A stretch of DNA of 64,000 nucleotides, from NCBI GenBank assembly GCA_033442325.1, contig JAWQFM010000004.1:882264-946263 (forward strand), read 5' to 3'. How positions within the stretch are numbered: the first letter of the stretch is position 1; every line of letters starts with the position of its first letter. A program made the translations under genes and the position numbers. Positions 1 through 64,000 of this stretch are shown piece after piece. The notes under the pieces are model-generated. The model saw only the letters and a list, made by a program, of their open reading frames with translations, was not told the DNA's origin and ran no database searches. The stretch comes from Salpingoeca rosetta. Lineage: Eukaryota; Protista; Choanoflagellata.

Positions 1-555
1 CTCCTCCTCGTCCTGCGCCACCTCCATCGCCTTCGCCTGTTCCTGTTGCTGCTCCTGTTGCTGTTGCTGCTCCTGTTGCTGCTCATGCTCGACCTGTGCT
101 TGTGCTTGCGCTTGTGCTTGCGCTTCCGCGGCGTCGGCGACCCCGGGTAGCTTGTTGACGATGGCCATGATGGCCGTGTGTGTCTGGGAGCCCACGTGCT
201 CGCCCATATAGTCGCCGCCGTCTCCCACCGCGCGCCCAAACTCAGGGTCAATCGGCAGGCGGCCTGGTTCGTGTTGAGAGGGGGGGGGCGTGTAGGGGGG
301 GGGGGGATCGGGTGAGTCAGGGAGAGAGAAAGGGGGGGGGACGCGTGTGTGAACCAAAAAAAAAACAACAAACAGGCACACACCCCCACACAAACACAAA
401 AAGAAAAAAAGTGTGGGTGTGTGTGTGTGTGTGTGTGTGTGTGAAGGAGGTGAGGAAGGTGGAGGGAGAGGTGCGCTTCGATGAAGCAGAACAGAGACGC
501 GTCCAGCGCATGCACCATGCACATTCAATCATACACGCACACACGCCCGCACACG

Positions 556-590
<35 letters not shown>

Positions 591-1089
591 GCACTCATGT
601 ACATTCAAACACGCGTCAGCATGAACCCGCACCTGTCTTCTTTGGGCCGCGCCACACGACTGCCTCGGATGTATTGCCAAGCAAGAAGCCGATGGACATG
701 ATGGCCAGCCGCTGATTATACTTGTACACAGGGACCCAGCTACAGGAGCAAAGGAAGGAGGGCAGGTGAGGGCGAAGTGTTGGAGGACAACAGCAAGGCA
801 AGCGCCGAACAAAGGGCAAAAAGCGCACGTTAAACGCACCCGTCGGGACAGGAGAAGATCTCCGAGTCCTGGACGCCAAGCATTCGAGGGACACTGGGCC
901 CACAGAGGTCAATGTCCAGGATGCCAACCTGAGAAGGGTGATGTATGCATGTGTTCAGCTGCAACGACGAGTGGCAAGCATGACATTGAGTACAGCACAC
1001 ACGCACACACATATGTACATACACACACATATATGTACATATATATACGCACACACACACAACACACACACACGCGCTCACGCACGCAC

Positions 1090-1136
<47 letters not shown>

Positions 1137-1647
1137 TGTTGCCGGCGTGCATGAGGCCCAGCGCAAGCTGGGTGGCCACTGTGCTCTTGCCAACCCCACC
1201 TGTGCACGAGGGCAGGGAGGGAGGACAGGAAAAGGGAGTGAGGCAAAACAAAACAGGGGCTGCTGTAGAACGCCAACGACGCAAGACACGGGAGACGGGC
1301 ACACCTTCCTTGCAGGGTACAGCTTCTTTGCACATTCACGCATGCACATACACACACGCACGTGTGCACCTTTGCCGGAGAGCACGAGGATGATGTGCTT
1401 CACAGAAGCCATGCGCTTGCGAAGCGCGTCTGAACACAAGACAAAAGCCGACCCATATGTGAGCTGTATGAAGCGGTGGTAGACGATGGTGTCGCACAGG
1501 TGGGCTGGATGGGTGGTGGGATGGTTGGATGGTGGCTGGATAGATGGACGGTAGGATGGTTGGATGGTGGTGGCCAGCATCACGCATCCGCGCAGCGCAG
1601 CATGCATCGTGCTGTCATCTCGCACCATCACACAAAGACGAGGACAT
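1..1647 (-). CDS. NUBP2: Cytosolic Fe-S cluster assembly factor NUBP2/Cfd1 (Mrp/NBP35 ATPase), spliced; runs off the window; central exons missing
   Basis: Exons give MSSSLCD|[20 protein letters not shown]|[22 protein letters not shown]|[18 protein letters not shown]...|[22 protein letters not shown], plus a C-terminal exon [22 protein letters not shown]. The deviant Walker A GKGGVGKST is present and the N-terminal Cys cluster of NUBP1 is absent. Start ATG at 1647 with GT-AG introns. Confidence 0.85.
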
Positions 1648-2689
1648 TGCGTTTCTTGCTTGCTTGTTGTTTGTGTGGGATGATGAAAATGCGATTTATG
1701 GTGTCGTTTATCGAAAGTGAGCGCGGCGCACTCTCAGTGCTGAAACCTGTGGAAACCTAGTTGGCAATGTGGGAATGAACACTCCTACGCTGCTATGAAG
1801 CAGAAACAGAGAAACACTGAGCTCCCACACGACAGCATTAGAAAGGGCTGCGCGTGCGAGTGAGACGATGCTCCTCAGAGGCAACTACGTCGTCAACACC
1901 CGTCAGCATCGTCGTCATCGTCGTCATCAGTCTGTCATGGTGAGCGGCGTGTTGTGACAGCAGCATCAAAGCAAGGGAAGACGTGAGGGCACAAGCGGAA
2001 GACTGCACGCGTATCAAATACAACAAAGGACACAGAAGCCCATCAGATCTATGAGCAGCTGTCAACGTTGCAGCAGAGCACGCGCCAGACGATACATCCT
2101 ACCTCGACTGCCTGAACGACTGATGACACAAAGTGCACAGAGCCTGGGCCCAGGTCACAGTGCAGCATCTCTCCTGTCATGGCTGCCGTCGAAGATGAGG
2201 GCTGCGCTGACACATGCGAAGAAGATGAAGAAGATGATGCCGCGGGCAACGCTGGCAACTCCTGCTGCGTGCAGGTCAATGCAATGGTCTAATCGTGACG
2301 GAGGGGAGGGGGAAGGGGGAGGCTTTGCAAGACCAACACAAGCGCATCAAGCAGTGCACAAACCGGAAACAACCTCATGCAATACCAACTACGACAGCCG
2401 ACAGGACGTCCATAGCCCCAACACAACCACTGCACTGCGGATGCTTACGCTCGCTGTTGAAGAGGAGGACATGGTAGTCTCGCCGGAGGGCGGCCGTGCC
2501 TCGTTGGAGTTTCCCTGTGTCCCTGATTGTTGTGGCTCTGGATGAGGCGACTGCGAGAGCCACAGCACAGTGCCACGTTCACATGGCAAGATGTTGCCAC
2601 CCGTGAGATTGCGGCCATGGTGTGCAAGCGGTGGCGTTCTTTGTTGCAGAGAACAGCCCACACCACACATGCACAGCATACGCACACAC

Positions 2690-2870
2690 CGTGCACATCG
2701 CCCATTCACACCTCATGCACAATACAAACACCTCACGCACCAGACCTCACACAAGCTCAGCATACGCACACACCACGCAAATCGCCCATTCACACCACGC
2801 AAATTGCCCATTCACACCACGCACGCCATGCACATGACCATGCAAATCTCCCATTCACACCTCACACCAC
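2690..2870. repeat. Imperfect ~22-bp tandem repeat (aaatcgcccattcacaccacgc), probably intronic
   Basis: Repeated cccattcacacc units are visible. Confidence 0.6.
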
Positions 2871-2889
2871 ACACACACACACACACGCA

Positions 2890-4037
2890 CCGATCGAGCC
2901 GAGGATTGGCCACTGTCGTCGTCGTCATCGTCATCATCCGCGTCATCATCATCTGTGTTGATGTTCAAAGCTTGTGCTTCAGCCCTGCATCGCAATAATC
3001 ACGACACGCAGTGAGGAGACGAAGCAGTCAGTGAAGCATTGGCGACGAGAAACGAGGAGGAACGGAACCAAAAAAAAAAAAAAAAAAAGAAAGTGGTGAA
3101 TTGAGCACGGCTGCACGACGCTTGAACCGTACCTTCGAACATACAACACCTCTACTTCCGCAGCTCGTGTTGATGGCGGTGATGCTGCTGAAGAAGACGA
3201 AGACGAAGAAGATGCAGGGGCTCCTCTGTCTTGGGTTGCGCTTCCGGACGCGCTGGCCTCAAACACGAGCACGGCCCTCACCCGGGAGGAGACCCCGTTG
3301 GCGACGACAATCTCCGCGACGGGCGGTTTCGACGCAATGCGCCACAGCCGGTGCGAGGCAAACGGCCCGGCTTTCCGAAAGTCACCGGAGCTGAAGTCCA
3401 CCACGGCCACGTGGGCGTCGTGGCCAATCTTCAGCGGTTGTCCTTTGCATTTGCCATTCAGCACAGGGTACGGGTTCCCGTACACAACGTCGCATGCCAG
3501 GACCACGCGATACGATGCGTTTGGGTTCAGGTTCAACACACTGAGATCATTGGGCACATTGTGACCGCGGCATACCTCGGTGAACGCCAAGGCGTATTCA
3601 ATGTCCGGCGTGAAGTAGATGCCTGCACCGTACCACCCATCATCTGTGCTCTTGAGCTGGACAAAATCACCAGCCAAAATGCCGACAACGGCCTCGAATG
3701 ACATGACGCCGTGAAACACGCGCTGCAACCGCACGGGTGGATCCTGGTCGAGCAAGCCTGGATCCAGTACGTTGTAGTAGGTGTTGGCTGTCACGCGTGC
3801 AAGCACTGCCCGCTCCTCTTCGTCGATGGCCCGGCCATTTTGGTGCACATCATGTAGATATCGCGGCGCAAACTTGTGCCGTGGGTCCGTGAGGTTTCCA
3901 CGATACCGGCCCCTCGTTGCCTCAATTGTGTTCATGAATGCGCTGAGAGATTGCGGGTTCCACGTAATTGCGACTGCCGCCAGTTGCTTGAGCACATCAC
4001 TAGCCGCTGCAACGTGCCCGCCAGCCTCAGCAACCAG

Positions 4038-4117
<80 letters not shown>

Positions 4118-7100
4118 TGTGTGTGTATATATATATATATATATGTGTGTGTGCATGTACGTATGTGTGTTATGTGGTGTGTGTTGTGTTGTGTGTGCAT
4201 GTACGTATGTGTGTTGTGTGTGTATGAGTTGCATGCGATAATTGCGAGCACAATGAGTACAGGGGCGGCACGATGGGTCTACAAGTGTACATGTGAGCGT
4301 CCCTCGCGAAAAGGCAGTTGGGAACAAGATGGCAAGACAATACACCCGGTCAGCTGCACGGTCAGCAGCTGCACGGGACACACACGTGCGTGACAAGGGG
4401 CTTACGTCGTTGATGATGCTCGCATGCCTATGAATGTTGAGAGGAGCAATGTGGGTCCACCGACGTTTTGAGAGTTGGTGCGTGTTGGGCGCCAGTTCGG
4501 CGAGCAGATGCGGCGAGAAGTTCCATCGGCCATGGTCAAGCGATTCCTCGTTGTCCTTGAGCGAATCTACGACATCACGAATGTGCTGTGCCATTGACGT
4601 CACCGCCGTTGTGCCCTGCCCGCTGGCCTGCGCCGAACATCGCCAAGCGCCCTCAATGTCAAACAGCGACAGCACCACTTCCCGCACGGTCTTGTGCCGC
4701 TGTGGTCGTGGCAGGCGCAGCACCTGCGTGAAATACTGGTCCAGGGCTGCTGCCGTCTTCTTGCTCACGACATCCGGCAGCGTCGTCGCCAGCCGCTTCA
4801 TGCTGTCAAACGAATCATACTCGTTTGCCTCAGCCCTGCTCGTGCTGCTGCTGACTTCCACATCGTGCCACGCGCTGTCCACAATCACAGGAGCAACGCG
4901 CTGGAGACGAATGAGGTGGTGGTTGGCAAACTTGAACTCGCGCATGGCCAGCATCGCCATCCACTCCAGCAGCACGTTGTCGCAGTAGTCGCTGTGCTGC
5001 AGCTGCCTCATCTGCGCGATGGTGGCAGCAGAGACGATTGGGCAGGCCACCAGGCTCAGCCCAATCGCCGTCATGAACGCGTGCTTGAAGTTGACGCCCG
5101 TCTCCAGGTTGTTGGCGTCCAGAAATGCAACCAGGTTGCGCTGCTCCAAGCGCGGGTGCAGTGCCATCACCAGCCCACTGCTGGCGCGTTGCCTGGGGGG
5201 GGGAGCGGGAGGGGATGTTGGTGGGTTGTTGGGGGGGGGGAATGGGTGAGATGAGGGAGGAAGCTGCATGCAGTTGTCGTGGCTAGTGGGTGGAAGTGAC
5301 ATGCACATACTTGCACACACACACACACACGCACACAGACACACACACACGCACACAGACAGACAGACAGATAGACAGACAGACCCACGCAGTTACACAC
5401 GCACACACACACACACACACGCACACACACACGCACACTCATACACGCACACACTCATACACGCACACATACACACACGCACACGCACACACGCACACAC
5501 AGACACACACACACGCATACAAGTCTCACCGGTAGCTGATGAAGACGTCGTACTTGTCCTGCAGACCGAGAACGGGTATGAGAGGGCCGTATTTTTTGAC
5601 CAGGTCATCAGGTGACAGGAGCTGTTCGTCCACCCACATGCCCTGCTTGCTCTTGTGATGGTGCAGCACGTCCTCAAAGAACAGCAGCGTCTTGTCGTCG
5701 TACGGCAGCAGCAGGCTGCTCTTCAGCTCAGGATAGCGCTCTCTGGCAGCCTCGCTGATCACCTTGTGCAGCATGTGCACCGTCTGCAACATAGCGCGTG
5801 GCTGCGCACTCGTGATCTTCATCTTGATGCCGCCAACAGCCGGCACAAGCTGCAGTTCAAGCTTGGTGGATTCCATGAAGCAGATGGCATGGGTGCGGCT
5901 CAGCTTGGGCTCCTGCGATGCTCCATGCTGCGCGTGCGCCATCACATGCGCCAGCACCACGGTAAACAGTCCCTCTGGCAGGAACGATGCGTGCTGTGCA
6001 TCATCAACACACACACTCGCACTTCGCTTGAACTGCTTCAAACTGAAGGCGACGTAGGCTGTCTTAACCTCGTATCCAAAATACGGGTTGGCCTGTTGTG
6101 CTGCTGTCGTGCTCAGAGTGACAGATTCCATCGTGCTGCTGTGGCGAATGGTCATCGGCAGGATGGCTGGGACCAGGTACTGCTGCTCTCGCGCGCGCGT
6201 GTCAACACCCTCGCTGCCATCATCACCGTCACGGTGGCCAGAGTTGGGGCGGGTGAGTGCTCTGCGGCTGTCCACCAGCTTGGGTGGAGAGTACTCAACA
6301 CATAGTCCGTACTGCATCATGAGGCGCAGGAACGGCACCACCAAGTTGCTGTGCACGTCGTTCCACAGCACATCCAGCAGGCGGCGGTGCAGGATACCGC
6401 GGTCAACCAGGTCGTCCCACAGGTGTGCGCCAACGGCCCTCGCCTCGCCGTCACGCACATCGTGGTGCAGGTCAAAGTTGCGGATGACGCGCGTCATCAT
6501 GTCCACAGCCCACTGTGGGCTCAGAATCACATAATCTTCCATGCCAGGCACGCTGTCATAGTACAGCACCATGGAATACAGGTGCAGGAACTGGAGGCAG
6601 GCCCTCGTTTCGTCACGCGTGCGCAGCCCACATGTGCGGGCAAGCTCTGCCACTTCGCCAAACGTGAGCAGCGGCCGCTTCTCGTCGCGGGCAATGGCGT
6701 TGAGCTTGTCGTAGAGGTGGAGGTAGGGCACAGCCACCTCCTGGCTCACGTACTCCTGCGCCAGTGCTGTGGAGGAGATGGTCTGGCGCAGGTCCTGGAT
6801 CATGGGGTCATTGATGGACTTGGTGTTGTCAACGGGCCAGAACCACAGACCATGCTTGTCGTTGTGGACGACGCCAGGGAAAGCGGGGTTGTGGCGCAGG
6901 CGGCTGTATATGCCGCATGAAATGACTTCGTGCTGCTTCCGCTCGCTGATCTTGTCAGCGAAGGTGCCGACGATGAGGACGGGTGCGCCCTTGGCGTGGA
7001 GGTGGAGGGAGGACAGCCAGTGCTCCATAAACTCCCACGTCTCAGCCCGCTTGCTCTCGTCTTGGTACAGCAGGTCCTCCATCGAGAAGACCAGCAGGTA

Positions 7101-7175
7101 CACCGCGTACCTGTTGGGTGGGTGGGGTGATGAAGGGAGAGGTGAATGGAGGAGAGGTGGTGGAGGGACTGCAAG

Positions 7176-7267
<92 letters not shown>

Positions 7268-10200
7268 CACTCAAACACACAGACACACACGCACACACAC
7301 ACACACACAAACGAATCACTCACTCTGTGAGGAAGAAAGGGTGGAAGATGTAGAAGGTGGACTGCCCGCCAAGGTCAAACACCTTGAATGTCACCCTGGC
7401 TTTACCCTCGCCCATGACGGCGTCCACGTTGAACTCCTTGATCGCCTTCTCGATATCCTCAGTTGAGACACTGGGGCGAGACATGCTGGCTGAAATTGCA
7501 GCTGATGCGCTCTGCTGGTGTTGCTGAGACTGCTTGGGCAGTTTGGGTGATGACGATGAGGAGGAGTTGTACGCATCATATTGCGTGGAGACTGATGTTG
7601 GCTGTGTCTCCGTTGACATGGATGCTTGTCTGTCATCATCATCATCATCGCCATCCTCCACCAGCTGATGTTGCTCCTCAATTCGTCGTTGATGCTCCTT
7701 CATCGCCGCTGTCACTGCCTCCTTCATCGCTGCGTCCATCTTAGTTGCCCTTGCCAGCGCCGTGCCCAATAGCGTGCGCATGTACTCGCTCAGGCCGCTC
7801 GTAAGGTGCTTTGTGATGCGACGGCATGCAAGGAGATGATGTGAGGTGACATGTAAGAGGGTGTGCCTGCAGGCAAGCGCGCAGTCACCATCATTTCACA
7901 CACACACACACTCACACTTCTCACCTGCCAGTTGCAGACGTCCATGGACTCGACAATGACAGACAGGTCCATGCTGTCGGCGCCCAGCGTGGAGTGCTCT
8001 TGCATGTTGAACTCCTTGCCCATGAGTGAGCGAAGGGTGGTGGTCTTGCCAGCACGCCCCTCGCCAACCAGCATCAGCTTTGCGCGCCCCGCCATTTGCG
8101 TGTCTGAGTGAGCTGCAAGCCGATTCATTATCCTCTTGAGCTCGTCGATGCCTTGCTTGCCATTGACATGCGCATTCCATAGTGGCATGCTATTCAAAGG
8201 ATCGCAACGGCTGGTTTCTTGGTGAGGAACGATCATGACAGCATCGGAAGTGGTGTGCTCCACGGCAACTTGCTTGTTATCTGCCAGCAATTGGTGTTCG
8301 CGCTTCTTCCTCTGGGCTGCATTAAATGCAGACATGCCTTCATCATCGGTAGACCTGCCAAAAAGTAGCGCATGCTCGAAGGTGACAACCTCGAAAAGAC
8401 AATGGAAGCAGAGTGTCCCACTTCGCCATATGTTTCCAACAGTGCATAGGTTTCTAACCAATCTGTTTCGAGTTCGCGATCCAGAGGCAAGGTATCACCG
8501 AAGCCACGGGCACAGGCGAGAGAATTGTTCTTCAAACTGCAAGGTACAGGAGAATTCGTGTCACGTCATGAGCAAGGACACAAGCAGCAAAGGTTGCGGG
8601 CCGAATCGACAGGAAACATGTTGCATTGGCCCACACCCCACAAAATGGCGCTACACTCACTCAAGACGTTTGAGGGCTCGATTTGAATCCAATACTCGAC
8701 CCAAAGCCTTGCCGCCTTCCGCTGTGATCGAATTGTGTTGCAAACTGGCAAGCAAGCAAACGGCAGCGGTGGCCAAAAGGATGTCAGAACACTCATGTGA
8801 CAAGCGCTAACGCTTCAACAACCATCAACCAGGCCGAGCTTCTGAGACACGCTGCAGATTTACTTGAGCTGCGTCAGAGCGCTGTTGTGCTCCAGCATCT
8901 TGGCCAGGGAGATGGCTGCCTGGTCGCCCAACCGGTTGTTAAAGAGCCTATGACAAGGACGCGAACGTGTCATGCACCACAACATAGTCAGGAAGATCGC
9001 AAGTCGGTCGAAGCTGCGTCGGAAGGATAAACCCGAGGAGAGAATCGAAGGACAACACTCGCGTATCGCAATGCAAGAAACGGAAAACCAAAAAGCGGAT
9101 CAGTTTGCTTACACAAGTTCCCGGAGTGTGTTGTTGCCCTCCTGTAACGCCTTGGCCAGCTTGACAGCACCAGCATCGCCGATTGCATTGTCACCCAAAC
9201 TTCAAGCAAAGATTGACGAAGACCCGAAATCAACTCAACATGCAAGTTTGGGAGGTGGTAGGCAGACACTCAAGGAAGTGGCAACAAACAAGTGTGCATT
9301 CATCTCCCAAAATGCACATGCACTTGAACAGTCACCAGTCTCTCGAACCACATTTCACTCACTGAAGTAGTCGAAGGGTTGTATTGTGTTTCAACAAAGT
9401 GGCTAACCCATCGGCAGCGTCGGAACGCACGCGGTTGCCGAATAGCCTGGAAAACAATGTGAGACAACGGATGAGTTGCATGAGGTCGTGGTCACACCAC
9501 GCGAAATTACGTGTGTTGCGAAGCAAGAACGTGGAACACAGGAAAAGGTTGCTCACTTACGAAAACTCCACAATCGTCGGATTGGTTTTGAGGACAGCAG
9601 CCAAGGCAATGGCACCAGGAGCTGCAATTAGGTTGTTGCCCAAGCTTGCATGGCGCACGGTGTTCATGTCAATACCAAGGCGAAACCAGAAGAAACTACT
9701 GCGTTACAATCAGAAGAAGCCACACCGTGACAACACAAGCGCGCACAAAGAAAGTCCAACGCGTACACATCAACATACACGTACACATACACAGGACAAG
9801 CCATGGGCAACTCAAGAACTCACTCCAGCCGTTTCATACACGTGTTTCCTTTCAGTGCCTCCACCAACATGCGAATTTCGTCGTCGTCAAGACCAATTGC
9901 TGGCAAGCTAGCACATGAGCACATGGAGTCAGAATTGGCGCTTCATGCTCAAGAAGAACATGTCACAACCTCTCATGCTTGAAAGAAGATGGTCATGCAT
10001 GGTAATCGTGGTACTCAGACACGCACACGCATACACACGCACATGCGTGCACACACACAGACACGCACAAAGGTAGCTCGCAGGCGCAGGCAAACATTGC
10101 CATGCTTTGCACAAATGCACACAGTTCAGTCAAGCATGTAGCGCGGTTGGTCACCACATCCCATCGTGAACCTCAACTACAAGAGAATGACAACACTGAC

Positions 10201-10413
10201 ACACATGAACCGATAGACCGATTAACACGCTCTCTGTCCGTTGCCAAGACACGGGTGTCCTTGCACTTGTACACACAGATCAAAGCATGAGTCTTACAGA
10301 ACTTCTTTTCTGCATGCATTGGTCACGATGGCTTTGATTCTCTGCTGTGTCTCCGCGGTCAGCTTTGTCGTGGCGATCAAGTCATGGAGGTCCAGCGTCC
10401 TTGTCCGTTCCAT
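2890..10413 (-). CDS. ROCO protein: RI-type LRRs - Roc GTPase - COR - TIR - PARP-like ADP-ribosyltransferase (multi-exon, ~1,650 aa; 3' end uncertain)
   Basis: ATG 10413 ([12 protein letters not shown]). Six LRR exons (e.g. [28 protein letters not shown]). Roc G1 [10 protein letters not shown]3 FDLGGQ, G4 [11 protein letters not shown] ([13 protein letters not shown]...VILSPQW). [12 protein letters not shown]|QRASS...FLD...[15 protein letters not shown]...[10 protein letters not shown]...YA...AEIVV. All introns checked are GT-AG and phase-compatible, e.g. 5193-5529 (phase 2) and 4038-4405 (phase 0). Confidence 0.85.
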
Positions 10414-11543
10414 GATGTCGTCTTGAGACCTCCAACCAAGCAAGCGATGAAGCTGTCTCTCGTTTCTCGATGCTGATGAACAAGAAAAAAATAATGAGCT
10501 GAATTCTTGAATGATACAGCAAACAATCGGAACCACGTCAGAGCCTTCCCCTCATCACATGATGTCGCATTGCCGCCTGAATGCCAGCAGCCAGCTTGAG
10601 CTGCCAACCTTTTGCTCTTGTCTCTTGTGAGAACCAGACTGAGGAGATACGAGATTTGTTCGCAGCTGAACTCTTGTAACAAAACTGAAACAAGAACAGC
10701 TGGTGAGGTGAAACTGGGAGACAGGCCGAAAAGTTCAGTCATTTGACACAAGCAAGAGGAAACAAGAAACAAGAGTAGAAGAGTAGAAGAGCTTCATACA
10801 CGAAATCTCGAAGTTGCTAGAGGTCTCTAGCCAGCTTGCATTTGAGTCCTGCCTGCACAAATAACTTTTCCACAACAATTAACACCCGAGCGCGCGATCT
10901 CGCTTATTCACACTGCATGGTTCGATTTCACCCTCAACACCCTCCTCGAAAATCGCTGTCACGTTTTAAGTTCGGTGTGTCTTGTACATACAGCATGGGT
11001 TGACTGTCAAGGAAACAACAATACACTACAAGACGTCGTGAATGCAAAAAGCCTTGACGAACCCGTCAAACACACCATGCATGCAATCAAAACACAAAGG
11101 GGTGAGCACGGTTTCGAACAGGAAGAGAATAACCCAACGCAAACACCCAACCACGTTGAAAAGACAAGAATGAACTAACACCAGCCGAATACGTGAAGGC
11201 CAGTACCAAGAAACCGACCGAACAAGGACACAAAAAGAGAAAAAGGAGACAATCAGAATAGAGCTCTGGAAGTAAACAGACAAGGGAGCCACTGTTATGC
11301 GCAAGCAAAGCGAGGATGATGAGATACTCATTGACTTGACGTGCCAGCGTGCCACTTGTCACGAGCGAATGCAGACCAGCGAGCAAGTGACACGGTTGCA
11401 CCTGGTTCACAGACAGCCAGCAGCACCTGTGTGTATCCTATCATTCTCCTCGTTCGCCAACACCCGCTTTGCCAAAGTGCTCAACGCAGCACTTTGTCAG
11501 AAGCGAGGTTGTCGTGGCTGATCACCGGACATGGGGTTGTGGC

Positions 11544-11544
<1 letters not shown>

Positions 11545-11598
<54 letters not shown>

Positions 11599-11603
11599 GT
11601 CAC

Positions 11604-11680
<77 letters not shown>

Positions 11681-11703
11681 CCACCATCATCATCATCACC
11701 ATC
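11545..11703. repeat. (ATC)n microsatellite; poly-Asp on the minus strand
   Basis: Directly visible. It may be the acidic tail of the upstream minus-strand gene. Confidence 0.9.
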
Positions 11704-12081
11704 GAACGGCAGAAACTCTGAAGCTGCTGGTGCTGCTGCTGTTGTTGACCCGATGATGCTTGTGGTCAAAGGATTGGGAAATCAAACTGAAACATAACTC
11801 TTCGCTGAGCCACACACCTCACTTCTTCATCACACGTGCCGCAAGTACCACTCTCAATATGTAAGCGCCTCGCCGTGATACGCTTGGTCCAAAGTTGTGG
11901 TGGACCCTCTTCAGCATATTCATTGTGAGCCGAAAGGCAGCCTGAAGTCCCGTTCAATGGTGTGCGTGCACTCGAAGGTCGTCAGAGCTAACTCAAACAA
12001 AGAATTCAATCGTTCAATGGCCAAGAACCCACAGCTGTGAGCGGAAAAGCGGTAATTCCTCATCCCGGGACAGAACTTGTA

Positions 12082-12149
12082 CCACAGACACAGACAGACG
12101 CGCAAGGTCACACAGACACAGAGACACAGAGACACCCCCCCCCCTCACA

Positions 12150-12239
<90 letters not shown>

Positions 12240-12851
12240 CGCACGTCCTCAATCGCAGACACATCTCACTGTCACGTACTCTCACCTTCGTGAAGGTCTG
12301 GCTCGGACTCAAAGCGGGGCCTACCGTTGAATTGCGCTTCATTCAGTGCCGCCATGGCATCGTAGGCTGCTTCAAATGTGAGAAAAGCGACGTGCATCGT
12401 CGACGACGTGGTGCCCCTTTCATAGCGAAACACCATGCCATCGTGGGCATTGATGTGCTCCGTGCACTGAGCGAGGGCCCCGAGTGGGACGACCACCCTG
12501 ATGTTGAATGTACAGGCGCAGCACCGGACATAGAAAATGCCAATGGGGCTGGTCTCCGGTTCCAACAACGTGAACCACCCTGAAAATGCGTAGCGCGCAG
12601 AAAAAGAAAGACAGAGAGAACGAGAGAAAATGAGAGAGAGAGAGGGAGAGAGAGAGAGAGAGAGAGTGTGTGTGTGTGTGTGTGTGTGAGTGTGTGTGTG
12701 CGTGTGTGGGAGAGGGATAGAGTGAGTGAGTGAGTGAGCGAGTGAGTGTGCGTGTGTGTGTTTCGCAAACGCTCTCACGCATGTGTGCACAGACACAGAC
12801 AGACGCGCAAGGTCATACAGACACAGAGACACAGAGACACCCCCCCTCACA

Positions 12852-12947
<96 letters not shown>

Positions 12948-13336
12948 CACGCACGTCCTCAATCGCAGACACATCTCACTGTCACGTACTCTCACCTTCG
13001 TGAAGGTCTGGCTCGGACTCAAAGCGGGGCCTACCGTTGAATTGCGCTTCATTCAGTGCCGCCGTGGCATCGTAGGCTGCTTCAAATGTGAGAAAAGCGA
13101 CGTGCATCGTCGACGACGTGGTGCCCCTTTCATAGCGAAACACCATGCCATCGTGGGCATTGATGTGCTCCGTGCACTGAGCGAGGGCCCCGAGTGGGAC
13201 GACCACCCTGATGTTGAATGTACAGGCGCAGCACCGGACATAGAAAATGCCAATGGGGCTGGTCTCCGGTTCCAACAACGTGAACCACCCTGAAAATGCG
13301 TAGCGCGCAGAAAAAGAAAGACAGAGAGAACGAGAG

Positions 13337-13378
<42 letters not shown>

Positions 13379-13510
13379 GTGTGTGTGTGTGTGTGTGTGA
13401 GTGTGTGTGTGCGTGTGTGGGAGAGGGATAGAGTGAGTGAGTGAGTGAGCGAGTGAGTGTGCGTGTGTGTGTTTCGCAAACGCTCTCACGCATGTGTGCA
13501 CAGACACAGA
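12082..13510. repeat. ~710-bp near-perfect tandem duplication containing a 294-nt phase1-phase1 RRM exon (12286-12579 and 12996-13289)
   Basis: The two copies differ by one visible coding SNP (AYDAM vs AYDAT) and by microsatellite lengths. Confidence 0.9.
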
Positions 13511-16500
13511 CAGACGCGCAAGGTCACACAGACACATAGACACACAGGGACAAACACACAAACACACACACAAACAAACACACACAGGCAAAGTGTACAG
13601 CTCACGCGCTCAAACAAGTCGCTGGTACAGAGCGTACACACACAACCGCACTCACGCACTCTGAATCTCAGGTGTATGACCCGCGACGCAAAACTGCACG
13701 CGCCCGTCGCTAAGCTCCCGCTCCACGTGTTGCACGTGGTGCTTGTCGCACGCCGCCTTGATCACCGACAGATCCAGGCTGCGCGGCATGTTGAGCGTGT
13801 ACGTCTGCACGTGTGCACGCACATGGCGTTGCGTCCACGCCTTGCACTGCTCCAGCACATGCTCCATGCCGCGGAAGACGCACAGCAGCTTCTCGGGCCC
13901 CGACGGGCCGTCCTCCACGATCGTGCCAAAGTGCAGCGGCACAGACGAGGACGTCGTGGGATGGGCGGTGCCGGCCTGCGTGCTCGCATCAGCATCGCCC
14001 CCGGTCATGGCGTAGTTGGAGTCCTCCTGCACGTCGCAGGCAAGCACGTGCGTCACAGAGTCCTGCAGGTCGTTCACGTGCATGCCCACGTGCTCCTTCC
14101 TGGGGCTCACGTACACCCAGTGGTCCTGGAAGTCCACCGTGAAGTAGCGGTCAACCAGCTTGCCGGGGGTGTTGGTCGTGTACTGGATCTTGAACTTGAA
14201 GAAGCGCGCCGACTTCCACGCCTTGCGGTTCTTGTACTCCAGCCACCGCTGCAGGACATCTGGATCAACCGTCCGGCGCATGTTGCGCTCGTCCTCCGCA
14301 GCCGCAGTTGCACGGGCGTCGGCGACCACGCGGGCGGCCTCCTCCTCACTCATCTTGAAGTGCTCCTTGTGCAGGTACTTGTCGGGGAAGCAACCGCACG
14401 GCTTTGTCATCACATTGGGCATCTCGCGCGCATGCTCCACAGCAACGCCGCCAGCAGCGACACCCTTGTGTTTACCGACGCTGCCGCGCTGGCCATCACT
14501 GCCATCATCGCCATCACCACCATTACCAGCATCATCATCATCATCATCGTCGTCGTTGTCAGCAGTGCTGCGCTTGCGCTTGGCAGCGATGGCAGCCCGG
14601 TACTTGTTGAAGGCGTTTTCAATCAGCAGCGTCGCGTCGTGCGTAAACCCGTTCCAGGCGGCCTTGTTGTCCAGCTCCGCCTTGGAGGGCGGCTCCGTGT
14701 ACGTGGGGCCCGTGTACAGCCACGTGTGGATGGGGTCAGGCGTCTCATCGGCCGGCGCATCGAGGGCGCTGCGCTGCAGGTCCTCATACAGCCCGCTGCC
14801 CACCTTCTCACCATAGTACTTCTCAAACGTCTGCTTAAACGCCGACAGCGTGCTCACGTCCTCGGTGATGATGGTCACGCGGATGGTGTCGAAGAACGTA
14901 CCGTCGCGGTCCACCTCGTCAATCACCTCAAACAGCGCGCGTGCAGACGCGTATGGGGAGCAGCGGAAAGCGCCGCACCCGAGCGCGCACGTGGCGAGCG
15001 AGCGGATGTTGTTGTCCCGCGCCGTCGTCAGCAGCGCGCGGTACGCCGTCTTCAGGTCCGCAGCCGTCTGCGTCACCGTGCTGCCAAACTCGGGCGCAAA
15101 ATTTGGCGCAACCATGTGCAGCACGTGCTCAATGTTGGACGAGAGGGCCAGCGCGCCGGACGTGGTCACGCGCGCCTCGTTGCACCGCAGGGGGCCGCTC
15201 CTCTCCAACGAGTCCTTGCAGGCAGCATCAAACTCCGTGCCAGCGGCCTGCGAGATGGCAAACGCCACGCCGCCGTCGTTCATCAGGTCCGGGTTGGCCG
15301 AGTTGACAATGGCGTTCATGTCACGGTCGTTGATGATGCTTCCCTCGCGAATCTCCACGCGCAGCGTGCCGGCCTTCCTGCGCACGCGTCGCCGCACGTT
15401 GCGCGCACGCGGCACCTGTGCCTCCTTCAGCAGGCGCACAATTACGCCGAGCGACTCCGCATACAGTTGCACCGCGGGCAGCGTCTCGCTGATGGTGTGG
15501 TACTGGTATGGCTCCACCTCCCACACGGCCTGCTTCACCTTGGCCGGGAACAGCCTCTCGCACGTGGTCAGCAGCACCTCGGACGCCGCCGCCATCTCCT
15601 TGCGTGGGCCTTCAAGCACCAGCTTCTTTGGCCTTTGGTGCGCCGGCACTGAGGTCGACAGGCTGTCGCCCCGGCCAGAGTCGTACGTGCCCTGCGCTCG
15701 TTGTTGTGATGTCTCTCCTGCGTGTGCTGCCTGCTCAAAAGAGCCAGTGCCAGCAGAGTTTGCCGAAGCAGCGCCCGTGCTTGCGGTACGACCGGCATCA
15801 GCGCAAACGCCATCTTGCTCATCATCGTCGTCGTCGTCTTCGACGTCCACCAGCTTGAGCTTGGTGTTGCTGCAGTGCTTGTTGGCGGCGAGCGCCGTGT
15901 TGACCTCGTCCATGGCTGCGCGCGCCATCACTGCCAGGTCAGAGGCGTCCAGCTCCTTGAGGGACAAATGCGGCAGCGCAAGCTTCGTCAACCGCTCCAC
16001 CATGTCCGAGCCAACCGTGTGCTGCACAATGGCGTGCTCCTGCAGGTTCTCAATTGCCTGCTTGCAATCGTCGGCCTCGCGCGCACGCAGCGACTGCACC
16101 AGCACGCAGCGCGCCTTGTCCTTGTCAAACAGGGCGGTGTTGTCTGTCTCCAGGACGCCCGTGAGCGGGTGGTTGCTGCGCAGCCGCTCCAGCTCGCTGT
16201 CCAGCAGATCTTTGGCCACGGACATGGGCACCTGGCACACGTACCGCGTGGGCCGGATGTGGGCGATGGTGCGGAACGTCGACTCCATCGTCGGGATGAC
16301 CGTTTGCATCACATCGCGCCGGCCAGCCACCATCCACACGTTGCGCTCAGTGGGCGTGCCAATCACGTCCTGTGGTGCAACGTAGCTCACCACGCGATCC
16401 TTGCTGCGGCACAGCGTGCGGCTGGCCTTGGTCAGGTCGTTGAACAGCTTGCGCTTCAGGGAGGTGACGTCCGCCTCGGACATCTCCGGCACGTGCGACG

Positions 16501-19108
16501 TGTCAATGACCGGCAGCCCGAGCACGTGGCACAGGTACTCCTTGAGCGTGTCCTGCACCGCATTGTCAAACGCCGTCAGCTGCCGCTGCATGCCCTCCAC
16601 GGTCACGGGCACGCTTGAGGCGCACGCGTCCCTGTCCTCCGCGCTGGGCTTGCGCACATACACGCGGAACTTGCGGGCCAGCTCAAGCAGCTGCGAGTCC
16701 AGGAAGCGGTATTGCATGCCCGTCACGCTGATCGTCGTCTGCGACTTGATGTTGGCGCCGACGGTGCTGTTGATATAGCCGAGCCCGCGCTCCCTGTCCT
16801 GGTCCAGGTAGTAGTACAGCGAGTACTCCAGCAGCATGGCGCCCCGCTGCTGCAGCTGGGCGTGCAGCGCGGCGCCGTCCAGGTCGCGCGTGTGTATGAG
16901 CGCCTGCTTCATGTCGTGCGACAGCGCCGTCTCCTTGCACTCCAGCGTGAGCAGGTAGTCCCGCAGCTGCTGCACGTGCTCCGGTGCCCCCACCAGCCAC
17001 AGCCGGGCAGTGGTGAGGCCGCACGGCTGCGCGCCACCCGCGGCCTGATGGTGCACGTGTGTGGCTGCCTGCAGTTTCCCGCCGTCAATGGAGGGCCAGG
17101 GAGCGTTGGCCGGGTCGCCGTGCCCGGGGTGAGTCGGGCGGGCGTGCTTGGCCCTGTTGGCCACGTCGCGCTCGTGGGCGCGGCTGGTCAGCAGCACGTG
17201 CTGCAGCAGCGAGGCCTTGGTCGACGTCACCACCTCCCGCAGCATGTCGAGCGAGCCCGGGATGCACACCTCCTCCATCACGAGGTCGGAGATGGCGCCA
17301 GCGAGCGCATCGCACGATGAGCGAAGCGCGTTTGCATCTGTGCTGCGGAGGATAACGGCCGGCGCAACGGCGTCCAGCTTGTATGTCACGCCAGCCATGA
17401 TGGTGGCCTTCATCGCAGCCACCTCGGCAAAGTGCCGGAACTGGTGCGGGTACATGGCCAACAAGGTGACGCTCGTGTTGGCGCTGCGCTCAATCACAGA
17501 CGCCATGGCATCCGCCACCTGCTTGTCATCGCCAAACCCATACAGCGCCCACAGCGGCTGCGCAACGGCCGTAGGGTCGTCATTATCTGCTGTTGCTGTG
17601 GATGTTGTTGTCGTTGTCGTTGGCGTTGCTGATGTCGCTGTTTGTGATGCGGCGTGCTGGGGTGCCACGGGCGATGCGATGGGTGGGGTGCTGGTGACGG
17701 GCGACGGCCGCACAAACTCGACATCCCGCATAGCCCTGTGTGCCGTGCTGGCGTAGGGCAGCAGGTCAAGCGTCGGGTAGCGCACGAGCTTCAGGCCGTA
17801 GTCGTTCAGGACGTGTTCCATGATCTTGTCGTCGCCCAGCACGCGGTCGCTGCGGGCAAACGGGTGGAAGGCAGGCGCGAGGAAGCTTGCAAGCAGCTTG
17901 GCCTGCGACCACACCAGCACGGCGGTGCTGCTCGTGAAGCAGATGCGGTTATTTGTGGTTGCAGCCGCCAGCACATCAAGGTCCTTGGCCACGCTGCTCT
18001 TGTTGAACGCCTCGACGAGGTCCGACAGGAGGCCGCTCAGCTTGGGGTCGAGCACAGCCACGTGCACGTCGTTCGGGTAGCACAGGCGCGCCACAAACTT
18101 GTGCGAGACAGAGGTGGCAAACTGCCTCCTGCGGACACACGCATGCGCCGCACGCGTGTCTGTTATCTCCAGCACAAACACGCGCTGCAGCGTGGTCTCA
18201 GAGGACGCACTGCTGCTCTTGCTCTTGCTGTCGTCGTTGTCAGCATCGCCTTTCTTGTAATGATGAGGGTCGTGCACAACCGTGGGCTTGGCAGCATTGT
18301 GCGCCTCACTGCGACCTCCACCATCCTGCTGTTGTGCTCCTTGTTCTTGTTGTTGTTCGGCCATGCGCGTGCTGGCAAACGGCTGGATGCGGGACAGCGT
18401 GTCCTTGAGGGACTGTGGGATGGGCACAAGCTTTGCCTTGCCGCCAAAGTTCGTCTCAAACGCCTGCACAATGTCGCGGCCCGTGGTGGGCTTGCTGTGC
18501 GGGGTACAGGTGACGACAATGCGGTGCAGCGGTGCCTGCCGCGCCTCCAGACGACAGGCCCCCGCCGTGTCAATGGGCAGTGGCAGCAGGCTCCGGAACG
18601 CCTCCTCGCTGTCGGCAACCACGTCAACGCTTGCACAGCGCATGTCCAGAAAGACCTGCAGCGACTGGAAGTTGACGCCAGCGCGCTCCAGCGTCGCCTG
18701 CACGCTGCGGTACGTGTCGGTGGGCCAGGGCATGGCGGCAGTCAAGCCCTTGCGGTCACGCTTCCTGGCTGCCTCGCTCAGGTAGAACGTGATGCGCTTT
18801 GCCTGGCCCGCAACAGGCGCCGGCGTGATGGATGTTGGGGACGCAGGGGAGGAGGACGTGGAGTCCTTGCCCTTGCTCTTCCAGTTCTTTGCCTTTGGGT
18901 CTGGGAACACGTTGAGCTTCGTGCCCAGCACCTCCCGCTGGTCGTACAGGCGGACCATCAGCTCCGCGCTCTCCCGCGACACAAACCTGTTGCGAGGGAA
19001 GGGGGGGGGTTGGTTGGTTGGTTGAGGACGTGGTTGAGGGAAGGACACGCGTGTGCACATGCAGGAGCATCTGTGCATGCACGTGCACGCACATACACGC
19101 ACACACAC

Positions 19109-19144
<36 letters not shown>

Positions 19145-20295
19145 CGCCTACCTGAATGTGCCTCTGACGCGGTTGCCGTCCGGCTTGTACGTGTGGGAGT
19201 GAAAGCCACTGTTTGCCTTGGCGAGCGAGGGCAGCACTTCCTCAAGACCTTCGGGCACGGGCTCGACCCACACGGACCACAGCTCGTCCGCCGTCCAAGC
19301 AGGGCAGTCCGGGTCGCGGCGGGCCGTCAGCTGCACCTTCCCAATCGGGAAGTTCGTCATCTCCCTCAGGACGCGCTCGCCGACCTCACGCGTCGCACAG
19401 CTGCACATGTGTGTGTGTGTGTGTGTGAGTTGAGGGTGTATCGGTGTGGGATGTCGAGGGGAATTACACAAGCATGATGAGTACTTGACTGCCGCATCCT
19501 CGCATCATTACCCGACACCACATGCCGTCATTCCCATGGTAACCACCACACGCAACGAACATCTCCTCAACCGGTTACAATCCCACAACTTTACCACATC
19601 ACCACCAACCAGTCAGCAGCACCTCACCTGACGCGGGCAACCTGCCCCTGCTGTTCGTCCAGTGGCGTGATACTGATGACGCCCTGCTGCTTGCCAAGGA
19701 GCACGCGCCCCAGCTCAAGCATGCCCATGTGGTGCACGAGCACATCAAACGGCTCAAGCGCCGCCTCGTAATCCTCTCCTTCACCCTTCTCGTCGCCGTG
19801 TGCCGGAGGTGGTGGTGGTGCTGCTGTTGTGCATGGCTCCGGTTGATGGCCCACTGGCGGCTGCCGGGTGAACGGTTCGTACCGCGGCGCGAGGTCGTGG
19901 TGCTGATATGAGCTCTCGTACGGGTGGCGCTGGAGGGTTGGCGGCAGGGTGGGCTCAGCACGTTGTTGATGCTGGTACGGGTCCTCAGTGTGGGGTGCTG
20001 TCGTCGCTGCTGTTGACTTGGCATACAACGATGATGGGCACTGCTCCGAGTGTGCCTGGTGCGGTTGCGGTGCGCCGCCATGGAATGATGCCGTTGTTGG
20101 TGCTGACGATGCCGGCGTTGGCGGGATGAGCGGCTCAGGCTCAAACGGAGGGCCGCCACCACGCGGCCTGGAACCAGCGAACTCCTGCTGCTGATGATGA
20201 TGGTGCTGATGATGGTGGTGCTGGGATGTTGGTGCGGGTGCAGGAGGGGGCTGGTACTGATGGCGCTGATGCTGGTGGGAGCGCGGCGCATCAAG

Positions 20296-20336
<41 letters not shown>

Positions 20337-21195
20337 TGTGTTGACGAGGAAGAGAGGAAAGCAAGCGGAGAGTGCAGAAAGAGGGGATGCGGTGTAAGAG
20401 CATGAAGGTGCATGACGTCGTCAACACACACGCACACACACACACACACAGTCACAAATGTCACAGTCACATCACACACACACACACACACAAATCGCAC
20501 AGTCACAAAAGTCGCAGTCACATCACACACATACACAAAACGCACGTCAAACTGTGTGCGAATGTCTTCTTCATCCTTGTACGCGCCTGAGCATGTGCAT
20601 CGTTTGGTGCGGTGGATAGTGAAAGAACAAGGGCAACACAGGCATGTGCATGTGCAAGACGGTCCTGATTACGTCACAAAACATACAAATCAATTACAAT
20701 GTCATCGCAAGCCGCACCACCCGTGTCTGCACCGCAGGCTTTGTCTCCTTGCAGCTCACCCTGCTTGGTGTTGGGCTGTGCCTCAATGATACGGTCGCCA
20801 AGGCGAAGCGTGCTCAGCATGCGAATGGCAGCGTCCGCAGACTGCCTGTCAGCAAAGCTCGCATTGGCAAACACAATCGATTCATTGCCAGATGGAAACG
20901 TCACATGCACGCGCCGATAGCCCTCAAGCTCGCGCACGCGCGCCGCAAGCGTGCGCTCATAGCCACGCGGGATGTTCTTGATAAACACGAAAAACGTGTG
21001 TTTCGGATCAAGGTGCTGCTTCAGTTCGGTCTCGGTCCACTGCGGGCAGCGGTTGTGTCGCGTGAGCTCGAGCGTGCGCGTGCCCAGCAGATACGCGGCA
21101 AACTTCTTCAGCGCGTCCTCCGCCAGTGCCTTTGTCGGGAACCTGTGTGTATGTGTGTGTGTGTGTGTTGATGGTGAGTGTGTGTGCGTGTGTAT

Positions 21196-21240
<45 letters not shown>

Positions 21241-22481
21241 GATGGTGAGGGAACAAAGGTGTCTTCACCACACGGAATAAACCTGACCAATTCCAACCAC
21301 GAGCCAAGAGGGTGGATTTGCCAACGCCTGTCCGACCAACAACAACCGCCTTAACAACAAGCTGCAAGCAAGCTTCAACAACTCTGCTCTCCCTCTCCCT
21401 GCCTTCCCGCCTCGCCACCCCTTCTCTCTCTCTCTGTGCCAACATCGCCATCACCACCACCGCACCTGACAGTGGCGAGACAGTAGTCGGCGGTGCTCTT
21501 GATGGACATGCGGTCCACACGCACGGCGCCCGCATCGTACATCATGGACAGAAACTCCTCATAGTTGGACGAGGGAATGTTGCGTGCATGCAAATCGTAC
21601 GTGCCACCACGCGGTGGTTGCGGCTGCTGGTACTGTTGCTGCTGATGTTGCTGGTGCTGCTGTTGTTGTTGCCTGTGTTGGTGATGCAGCAGTGGTGGCT
21701 GATTGTGGGGGTGGTAGGGTGGAAACGCATGCTGTTGCTGTTGCTGTTGCGGAGCTTGTGGTGGCGGCGGTCCCTGTTGCTGTGGAGGAGCAAACTGCAC
21801 GTAATACCCTTGTTGGTGCGGTTGTGGTTGGTAGTAAAAGGGTGGTGCGTTCACACCAGGCTGGGGCTGGGGCTGGGGCGATGCAAATGCGGGTGTGTGT
21901 GGGGACCCCTGCAGCGACTGCTGGTGGTGCTGATGCTGGTGGCGGTGCTGGTAGTGCGCGTGCTGCTGGGGCTGCTGGGGCTGATGATGGTATTCCCCTG
22001 CGTGTGACCATCCCGATGGGCCTGGCGGTCGTCGCTGCTGGTGCTGGTGCTGCTGGCGCTGGTGTGGCGGCCATGATGTTGAGGGCGATGTGTCGGTAGA
22101 GTCATGCGCCTTTTTTTCTTCGCGCACCGTCTGCACGCTCTTCTGGTAAGCGTATGAGCCAAAGCCTGCCTGCTCTCTTGGGTGTTTGGCGTGGGCAGCT
22201 TCTCCTCTATCAACAGCGGACTCCTTCGCATGCTCACTTCCCCTCTCCTGCAACAGCGTCCTGAGCTTTGGCGACGCATGGAAGCCTGTCTTGCGCACGC
22301 GGCTGAGCACCGCATGGGCCTTGAGCGCGGCGGCCTCGGAGCTGAAACCGATGCGCGCCGCGCCATTAGGAAGGAGGTCGAGCGTGTAGTCGACACTTTC
22401 GCTGTCAAGGGAAGTCTTCAGTGCGTCCGCGCTGAGTGTCGATATGATCCACAGCGAACCACCGCTGGACGGGCCACTCAT
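12286..22481 (-). CDS. PARP14-like scaffold: N-terminal domain, Q/P-rich region, several RRMs, long KH-like region, macrodomain, WWE-like domain, two terminal RRMs; no ART domain seen; last exon(s) unresolved (~11.5-12.0 kb)
   Basis: ATG 22481 (MSGPSSGG). RRM exons (VFIKNIP...ANASFADRQSADAAIRML; FVSRESAELMVRLYDQREVLGTKLNV). A 5.3-kb open exon (~13659-18986) carries macro motifs AIVNSANPDLMNDGGVAFAI, HVLHMVAP and ALGCGAF, and WWE-like WLY...WNGFTHDATLLIENAF and YFTVDFQ. Phase-compatible micro-exon GAYKDEEDIRTQFD near 20545-20588. Confidence 0.75.
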
Positions 22482-23246
22482 TCTGGCTTGCTTGACGGGT
22501 TGGGAGGTGTGGGATACACCAAACGTAAACAAACTGGGTTGGCAAAATGTTTGTGTTGGTGCCTTCGGATTCGTTTCAAAGACAAGAAACAACACATACA
22601 CAACGCAAGCGGTTTGCAACTGCACGATGCGATTGGAAGCGAATCGCTAATGGAAAGGTCGTGGTTTCGTGAACCGCGGAGCCAGCCACTCAAGGGTTTA
22701 GCGAATGTCATCCGACAAGCAAGGGTGATGATGGATGAATGTGTGGCGGAACTGTTCTGGAGGTGTGGTGTATGTTGTTGGTGAAGGATGTGGAATGACG
22801 ATGTGCAAGTGTACAGTGTGTGTTTGTTTGTGTTTTGTGAAGAGGAAAATTGGCAATATCATCCGCCCCTGAAGTCAGTGCTCACGTGCCGCCACAGCAT
22901 TCAAACATGCGAGCGAGGGTAGGAGGGTTGCTGTTGTGTCTGGTTATCGTCATGTCTATGAGAGGCTACGGTGGTGTGATGACTACAAGCGCAGCAAGCG
23001 CAGCAAGCGCAGCAAGCGCAGCAAGCGCACAACGCAACAGCAGCTGAATGAATGGCATACATAAATGAACGGTGCAATGCTAGGGAAAAGAAGGCAAGGG
23101 CAACAACGATGAACGCAAGTCAACGGCCAGCCCGAGGGGGCTTGGCCATGGCAACCAGTGCAGGAGAGCAGGAAAGAAGTAACGGGTGCAACGGTTCGGG
23201 AAGGAAAGGCAACAACGGTCAAAAAAAGGCGCTCAAAGTAAGGTTG

Positions 23247-25825
23247 TCATCCACAGCGACAAAGGCGAAGAGAGGGCAGCTCCCACGCGCGTGGCTTGGC
23301 TGTTGGTGGAGTGGGTTCGGGTAGTATCGGGTTGCCTTTGCCAGCACACGCGCGTATGGCTTGTTGTGGTAGAGGGGCACGGCGCCGCTGTGTTGCAAAG
23401 GTTGTTGAGGTTGTCGCTGGTTGTAGCTGGAGCGTGTTGGTTGGCAACTGAGACACGTCACGGTCCGTGCGCTTTGCTGACTGGGCTGCACGTAGCCACA
23501 GAGCAGCAAGAACGTCAGGGTGTAGCTGGTGCTGGTCGTGGTCTTGCTGGTGATGACGCCCTTGTTGGCGGCGGCGCATCCAAGGGTTGCCGTCATCGCC
23601 ATCCTCTGGTCGCAGTGCTTCGTGCAGCGGCCGTTGATGCCACGGTCTTTCAGCAAACGCCTCTGCGTCTTGAACATCATTGCGATCCTCTGGTCGCAGT
23701 GCTTCGTGCAGCGGAAACACGCCATGACGCGCGTGCTCTTGGTCTTGCTGGTGATGACGCCCTTGTTGGCGGCGGCGCATCCCAGGGTTGCCGTCATCGC
23801 CATCTTGTTGCAGCGCTTCGTGCAGCGGCTGCTGATGCCACGGTCTTTGCGCAAACATCTCTTGGAGGTGCTGGCGACGGTGCATCCAAGGGTTGCCGTC
23901 ATCGCCATCTTCTGGTCGCAGTGCTTCGGGTTGCAGCCATTGACGTGGTGGTCTTCCAGCAAACAGGCCATGACGCGCATGCTCTTGGTCTTGCTGGTGA
24001 TGATGCCCTTGTTGACGGTGGCGCATCCAAGGGTTGCCATCATCGCCATCTTCTGGTCGCAGTGCTTCGTGCAGCCGCCGTTGACGTTGCGGTCTTCCAG
24101 CAAACATGCTTGGTGCGCCGTTGTAATATTGTTGTGGGCGCTGGTGGATTTCTTGACGGCGCAGTCCCATGCCCGCAGCAAGCCGGAACATCCCTAACAT
24201 GGAAAGGAGAAGGCGGCGAGTGAGTGCGCCGAACAGGTGGTGAGTGGCAGCGTAGCAAAGGCAGAAGCACACATGAAAACTCGCACACGCACACACCCAC
24301 ACCCACACACATGCACATGCACATGCACACCGACACCCACACACACACACACGCACACGCACGCACCGTGCTGCAGGTCGCGTGCTGCCGCAAACCGGCG
24401 ACTGCCGTCGTGGGCCCGCATGGCGTTGAGCACTGCCATGGCGCCGTCAGCTGCCGCACGTGAAGCGAAGGAGACGTACACCGTGAAAGGCTCACGCACA
24501 CGCCGAAACACTCTGCCGTTGAAGAAATGCACCCAGTGCATCAGAGTGCGACCATGCTCACGCAGGATTCGAACTCTGATGTTGAACGTTCGGGCAGGGT
24601 CTTGGAGCCTGACCCTTTCAATTTCACGCTGTGGGTCCCAAGGAGCGCCGTGCTGCTGTTGGCGCCGAGCCTGCAGGATCGCGATGGAGATGATGGGGCA
24701 GGGACAGCGAGTGAGCGCGAGTGAATCGCATTCGCTTCGCCCAGACGCACAACATGAGCCCACACACACACACACACACAATCGCAGCAAAACAGGAAAC
24801 ACGTTCCAACCGCGAGGAACTTACAACGTGTTCGTCGTGGAGGATTCGGGCGGCCTCCGCCAGTGCACGCGCCCCTGAATAAGTAAGCGTGTGTGTTAGT
24901 GATGGCTGTTGCGTTGACGCTTGCTTGAAGGCACGGATGAAATGGTCAAATGTTCAGGAGCATCTGCGCATAAAATGCATGGAGACAAGCACCCTCTGAC
25001 ACAACGCTCGTCTGTGCATACCTTCTGCACGAGCCACCATGGCCCTGCCTGCGAATGGATGACCGTCGAATTCTCGCACGGCGGCATGAGCAGCCTGGGG
25101 CGTGGGGAAGGCAGCAAGGCCCGTGAAGATGAAGTCGTCATCGATGTCGACAAAGCCGAATGGAACGCCGCCGAGTTCGCGCACTTGTCGCGCAAGCGTG
25201 CGCGGGAAGCCGGGCGCAATGTTGTCGATGAGGACGTAGGTGAGGCGTGCACAGTCGAGCTCGCGCACAAGCTCCTCATCCGTCCACTGCATGCATCTGG
25301 GGTCGCGTGCCGCATAAACGGCTTCGCCAAAGGCTTCAAAGGGGAACTCATGGAGAGCGGCCTGCGCAAGTTCCTTTGTTGGAAACCTTGGTGTGTGGTA
25401 AGCATGTGTGTGGAAAAGGAATGTGTTGCATGTGAGTTGTGTCGGAATACAGAACAACAACGGATGGGAACAGGATGAGAGGAAGGAAGGGCTTCAAACA
25501 AAGCTTGACAAGCGCATGCACAACACAAATGTAAACAAAAGCACACAGCACGCACGCACACACAATTCAGTGCATGTACGCACTTGACTGTGGCGTTGAC
25601 GAGGAAGCCGTGACGGCTTAGTGTGCGCGCGTAGTCAACGCGTGTTGCATCGTGGAAGGTCATCAGCGACCAGCGGAACAAGGGAAAATCCTCGCAAGAA
25701 AGGCCTGCGACGAACAGGTCGTATGTGGGAGGCCCAAAAAGTGGATGGAGAGGTTGTTGCGGGAGAAGTTGTTCCAGGAGATGAAGCCGTGGCATCTCTT
25801 GTCGGATGAGTTCCATCATGTCCAT
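23247..25825 (-). CDS. Three-RRM protein with C-terminal tandem repeats; paralog of the RRM portions of the 12286-22481 gene
   Basis: Exons MDMMEL...ATVK|FPTKELAQAAL...VLIDNIAPG...AAFPTPQAAHAAVREFDG|GARALAEAARILHDEHV|...TFNIRV...VSFASRAAADGAMAVLN|GMFRLAAG. Splice phases are consistent. Confidence 0.7.
23530..24110 (-). repeat. Coding tandem repeat of up to ~40 aa (LHEALRPEDGDDGNPWMRRRQQGRHHQQDQEHARHG)
   Basis: 4-5 imperfect units in the last exon. Confidence 0.8.
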
Positions 25826-26816
25826 GACTGCGGGCGATGACGATGGACAGCCGCTTTGGTTCTTTGTTGGTCACACAACTGGTGTCTGTGGTTTTGCAAA
25901 CACACAAGACGTAGAGTGTCTTGAGTGAGAAGGGTGAAATGCGACGTGGAGAAAATGAGAATGGGTTGTGACAGACCTTGATGACGGCGATATTGGGTGG
26001 TGGTGGTGGTGATTGATTGGTGATGGTCGGTGTGTCTGGCGGTTGGTGATTCTGGCTAAACGATGACGCATGGAGAAGCAGAAGCAAAGCAACCAACCTA
26101 CCCCATCCAAAAAAAAAGAAGCACAACAGAAGGCACTGGCAGTTGGTGTGTGACATGCCCGTGGAAGTGAAGTTGCAGATCGGGTCAATGTTGGAAGTGC
26201 GGCTCGTGCAATTTATGCAGAGGCCGTGACGATCAAATCAGTAGCGCCCAACGGTGGATCGAACTGTTGCGCGAAAAAGTGCATGTTGGGTCATTCTTTC
26301 CACGATTCGGACACATGACAGGCGTTGCGCCTTGTTGCATCACGAGTTGCATCATGGCATGACGCATTTCACACAAAATCTTCCACCATTTATCTGCGTC
26401 CACCCCAAACCTTCGTGTGACTTGGTTGCTGTCGCTGACGGTTGGGTGTCATGACACCCAAACTTGCGACCACCAGCAGACGCAAGAAACCGCAAACTCA
26501 CATCAACGAGCAGACACCATGATGATGTGTGATGACAAACCAACAGCCGAATTCACAGTCAGCAAAGCCACCACACCACTGCCCGCACACCACAGCGCGC
26601 CCACGCACACCCCGCCAAACTGCAAACACAAACAAACAAACAAACAAACAGCAACACCACCATAACCAGCAACGACCATTTACTTTTCGTTCACATGAGC
26701 TCGACCGACTCGCTTCAATGCAAACCCAGCAAGCTCCCCGCTCCCGCCTCCCGCGCCCGCTCCCCACCTTCCCGCGCCCGCTACTCACCTCCCTTCCCCA
26801 GCCCTTTCAACCCAAC

Positions 26817-28533
26817 ATGAACCCAGACACCAAGAGCACCAAGAGCACGGAGCTGTCAATCGTCTCGACCGCAGGGTGGATCGCTTTGAAGGCGGCCCTG
26901 GACGGCGAAAATGTCGACTACAAGGTCGACCGCCTCCTGGAAAACGGAGCGGTGCACATTGTCTTTGAGTCGGAAGCAGCCGCGCTCAAGGCACACGCCG
27001 TCCTCAGCCGCGGCTGCACAACGCGCTTCCATGCGTCGCCACGGCTCAAGGCACTCGTGCTCCGAGGCAGCAGCGCCGACCCTGCACTGCCACCACAAGC
27101 ACCTCTACCCACACAAGCAACGCAAGCAACGCACGCAACAACGCGTTCGCGAACGCGCCTCCGCCGCCGCTCCCTAAGCGACCCCGCACGCCCGACCTGG
27201 TTGGATTCTCAGCACACGCAGAGTCAGCAGCAAGTTGATCATCCCACACCACAACAGCATCCGCCACAGCATGGCGACTTCGACATGTCCCACGCCACTT
27301 GCCTGCTGCAGCAGTCGTTTGACCTGCACGGCACCCGACGCACGCAGCAAACGCAGCGGTTGACACAACAATGGGGTGATCGTTTTGATGGACGCCACCC
27401 CAGCGCTGCCTTTGGCCCGCGCCAACCACCGCACCCACAGTCGTGGTCGTGGGGCAATGCAGGCCCACACAACGCACCACCATCTGAGCGGGAGCCACAA
27501 GCGAGCGGCCCCAATGGCCACATGCCCCAGCCGCTTGCACGTTACCCACAACCACCACCACAACCAACACAGCAAGCCCCTCCTTGCAACGCACCATACG
27601 CCTTGTGTGCAAGCAACATTCCACCCTCCAACTACGACGCCTTCATGGCCAGCATGCGCCAAGCAGGCGCCTGTTGCGTCGAGCACATTGTCACCAACAC
27701 CATGACCGGCTACTGTTCGGCAACTGTCAGGTGAGGCGTTTTGTGGATGTGGCTGTGGTTGTGGCTGTGATGTGGCTGTGGTTGTGGCTGTGGCGAGCGA
27801 AAGGAAGTGTCAACACACCACCGACACCACCAAAACACACCACCAATACACCACCAACACACACACACACACTTTTGTATGTGTGCGAAGGTAAATGCCA
27901 CCACACCGACCCACATGCATGTATGGTAGGTTTCCCACCAAGGAGCTCGCAAGCCACGCGTTGCAGAACTTTGGCGCATATTTCCGCAGCACCGCCTGTG
28001 GCTCCCACGCGACACCGCGGCTGAACCCCAACGAAGCCTTCCAGGTGCACATCAAGAACCTTCCCGCCTGCTGCCAAGCAGAGCTCAGCGCTCGCGTCAA
28101 CAACCTAAACGGCGTCATCATGTGTCCGCCGGCCCCGGAAGTCACCTACGCTGCCACGGCAGGCTTCCACACCCACACTGACGCATGCCAAGCAGTGGCC
28201 GCATTTAACACCACTCACCTCGGTGGCAGACACCTCGAAGCAGAACCAAACCACCTCGAGGGTGCGTGCGTGCGTGTGTGTGTCGGGGGATGTGTGCGTG
28301 TGTGTGTGTGTGTCTGTGTGTGCGTGTGTGTGTCTGTGTGTGTGTGAGTGAGTGTTCCCTGTGCGTGTGTGTGTGTGTGTCGGAGATGTGTGTGTGAGCG
28401 TTCTTTGTGTGTGTGCGTTGCACAGACGCACTGCAATTTTTCCTTCTTGACGCTTCCCTCACACATGTCTTGCTCTCACGTGATCACAGGTCGATTCGTC
28501 CACATGGACGAGGCAGCAGAGACTACCTTTGCC
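26817..28533 (+). CDS. RRM protein paralog matching exons 1-3 of the 12286-22481 gene; 3' part lost before the gap
   Basis: ESEAAALKAHAVLSR...FHASPRLK matches SSEAAALKAHAVLSR...FHASPKLR. Also ASNIPPSNY...GYCSATVR|FPTKELASHAL...VHIKNLP, with the same intron positions. Confidence 0.7.
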
Positions 28534-28627
28534 GTGAGTGCTTGTGCCGACGTGTGTGTACGTGTGTGTGTGTGCATGTGTGTGTGTGTGTGTGTGCGTG
28601 AAGTGCAGTCACTCGCCTGTCCACCCC

Positions 28628-28751
<124 letters not shown>

Positions 28752-28949
28752 AAAATAGACAGAGACACGGGTGGATGTGGTATCAAGAGCTTCAGCGGGG
28801 TGACGATAGATTCGGGGGAAATCAGCCGTGACTTATTAGGAGGCGATGAGGCAGGGGAGTATGACTACTCGGACTAGACCCCTAGATCGCTAAGAGAGGG
28901 ATTAGGAAACAAACACACCGGCCCCGTGGGTTTTCGCCCGGAAATAAAA

Positions 28950-29049
28950 NNNNNNNNNNNNNNNNNNNNNNNNNNNNNNNNNNNNNNNNNNNNNNNNNNN
29001 NNNNNNNNNNNNNNNNNNNNNNNNNNNNNNNNNNNNNNNNNNNNNNNNN
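28950..29049. other. Assembly gap (100 N)
   Basis: N run, followed by a (GAA)n(CAA)n tract at 29050-29130. Confidence 1.
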
Positions 29050-29609
29050 AAGAAGAAGAAGAAGAAGAAGAAGAAGAAGAAGAAGAAGAAGAAGAAGAAG
29101 AAGAACAACAACAACAACAACAACAACAACCACGAAGTGATGCATGCTGTCTATTGTGGTGTGGTGATCATGCAACTGTTTATTCTCATGCTTGGCTGTT
29201 CAGATACCCTGAAGCTGTTCAAATGCACGTTTGAGTGTGCCCCGTGTCCATGTGCAAGTAGGCGAGTGTGTTCTTGTGAGTATGTGTTCGTGCTGCTTGC
29301 AAATCCCGTCATCCTCTCCAGTACACGCTCGTTTCGCATTTGTCAAATGTATGGTACGGCAGCACGCAAGAAACCAACGGCATTCACACGCAAAGCAAAG
29401 CAGCAAGAAGGCAAGCCACAATGCCACCACCACGTTCACAATGTGGCGCCCCCAACACGAGTGTCCCCACTCTTGTCCCGTTCCTTGACTTTGACTATCT
29501 GCGTGTGAGTGTGGTCAGTTTGTACTTCGTCGGATCTCAATACACAGCTGAGGCCTCACAAGAAAAAATACAGATTGATGAAGAACCGAAGATTGATCAC
29601 ACATGTGCT

Positions 29610-29694
<85 letters not shown>

Positions 29695-29757
29695 ACAGAC
29701 ACACAGACACACACACACACAGACACACACACAGATATGCACACACACACATACACA

Positions 29758-31026
29758 TCAGCACCCCGGGTCAATGACGAGGACTGACTCGGCATCATGT
29801 GGAATGCCGTAGATGAGGCCGTTTGGTGCGAGTATGCCATCGTACCACTTGTGGCTCCCAGCAAGATCGCTGATTAACGTGACGTCGATTGCATTTGTAG
29901 ATGGATCAATGATGAGGACGGATGAGGAGTCGAATGGAATGCCAACGATGTTGCCGTTGGGTGCGAGTTCACCGCCAACCCACTTCTCAAAGCCCGTCGC
30001 ATCTGCAACAACCTTGTCGGTGGCATTGGTGGCTGGGTTGATGACGAGCATCGTCGCAGACTGGTATGGGATCGTGTAAACCAGGCCGCTGCGTGCAAGC
30101 ACACCGCCATACCACTTGGCGTTTGTATCGAAGCCGCTGATGGTGGTGAGGTCTATTGTCAGAGACTTTGGGTTGATGATGAGGACAGAGGAAGCTGATG
30201 CCGGAATGCAGTAGATAAGACCGTTGCCTGCCTGCACTCCGCCATACCATTTGTTCGTCTGGCTCGGGAGCCCAGACAGCGTGGTGAGGTCGGCTGTGTT
30301 TGTTTCTGGATCAATGATCAGCACCAAGGTTGCAGAATACGGGATGCCGAAGATGAGGCCGTTGCTTGCCACCATACCACTGTACCACTTGAGGCTACCA
30401 GAATCAAGTGAGTCGATGCTTGACGTGTCAAAGGTGTTAGTGTCTGGGTCAATGATGAGCATCGTCTCCCTGTTTGAAGCGAACATGTAGATGAGGCCGT
30501 TGTGTGCCAGCACTGCACCAGCCCATTTGTAGTTGTCCGTTCCAAGTCCGGAGATTGTTGTTGTGTCGACAGTGTTGGTGGCGGGGTCGATGATGAGCAC
30601 AGAGGGCGAGTTCCGAGGTGCGGCATAGATCAGGCCGTTGTTCGCCAAAGCGCCACCCAGCCACTTTGCACCCATTGAACCAACTTGCCCAAACGTCCAG
30701 GCCCTTGGTCTTGCCAGACGACACAGCCGCTCGACAGTGCTTTGCTGTGCAGCATTGATACCCTGCTGTGCATCGATCGTGCTCTGCTGCATTGAGACTG
30801 TCCGCAACAGCGTGCTGAGCGTCTCATGCACATTCACGCCATTCACAAACACTGGCTGGCTCATTGGATTGCTCGTGTTGATGTGAAGCGCGCCCGCATC
30901 ATCCTCCACCAGCGTCACCTCTCCAACAACGCTGAGGATGGATGGCATCCAGCACACTGCCACCGCCACCAGCAGCACGGGGAGCAGCAGCATTCTGTGT
31001 GCCTGCAGGCACCCCATCGTTCTCAT
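29758..31026 (-). CDS. Intronless secreted protein: signal peptide, stalk/coiled coil, seven ~45-aa KWxGGVLAxNGxIYxIP repeats (predicted 7-bladed beta-propeller), copy 1
   Basis: Hydrophobic [15 protein letters not shown], then [14 protein letters not shown], then a QQSTIDAQQ heptad stretch, then 7 repeats ending VIDPGC*. Confidence 0.8.
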
Positions 31027-31815
31027 CGCACAAGAAGAGTGGAAGAGGAGGAGAAGAAGGAAAGAACAGAAGTAGAAGTTAACTGTGCCTCCCTCCTTCC
31101 TCGTTCGTGTGTCTGTTTGCAGGACAGGCGCAGCACCAAGAGAAACGAAGACAGCAGGATTGGTGGTTGTTTGTTGTTTGTGGCGTTTTGGCTGGTTGTG
31201 GTTGTGGACGATTGTTGGATTGGATTTCCAGCCACACACAAGCAAGTTCACTGTTGTTGTGTTGTGTTGTTGTGGGAAGGATGAAGCACGTTGACATGAA
31301 ACGCATCCATCATCCCTCAGGCTTCCATCCAACATGCTTCCTTCCACTCAGCCTTCCCTTCATCAGCTCATCACTGGACCAACAAGGACAGAGCACACAC
31401 GGCACACGATGTCGGTGTCTTGCTGCGTTGTACCCACACCACGGCTTCATCACGCAGTGCAAAAGAAGGGCGTGAGTTGAACACATGTCAAGGAGACAGG
31501 CATCGTGACCGAAGACGACCTGTTCATCCACAGGAGTGTGCGTGTGTGTGAGTGAGTGAGAGGTCATTGCATTGCATTGCATTGCATTGCATTGCATTAC
31601 ATTGCTCAGCCTTATCTGCGCAACACGCGCAAACGCATACGCACACATTACTCCAACGACACATGCTCATGTCCGTCTTCCTCTCTTCCATCACCCCCAG
31701 CTTGTGCTGGTGCACCTTTCCTCCTCTCGTGTCTGACGTCGTGTCGCTCTCGTTCCCCGCCACCACCTTCTCCACGCTGCCTCGTGCATTTCCACGCAAC
31801 ATTCGGTCACACATT

Positions 31816-32430
31816 ACTGCCACCGCCACCAGCAGCACGGGGAGCAGCAGCATTCTGTGTGCCTGCAGGCACCCCATCGTTCTCATCGCACAAGAAGAGT
31901 GGAAGAGGAGGAGAAGAAGGAAAGAACAGAAGTAGAAGTTAACTGTGCCTCCCTCCTTCCTCGTTCGTGTGTCTGTTTGCAGGACAGGCGCAGCACCAAG
32001 AGAAACGAAGACAGCAGGATTGGTGGTTGTTTGTTGTTTGTGGCGTTTTGGCTGGTTGTGGTTGTGGACGATTGTTGGATTGGATTTCCAGCCACACACA
32101 AGCAAGTTCACTGTTGTTGTGTTGTGTTGTTGTGGGAAGGATGAAGCACGTTGACATGAAACGCATCCATCATCCCTCAGGCTTCCATCCAACATGCTTC
32201 CTTCCACTCAGCCTTCCCTTCCTTCATCAGCTCATCACTGGACCAACAAGGACAGAGCACACACGGCACACGATGTCGGTGTCTTGCTGTGTTGTACCCC
32301 CCACCACGGCTTTATCACGCAGTGCAAAAGAAGGGCGTGAATTGAACATATGTGAGGGAGGCAGACACTTGTGACCGAAGAATACACTGCTCAAACACAG
32401 GTGTGTGCGTGTGTGTGTGAGTGTGTGACT
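31816..32430 (-). repeat. Partial tandem duplication (offset 860 bp) of the 5' end and upstream region of propeller copy 1
   Basis: Near-identical to 30956 onward; encodes only the signal-peptide fragment. Confidence 0.85.
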
Positions 32431-32569
32431 GCCTGTCTTTCGATCGTTCTCTCCCCACACTCGATCCTGCGTCCCTTCCCATCTCCCCTCCACACACACA
32501 CACACACACACACACTCACTCACTCACTCACTCACTCACTGGCCTGCAACGCTTCCTTTCTTGTCACAG

Positions 32570-33640
32570 ATCTATGCACCGTTGCAAGGCTGATGAATCG
32601 TACATGCTGACCCCCGACAAAAGCCCGCATTGCCGCCCATTTCACTGCCGACGACGTTGTCTGCATCGCCAAGGAGCAAAAGTGTGTGCGTGTGTGTGTG
32701 TGTGGTTAAGAAGGGTTAAGAAGCGTGCATCTGCTGTGATCTACAACACTCATCACCACCGACATCCGCGCTCATGCCCATGCCCATGCACGCGCATCCC
32801 ATTTGTGTTTTCAGGGTTGTTAAGGTTGCCTCTTCCCCACGCTGCCTTCCGATGTCCGCCAACACCTCTGCCAGGTTTGCCTCATGTGCATGTGTGTGTG
32901 TGCTCGTGCTTGTGTTTGTGCTGCGGTCACGACAAACGCACCTCACCTGTGATCGTCACTCAACCCCTATTCCTCTCCTCTCTCTCTCTCTCTCACGTCT
33001 GCTACTTCCCTCCCTCTCCCTTCCCCCCTCTCCTGCGTTCAGGACGCTGTAGCCATTGGCCACTCCCTCAACCACCGCAACGCCGGCACCGTCGAGTTCC
33101 TCGTGGACACATCCGATGGCCGGTGAGCCGGTGTGGTGTTGGGGGTGGAGATGTAGATGTTGTGTTGTGGTGCGTGCATGCACTGTTTTGGTGTTGACAA
33201 ACATAATCGCACCTGCCCCAACGCTCACATCAACCACCCAACGTGCGCAATAGTGTGGTGCAGCCATTGTTTCATGGAGGTGAACCTGCGCATCCAAGTC
33301 GAGCACACTTTCACGGAAATTGTGAGCTGTGGTGGTCTGTTGAAGCAGCACTGTCGATGGTACTTTGCCCACTTTGACGTTTGTAGCGCACTGGTCTGCT
33401 TCATTCCTCCCCACTTCACTTACACTTCCTCCATCATGTCCTTCCTCTCCTTCTCCCTCCTTTAGTCTTCCCACCAAGTGACTGGCATTGACGTTGTGCA
33501 ATCGCAGCTGAAGTTTGCTGGCGGCGCGACGCTGCAAGAACTCGAGCTCGAACAGGACACAATTGCCACCTGCGGATTCAGCATCAACGCGCGCATCACC
33601 ACGAAGGACCCGCTCAACGACTCTTTGGCCCTGATACAGG
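32570..33640 (+). pseudogene. Pyruvate carboxylase (biotin carboxylase domain) fragment, intron-containing, frameshifted and internally deleted
   Basis: MHRCKADESYML; NAGTVEFLVD; FMEVNLRIQVEHTFTEI; VTGIDVVQSQL...INARITTKDP. Confidence 0.8.
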
Positions 33641-33789
33641 TGCACATGCGCTTGCGTGCGTGTGTTGGATTGAAGGATGGGAGAGAGAGAGGATTGATAG
33701 AAGCTCGTTTCCTCTTGGGAAAGGGGCACCAGTGGCGGGTGTAAGGTCCCGAAGGCACGATTCTTTTCCTTCTCAACACTTCTTACCCC

Positions 33790-34567
33790 TCGGCACCCAT
33801 CATCACCCACGACCACGCGCAGCGGTACGAACCATTCACCCGGCAGCCGCCAGTCGGCCGCGACCTGGAGCCATACACAACAGCAGCACCACAACCACCG
33901 GCACATGGCGACGAGAAGGATGAGGGTGATGAGGCGTCGCTTGGGCCGTTTGACGTGCTCGTGCACCACATGGGCATGCTTGAGCTGGTGCGCGCGCTCC
34001 TTGGCAAGCAGCAAGGAGTCATCAGCATCACACCACTGGACGAGTAGCAGGGGCAGGTTGCCCGCGTCAGGTGAGCTGCTGCTCGGTGGTGGTGATGGGT
34101 GTGGTAGTAATGTGGTAAAGTTGAGGGATTGTAACCGGTTGAGGAGGTGTTCGTTGCATGCGAGGATCATGATGGGAATGACGACATGTGGTGGCGGGTA
34201 ATGATGCGAGGATGCGACAGTCAAGTACTCATCATGCTTGTCTAATTCCTCTCTACATCCCGCACCGATACACCCTCAACTCATTCAAACACGTAACACA
34301 CATGTGCAGCTGCGCGACGCGTAAGGTTGGCGAGCGCGTCCTGAGGGAGATGACTGACTTCCCGATTGGGCAGGTGCAGCTGACGGCCCGCCACGACCCG
34401 GACTGCCCCGCCTGGACGGCGGACGAGCTGTGGTCCGTGTGGGTTGAGCCCGTGCCCGAAGGTCTTGAGGAGGTGCTGCCCTCGCTCGCCAAGGCAAACA
34501 GTGGCTTTCACTCCCACACATACAAGCCGGACGGTAACCGCGTCAGGGGCACATTCAGGTAGGCGAT

Positions 34568-34611
<44 letters not shown>

Positions 34612-37600
34612 ATACGTGCACAGACGCTCCTGCAACTCCATTCTGCATGAGCATGCGTGCGCTTCCCTCAACCACGTCCTCAACCAACCAACCAACTCCC
34701 CCTGCAACAGGTTTGTGTCACGGGAGAGCGCGGAGCTGATGGTCCGCCTGTACGACCAGCGGGAGGTGCTGGGCACGAAGCTCAACGTGTTCCCAGACCC
34801 AAAGGCAAAGAACTGGAAGAGCAAGGGCAAGGACTCCACGTCCTCCTCCCCTGCGTCCCCAACATCCATCACGCCGGCGCCTGTTGCGGGCCAGGCAAAG
34901 CGCATCACGTTCTACCTGAGCGAGGCAGCCAGGAAGCGTGACCGCAAGGGCTTGACTGCCGCCATGCCCTGGCCCACCGACACGTACCGCAGCGTGCAGG
35001 CGACGCTGGAGCGCGCTGGCGTCAACTTCCAGTCGCTGCAGGTCTTTCTGGACATGCGCTGTGCAAGCGTTGACGTGGTTGCCGACAGCGAGGAGGCGTT
35101 CCGGAGCCTGCTGCCACTGCCCATTGACACGGCGGGGGCCTGTCGTCTGGAGGCGCGGCAGGCACCGCTGCACCGCATTGTCGTCACCTGTACCCCGCAC
35201 AGCAAGCCCACCACGGGCCGCGACATTGTGCAGGCGGTTGAGACGAACTTTGGCGACACGGCGAAGCTTGTTCCCATCCCGCAGTCCCTCAAGGACACGC
35301 TGTCCCACATCCAGCCGTTTGCCAGCACGCGCATAACTGAACAAGAACAAGAACAAGGAGCACAGCAGCAGTGTGAAGGTGGTAGTGAGGCACACGATGC
35401 TGATGCGATGCCAAATGCTGTGCACGACCCTCATCAGTACAAGAGAGACGGCGATGCTGACAGCGACGACAGCGACGACAGCAAGAGCAGCGGCACGTCC
35501 TCTGAGACCACGCTGCAGCGCGTGTTTGTGCTGGAGATAACAGACACGCGTGCGGCGCATGCGTGTGTCCGCAGGAGGCAGTTTGCCACCTCTGTCTCGC
35601 ACAAGTTTGTGGCGCGCCTGTGCTACCCGAACGACGTGCACGTGGCTGTGCTCGACCCCAAGCTGAGCGGCCTCCTGTCGGACCTCGTCGAGGCGTTCAA
35701 CAAGAGCAGCGTGGCCAAGGACCTTGATGTGCTGGCGGCTGCAACCACAAATAACCGCATCTGCTTCACGAGCAGCACCGCCGTGCTGGTGTGGTCGCAG
35801 GCCAAGCTGCTTGCAAGCTTCCTCGCGCCGGCCTACCACCCGTTTGCCCGCAGCGACCGCGTGCTGGGCGACGACAAGGTCATGGAGCACGTGCTGAACG
35901 ACTACGGCTTCAAGCTGGTCCGCTACCCGACGCTTGGCCTGCTGCCCTACGCAGACACGGCACACGGGGCCATGCGGGATGTGTGAAGTTTGTGCTGCCG
36001 CCGCCCGTCACCAGCACCCCGCCCATCGCATCGCCCGTGGCACCCCAGTAGGCGCTGATGCACACGCGCGACCTGGACGGCGCCGCGTCATGCTGCTGGA
36101 GTACTCGCTGTACTACTACCTGGACCAGGACAGGGAGCGCGGGCTCAGCTACATCAACAGCACCGTCGGCGCCAACATCAAGTCGCAGACGACGATCAGC
36201 GTCACGGGCATGCAATACCGCTTCCTGGACTCGCAGCTGCTTGAGCTGGCCCGAAAGTTCCGCGTGTATGTGCGCAAGCCCAGCGCGGAGGGCAGGGACG
36301 CATGCGCCTCAAGCGTGCCCGTGAGCGTGACGGTGGAGGGCATGCAGCGGCAGCTGACGGCGTTTGACAACGCGGTGCAGGACACGCTCAAGGAGCACCT
36401 GTGCCACGTGCTCGGGCTGCCGGTCATTGACACGTCGCACGTGCCGGAGATGACCGAGGCGGACGTCACCTTCCTGAAGCGCAAGCTGTTCAATTACCTG
36501 ACCAAGGCCAGCCGCACCGTGTGCCGCAGCAAATACGGCGTGGTGAGCTATGTTGCGCCGCAGGACGTGATTGGCACGCCCTCTGAGCGCAACGTGTGGA
36601 TGGTGGCTGGCCGGCGCGATGTGATGCAGACGGTCATCCCGACGATGGAGTCGACGTTCCGCACCATTGCCCACATCCGGCCCACGCGCTACGTGTGCCA
36701 GATGCCGGTGTCCGTGGCCAAGGAGCTGAAGCGTCTGCGCAAGAAGGCGTTGGTGCTGATGCCAGTTATACCGCAAGCACGGGCGCTGCTTCGGCAAATT
36801 CTGCTGGCACTGCTGCTGGCGACGATGGTGTTGGCTTGAGTGAGCGGACCGCGTACACAGGAGTGGGATCACAACAGCGAGCACAAGGTACTTATGATTC
36901 TGGCAGGGGTGACAGCCTGTCGACCTCAGTGCCCACGCAGTGCTTGAAGGCTCGGGCATGGAGATGGCGGCGGCATCGGAAGTGGTGTTGCTGACAGCAT
37001 GTGAGAGGCTGTTCCCGGCCAAGGTGAAGCAGGCCGTGTGGGGGTAGAGCTGTACCTGTACCACACCATCAGCGAGACGCTGCCCGTGGTGCAGCTGCAC
37101 GCGGAGATTTGCGAGGGAAGCATCAACAACGACCGCGACATGAACGCCGAGAGGAGCGGTCCCCTGCGGTACAACGAGGCGCGCGTGACCACGTCCGGTC
37201 CGCTGGCCCTCTCGTCCAGCATTGAGCACGTGCTGTACGTGGTTGCGCCAAACTATGTGCCCGAGTTTGGCAGCAAGGTGACGCAGACGGCTGCGGACCT
37301 GAAGACGGCGTTCCGCGCGCTGCTGACGACGGCGCGGGACAACAACATCCGCTCGCTCGCCACGTGCGCGCTCGGCTGCGGCGCCCTCCGCTGCTCCCCA
37401 TTCGCGTCTGCGCGCGAGATGCCCAAGGAGATGACAAAGCCGTGCGGGCGCTTCCCCGACAAGTACCTGCACAAGGGACACTACAAGATGAGTGAGGAAG
37501 ACGCCGCCCGCGTGGTGGCCGATGCGCGTGCAACCGCGGCTGCGGAGGATGAGCGCAACATGCGCCGGACGGTTGATCCAGATGTCCTGCAGCGGTGGCT

Positions 37601-38860
37601 GGAATACAAGAATCGCAAGGCGCGGAAGTTGGTGTGCTTCTTCAAAATCTAGTGGTTGACCGGTACTTCACGGTGGACTTCCAGGAACACTGGGTGTACA
37701 TGAGTGGAGCACGTGGGCATGCACGTGAACGACCTGCGCCTGACATTGAGCGCGTGCGGCGGGTGGTGGACGAGCAGCGGTCGAAGCTGAAGCCACAGGC
37801 CATCTTTGAGATTCCTGACCGCTGGGACATGCGCGAGGGTCAGCTGCTTGTTGATGTAACCAACGAGGGCGAGCTGGGCCGCGTGCGCGCGCTGTTGGAG
37901 CCGCTTCGGCCCCGAAACCTGCTCATGCAGCGTGTGCAGAACGTGTCGCTGTTCAAGCGGTACTTGGAGAGCGTGCACCGCGTGTACTGGCGGCCCGCGC
38001 CACCAAGCCTGCCCAACGACATTGCGCCGCTCTCTGGCGACGATGACGACTACAACGTGTTTGAGCACCACTTGCTGCACGTCATCTGCAAGAGCGAGCT
38101 TGGCCTGGCCATAATTACGCCAGTGCGGAGGGCTACTTTGGCTCAGGCCTGTACTTCAGCCGCGACCCGTCGTTTGCTGTCAAGTATGGCCACCACGAGG
38201 GCAGCGCAACAGACAAGAACGACACCACCAGCGAGCGGCGCGTGTATGTCGATGTGTCGGCGCCCCAGTCGAATGACGTTGCTGTTGGCGTTGCTGATGA
38301 TGATGTCGCTGCAACTGCTGTTTCTGCTGCTGCTGCTCGCCATGGTGGTGACGAAGGAGAAGGAATTGGCCGAGCTGCCGCGAGTGAAGAGAGTGAAGGC
38401 ACCTCGGGTGGTGCTGAGAGTGCTGGTGGATGCATGACTGCTTCTGCTGCTGCTGGGAGCGTGTTGTACGATTCCGTTTGCGGTTTCGACGGCGATACGG
38501 AGATGTTTGTCATCTACGACAACGGCATGTGCTACCCGAAGTACATCATCTCCTTTGACGATGATGCTGTTGATGTGGAGGGGGAAGTGAACGGGGACGA
38601 GGAGGATGCGGAAGAAGGATTAGTCGCGCCAGTCGTCGGGGAGGGGGAGAGTGATGATGACCGTGGAGATGATGCTACTGCGAACGTGGAAGATGCTGGA
38701 GTGAGGGCATGCGACTCACGGCTGGGGATGAGGATGGTGGTGATGATGGTCGTGATGGTCCTGGTCACGGTGGCGATCAATCACAACGACCTTCGCCACC
38801 CCACAACGATGTTTCTGGTGATGGTGCTGTCGCTGGGAACAACGGCTATGGGGTGAACGG
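33790..38860 (+). pseudogene. Inverted degenerate copy of the PARP14-like gene ending in a PARP catalytic domain
   Basis: Closely similar to the reverse complement of ~14064-19900, with stops (35984-35986, 36048-36050), frameshifts and deletions. The 3' part has QRVQNVSLFKRY, GYFGSGLYFS and YDSVCG...EMFVIYDNGMCYPKYIISF. Confidence 0.85.
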
Positions 38861-39764
38861 AATCAGAGGCAGCCCCCACCCCAACAACAATAATCCCAAC
38901 AACAACAACCAGAACATTCTTGGCAACGCCAGCTAACGTATCTGTCTCAGCCTTGGCTACAGTCAGGTCGCTGCTGGTACCTTCTTGAACGACTAAGCTA
39001 GGCTAGCGACAGGTGGGTTCGTTTGGTGTTGGCCTGTTTTGTGTTTGTTCTTCTCCCCCCCCCTTCTTTCCTGTTCTTTGTTGGTGTTGCTGTGCAAGAC
39101 TGCACAACGTGTTGCTGTGCAAGACTGCACACGCCGTTTGTCATTCACACATTCCTTGGAGCTAACCAAGCTCACGTTTGGTGCGTGTGTGTGTATTTGA
39201 CTGTTGAACCATCTTAACTTCTTTCTTCTTTGTCGTGTCTTGTGCCAGTGGATACATGCTCGCACTCAGCGCATTCGGTCTTGATTGAGTGTGCGCGTTG
39301 CTGACAAGCTTAACCGTGGCAGTTGTCGTGAACTAAAATGCAATGAAATGATACACGTGTATGAGCCGAACAATGAAGGCATAGCGCGTGGGTGGAAGAG
39401 AGGGTGGGGGTGTGTAAATGTGCGGTTAAATCCGTGTTGAACCCCATGCTGATGTCACGTGGATGAATGTTCATTGGCTTGCGTGCTGATGATTCGAAGA
39501 ACTGTGGTTGCCTTGTTGTCCTGGAAGTGTTGTCTCTTTTCCCCCTCATGATCACTTCGCGTTGCACAGTTGTGGAACAGCTTCTTCCACTATCACAATG
39601 CATGCACATACTCGGTTGAGGTTGAGGTTGTTTCAATTTGAAGTAAAAGAACGATGAGCAGCGGCAGGTACACAGGACGCTGTCACAGGGTTGAGGGAAG
39701 GAAGAAGAAAGATGCAAAAACGGCACGCAAGTGTTCGCACGCACACAGACACGCGCGGCAACAA

Positions 39765-41063
39765 TTAGCATCCCGGGTCAATGACAAGGACAGATTCTGC
39801 GCCGCGTGGGATGCCATAGACGACGCCGTTGTTGGCGAGCACGCCATCATGCCACTTGAAGCCCCCGCCAAGATTGTTGATGGTCGTGGTATCGGTGGTG
39901 TTGGTGCTTGGATCGAAGATGAGGACGGCTGAAGAGTCGTGCGGGATGCCAATGACGTTGCCATTGGGCGCGAGCACACCGCCAATCCACTTTGCAGAGG
40001 TGCTTTCCTCCGCGACAAGTACCTCCCCAGTGGCGTTGGTGGCTGGGTTGACGACGAGCATCGTCGCAAAACGAAATGGGATGCCGTAGATGAGGCCATT
40101 GCCTGCAAGCACGGCGCCTCGCCACTTTGCGTTTGTACTGAAGCCACTGATGGTGGTAAGGTCCATTGTCAGTGACTCTGGGTTGATGATGAGGACGGAG
40201 GAAGCTGTGACAGGCAGACAGTAGATGAGGCCGTTGTCGGTCTGAACACCGCCATACCATTTGAACAGCTGGGTCGACAGCCCGGACAGCGTGGTGATGT
40301 CTGTCGTGTTTGTCTCTGGATCAATGATCAACACAGACGTGGCAGAGTACGGAATGCCGAAAATGGGGCCATTGCTCGCCACCACGCCACTAAACCACTT
40401 GTTTTCGCCGGCCCCAAGGGAGTGCATGCTTGATGTGTCAAAGGCGTTGGTGTCTGGGTCGATGATGAGCATCGTCTCTCTGTCTGATGCAAACATGTAA
40501 ATGAGGCCGCTGTGTGCCAGCACAGCGCCAGCCCACTTGTTTGAGTCCGTTCCCACACCTGAGATTGTGGTCGTATCGACGGTGTGGCTGCTGGGGTCGA
40601 TGATGAGAACAGAAGGAGAGTGGTATGGTACGGCATAGATCAGGCCGTTGTGTGCCAGCACACCGCCAAGCCACTTATTTCCGCCCGAGCCGAGCTGCCC
40701 AAACGTGCTGGCACTCGGGGTGCACACTTCCCCACGGACACGGTCGATCGCCCTCTGCTGGGCATTGATTGCGCTCTGTTGTGCATCGATTGTACTTTGC
40801 TGGGCAGCGTTGATTCTAAGTTGCTCCGAAACGGTACTCATGAGCGTCCTGAGCGTCTCGTGCACATTCACGCCGTTCACAAGCACGGGCTGGCTCATTG
40901 GATCGCTGGTGTTGATGTGAAACGCGCCCGCATCATCCTCCACCAGCGTCACCTCTCCAACAACGCTGCTGATGAGCGGCATCCAGCACACTGCCGCCGC
41001 CACCACCAGTAGCACGGGGAGCAGCACCAACCCACGTGCCTGCAGGCACCCCATCGTTCTCAT
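39765..41063 (-). CDS. Intronless secreted 7-repeat beta-propeller protein, copy 2
   Basis: Same architecture as copy 1 with an intact ORF ending VIDPGC*; upstream region 41330-41830 is also shared with copy 1. Confidence 0.8.
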   Translation of the reverse strand: MRTMGCLQARGLVLLPVLLVVAAAVCWMPLISSVVGEVTLVEDDAGAFHINTSDPMSQPVLVNGVNVHETLRTLMSTVSEQLRINAAQQSTIDAQQSAINAQQRAIDRVRGEVCTPSASTFGQLGSGGNKWLGGVLAHNGLIYAVPYHSPSVLIIDPSSHTVDTTTISGVGTDSNKWAGAVLAHSGLIYMFASDRETMLIIDPDTNAFDTSSMHSLGAGENKWFSGVVASNGPIFGIPYSATSVLIIDPETNTTDITTLSGLSTQLFKWYGGVQTDNGLIYCLPVTASSVLIINPESLTMDLTTISGFSTNAKWRGAVLAGNGLIYGIPFRFATMLVVNPATNATGEVLVAEESTSAKWIGGVLAPNGNVIGIPHDSSAVLIFDPSTNTTDTTTINNLGGGFKWHDGVLANNGVVYGIPRGAESVLVIDPGC

Positions 41064-42149
41064 CCTCCCATCCAAGTGGGTGGAGAAGAGAAAGGAAGAG
41101 GGGAAGAGTGCCTCCTTCCTCCTTCCTCGTTCGCGTGTGTGTTCGCAGGACAGGCGCAGCACCACGAGAAGAAGAGAAGACAGGGTTGGTGTGGTTCGTT
41201 TGTTGTTTGTGGCGTTTTGGCTGGTTGTGGTTGTGGACGATTGTTGGGAATCGTGCATTGGATTTCCAGCCACACACAACACAAAAGTTCACTGTTGTGG
41301 GTGTGTGTTTGTTGTGGAAAGGAAGCACGTTGTAACGCATCCATCCATTCATCCATCCCATCCATCCACTCTTCCATCCCTCAGCCTTCCTTCCATCCAG
41401 CCTTGCCTTCATCAGCTCATCACTGGAACAACAAGGACAGAGCACACACGGCACACAATGTCGGTGTCTTGCTGTGTTGTACTCCCACCACAGCTTCATC
41501 ACGCAGTGCAAAAGAAGGGCGTGAATTGAACTCATGTCAAGGAGGCAGGCATCGTGACGAAAGAATACACTGTTCATCCAAAGGTGTGTGCGTGCGTGCG
41601 TGCGAGTGTGAGGTCACTCCATTGCATCACATTGCATTACATTGCTCAGCCTTATCTGCGCAACACGCGCAAACGCATACGCACACGTACTTCACACATT
41701 GTTCCAACGACACGTGCTCACGCCCATCTGCCCATCTTCCATTGTGCTGGAGCACCCTGCCTCCTCTCGTGTCTGACATGGTGTCGCTCTCGTCCTCCCG
41801 CCACCACCTTCGACCCGCTGCCTCGTGCCTCTGTGAACATAGTGTACACACAGCCAAGGACGCGCATACGTGCGCCTGATGCACGCACGTGATGCAGCGG
41901 TTCCCCTCTGTCCAAGACACTCCCCAGCCACTGCTGCCGGTACAATGAGGAGTGTGTCCTTCCTCCCTCCGTCTGGTTGGCACCAGCGTGCATGCGTGCA
42001 GCGCCAAATCCTCCCCACCAACATGGCGCGCTCCTCGCCAGGACAACTGCAAGCATGCGCGATGTTGAGAATGGCCAGCTGCCAGACCGTGGATGGACGA
42101 GCAGAAGAACAACGTGAACCTGCTGCTGCTGCATGTGGCCACTTGGCTC

Positions 42150-45850
<3,701 letters not shown>

Positions 45851-45899
45851 CAGGTGGTGGACACAGCAACGCGTGCGCTGCCGTTGCCTCCTTGAACGA

Positions 45900-47970
45900 C
45901 TCCGCTGACGTTTGTGGCTTCGCGGCTTTGCGGAAGCAGCCATCGACTGGTCGTGGCGAGTGGCCACCTGTCCAGTGACGCCGACAACGGAGTGCACGCG
46001 ATCCGCCAAATCACCAGCGTCCACGTCTCGGAGATCCAATCCATCGCAGCAGCCGCCACTTCGTCACCTTCTCCTGTGCTCCTGTGGCATCATTTTGGCG
46101 AGGGCGATGGCTTCATCGGCACCATCAGCATGTCTGCGAGCGGGGAGCAGCTCCTGCTTTTGCCGGAGGCCTGTGTTTTGGCAGCGTACATCCTGACCTC
46201 CTCCTCCTCCTCCTCCTCGTCGTCGCTCGTGTCCCTGATCCACACACCTCTTGCAGCAGTGTGTTCCTGGTCGCTGGCGAATACGGTGGCGCAAAGTGCT
46301 TGAGATCTGGACAAGCCCTTGTCGTGTGGCCGCTCGGCCGCCCTCCGTTTGGTGGCCAGCACGATCGATTAGCGGCAACAGCGGGGGTGTGCACCAGCTC
46401 GGATGGCGAGCGCGTCCCGACCACGCACATCCTGGAGCAGTGGAACATGACATGTGTTGTTATTGTGCTGTGGAGCATGCGAGGCTGGCAGCCCATCACG
46501 CAGCACCACGCCGGCCAGTGCAAGCTTCGAGTCAGCCACTTGGACACGCGACGCCAAGCACGTGCTCCTGTATGGCCGAGCTTCGCGGTGCCGGCTGCGT
46601 ATTGTGTACTCACAAGCTTCAACATGGGCAACACCATAACGGCCGTCACAATCCGCCCTGTTGGCCATCTAGGTTGACCCAAGGCACGATGCCTGGCGCC
46701 GTTGCCCTTGTTACCCACCACGCCGAGGCTGTGCCCTGAGCTGCCAATCACCTCCCGTCGAATTGACGTGGGCAGCGTTGCTGAGCTGCAGCGAGCCCTG
46801 TGCATGTTCCCTGCCACCGTGAGCACTGCCGTGGAGGATGCCGAGACAGACACGCCGCTGTCTCTGTTGTCGTTTGCGGCCAGCAATGCCAGCCACGCGC
46901 CCGCACTCCGCGCTCTGTGCCTTAGCTCTACTGCAACACAGAGCAGTGCGTCGTGGACAAGGTGTGTGAGGCCGCCATAACCTTCTTCAACCTCGGAGGG
47001 TAACAAGCCCTGATAGCGAAGCCCTGGTCACTGCGCGTCGTCCCTGACGCACACACTCGTAGCAGACATCATTCTGCTGGTGTGCACGTTTACAAGTGGG
47101 CTTGCGCTTGCAGCGTCCACCGCCGACAAGCAGTACAACCACCAGCAGCGGGCATGATTGTCTCACTGGGCCAGACAGGACATTCATCAGCGAGATGCGC
47201 AGCCGTGCGTTTTGGCACAACCTGCTGAAGTCATCTGGTGAGCTGGCCAAGCTTGAGGACGCTGGGGCGCGCGTGGTGCCACTGGCGCGTGCAGGTGGTT
47301 TTGTGAATGACGGTTTTCAGTCGACGGACGAAGCGGAACTGTTTGGCAGCTTCATTGTACGCGTCAGCACTGGCGTGGTACATGCTCACCGTCGTCCTCA
47401 TCAGTGGCAACGACGTGGCACAGCTGCTGCTGGGTGCAGCCGACGACAACAAGTCGGTGGTGATCATGCTGGTGCTGGGTGTGCTGGCTGGTTGTGGACA
47501 TGGTGCAGGAGGTACGGCAGTCGCCGCTGGTTGGAAGTGATGGATGTGGTGTTGGTGTTTGTGGTGCGTGGCACGTGCTCTTCCCAGCACGCACCCTTCC
47601 CAGCACACACCCTTCCCAGCACGCACTCTTTCCCAGCACGCACACACGTTCCTTCCACTGCTGTACCACCTGCAGCCGTTCCAGCCAGGGCATGATCCTG
47701 GCCCATCTGCTTCGACATGCGCTACTTCCTGCTCTGCTCGTCCTCGGCATCAGCAATTTGGCTGGGTGGACGTCGTTCCGGCTGCTGCTCAACGACAACA
47801 CACTGTCGGCCAACGGCCTTGCTGCTCGTGTTCAACAACATGCTGCTGGCGGACTTTGACCTGTGGATCCCTTTGACGGCGACTACAGTGGCGGTGCTGG
47901 CTGCTGCGCATCCTGTGTGTCATCTCCATGGTGCTGCTGAACCTGCTGATTGCGCTCATGTCGGATTGCG
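45900..47970 (+). pseudogene. Degenerate TRP-like cation channel fragment (TM region ~47300-47970; upstream part possibly WD40/ankyrin-like)
   Basis: S6-like ISMVLLNLLIALMSD at ~47922-47966, LYHLQPF and pore-like LLVFNNMLLADFD; many frameshifts. Confidence 0.55.
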
Positions 47971-48311
47971 CAGATGTTGAGTTCCAGCTGCTGCGTGACT
48001 GATGCAGGAGGAGAGGAGGACAGATGTGCGACGCTTTTTTCAAGCGGTGGCTGCAGCGTGCAGTGGCAGGGTGTGCTGCATGCGCTGAAGAAGGAGATGC
48101 AGCGCAGCACGTGCAGAACACCGTTGCCGACCATCACAGAATGAGATGTGACGTGACATGTCTTGAATTTGATGGGTTGTGATGGTTTGTCTTTGCGTTG
48201 GTGTTGGTTTATTGCTTGCACTTTGCGTCGTTCCAAACCCCGCAATACATGCATGCTGAAGACACGTTCACTCATGCGTACACAAGAAGAGGAAGCGAGT
48301 GCACACACACT

Positions 48312-48371
<60 letters not shown>

Positions 48372-48379
48372 CACAACTC

Positions 48380-48968
48380 ACCCTCACTGTCTTCAAACCG
48401 CAACCGCTTCCCTTCCGCCATCAAGTTGCTGATGGTGGCGAGGATTGGTCCCCGATACCCACTCCCCTTCTCCTGCTCGATCAGATCAGGTTGTCGCTGC
48501 GTCCCCACCTCCCACATCAGCACGCCAAAGCTAAACACGTCTGCCTCGAAGCTGTACTTGTCGCCCGTCAGTGCCTCTGGTGCCATGTACAGTGGCGTGC
48601 CCACACCAGCCGTCAGTGTCATGCTGGTCATCGTCTGCAGCCCAGCCTGCTGGCTGTACTGAGGGTAATCATCATGGCTTGAGGACAGGCGTATCCTTTG
48701 CTGCTGATTTCTGTCACGTGTGAAGCACTGGCGAATGGACCCAAAGTCCGTAATCTTGGCGCGAAGGGAAGCAGACACCAGCACGTTGCCGCTCTTCAGG
48801 TCTCTGTTTGGGTGTAGTTGGGGTGAGGGTAGGATGGTGCGGTGGGCAAGAGTACGTACCCGCATGCAAGCATGTATACGCAGCTTCAAGCACTCACACA
48901 CACTCACACGTTCACAAACATACACAAACATAAACACGCACACACACACACGCACACACACACACACA

Positions 48969-49023
<55 letters not shown>

Positions 49024-52000
49024 TCACACACGCACACACACATACTCACACATACTCACACACGCACACACACATACTCACACACACACACACACATACT
49101 CACCGGTGCATCTGGTCGAGGCTGTGGATAAAGGCCATCCCACTGGCAACATCGCGCAGTAGTCGCAGCTTCAGACCCCACACAGTCATCAAACCAGGCC
49201 TTCTGTCGCGTCCTGTGCTCACCAACGTCAATTCCTCACCCACGATCTCTGATGCTGTCACACCCTGCCCCAGACTTTCTTCACCACTTTGCTTCCGTTG
49301 CTCCACCTCCGTTAACGCTTGCTCCACGTCCTTCCCCAACAAATCTTTAAGGGACCCCATCGCCACAAACTCCAGCACCAGGAACGGGCTGCCGTTGGGA
49401 TCTGTCCCCGCACCAAAGAACCGCACCACATTCGGGTGCCGTGTCCGCTGCAGGAACTCCACCTCCTTCTCAAATTCCAACACCGTGCTCTCACCAAATG
49501 CCATGACGGCTTGCTGCAGCACCTTGACGGCCACCGTCACTGTGTCCCACTCTGCCTTGAACACCACGCCAAATGCGCCCGCAGTAACTCGCTTCATCAT
49601 TTTCAGCTCATCATACCCAATCTCCCACGCCTTCTTCAGCGCCATCACCTCCTCGTCCATCTCTACCAGCAATTGGTCCTTGAGCGCGTTGTCTGCTTGT
49701 AAACGCCTTTGCCTCTTGTACGTGCGGTACCCGATGAACAGCAACGCTTGCAGTGCAAGCACGCCAGCGAGCGTCCCCAGCACAGCCGGCACAATGTCGA
49801 GCTCAATTGGTTCGCACCGCTCGCGTCGCATCTCATGCCCTTGTGAGCACTGGCAATGAAAGGAGTACACAATCTCAGTGACTGAACCAACTAGCCCAGG
49901 GATCGTGTTATCGAAAAGATCAAAGTCTCCGCTCGAGAGTTGAAGCGCGCAATCGATGGGAGCGTCTTGCAGTTGCAGCACTGGCGCTCGAGGCCTGCGA
50001 GGAAAAACTCGTCCGTTGCGGCGGAGATTTGATTCGGATAGGGCGATCTCGTGTCCCACGATTCGGTTGACTTCGACGGGGTCATTCAGCCACTTGTTCC
50101 CCGAGAGATCAACCACATCAAGGAGAAACAGGCATGTGGAAATGGTAGCCGGAGCAGACGCCGAGTTGAAGTTGCTCTCGGCCCTCAGGTTCCGCGCAAA
50201 GAAAACACGGCGGCCCCACCGCGTGCACAAGGCAGTGCTGGGCTGAATGCGTGTGTTGCTGATGTCCAACACATCGATGAACGGCGCGTCAATCTGAGTT
50301 AACTGCGTGCAATCGGACGCGTTCAGCTCTCTCAGCGCACTGGGGACGATGACCAGCTTGAGGTGCTCGTTGCGTTGGATCTGAACAGTTTGGAAGGTTT
50401 TGTTCGCACAGAGATGCAACCTCGTGTGCCGTGTGTTGACGAGGCGAAACACGTCCACCTCGTCTGCCAGTACATTGCATACCATTTCCAATGGCAAAGT
50501 GCGGTTGTCGGCGCCTGGCCATCCCAGTCCAATCACTCGAAGCTGAAGTGGCAGTTGCAGCAGGTGGCCAAGCACCTCACTCACGTCCACGTGTTGCAAG
50601 CTGAGGGTGCGCAGGTGTGGAGAAGGTGTCAAGTTGGTGGCGTCCAACACTGCTCTGCTGGTTCTGTCGTCATCATGCGCTGCGTCCAGCTCGACAGTTG
50701 TCAGATTTGGAAGAGTCAGAAGCGGTGTAAGATCGATCCTTTTGACACCGTGGTTCTGCATGCGCAGCACACGAAGAGCAGGCGCTTTCGTCATGTCTGG
50801 CATGTATTGCATGGGATTGTCGCCCAGGACGAGGGTGTGCAGGGAAGGCCATGGGTTGGGAATGAGAAACTGGGTCAGTTCGTTCGCCGCCATGTCAATG
50901 CGCTCGAGGCGTGGAAACTCTGTGTCAAACAGCCCGTCGACGTGCCGAAGGCGATTGTTGTTGAAGCTTATCGTCCGCACGTTGGGCGTGTGTACAAAGA
51001 GGTCGGGCGGTAGCACACTTGAGACGGTTATTGTCACATTCAAGCTGGTCGAGGCGAGTGCATGAATCAAGCAATCCACCGGGCAATGCTGTCAATTGGT
51101 TGTCTCTCAGGCTCAAGTCGCTCAGGGAGATTGAATCTCGAAACAGAGTTGGCTGCAGTGATGTCAAGCGGTTGTTGTTTAAGGACAGGTGCCGTAGAGA
51201 AGTTAGCCCAGCAAAGATAGAGCCTGGGAGGGACGTGAGGAGGTTCCCTTCGAGAACGACGTCATTCAATCGGCGGTTTGTCTGAAAGATGGTGGGTGGC
51301 AGGGAGGTCAGGAGGGTGCCACCCACATTCAATGTGTGCAGCTGCGTTAGGCCAGCAAACACGTGTGCGTCTAGCTGCCGAATCGGGTTTGCGCCCAGCT
51401 CCAGCCACGTCAAGTGTTTCAGTGAATGAAACGCGCCAGTGGGAATGTTGATGCTGTTGGAGTGGAGAAAGAGCTCACACAGGGCTGTGAGGTTCTCGAA
51501 TGCATCTGCTTGGATGCGCGGAATTTTGTTGCGGTCCAAATCAAGCTCGACCAGGGATGTCATCCCTGCAAGTTTTGGAACCGATGCAAGGGAGTTGTTT
51601 CGCAAACGAAGCGCAAACAGCTGTGCCGCATGCTCGAACCCCCCTGTGTCAACTGCCTGGAGTAGTGTGCTGTGCTCGATAGTGATGGCATCCAGGATGG
51701 GAAAAACGTTGAGCACGCTCAATTGAAACACTGGGAACTGCACACCAGTGATGCGCACCGTCGTACACATGGTCCAGTTGCCATGGTTCACAATCCACTG
51801 AAGCACCTCTGCTTCAACGTGCCCTTGCAAAGACAAGTGCCTCACTGTCATTGACGCCGCTTGCAAAGTACTCGTGTCAGTTGTGCTGTTCACTGCTTCG
51901 TGGCCAGAAACCGTGAGGTCAAGTACACCACTGGTGCTAGCTCCAGGGCACGAGCCATCAAGGATGCTTTGCAGGGTGCACTGGCCAGCATGCTGTTCGT

Positions 52001-52634
52001 CGCTATCAGCGCGGCGCACGCGTGTGCATGAGGGGTGCGGTTGTGCGCTCTTGAGGAGGGCAGCGGATGCCATGTGTGGTTGAGATGGGCTGCCTTTGAT
52101 GGGTGCTGGTTTCCCTCTTCAACACCGTTGCTGTTGCAGCCAAAGAGAAGGCGTTCATCATGCGTTGGATCGATGACAGGTCAATCGTGGTGGAAGGAGT
52201 GCTTCGTGGACGCAACTGTCCCGTGGCGAACAGCACGCGATGCTCCTTGAGCGTGGTTTCCAGTTGCTTCAATGTTGTGTCCACGGAGGGGGACAGCATG
52301 CGGTCCTTGGCGTTGTGAAACGGACGTGGAGAGGTGAAGAGGTGGTGGTGTGGAGGTGTGAGTCAGTGGCAGCTGCAAGTGCAACCGTGAACAGAGCAAA
52401 AGGCACATCGTGGCAAAGAAGCAAGACGCGAGGACAACAAGAGCATACACACTTACACACTCACTCACACACACACACACACACACTCACTCACACACAC
52501 ACACTCGCTCACTCACGGCATCCTTCAAGCAGCCGCTGCCATGGACACGAGTCATCAAGCAGCCATGATGCCATGGACACGAGTCACCGAGAAGCCTGCC
52601 AACAACAACAACAACAACAGCAGTGGTGGAAACT

Positions 52635-52683
<49 letters not shown>

Positions 52684-52714
52684 CTGGGAGAGGAGGAGGA
52701 GGTGGTTGCGGCAT
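48380..52714 (-). pseudogene. LRR receptor-like kinase (TKL group), frameshifted and lacking the last kinase exon
   Basis: Extracellular LRRs (LxxLxLxxNxL); TM VPAVLGTLAGVLALQALLFIGY; kinase GAFGVV, VAVK, H|RDLKSGNVLV, DFG, GTPLYMAPE and DVFSFG. Frameshifts near 51020 and 52075; no subdomain XI exon after 48380. Confidence 0.8.
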
Positions 52715-52960
52715 GTCACCAAAGGAAGGACAGGGAATGGAAGCAAGGAAGGTGGAAGAAAGAAAAAGCACACAAGAGAATAACAACACAATACACCAGG
52801 GAAGGAAAGGATTCCCAGTTTTGCTGGCTTTGTTTCCTTCTGCGCAAACACTTTCCTTCCTCACTTGGAATTGCCCTGCGATGATTTGCTTTGCAAGAGA
52901 AAGAAAAAACTGGTACTTTTGGCAACACACGCAAGTTGGCCAGACTGCAGAATAGAAAAC

Positions 52961-54666
52961 ATGAAGTGGGGTTTGTTTGTTGTGCTTTGTGCTGTCGCGC
53001 ACGTTGGCTTGGGCTGGTTGTGGATCAACAACAGCACTGTCGCTTCCACACTGCACACCACATCAGTTCCTGCTGCTCCCATCATCATCACCCGCACAGA
53101 CAGCGAACCACGGCGTGATTCCAAATGTGTGCTGCAGCTGCTACCTTCTTCCACCTCATCGTTTACTTCCATACTTCCGAATGATGACAGCCACTGGCAG
53201 TGGCACACTCAAGGACGCATGCTGACAGCAGCAGCAGCAACAACCGTGAAGGCAACTTGCGCAGTGTAGCGACATCTCTTTTCTGCACTCCGTGCAAGGC
53301 CACAGCTCACTTCCCTTTCCTTCATCGTCATCATCATGGACGGCAACCTTTCTTCGCGCTGCACTGGCTTGGCAGTGGATGCAACCACCATGTGAGAACA
53401 GTGCGCAGCGTGTTTTGTTGCCCTTTCTCTTGTCGCCATGCTTTCTCTCAGACATGCGTGCACACAACTGAACTGTGCAGTGCAGCGATCTCACGTTCAC
53501 TGTGCGTGCACCTTCCTGCGACCATTACTCTCAGTGCTCTCTTGCAGCGCGAGTGCTTTTGTAATGACACCACCATCCACAGCCAACTCACTCAGCAGCT
53601 CTCTCGAGCTCATACACGTCGTGCTCGATGCGTGCATGCGTGACGATCTATGCTGCACGCACACGCTGGAACAGAGCAGCATGTGGTGGCTGTTGGCCAA
53701 CACGCACCTTGGTGCTGACGCTGCGGGAGGAGAGCAGCAACTGCAACGTGGCTATCCGAAGCTGGGACTGGACGATTGACGCGCTGTCTGTGCGCCAGGC
53801 AAGAGGAGCCGTCGTCTGTGTGTGGAACGTTGCTGGCCGCGATAGACGGCAACACAGCGCACAATCACCCCTCTTCACCGCGCAGAGGCGATGCGGGCGT
53901 TTGCGGACGTTGCATTGGTGGCATCCTCGCATACGTTGCAGCTGCTTCACGAGGGCATGCACGTGTTTGTGCGCGGGGGACGGATGGCAACGTATTCTTC
54001 GCCGCTTGATTCGCCACATGATACCCCGCATGATTCGCCGCATGATCCGCCATTCTTCCTGCAACAGGCGTTTGTGGACAAGCAGCTGTGGTACGACTGG
54101 CAGGTGACAACGCTTTGCAACAGCAATATGCCAGTATCCAGCATCGATGCTGCGCATGGCGTTTGATTGTGGATCACGATTTGCTGGATCAGAGGAGGTG
54201 CTGGACAGCATGGCATCAACTGTGCGTGTGTGTTGTACGCTGCACCAGGGCAGAGCCCCACCGTGCAATGAGACAGCCTGCGGCGGCACGCCTGAGACGG
54301 GAGAGATACTGCGTGAACACGGCGTGGCTGTGGTGCGGCGTGGTTGTGGGGACGTGCTTGTGAACGAGAACAGCGCACGCAGCCAATGTAATTGCACTGC
54401 ATTCTGTGACGTGCAAGCGTGGCAAAGAGCACACTCATTCACTGGCATACGACTACATGTGCGCGATGTGCACCGCTTGCAGCGTGGTGTGGATGAGCGC
54501 ATCCAGAACAGGACGCATCAGCCGGCCACTGCAGCCGCTGGCAAAATGGTGGAGGAACAGCAACTGCATGCGACGTGGCAATGCACGAACGATGCCGTGT
54601 CTGGGCACACGTACCGCAACGAGTTCACGCGCGGCGGTTGCAATCGATTTTGCTGCAGGATGCATT
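52961..54666 (+). pseudogene. Degenerate secreted tyrosinase (type-3 copper protein)
   Basis: Signal peptide MKWGLFVVLCAVAHVGLG; NCNVAIRSWDWTIDA (cf. PYWDW); CuB-like LHEGMHVFVRGGRM...SPHDPPFFLQQAFVDKQLWYDWQ, with His ligands decayed. Confidence 0.6.
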
Positions 54667-55812
54667 GACCTTGTGCTTTGATGCTGGACGGTACATGCAA
54701 GCGAACTGACTGCAAAGTGCCGAAGACACGACGCTCATTGTGTATTGTATGACACGCCAACCAGTGGTTTCTGGGATTCGTTGTGTGCGAGGACGCGACA
54801 ATGCCGTGGCAACACGTCGAAGTGTTTCGGTGGCAATGACATACATGTGAAAGAGGGGCTGGAAACACCTGTATGTTTGCACATGCAAGGATTGTCCATG
54901 CATGGAGCACACCTTCATGTGTTTGTGCGCGCGTTTGAGTTTGTTCATTGAAGGTAAACATTCCACTGGTAGNNNNNNNNNNNNNNNNNNNNNNNNNNNN
55001 NNNNNNNNNNNNNNNNNNNNNNNNNNNNNNNNNNNNNNNNNNNNNNNNNNNNNNNNNNNNNNNNNNNNNNNNACAGCGTGGCATCAACTGTGCGTGTGTG
55101 TTGTACGCTGCACCAGGGCAGAGCCCCGCCATGCAACGAGACGACCTGCGGCGGCACGCCTGGGACGGGAGGGATACTGCGTGAACACGGCGTGGCTGTG
55201 GTGCGGTGTGGTTGTGAGGACGTGCCTGTGAACGAGAACAACGCATGCAGCCACTGCAATTGCACTGCATTGTGTGACGTGCAAGCGTGGCAACGAGCAC
55301 ACTCATTCACACACGTGCGTGATGTGCACCGCGTGCAGCGTGATGTGGATGAGCGCATCCAGAACAGGACGCATCAACCGGCCACTGCAGCCGCTGGCAA
55401 AATGGTGGAGGAACAGCAACTGCATGCGGCGTGGCAATGCACGAACGATGCCGCGTCAGGACAGACGAACCGCAACGAGTACGTGCGTGGTTGCAGTCGG
55501 TTTTGCTGCGGGATACATGAGCCTGTGCTTTGATGCTGGAGAGTACATGCAAGCGAACTGACTGCAAGTGCTGAAGACACGACGCTCATTGTGTATGACA
55601 CGCCAACCAGTGCTCTCCAGGATCCGTTGCGTGCGAGGACGCGACGATGCTGTGGCAACACGTCGAAGTGTTTCGGTGGCAATGACATACATGTGAAGGT
55701 GTGCGCCTTTGCACATGTGCAAACGAGGACTGTCCATGCATGGAGCGCACCTTTATGTGCTTTGTGCGTGTGTTTGAGTTTGTTCATTGAGGGTAAACAT
55801 TCCACTGGTAGC
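54204..55812 (+). repeat. Diverged tandem duplication of the tyrosinase 3' region (54204-54972 vs 55073-55812), separated by a gap
   Basis: MASTVRVCCTLHQGRAPPCNET...QNRTHQPATAAAGKMVEEQQLH occurs twice. Confidence 0.8.
54973..55072. other. Assembly gap (100 N)
   Basis: N run. Confidence 1.
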
Positions 55813-55892
55813 CACACTATGTGAACGTGACCAACAGACACACAGACACCATAAGGGTGGGAGTGACATGCGCAGCGATCGATCGAAACGCA

Positions 55893-55992
55893 NNNNNNNN
55901 NNNNNNNNNNNNNNNNNNNNNNNNNNNNNNNNNNNNNNNNNNNNNNNNNNNNNNNNNNNNNNNNNNNNNNNNNNNNNNNNNNNNNNNNNNNN
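55893..55992. other. Assembly gap (100 N)
   Basis: N run. Confidence 1.
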
Positions 55993-56072
55993 CAACACAC
56001 GGTCACAGCCCAAGCAACAGCAACACACCATGAGAGTTCAAACAGGTTCATGAAAAGGAAACACAACTGATT

Positions 56073-56180
<108 letters not shown>

Positions 56181-56209
56181 ACACACACACTCGCCCCTCT
56201 TCGTCAGTT

Positions 56210-57450
56210 TTAGCATCCTGGATCCACCACGAGGCACGTGCCAACGCGGTATGGGATGCCGTAAATCAGACCGTTGTCTGCAAGCACACCTCCGTACCAT
56301 CTCGCGTCCCCACCGGGGATTCCGCTGATGCTTTGCTGTGTGGCTCGGTTGGTGATGGGATCGATGATCAGCGCCTTGTAATAGTCGCGAGAGATGCCAA
56401 CAACAAACCCGTTCTTCGCTGTCACGGCTCCATGCCATTTCTGGTAACCCGAAATGCCGCTGATGGTGGTTGTGTCAATCGTCTTTGTGTTGGGGTTGAT
56501 GATGAGAACAGAGCGCGAGTCGTAAGGAATGCCATAGATGAACCCATTGCCGCCCAAGGCGGCACCATGCCACTTGCGCCCACCAGAAATGCCTGTGATG
56601 GTGGTTGTGTCTGCAGTTCGTAGCTTCGGGTCAATGATGAGCACAGACTTTGAGCTGTAGGGAACAGAAAAGATGAGCCCGTTGCCAGCCTGAGCAGCGC
56701 CTTCCCACGTGCCACCACTTATTCCAGCGATGCTCGTTGTGTCAACAGTGTTGGTGTTTGGATCAATGATCAGCACAGCAGGACCACTTCTCGGAATGCC
56801 GTAGATGAGGTTGTCGTCCAAGCGCAGTGCAGAATTGTAGGACCCGCCGACACCGACGTCTGGGATTGTTGTCACGTCGGCGGTGTTGGTCGCTGGATCA
56901 ATAATGAGCACAGAGCGCTCATGCCGGGGCAAGAAGTAAATGAGGCCAGTGTGGGCAAGCGCCCCTCCGTACCACTTTGACATCCCCGCCGGAGGGATGA
57001 AAGGCCAGTAATTGAGGTTCTGTCAGCAGTGTTGGAGTTTGGGTCGATGATGAGGATCGCCGTGACAGCGGCAGGGATGGCGTAAATGAGGCCATTCGGG
57101 GCCAAGACGCCCCCATTCCATTTGTAGTCTCCAGAACCAGCGGAAATGGTGCTCCTTGCAGACGCTGGGCAGGACGCGGAACGGAAGACGTTTAAGGTGT
57201 TGCCCAGTGTTTGAATCGCCATGTTTTGGGCTCCAAGCATGTCCTGCTGAACTTCAATGAGCTTCTGTTGCTCCTGCAGCCTGGTGTACATCTGTTGCAC
57301 ATCCATTCCGTTCACAAACACTGGCTGCTGGTCAGGATCGCTCGTGTTGATGTGAAACGCTCCCGTGCCGTCCTCCTCCAGCACCACGTTCCCTGGGCAC
57401 ACGCGACACAGCGCTCCCACCACAAAGACCGCCAGCAGACCTCGTATCAT
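56210..57450 (-). pseudogene. Secreted 7-repeat beta-propeller protein, copy 3 (more diverged; one frameshift near 56985-57000)
   Basis: MIRGLLAVFVVGALC; VLEEDGTGAFHINTS; repeat 1 is in one frame and repeats 2-7 in another; ends VVDPGC*. Confidence 0.75.
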
Positions 57451-58670
57451 GACTGATGGTGGGAGAGTGATGGGTGGTGTTTTGGTGAAAACGGACGATT
57501 GGCGATGTGCTCACCTGGATCTTCACTCTGTTGTCCGGATGTTGTGGGTGCTCCACACAAGAGCACGCAGAGCACGCAGACGCTGCATGACATAGAGCTG
57601 AGAGAGCTGAGAGAGCTCGCTCCTCATGCCACTTCCAATCCGCACAACTGGCATCCGGACCAAGTTTGCCGTCAAATCGAAGCACGGAGATGTGTTGTGA
57701 TGTGAGAGCAGGAGAGCACGAAGCCCTCCGCGCACAAAACAAGCGTCAATTCGTTCATCGCAAAAGATGGCGTCAATGAAGTTGGCAAGGTGGAGGAGGG
57801 GCGTTCCACAACGCCCGAAACACGGCCTGGCGAGCGAGCCAACGAGAAGGTCAACGCTGCTGCTCAAGGAGCCACCAATGGACGGCAGGGGCGTGAGGTT
57901 GGTGTTGGTTGCTGAGATTGGCAGCTTGCTTAGTTGCTTGCAGCTGCGCAGGTTCTGAAACTCTCCTTGAACCGTGACCCGGCGCTGAGAGGCATCTGCT
58001 AGTCTGCTAGTCTGCTGGTGCTTGCTGTCGGTGCCTCGAACTGCTTTGCTTGTAGCCAATCTTGTTGCCCCTGCGTTGCATCCACGCAAGGCGTGACAGA
58101 CAGACCCCCCAGCCCAAGAGCTCAGGCAAGACTTGCTGACTTGAACTTGGCATGTTTTTGTTTGCTATGCCAGTGCTACAGTGCAGCAGCAGCAACAGGG
58201 TGCCACCGTCGCTGTCCCTTGTCGCTGTGGAAGCGCCACACGCCACGGCCGAGTGCACCTCACCGCACCCCTGTACAGCCTGTACTCCTCCTCGTGGGCC
58301 ACCCCACGTGCCAGTGATAGTGCGGATAGTCGCCGCACTCTTCATCATCCAGCGTCCAGGCTTAACGTCGCGAAAAAAGAGAACTAACGCCGCTACACGC
58401 GGTCAAAACGCACAAAACACTCGTGAAGAATTATTCATGTCATCATCTCATTGCGTTCTTATTTGCATGTTGTTGTTGTGCGTTGTTGTTGTTGTCTGAC
58501 GTGAGTGCAGTTCTCTTCTCCTCGCTTCTTCTTGCAGTGCCAGTTGACGATAGCGCCAATCTTCCTTCCCCCAAACCACAATCCCCACCAACCCCCCCCC
58601 CAACCAAGACCAGTCAACCTATCATCGACGCTTAACACCACCTCCCCCTCCAGCCCCTCTCCAGCAGATC

Positions 58671-59539
58671 ATGCCAGCATCGCCAGCCTTCTGCTTGGTG
58701 CTGTTGGTGTTGCTACTCGTCACCTTCCTCTTCAACACCGGCGCGCAAGAGCACTCAGAAGACCCAAACAATGCATCCATCTACATTGACGAGGCTGGTC
58801 ACATGGTGTTTGAGGACAGTGAGGGGCAGGTGTCGCTGAAGGACCTGCTGCAGGCACTGGGAACACTTCAACAGAGCGTGTCCACGCTGCAGAACGACAA
58901 CGCTGGGTTGAGAAACCAAAACAGCCAGCTGGAGGCTCGGTTGATGACTGTGGAAGAACAGCAGCAGCAGCAGCAGCAGCCAGAGCCATGCATTGCCTTC
59001 ACGGCAAAGACGGCCATGACAACACCTGGCACGTTCAATGTTTCTCTGTCTTTCACGCAAGGCACCAACCTCCCACGCAACGTGTCTCTCTACATCGAAG
59101 TCGGTGGTGGAGGCGGGGCGGGTGCTTCGGCGGGCTGTTCCACCTACAACCAAGCCGGCGCATCCACCTCATTGGTGCAGCCCTCGGCAGCCACGACATG
59201 GCTATCCGCAACCGGTGGAGACGCCGGCAAGTACACAGCCGCGTTCGGTGTTGGCCATGGCTATGGCGACGAAGGACCAATTCGCATGGTTGGACGCGGC
59301 GGCGATGGTGGCGGTGGCAGCAGCTACATGGACTACACCAGCCATAATGGTGGAAACGGCGGCTACGCAGCCGGCGTGTTTCAAGTGGACTCCGCCTGGT
59401 CACGCATCTCGAGGCTGTTGTTGGAATAGGTGGCGATAGTGGCAGCGGATGCTCGTATCGCGGCCGCAAAGGATCGGACGGTTTTATCATCTTTCACCAT
59501 CCAGCCCACCTGAACATCACCATCACCACGCCTTCGTAA
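58671..59539 (+). CDS. Intronless secreted protein: signal peptide, stalk/coiled coil, glycine-rich domain; frameshift near 59400
   Basis: FCLVLLVLLLVTFLF; IYIDEAGHMVFEDS; heptads LQQSVSTLQNDNAGLRNQNSQLEARL; EVGGGGGAG...ATGG...GGNGGYAAG. Continues in another frame as AVVGIGGDSG...GSDGFIIF. Confidence 0.65.
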
Positions 59540-59550
59540 CAAGGCACGCT

Positions 59551-59641
<91 letters not shown>

Positions 59642-59954
59642 CGCGCGCTCACTTCGTCCTTTCGTCACGTCTGTGTCATCGTCATGAACTTTTCACGACA
59701 TGTCATGTCACATCACAATCAAGGCCTACTTTCGGACAGCACAAATTATGTATGTCCATGAACCTTTTCGGGGTGATCTCACCATTTATTGCTATGCGGA
59801 GTCACTGGTGCAACTTTCGTCCATGTCACACGCAGACACACCAAACATCAAACACGCAGCAGGCCGCCAGATCAAATACAAACAAAAGCACGCCCTTCCG
59901 CGCCCCCAGGTCCATTCACAGCCGAAGCGCAGCTCAGTCAGCAGAGACAGCACT

Positions 59955-61333
59955 ATGAGTGAGGCGGCATCCTCCTTTGGTCTCGACACCAATCAACTGC
60001 GACAAAACCTTACTCCGTGGAGCGACAGCGCTTGGAGACACCGATCTGACGACGTTCATGACGACACACCAACCCAAACACTTTTTGAGAGAAGGGGCCA
60101 TGGAGAGACATGGTCTGTGCCAGACAGAGAGTCCATTGTGGTTGAAGGCGATGACTCTGTTGTGGTTGAGCGCTGCGCTCAGACATGCCAAGGTGAGACT
60201 TGTTGAAAACTTCATCGGCTTGTGTGAACGCAGGTGCTGATGCATGGGCACAGCACATGTTCACATTGCAACATTGTTGATATGGACCGTAGGACTGTTG
60301 TCTGCTTGATTGATCATTGTCTCATGACACTGCTTTCTTGCATGGTCAAGTGTATTCATGTGAGGACACGCGATTGCATGCACCTCGCCCCGATCTCACC
60401 AAACAGAAGGTGTGTGCGGTGTGTGTGTATGTGTGTGTGTGTGCGTGTTTGTGTGTGTGTGTGTCTGCTGTGCGAGTGTGCGTTGGCGCGTATGTGTGTG
60501 AGTGAGTGTGTACGGTCCATCCGTCCTTGTGTCTCAATGTTGTGTGTTTGACAATTGCTAAGGCATCCTCCGTGAATACCTCTTCCTCACTGGTTTGCAA
60601 CTGTGTGTCAGCTGACAACAACAACGCGTGAGCTGGTCGAGCTTCGCCAACCCCTACAGGCTGCGCGCACAGGCTTCATGCTTGTGGGTGGGGGACATTC
60701 CGGCAAGACGACCACTCTCCACTCCCTAATGGGTGACGACTTCAGGGAGGACAAAGCTCGCGTCATTGGCACCGACAAGCTGGATCGTTCTGTCGTCGTG
60801 ACATCCATGGACATCTGCAACTGGCAGGTGTGTGCGTGCGTGTGTGTGTGTGTCTATTGTGATCGCAGCTTGTCACTTACTGGAGGGCAAGTATCTTTTC
60901 CAAGCTCACATGTGCACCTGGATTCCACCATGTCACAACAGCCCCTGACGCACGACATCAGTGAATTCGTGCGCACGCTGTCGTACACGGCCCTGCAGAG
61001 GACGATTGACCAGCAGCAACAGCTCAAGGAACAGGTGCAACCTGCAGAAGGCCATGGCATGCAAGACGACAAGCCCCGCCCCTCCTTCTCCTTGTCGCTC
61101 AAGCATGAGCGGTCTCATCACACATCTACGACACAAGCCAGCAGGTGTTGCCCCACTGCCTCCACCGAGGAGATTGAGAAGGCAATCAAGGGCATGAACA
61201 TTTATCTGCCCATCGAGGCAAGCAAGCCTGGGGTCACCTTCAAAGTGTTTGACCTGGGAGGCCAGTCCACCTTCCACATCTTCTACCCGTTCTTCTTCAC
61301 CAAGTGAGTGGGATGTATTTGCATGTGCGTGTG

Positions 61334-61414
<81 letters not shown>

Positions 61415-64000
61415 GACCACCGCTCCCCCGCACCACCGCAATTGCCTTCACCCCACACCCTCCTCACTCCACACCACTCCCACAACAGGTACGCGGTGTA
61501 CCTGCTGGTGTTTTCCATGGAGGACCTGCTGCACCAAGACGAGAGCAAGCGAGCAGAGGCGTGGGAGTTTATGGAGCACTGGTTGTCTTCCCTCCACCTT
61601 CACGCGAAGGGCGCACCCATCCTCATCGTCGGCACCTTCGCTGACAAGATCAACGAGCGGAAGCAGCACGAGGGCATCTCACGTGACATTTACAGTCGCC
61701 TGCGCCACAATCCCGCTTTCCCTGGCGTCATCCACAATGACAAGCACGGGCTGTGGTTCTGGCCCGTTGACAACACCAAGTCCATCCGTGACCCCATGAT
61801 CCAGGACCTGCGCCAGACCATCTCCTCCACAGCACTGGCGCAGGAGTACGTGAGCCAGGAGGTGGCTGTGCCGTACCTCCACCTCTACGACAAGCTCAAC
61901 GCCATTGCCCGCGACGAGAAGCGGCCGCTGCTCACGTTTGATGAGGTGGTGCAGATTGCACGCACATGTGGGCTGCCCACATGCGAGGAGACGAGAGCCT
62001 GCCTCCAGTTCCTGCACCTGTACTCCATGGTGCTGTACTACGACCACGTGCCAGGCATGGAAGACTATGTGATCCTGAGTCCACAGTGGGCGGTGGACAC
62101 AATGACGCGCGTCATCCGCAACTTCGACCTGCACCGCGATGTGCGGGATGGCGAGGCGAGGGCCGTTGGCGCGCAGGTGTGGGACGACCTCGTTGACCGC
62201 GGCATCCTGCACCGTCGCCTGCTTGATGTTCTATGGAAGGAGTTGGGAGGTGACATGATTGAGCCTTTCATTTGCCTCATGAAACATTACGGCCTGTGCA
62301 TGGAGTACACAACACCAACGGTGCAACTACCCAGTCATCAACAGCAACATCAACACCACCAACAGTACCTGGTTCCTGCCGTTCTGCCAATGACGATTCG
62401 CCACAACACCAGCACGGTGGCGTCCGTGTCACTGAGCACGACGGCAGCACAGCAGGTCAACCCATATGTTGGTTATGAGGAGAAGACGGCGTTTATCGCC
62501 TTCAGCCTGAAACCATTCAAGCGAAGTGCGAGCGTGCGAGTTGAAGATGCGCAGCAAGCGTCATTCCTGCCAGAGGCTTTGTTCACCGTTGTACTGGCCC
62601 ATGTGATGGCGCATGCACAGCACGGTGCATCGCAGGCGCCCAAGCTGAGTCGCACCCATGCCATCTGCTTCATGGAGTCGACCAAGCTGGAGCTGCAGCT
62701 AGTGCCGGCTGTTGGCGGCATCAAGATGAAGATCACGAGTGCACAGCCGCGCGCCATGCTGCACATGCTGCACACCATGATCAGCGAGGCCGCCAGAGAG
62801 CGCTACCCGGAGCTAAAGAGCAGCCTGTTGGTGCCATTCGACGCCAAGACGCTGCTGTTCTTCGAGGATGTGCTGCACCACCACAAGAGCAAGCAGGACA
62901 TGTGGGTGCACGAACAGCTCCTGTCACCCGATGACCTGATCACCAAGTATGACCCTCTCCTGCCCGTTCTCGGCCTGCAGGACAAGTACGACGTCTTCAT
63001 CAGCTACAGGTACGCTCTGCGGTTTGTTGTGCTGACACTGCAAATGTTTTGCAGCACCTTGACGCAAATGATGCGTCCGCTTCCTCGTTCAGACTTACCC
63101 TTCCTCAATGCTTGAACACTCCTTCAGGCTCGAAGAGGTCTTCGCTCTCTTGTCAGCAATCGCCAACTTGCAAGGCGCACAGAATCGGCTCAAAGTGCGC
63201 GCAGATGCGTGCGACATACTTCCGACGCCATTGCTGCGACGCACGACCCTGAACGCGTTGGCCCAAAGCACCGTCGTTTGTCCCGTCATATCTGTCTCAT
63301 CGATCGAACAGATTGTGAAGGACTGTCATGACGGCAAACCGAGTGAGCTCCTGCTCGAGTGGACAGCTATTCTTAGTATGAAGGATCTCGTCCGCGGCGA
63401 CGACAGCGCAGCTGCGCAGAAGCTACGCCTGCGAACCGTCATTCCAATTATCGTGGCAGCCCCATCTCACCGGAGCGATGATGCCGCCGTGCCAGCCTCA
63501 CATGAAATCGTGGTTGTGATGCAGCGGGCCGCAGCGCAGTTGCCGGACACTTCTCATGACCCAACAATGACCACGCTTACTTCGGAATGGAATGTGGGCG
63601 TTCAGCTGCCATCGAACCTGCCGACACCGCACGTGGTCGTTACAGAGTTGATGGGGAGGGCCGAGGCTGCCGCTGTACCGGTGCTTCAGTCACAACATGA
63701 CGACTTCGCCACCAACATCGAACGATACCTTCTCATTATCATGGACTCTGTACAGGAGCACGGACAATCTGTACACACACGACCAGAAAGTGCAAAGCAA
63801 CTGCGACAAAAGGCAAAACAATTGTTCAACCAAACTTACCGACTGCTATGGGGCTTGTCACGGAAGGATCGCGTATTTCTGGCTCAGGAGTGCGACATTG
63901 ATGCACCCGTGGACATGACGATTCAGGACCTCATTCGTGGCCTCACAGACACAGTACCTGAAGATGACCCGCTTGGCCTGCCTTTCTTCCATGCGGACAG
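59955..64000 (+). CDS. Second ROCO protein without LRRs: short N-terminus - Roc - COR - divergent TIR - unknown C-terminus (runs off the window)
   Basis: VGGGHSGKTT; FDLGGQ; COR exon 61489-63009 very similar to 5530-7110. After DVFISYR, an exon from ~63129 is open to the window end and contains VVCPVIS...SELLLEW...LRTVIPII. The 5' exons are tentative. Confidence 0.8.

What the first reader, a model, noticed from the sequence alone, without database searches (positions are those of the whole stretch)
2890..10413. LRR-Roc-COR-TIR-ART: an NLR-like receptor carrying two NAD+-consuming effector domains
Seen: one phase-consistent spliced reading frame joins RI-type LRRs, a Roc-COR switch, a TIR with the Glu at the catalytic position (DNVLLEW) and a PARP-type ART with an intact H-Y-E triad (VFHG / GIYFT / AEIVV). 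The TIR-to-ART junction is the GT-AG intron 4038-4405, phase 0 on both sides. Established: TIRs such as SARM1, plant TNL and bacterial Thoeris TIRs hydrolyse NAD+ on oligomerisation, H-Y-E ARTs transfer ADP-ribose from NAD+, and Roc-COR domains are dimerising GTPase switches. Inference: a sensor-switch-effector immune receptor in which Roc-COR replaces NACHT/NB-ARC, driving NAD+ depletion or ADP-ribosylation in a unicellular relative of animals. I know of no characterised protein with this combination.
Basis: partly seen in the sequence, partly recalled or inferred. Interest (0 to 1): 0.92.

Follow-up and report, generated by a model that had tools for sequence, protein, structure and literature searches.

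The report
Choanoflagellate Roco protein with TIR, PARP
One gene of the choanoflagellate Salpingoeca rosetta (PTSG_11903) encodes a single protein joining leucine-rich repeats, a Roc-COR GTPase switch, a SARM1-like TIR domain and a PARP-type ADP-ribosyltransferase; I found no description of this pairing of two NAD+-using enzymes, and the immune-sensor role it suggests is untested.

Summary
The window's minus strand reproduces the public 1728-aa protein PTSG_11903 (XP_004996163.1, F2U2Y6) of Salpingoeca rosetta exactly, as 16 GT-AG exons.

- **Transcripts:** spliced contigs from two studies join the TIR exon to the ART exon at exactly 4406|4037.
- **Gene limits:** the gene runs past the finding's lower limit, to 1893.
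- **Domains:** Roc and COR-A are clear Pfam matches. The TIR family profile matches SARM1 best. A 58%-identical paralogue (F2UB80) with the same DNVLLEW motif makes cADPR in E. coli, according to a 2026 preprint.
- **ART exon:** it falls below Pfam's PARP cut-off, but its family profile hits only PARPs. Its model aligns to PARP12 at Z 14.7, and H-Y-E is conserved.

New context:
- It belongs to a family of at least 25 Roc-COR-TIR(-SAM-like) genes.
- Its ART is a phase-0 terminal exon cassette nested among S. rosetta LRR-kinase-ART genes, so it was probably captured recently.
- The same domain set recurs in PTSG_12997 and in a Didymoeca costata transcript.

The immune role and both enzyme activities of this protein remain inferred. 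It is a new variant of a known kind.

The parts
10298..10413 (-). Probable true first coding exon (ATG at 10413; [38 protein letters not shown]; GTAAGA donor). It is not in the public model.
   Evidence: Homologous to the N-termini of paralogues P0103, P0106 and P0111. Donor and acceptor checked, and joining to 9907 gives the same spacing as the paralogues. No RNA evidence obtained.
8459..9924 (-). RI-type LRR region. One repeat per exon, all phase 2: (9907/9924)-9824, 9644-9561, 9446-9363, 9199-9113, 8947-8864, 8744-8661 and 8536-8459.
   Evidence: Exon map. Pfam LRR_6 E 2.7e-17 on P0001. Introns 8537-8660 and 8355-8458 are seen as joints in spliced contigs.
6948..8089 (-). Roc GTPase domain (aa ~290-560), spread over three exons. 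P-loop GEGRAGKTT at 8065-8039, DLGGQ at 7379-7362, TFAD at 6968-6951. A low-complexity insert of about 110 aa lies between the P-loop and switch II.
   Evidence: Pfam Roc 63.1 bits (cut-off 27) and Ras 37.9 bits. Motif coordinates. Intron 7809-7924 is removed in contig X4 record 13.
5583..6830 (-). COR domain (COR-A at aa 635-786, then a COR-B-like region), inside the 1581-nt exon 7110-5530.
   Evidence: Pfam COR-A 61.7 bits (cut-off 35.3). Paralogues give weak COR-B matches.
4691..5558 (-). TIR domain (aa ~1024-1200), split by intron 5193-5529. Putative catalytic Glu1109 at 4966-4964 in DNVLLEW.
   Evidence: Pfam TIR_2 25.8 bits, below the cut-off of 28. Family profile matches SARM1 TIR at E 2.7e-6. 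58% identical to F2UB80, whose TIR makes cADPR.
4038..4405 (-). Phase-0 GT-AG intron between the TIR exon and the ART exon.
   Evidence: Exon map. Removed exactly in contigs X4 record 9 and X7 record 16. A paralogue has a phase-0 intron at the same position.
3255..4037 (-). PARP-type ART domain (aa 1296-1556), lying within the single exon 4037-3133. His1404 at 3713-3711, Tyr1436 at 3617-3615, Glu1537 at 3314-3312.
   Evidence: Family profile hits only PARPs in the PDB. AF2 model pLDDT 87. Foldseek E 5e-7. VIA-align Z 14.7 to PARP12. hhalign probability 98% to a Pfam-significant PARP domain, with H, Y and E aligned.
1893..3254 (-). Low-complexity Ser/Asp-rich C-terminal tail (aa 1557-1728): the end of the ART exon plus exons 2984-2891, 2550-2449, 2264-2103 and 1931-1893 (stop).
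   Evidence: Exon map. Intron 2985-3132 is seen as a joint in X4 and X7. pLDDT is below 50 past residue 265 of the model. No Pfam domain found.

Best explanation
**What it is.** PTSG_11903 is one real, spliced S. rosetta gene for a cytosolic protein of about 1730-1760 aa. Its order is RI-type LRRs, Roc-COR GTPase, SARM1-like TIR, PARP-type ART (H-Y-E), then a disordered acidic tail.

**Family.** It belongs to a large lineage-specific family of (LRR/ANK)-Roc-COR-TIR proteins. The paralogues I checked end in a weak SAM-like domain.

**Origin (inferred).** In this gene the SAM-like tail was replaced by a phase-0 terminal exon cassette encoding the ART. The cassette was captured recently from the S. 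rosetta LRR-TKL-kinase-ART family.

**Likely working (inferred).**
1. The LRRs bind a ligand or hold the protein in an auto-inhibited state.
2. Nucleotide-dependent changes in Roc-COR dimerisation bring TIR domains together.
3. The assembled TIRs cleave NAD+ to cADPR, as shown for a paralogue.
4. The ART uses NAD+ to ADP-ribosylate itself or a target.

This would make it a GTPase-gated, two-output NAD+ device of the kind used in innate-immune or stress sensing.
For: **Shown: gene structure**
- The window rebuilds the public protein exactly from 16 GT-AG exons.
- Spliced contigs from two studies join the TIR exon, the ART exon and the next exon.

**Shown: Roc-COR-TIR part**
- Roc and COR-A are above the Pfam cut-offs.
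- At least 25 paralogues share the TIR region at 45-73% identity. CDNVLLEW is present in 23 of the 25.
- The TIR profile matches SARM1 best.
- The paralogue F2UB80 (= P0122, 58% identical) is listed as active and cADPR-positive, with catalytic residue 1118 in the same motif. The preprint text states that activity depended on the catalytic Glu (preprint 10.64898/2026.04.20.719644).

**Shown: ART part**
- H, Y and E are nearly invariant in 30 relatives.
- The family profile hits only PARPs in the PDB.
- The AF2 model has pLDDT 87 and aligns to PARP12 at Z 14.7, rmsd 2.6 over 157 residues.
- 40 of 75 distant relatives match Pfam PARP.

**Supporting the cassette origin**
- The ART nests in an all-S. 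rosetta kinase-ART clade with 96/91 and 97/89 support.
- The paralogue P0002 has a phase-0 intron at the same position.
- The five paralogue tails scanned all give weak SAM_2 matches.

**Recurrence of the domain set**
- PTSG_12997 is LRR-ANK-TIR-Roc-COR-PARP.
- D. costata P0031 is Roc(partial)-COR-TIR-like-ART on one transcript.
Against: - No activity, ligand or phenotype is known for this protein.
- Its own TIR and PARP Pfam scores are below the curated cut-offs (25.8 vs 28, and 14.6 vs 26.7).
- The TIR structure model failed (pLDDT 45).
- No listed contig bridged the COR-TIR junction. Raw RNA reads of run X21 gave about 0-1 depth on the unique exons.
- It lacks the SAM-like tail that may drive oligomerisation in the paralogues.
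- Its ART branch is longer than its sisters' (0.76 vs 0.20-0.54), which could mean relaxed constraint.
- The immune reading rests on analogy. Roco proteins also serve non-immune signalling.
Confidence: 0.55

Rival explanations
1. Same gene and architecture, but it is a signalling protein rather than an immune one. The Roco-TIR family would transduce environmental or bacterial cues (prey, mating or rosette inducers) or developmental signals. cADPR would act as a second messenger, and the ART as a regulatory modifier.
For: The paralogue TIR makes cADPR. The preprint says most tested TIRs did not deplete NAD+. From background knowledge, Roco proteins in Dictyostelium and animals serve non-immune signalling. 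The brown-alga ROCO paper reports responses to several stresses, not immunity alone. Most ART relatives sit on protein kinases.
Against: Large lineage-specific expansion, one-repeat-per-exon LRR cassettes, shuffling of effector domains and a neighbouring macro-domain gene are all typical of conflict systems. None of this is decisive.
Confidence: 0.3
2. The ART domain is not an enzyme here. It would be a PARP-fold regulatory or binding module (NAD+ or ADP-ribose sensor, or decoy), as in ZAP/PARP13. Only the TIR would consume NAD+.
For: The best PDB sequence match of the family profile is the inactive ZAP domain (E 1.3e-4). P0001's ART scores below the Pfam cut-off and has a long terminal branch. 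A few family members have lost H or E (P0021, P0022, P0023 and P0038).
Against: His, Tyr and Glu are intact in P0001 and nearly invariant across the family, including the YF..D..Y nicotinamide-pocket pattern aligned with PARP12. ZAP itself lacks the triad (background knowledge).
Confidence: 0.2
3. It is a recent evolutionary chimera with little or no selected function: a Roco-TIR gene that lost its SAM-like tail to a captured ART exon and is drifting.
For: The ART capture looks recent, since it lies inside an S. rosetta-only clade. The ART branch is long. The SAM-like domain is missing. Depth in raw RNA run X21 is very low.
Against: All 16 exons are open with canonical splice sites. The catalytic residues of Roc, TIR and ART are intact. 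Spliced contigs occur in two studies. The same domain set recurs in a second gene and in a second species.
Confidence: 0.1
4. It is a gene-model artefact: two neighbouring genes (LRR-Roc-COR and TIR-ART, or Roco-TIR and ART) wrongly merged.
For: No listed contig bridges intron 5193-5529. Contigs break near 4977 and 4748.
Against: TIR and ART are joined in contigs of two studies. The TIR betaA strand and a split codon span intron 5193-5529, and the joined sequence [10 protein letters not shown] matches the paralogues. The contig break at 4977 lies on the family-invariant DNVLLEW motif, where assemblies of paralogues would be expected to fork (my inference). A D. costata transcript carries COR, TIR-like and ART together.
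Confidence: 0.04

Closest known systems
S. rosetta F2UB80 / PTSG_12359 (LRR-ANK-Roc-COR-TIR-SAM-like), whose TIR was tested in preprint 10.64898/2026.04.20.719644
   Same: Same family and the same Roc-COR-TIR core. The TIR region is 58% identical, with the identical CDNVLLEW motif. Table S4 lists that TIR as active and cADPR-producing, with catalytic residue 1118.
   Different: PTSG_11903 has no ANK repeats. It carries a PARP-type ART plus an acidic tail where the paralogue has a weak SAM-like domain. PTSG_11903 itself is untested.
SARM1 (ARM-SAM-SAM-TIR NAD+ hydrolase)
   Same: It is the best solved-structure match of the TIR family profile (E 2.7e-6). The alignment ends five residues before the Glu; continued without a gap it puts Glu1109 on SARM1 E642. 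The usual paralogues also pair the TIR with a SAM-like domain.
   Different: The regulator is a Roc-COR GTPase with LRRs, not an ARM domain. The domain order is reversed (TIR before SAM). This gene has an ART instead of a SAM.
PARP catalytic domains (PARP12, PARP10, PARP14/15, tankyrase)
   Same: Same ART fold: Z 14.1-14.7, rmsd 2.2-3.8 A over 152-172 residues. H and Y align with PARP12, and the YF..D..Y pattern resembles the mono-ART PARPs.
   Different: Only 13-18% identical and below Pfam's PARP cut-off. It keeps the Glu that PARP10, 12, 14 and 15 lack (background knowledge). It has an extra N-terminal sub-domain of about 100 aa that is conserved in the family. It is attached to Roco-TIR or LRR-kinase modules, not to WWE, macro or zinc-finger modules.
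Brown-alga LRR-ROCO candidate immune receptors (PMC11378527, which cites Zambounis 2012 for Ectocarpus)
   Same: An LRR-Roc-COR gene family with one LRR per exon, all phase 2, proposed as immune receptors in which Roco stands in for an NLR-type NTPase.
   Different: The algal proteins are plain LRR-ROCO with 72-nt exons and no effector domain. Here the exons are 84 nt (RI-type LRR) and TIR and ART effectors follow.
PTSG_12997 (S. rosetta, 2282 aa) and Didymoeca costata EP00039_P017754
   Same: Both carry Roc-COR, TIR(-like) and PARP-type ART domains in one protein, and PTSG_12997 also has LRRs (none were detected on the 5'-truncated D. costata transcript).
   Different: In PTSG_12997 the TIR lies before Roc, its motif Glu is Gln (CDNVLLQW), and its PARP is a more canonical, distant type. 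The D. costata ART and COR are only about 24-26% identical, and its ART groups with that species' own ARTs.
NLR / STAND receptors (TIR-NB-ARC-LRR; NACHT-LRR)
   Same: The same logic of repeat sensor, nucleotide switch and TIR effector.
   Different: There is no NACHT or NB-ARC domain. The switch is a Ras-like GTPase with COR, so the likeness is by analogy and not by membership.

Membership tests
ROCO (Roc-COR) GTPases | A Roc (Ras-like) domain directly followed by a COR domain | tested here: met
   Pfam Roc 63.1 bits (cut-off 27) and COR-A 61.7 bits (cut-off 35.3) on P0001.
ROCO (Roc-COR) GTPases | Intact nucleotide-binding motifs (P-loop GxxxxGK[ST], DxxGQ, [NT]xxD) | tested here: met
   [15 protein letters not shown] and TFAD are present. 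GTP binding and hydrolysis were not assayed.
TIR domain (enzymatic, SARM1-like) | Sequence match to TIR models | tested here: inconclusive
   P0001 scores TIR_2 25.8 bits, below the cut-off of 28. Paralogues are above it (33.3 and 35.0 bits). The family profile matches SARM1 TIR at E 2.7e-6 and plant TIRs.
TIR domain (enzymatic, SARM1-like) | Catalytic Glu at the SARM1 E642 position | tested here: met
   The alignment to SARM1 ends at CD/KD. Continued without a gap it puts Glu1109 on E642. The same motif Glu (E1118) is the listed catalytic residue of the active paralogue.
TIR domain (enzymatic, SARM1-like) | TIR (flavodoxin-like) fold | tested here: inconclusive
   The AF2 model had pLDDT 45 and was not usable.
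TIR domain (enzymatic, SARM1-like) | NAD+ cleavage activity | not testable with these tools
   Only a 58%-identical paralogue has been assayed, and it was cADPR-positive.
PARP-type ADP-ribosyltransferase (H-Y-E clade) | ART/PARP catalytic fold | tested here: met
   Model pLDDT 87 and pTM 0.84. Foldseek's 50 listed top matches are all PARP catalytic domains, E about 5e-7. Z 14.7 to PARP12.
PARP-type ADP-ribosyltransferase (H-Y-E clade) | His-Tyr-Glu triad in register | tested here: met
   H and Y align to PARP12's FHG and YF. H, Y and E align to the Pfam-significant PARP domain of P0125 (hhalign 98%). The triad is nearly invariant in 30 relatives.
PARP-type ADP-ribosyltransferase (H-Y-E clade) | Pfam PF00644 score above the gathering cut-off | tested here: not met
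   14.6 bits against 26.7. However, 40 of 75 more distant relatives match PF00644 at E <= 1e-4.
PARP-type ADP-ribosyltransferase (H-Y-E clade) | ADP-ribosyl transfer activity | not testable with these tools
   No assay exists for any member of this subfamily that I could find.
NLR / STAND immune receptors | A central NACHT or NB-ARC STAND NTPase | tested here: not met
   No such Pfam match on P0001 at E <= 0.01. The switch is Roc-COR.

The most novel reading that the evidence does not exclude
Choanoflagellates, which a 2018 survey found to lack LRR-containing NLRs (PMC6040629), would use an expanded LRR-Roco-TIR family as their cytosolic innate-immune receptors. In PTSG_11903, and independently in PTSG_12997 and in a Didymoeca gene, selection has repeatedly attached a PARP-type ART. 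One GTPase-gated receptor would then fire two NAD+-dependent outputs: a cADPR signal and ADP-ribosylation of an invader or host target. The neighbouring macro-domain gene might read or erase that mark.
Probability: 0.25. Interest if true: 0.85.

Novelty: new variant of a known kind. Interest (0 to 1): 0.62.

Why it matters
- TIR NADases and PARPs are the two main NAD+-using effector classes of immunity from bacteria to animals. [quoted passage not shown]
- A recent preprint shows that the TIR of a paralogue from this Roco-TIR family is an active cADPR synthase.
- The work defines a previously unremarked PARP-like cassette family, mostly on LRR/ANK/WD40-kinase proteins. It is shuffled as a phase-0 terminal exon.
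- The Roco-TIR + ART set has formed more than once, which argues for a functional link.
- S. rosetta is genetically tractable, so the idea can be tested directly.

Tried and rejected
- **Single-sequence PDB searches:** phmmer of the ART and TIR exons found nothing. Family profiles were needed.
- **TIR structure:** the AF2 model from 18 close paralogues failed (pLDDT 45), so there is no structural test of the TIR.
- **PADLOC:** no match for the ART. The TIR gave only weak matches (SAVED-TIR 8e-6, ThsB 7e-4).
- **Read laying:** The COR-TIR junction was not bridged by any listed contig. Raw reads of X21 were almost all 95-99% alike, which means they come from paralogues.
- **False joints:** the joints 2936-2944 <-> 7630-7653 are artefacts of two Asp-codon runs. 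I rejected them.
- **PTSG_12997:** I first looked for its TIR between COR and PARP and found none. The TIR lies before Roc.
- **Ancestral architecture:** I considered that Roco-TIR-ART is ancestral to choanoflagellates. The ART tree groups by species and nests P0001 among S. rosetta kinase-ARTs, which favours separate assembly. Gene conversion is not excluded.
- **Papers:** searches for the accessions found nothing.
Full report
**1. What is in the sequence**

The finding lies on the minus strand. Open frames there carry a P-loop exon, a long COR exon, a TIR-like exon and an ART-like exon.

An exhaustive HMMER search with the ART exon returned a 1728-aa public protein, 99% identical over aa 1296-1599. 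It is PTSG_11903 / XP_004996163.1 / F2U2Y6 of Salpingoeca rosetta.

A script rebuilt this protein exactly from 16 window exons with GT-AG introns:

| Exon | Window coordinates |
|---|---|
| 1 | 9924-9824 |
| 2 | 9644-9561 |
| 3 | 9446-9363 |
| 4 | 9199-9113 |
| 5 | 8947-8864 |
| 6 | 8744-8661 |
| 7 | 8536-8459 |
| 8 | 8354-7925 |
| 9 | 7808-7324 |
| 10 | 7110-5530 |
| 11 | 5192-4406 |
| 12 | 4037-3133 |
| 13 | 2984-2891 |
| 14 | 2550-2449 |
| 15 | 2264-2103 |
| 16 | 1931-1893 |

- Intron 5193-5529 splits a codon inside the TIR betaA strand.
- The gene runs about 1 kb past the finding's lower limit, into a Ser/Asp-rich tail.
It is homologous to the N-termini of paralogues and restores their spacing. 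The public model is therefore probably 5'-truncated.

**2. Transcript evidence**

- Two runs from different studies (X4, X7) hold intron-free contigs. X1 holds intron-bearing, DNA-like contigs.
- X4 record 9 (2101 nt) and X7 record 16 (2956 nt) lie on 4406-4977 / 4406-4748 and on 3132-4028. Nine record letters separate the two pieces, which is exactly the masked stretch 4029-4037. The TIR exon is therefore joined to the ART exon at 4406|4037.
- The same contigs skip 2985-3132 and continue downstream.
- Introns 7809-7924, 8355-8458 and 8537-8660 are also removed.
- The COR-TIR junction was not bridged by any listed contig. The contigs stop near 4977, which is the family-invariant DNVLLEW motif, where assemblies of paralogues would be expected to fork (my inference).
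- Continuity across that junction is supported by the split codon and by [10 protein letters not shown] matching the paralogues.
- Raw RNA reads of X21 were nearly all 95-99% alike, so they come from paralogues. Depth on the unique exons was about 0-1.

**3. Domains**

Pfam on the full protein:

| Domain | Result | Against cut-off |
|---|---|---|
| LRR_6 | E 2.7e-17 | above |
| Roc | 63.1 bits | above 27 |
| COR-A | 61.7 bits | above 35.3 |
| TIR_2 | 25.8 bits | below 28 |
| PARP (ART exon alone) | 14.6 bits | below 26.7 |

*TIR*
- A search with the TIR region found at least 25 S. rosetta proteins of type (LRR/ANK)-Roc-COR-TIR, 45-73% identical in that region.
- CDNVLLEW is present in 23 of these 25.
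- Their profile matches SARM1 TIR best (E 2.7e-6), then plant TIRs. The alignment ends at CD/KD and, continued without a gap, places Glu1109 on SARM1 E642.
- A 2026 preprint (10.64898/2026.04.20.719644) reports that an S. rosetta TIR makes cADPR in E. coli. Its Table S4 row 33 gives F2UB80, 1352 aa, TIR 1034-1255, catalytic residue 1118, Active yes, cADPR yes.
- That sequence is P0122 (PTSG_12359), 58% identical to this TIR over 244 aa, with the identical motif.
- The preprint also says most TIRs it tested did not deplete NAD+.

*ART*
- An alignment of 30 relatives shows His (VFHG), Tyr (GxGxYFTPD) and Glu (AEIV) nearly invariant.
- The family profile hits only PARPs in the PDB: ZAP 1.3e-4, then PARP12, 10, 4, 16, 15, 14 and tankyrases. 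FHG and YF are aligned.
- The AF2 model is confident (pLDDT 87, pTM 0.84).
- Foldseek's 50 listed top matches are all PARP catalytic domains, E about 5e-7.
- VIA-align gives Z 14.7, rmsd 2.6 A over 157 residues to PARP12. Tankyrase 2, PARP10, PARP15 and PARP14 follow within 1 Z.
- hhalign to the Pfam-significant PARP domain of PTSG_12997 gives 98% probability, with H, Y and E in register.
- 40 of 75 more distant relatives match PF00644.

**4. Family context and origin**

- The ART relatives in S. rosetta are mostly LRR- or ANK-TKL-kinase-ART proteins. The genome has at least 24 ART-like loci.
- Elsewhere the module follows WD40-kinase, TPR, ANK and, in Paulinella, SidE_PDE-kinase.
- In a maximum-likelihood tree, S. 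rosetta, Microstomoeca roanoka and marine-metagenome ARTs form one clade (98/97). Didymoeca costata ARTs form another (100/99).
- PTSG_11903's ART nests inside an all-S. rosetta kinase-ART clade, with 96/91 and 97/89 support.
- In the paralogue P0002 the ART is also a terminal exon behind a phase-0 intron at the same residue (...TE|LLRAAGGRT against ...ND|LVAEAGGHV). Two further loci show the same acceptor context.
- The five Roco-TIR paralogue tails scanned all give a weak SAM_2 match (E 0.002-0.008). PTSG_11903 has none.
- The simplest reading is a recent exon-cassette capture that replaced the SAM-like tail.

The domain set recurs twice:
- PTSG_12997 (2282 aa) is LRR-ANK-TIR(1064-1245, motif Glu changed to Gln)-Roc-COR-PARP.
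- A D. costata transcript (P0031) is partial Roc-COR-A-TIR-like (DCLLLEWW; hhalign E 2e-5)-ART.

Because the ARTs group by species, the architecture was probably assembled more than once. Gene conversion cannot be excluded.

**5. Surroundings**

- Just upstream on the same strand, a 1830-aa open frame (13655-19144) carries a Macro domain (E 1.5e-22).
- A further Roc-COR-TIR paralogue lies at about 60561-63653 on the plus strand.

**6. Mechanism**

- *Shown:* the gene structure, the domain identities and the conserved catalytic residues.
- *Shown for a paralogue only:* cADPR synthesis by the TIR.
- *Inferred:* LRR sensing or auto-inhibition. Roc-COR nucleotide-dependent dimerisation bringing TIRs together. 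TIR cleavage of NAD+ to cADPR. ADP-ribosylation by the ART.
- *Rivals:* non-immune signalling, a non-catalytic ART, a drifting chimera and a model artefact. Each is scored in its own section.

**7. Comparison and novelty**

- ROCO-TIR fusions have been noted before: TPR-ROCO-TIR in Chondrus (PMC11378527) and ROC/COR-bearing TIR proteins in Aplysia (PMC9334734). The abbreviations in the 2026 preprint's Figure 3 legend include Roc and COR.
- LRR-ROCO genes with one LRR per phase-2 exon are proposed immune receptors in brown algae.
- Richter et al. 2018 found no LRR-containing NLRs in choanoflagellates. They list Ank, Arm and SH2 as TIR partners, not Roc-COR or PARP.
- No paper mentions these accessions or a Roco-TIR-PARP protein.
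- The precomputed Pfam list for the protein lacks PARP.
- The gene is public but uncharacterised, and its ART domain does not appear in that Pfam list.
- It is a member of the ROCO family. It is a TIR and a PARP-fold protein by profile and structure, although below the single-sequence Pfam cut-offs. It is NLR-like only by analogy.

**8. Verdict**

- It is a new variant of a known kind.
- Interest is 0.62.

This scan had noted related Roco-TIR(-SAM) genes elsewhere in the same genome (s1-432384, s1-432458).

Noticed in passing
window 13652-19144 (-): A giant single open frame of 1830 aa, just upstream on the same strand, carries a Macro domain (Pfam E 1.5e-22). An ADP-ribose reader or eraser therefore sits next to a TIR-ART gene.
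   Followed up: partly
window ~60561-63653 (+): A second Roc-COR-TIR family gene. It is 81% identical to PTSG_11903 over the COR exon and at most 84% identical to any retrieved paralogue. It probably runs off the window end.
   Followed up: partly
window 10298-10413 and 9907-9924 (-): The public model PTSG_11903 starts at an ATG (9924) that probably lies in an intron. The conserved N-terminal exon with ATG 10413 is missing from the model.
   Followed up: partly
P0125 = PTSG_12997 (other contig of the same genome): A second protein with LRR, ANK, TIR, Roc-COR and PARP. The TIR lies before Roc, and its motif Glu is replaced by Gln (CDNVLLQW), which suggests an inactive TIR paired with a PARP.
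   Followed up: partly
P0042 / P0130 (Paulinella chromatophora transcripts): A relative of the ART sits in a SidE_PDE-kinase-PARP protein. SidE_PDE is the phosphodiesterase domain of the Legionella SidE family, known from background knowledge to act on ADP-ribosylated ubiquitin.
   Followed up: no
window 2915-2944 and 7633-7650: Two runs of Asp codons (GAT/GAC) attract reads and contigs from unrelated genes. They produced false long-range joints in the read laying.
   Followed up: yes
introns 4038-4405, 5193-5529, 7111-7323, 2551-2890: The larger introns are full of (GT/CA)n microsatellites. These give long spurious Cys/Val or His/Thr open frames on both strands.
   Followed up: no
UniRef entry for F2U2Y6 and most paralogues: They are named 'non-specific serine/threonine protein kinase', although no kinase domain is detectable in PTSG_11903. 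The name was probably carried over from LRRK-type Roco proteins.
   Followed up: partly
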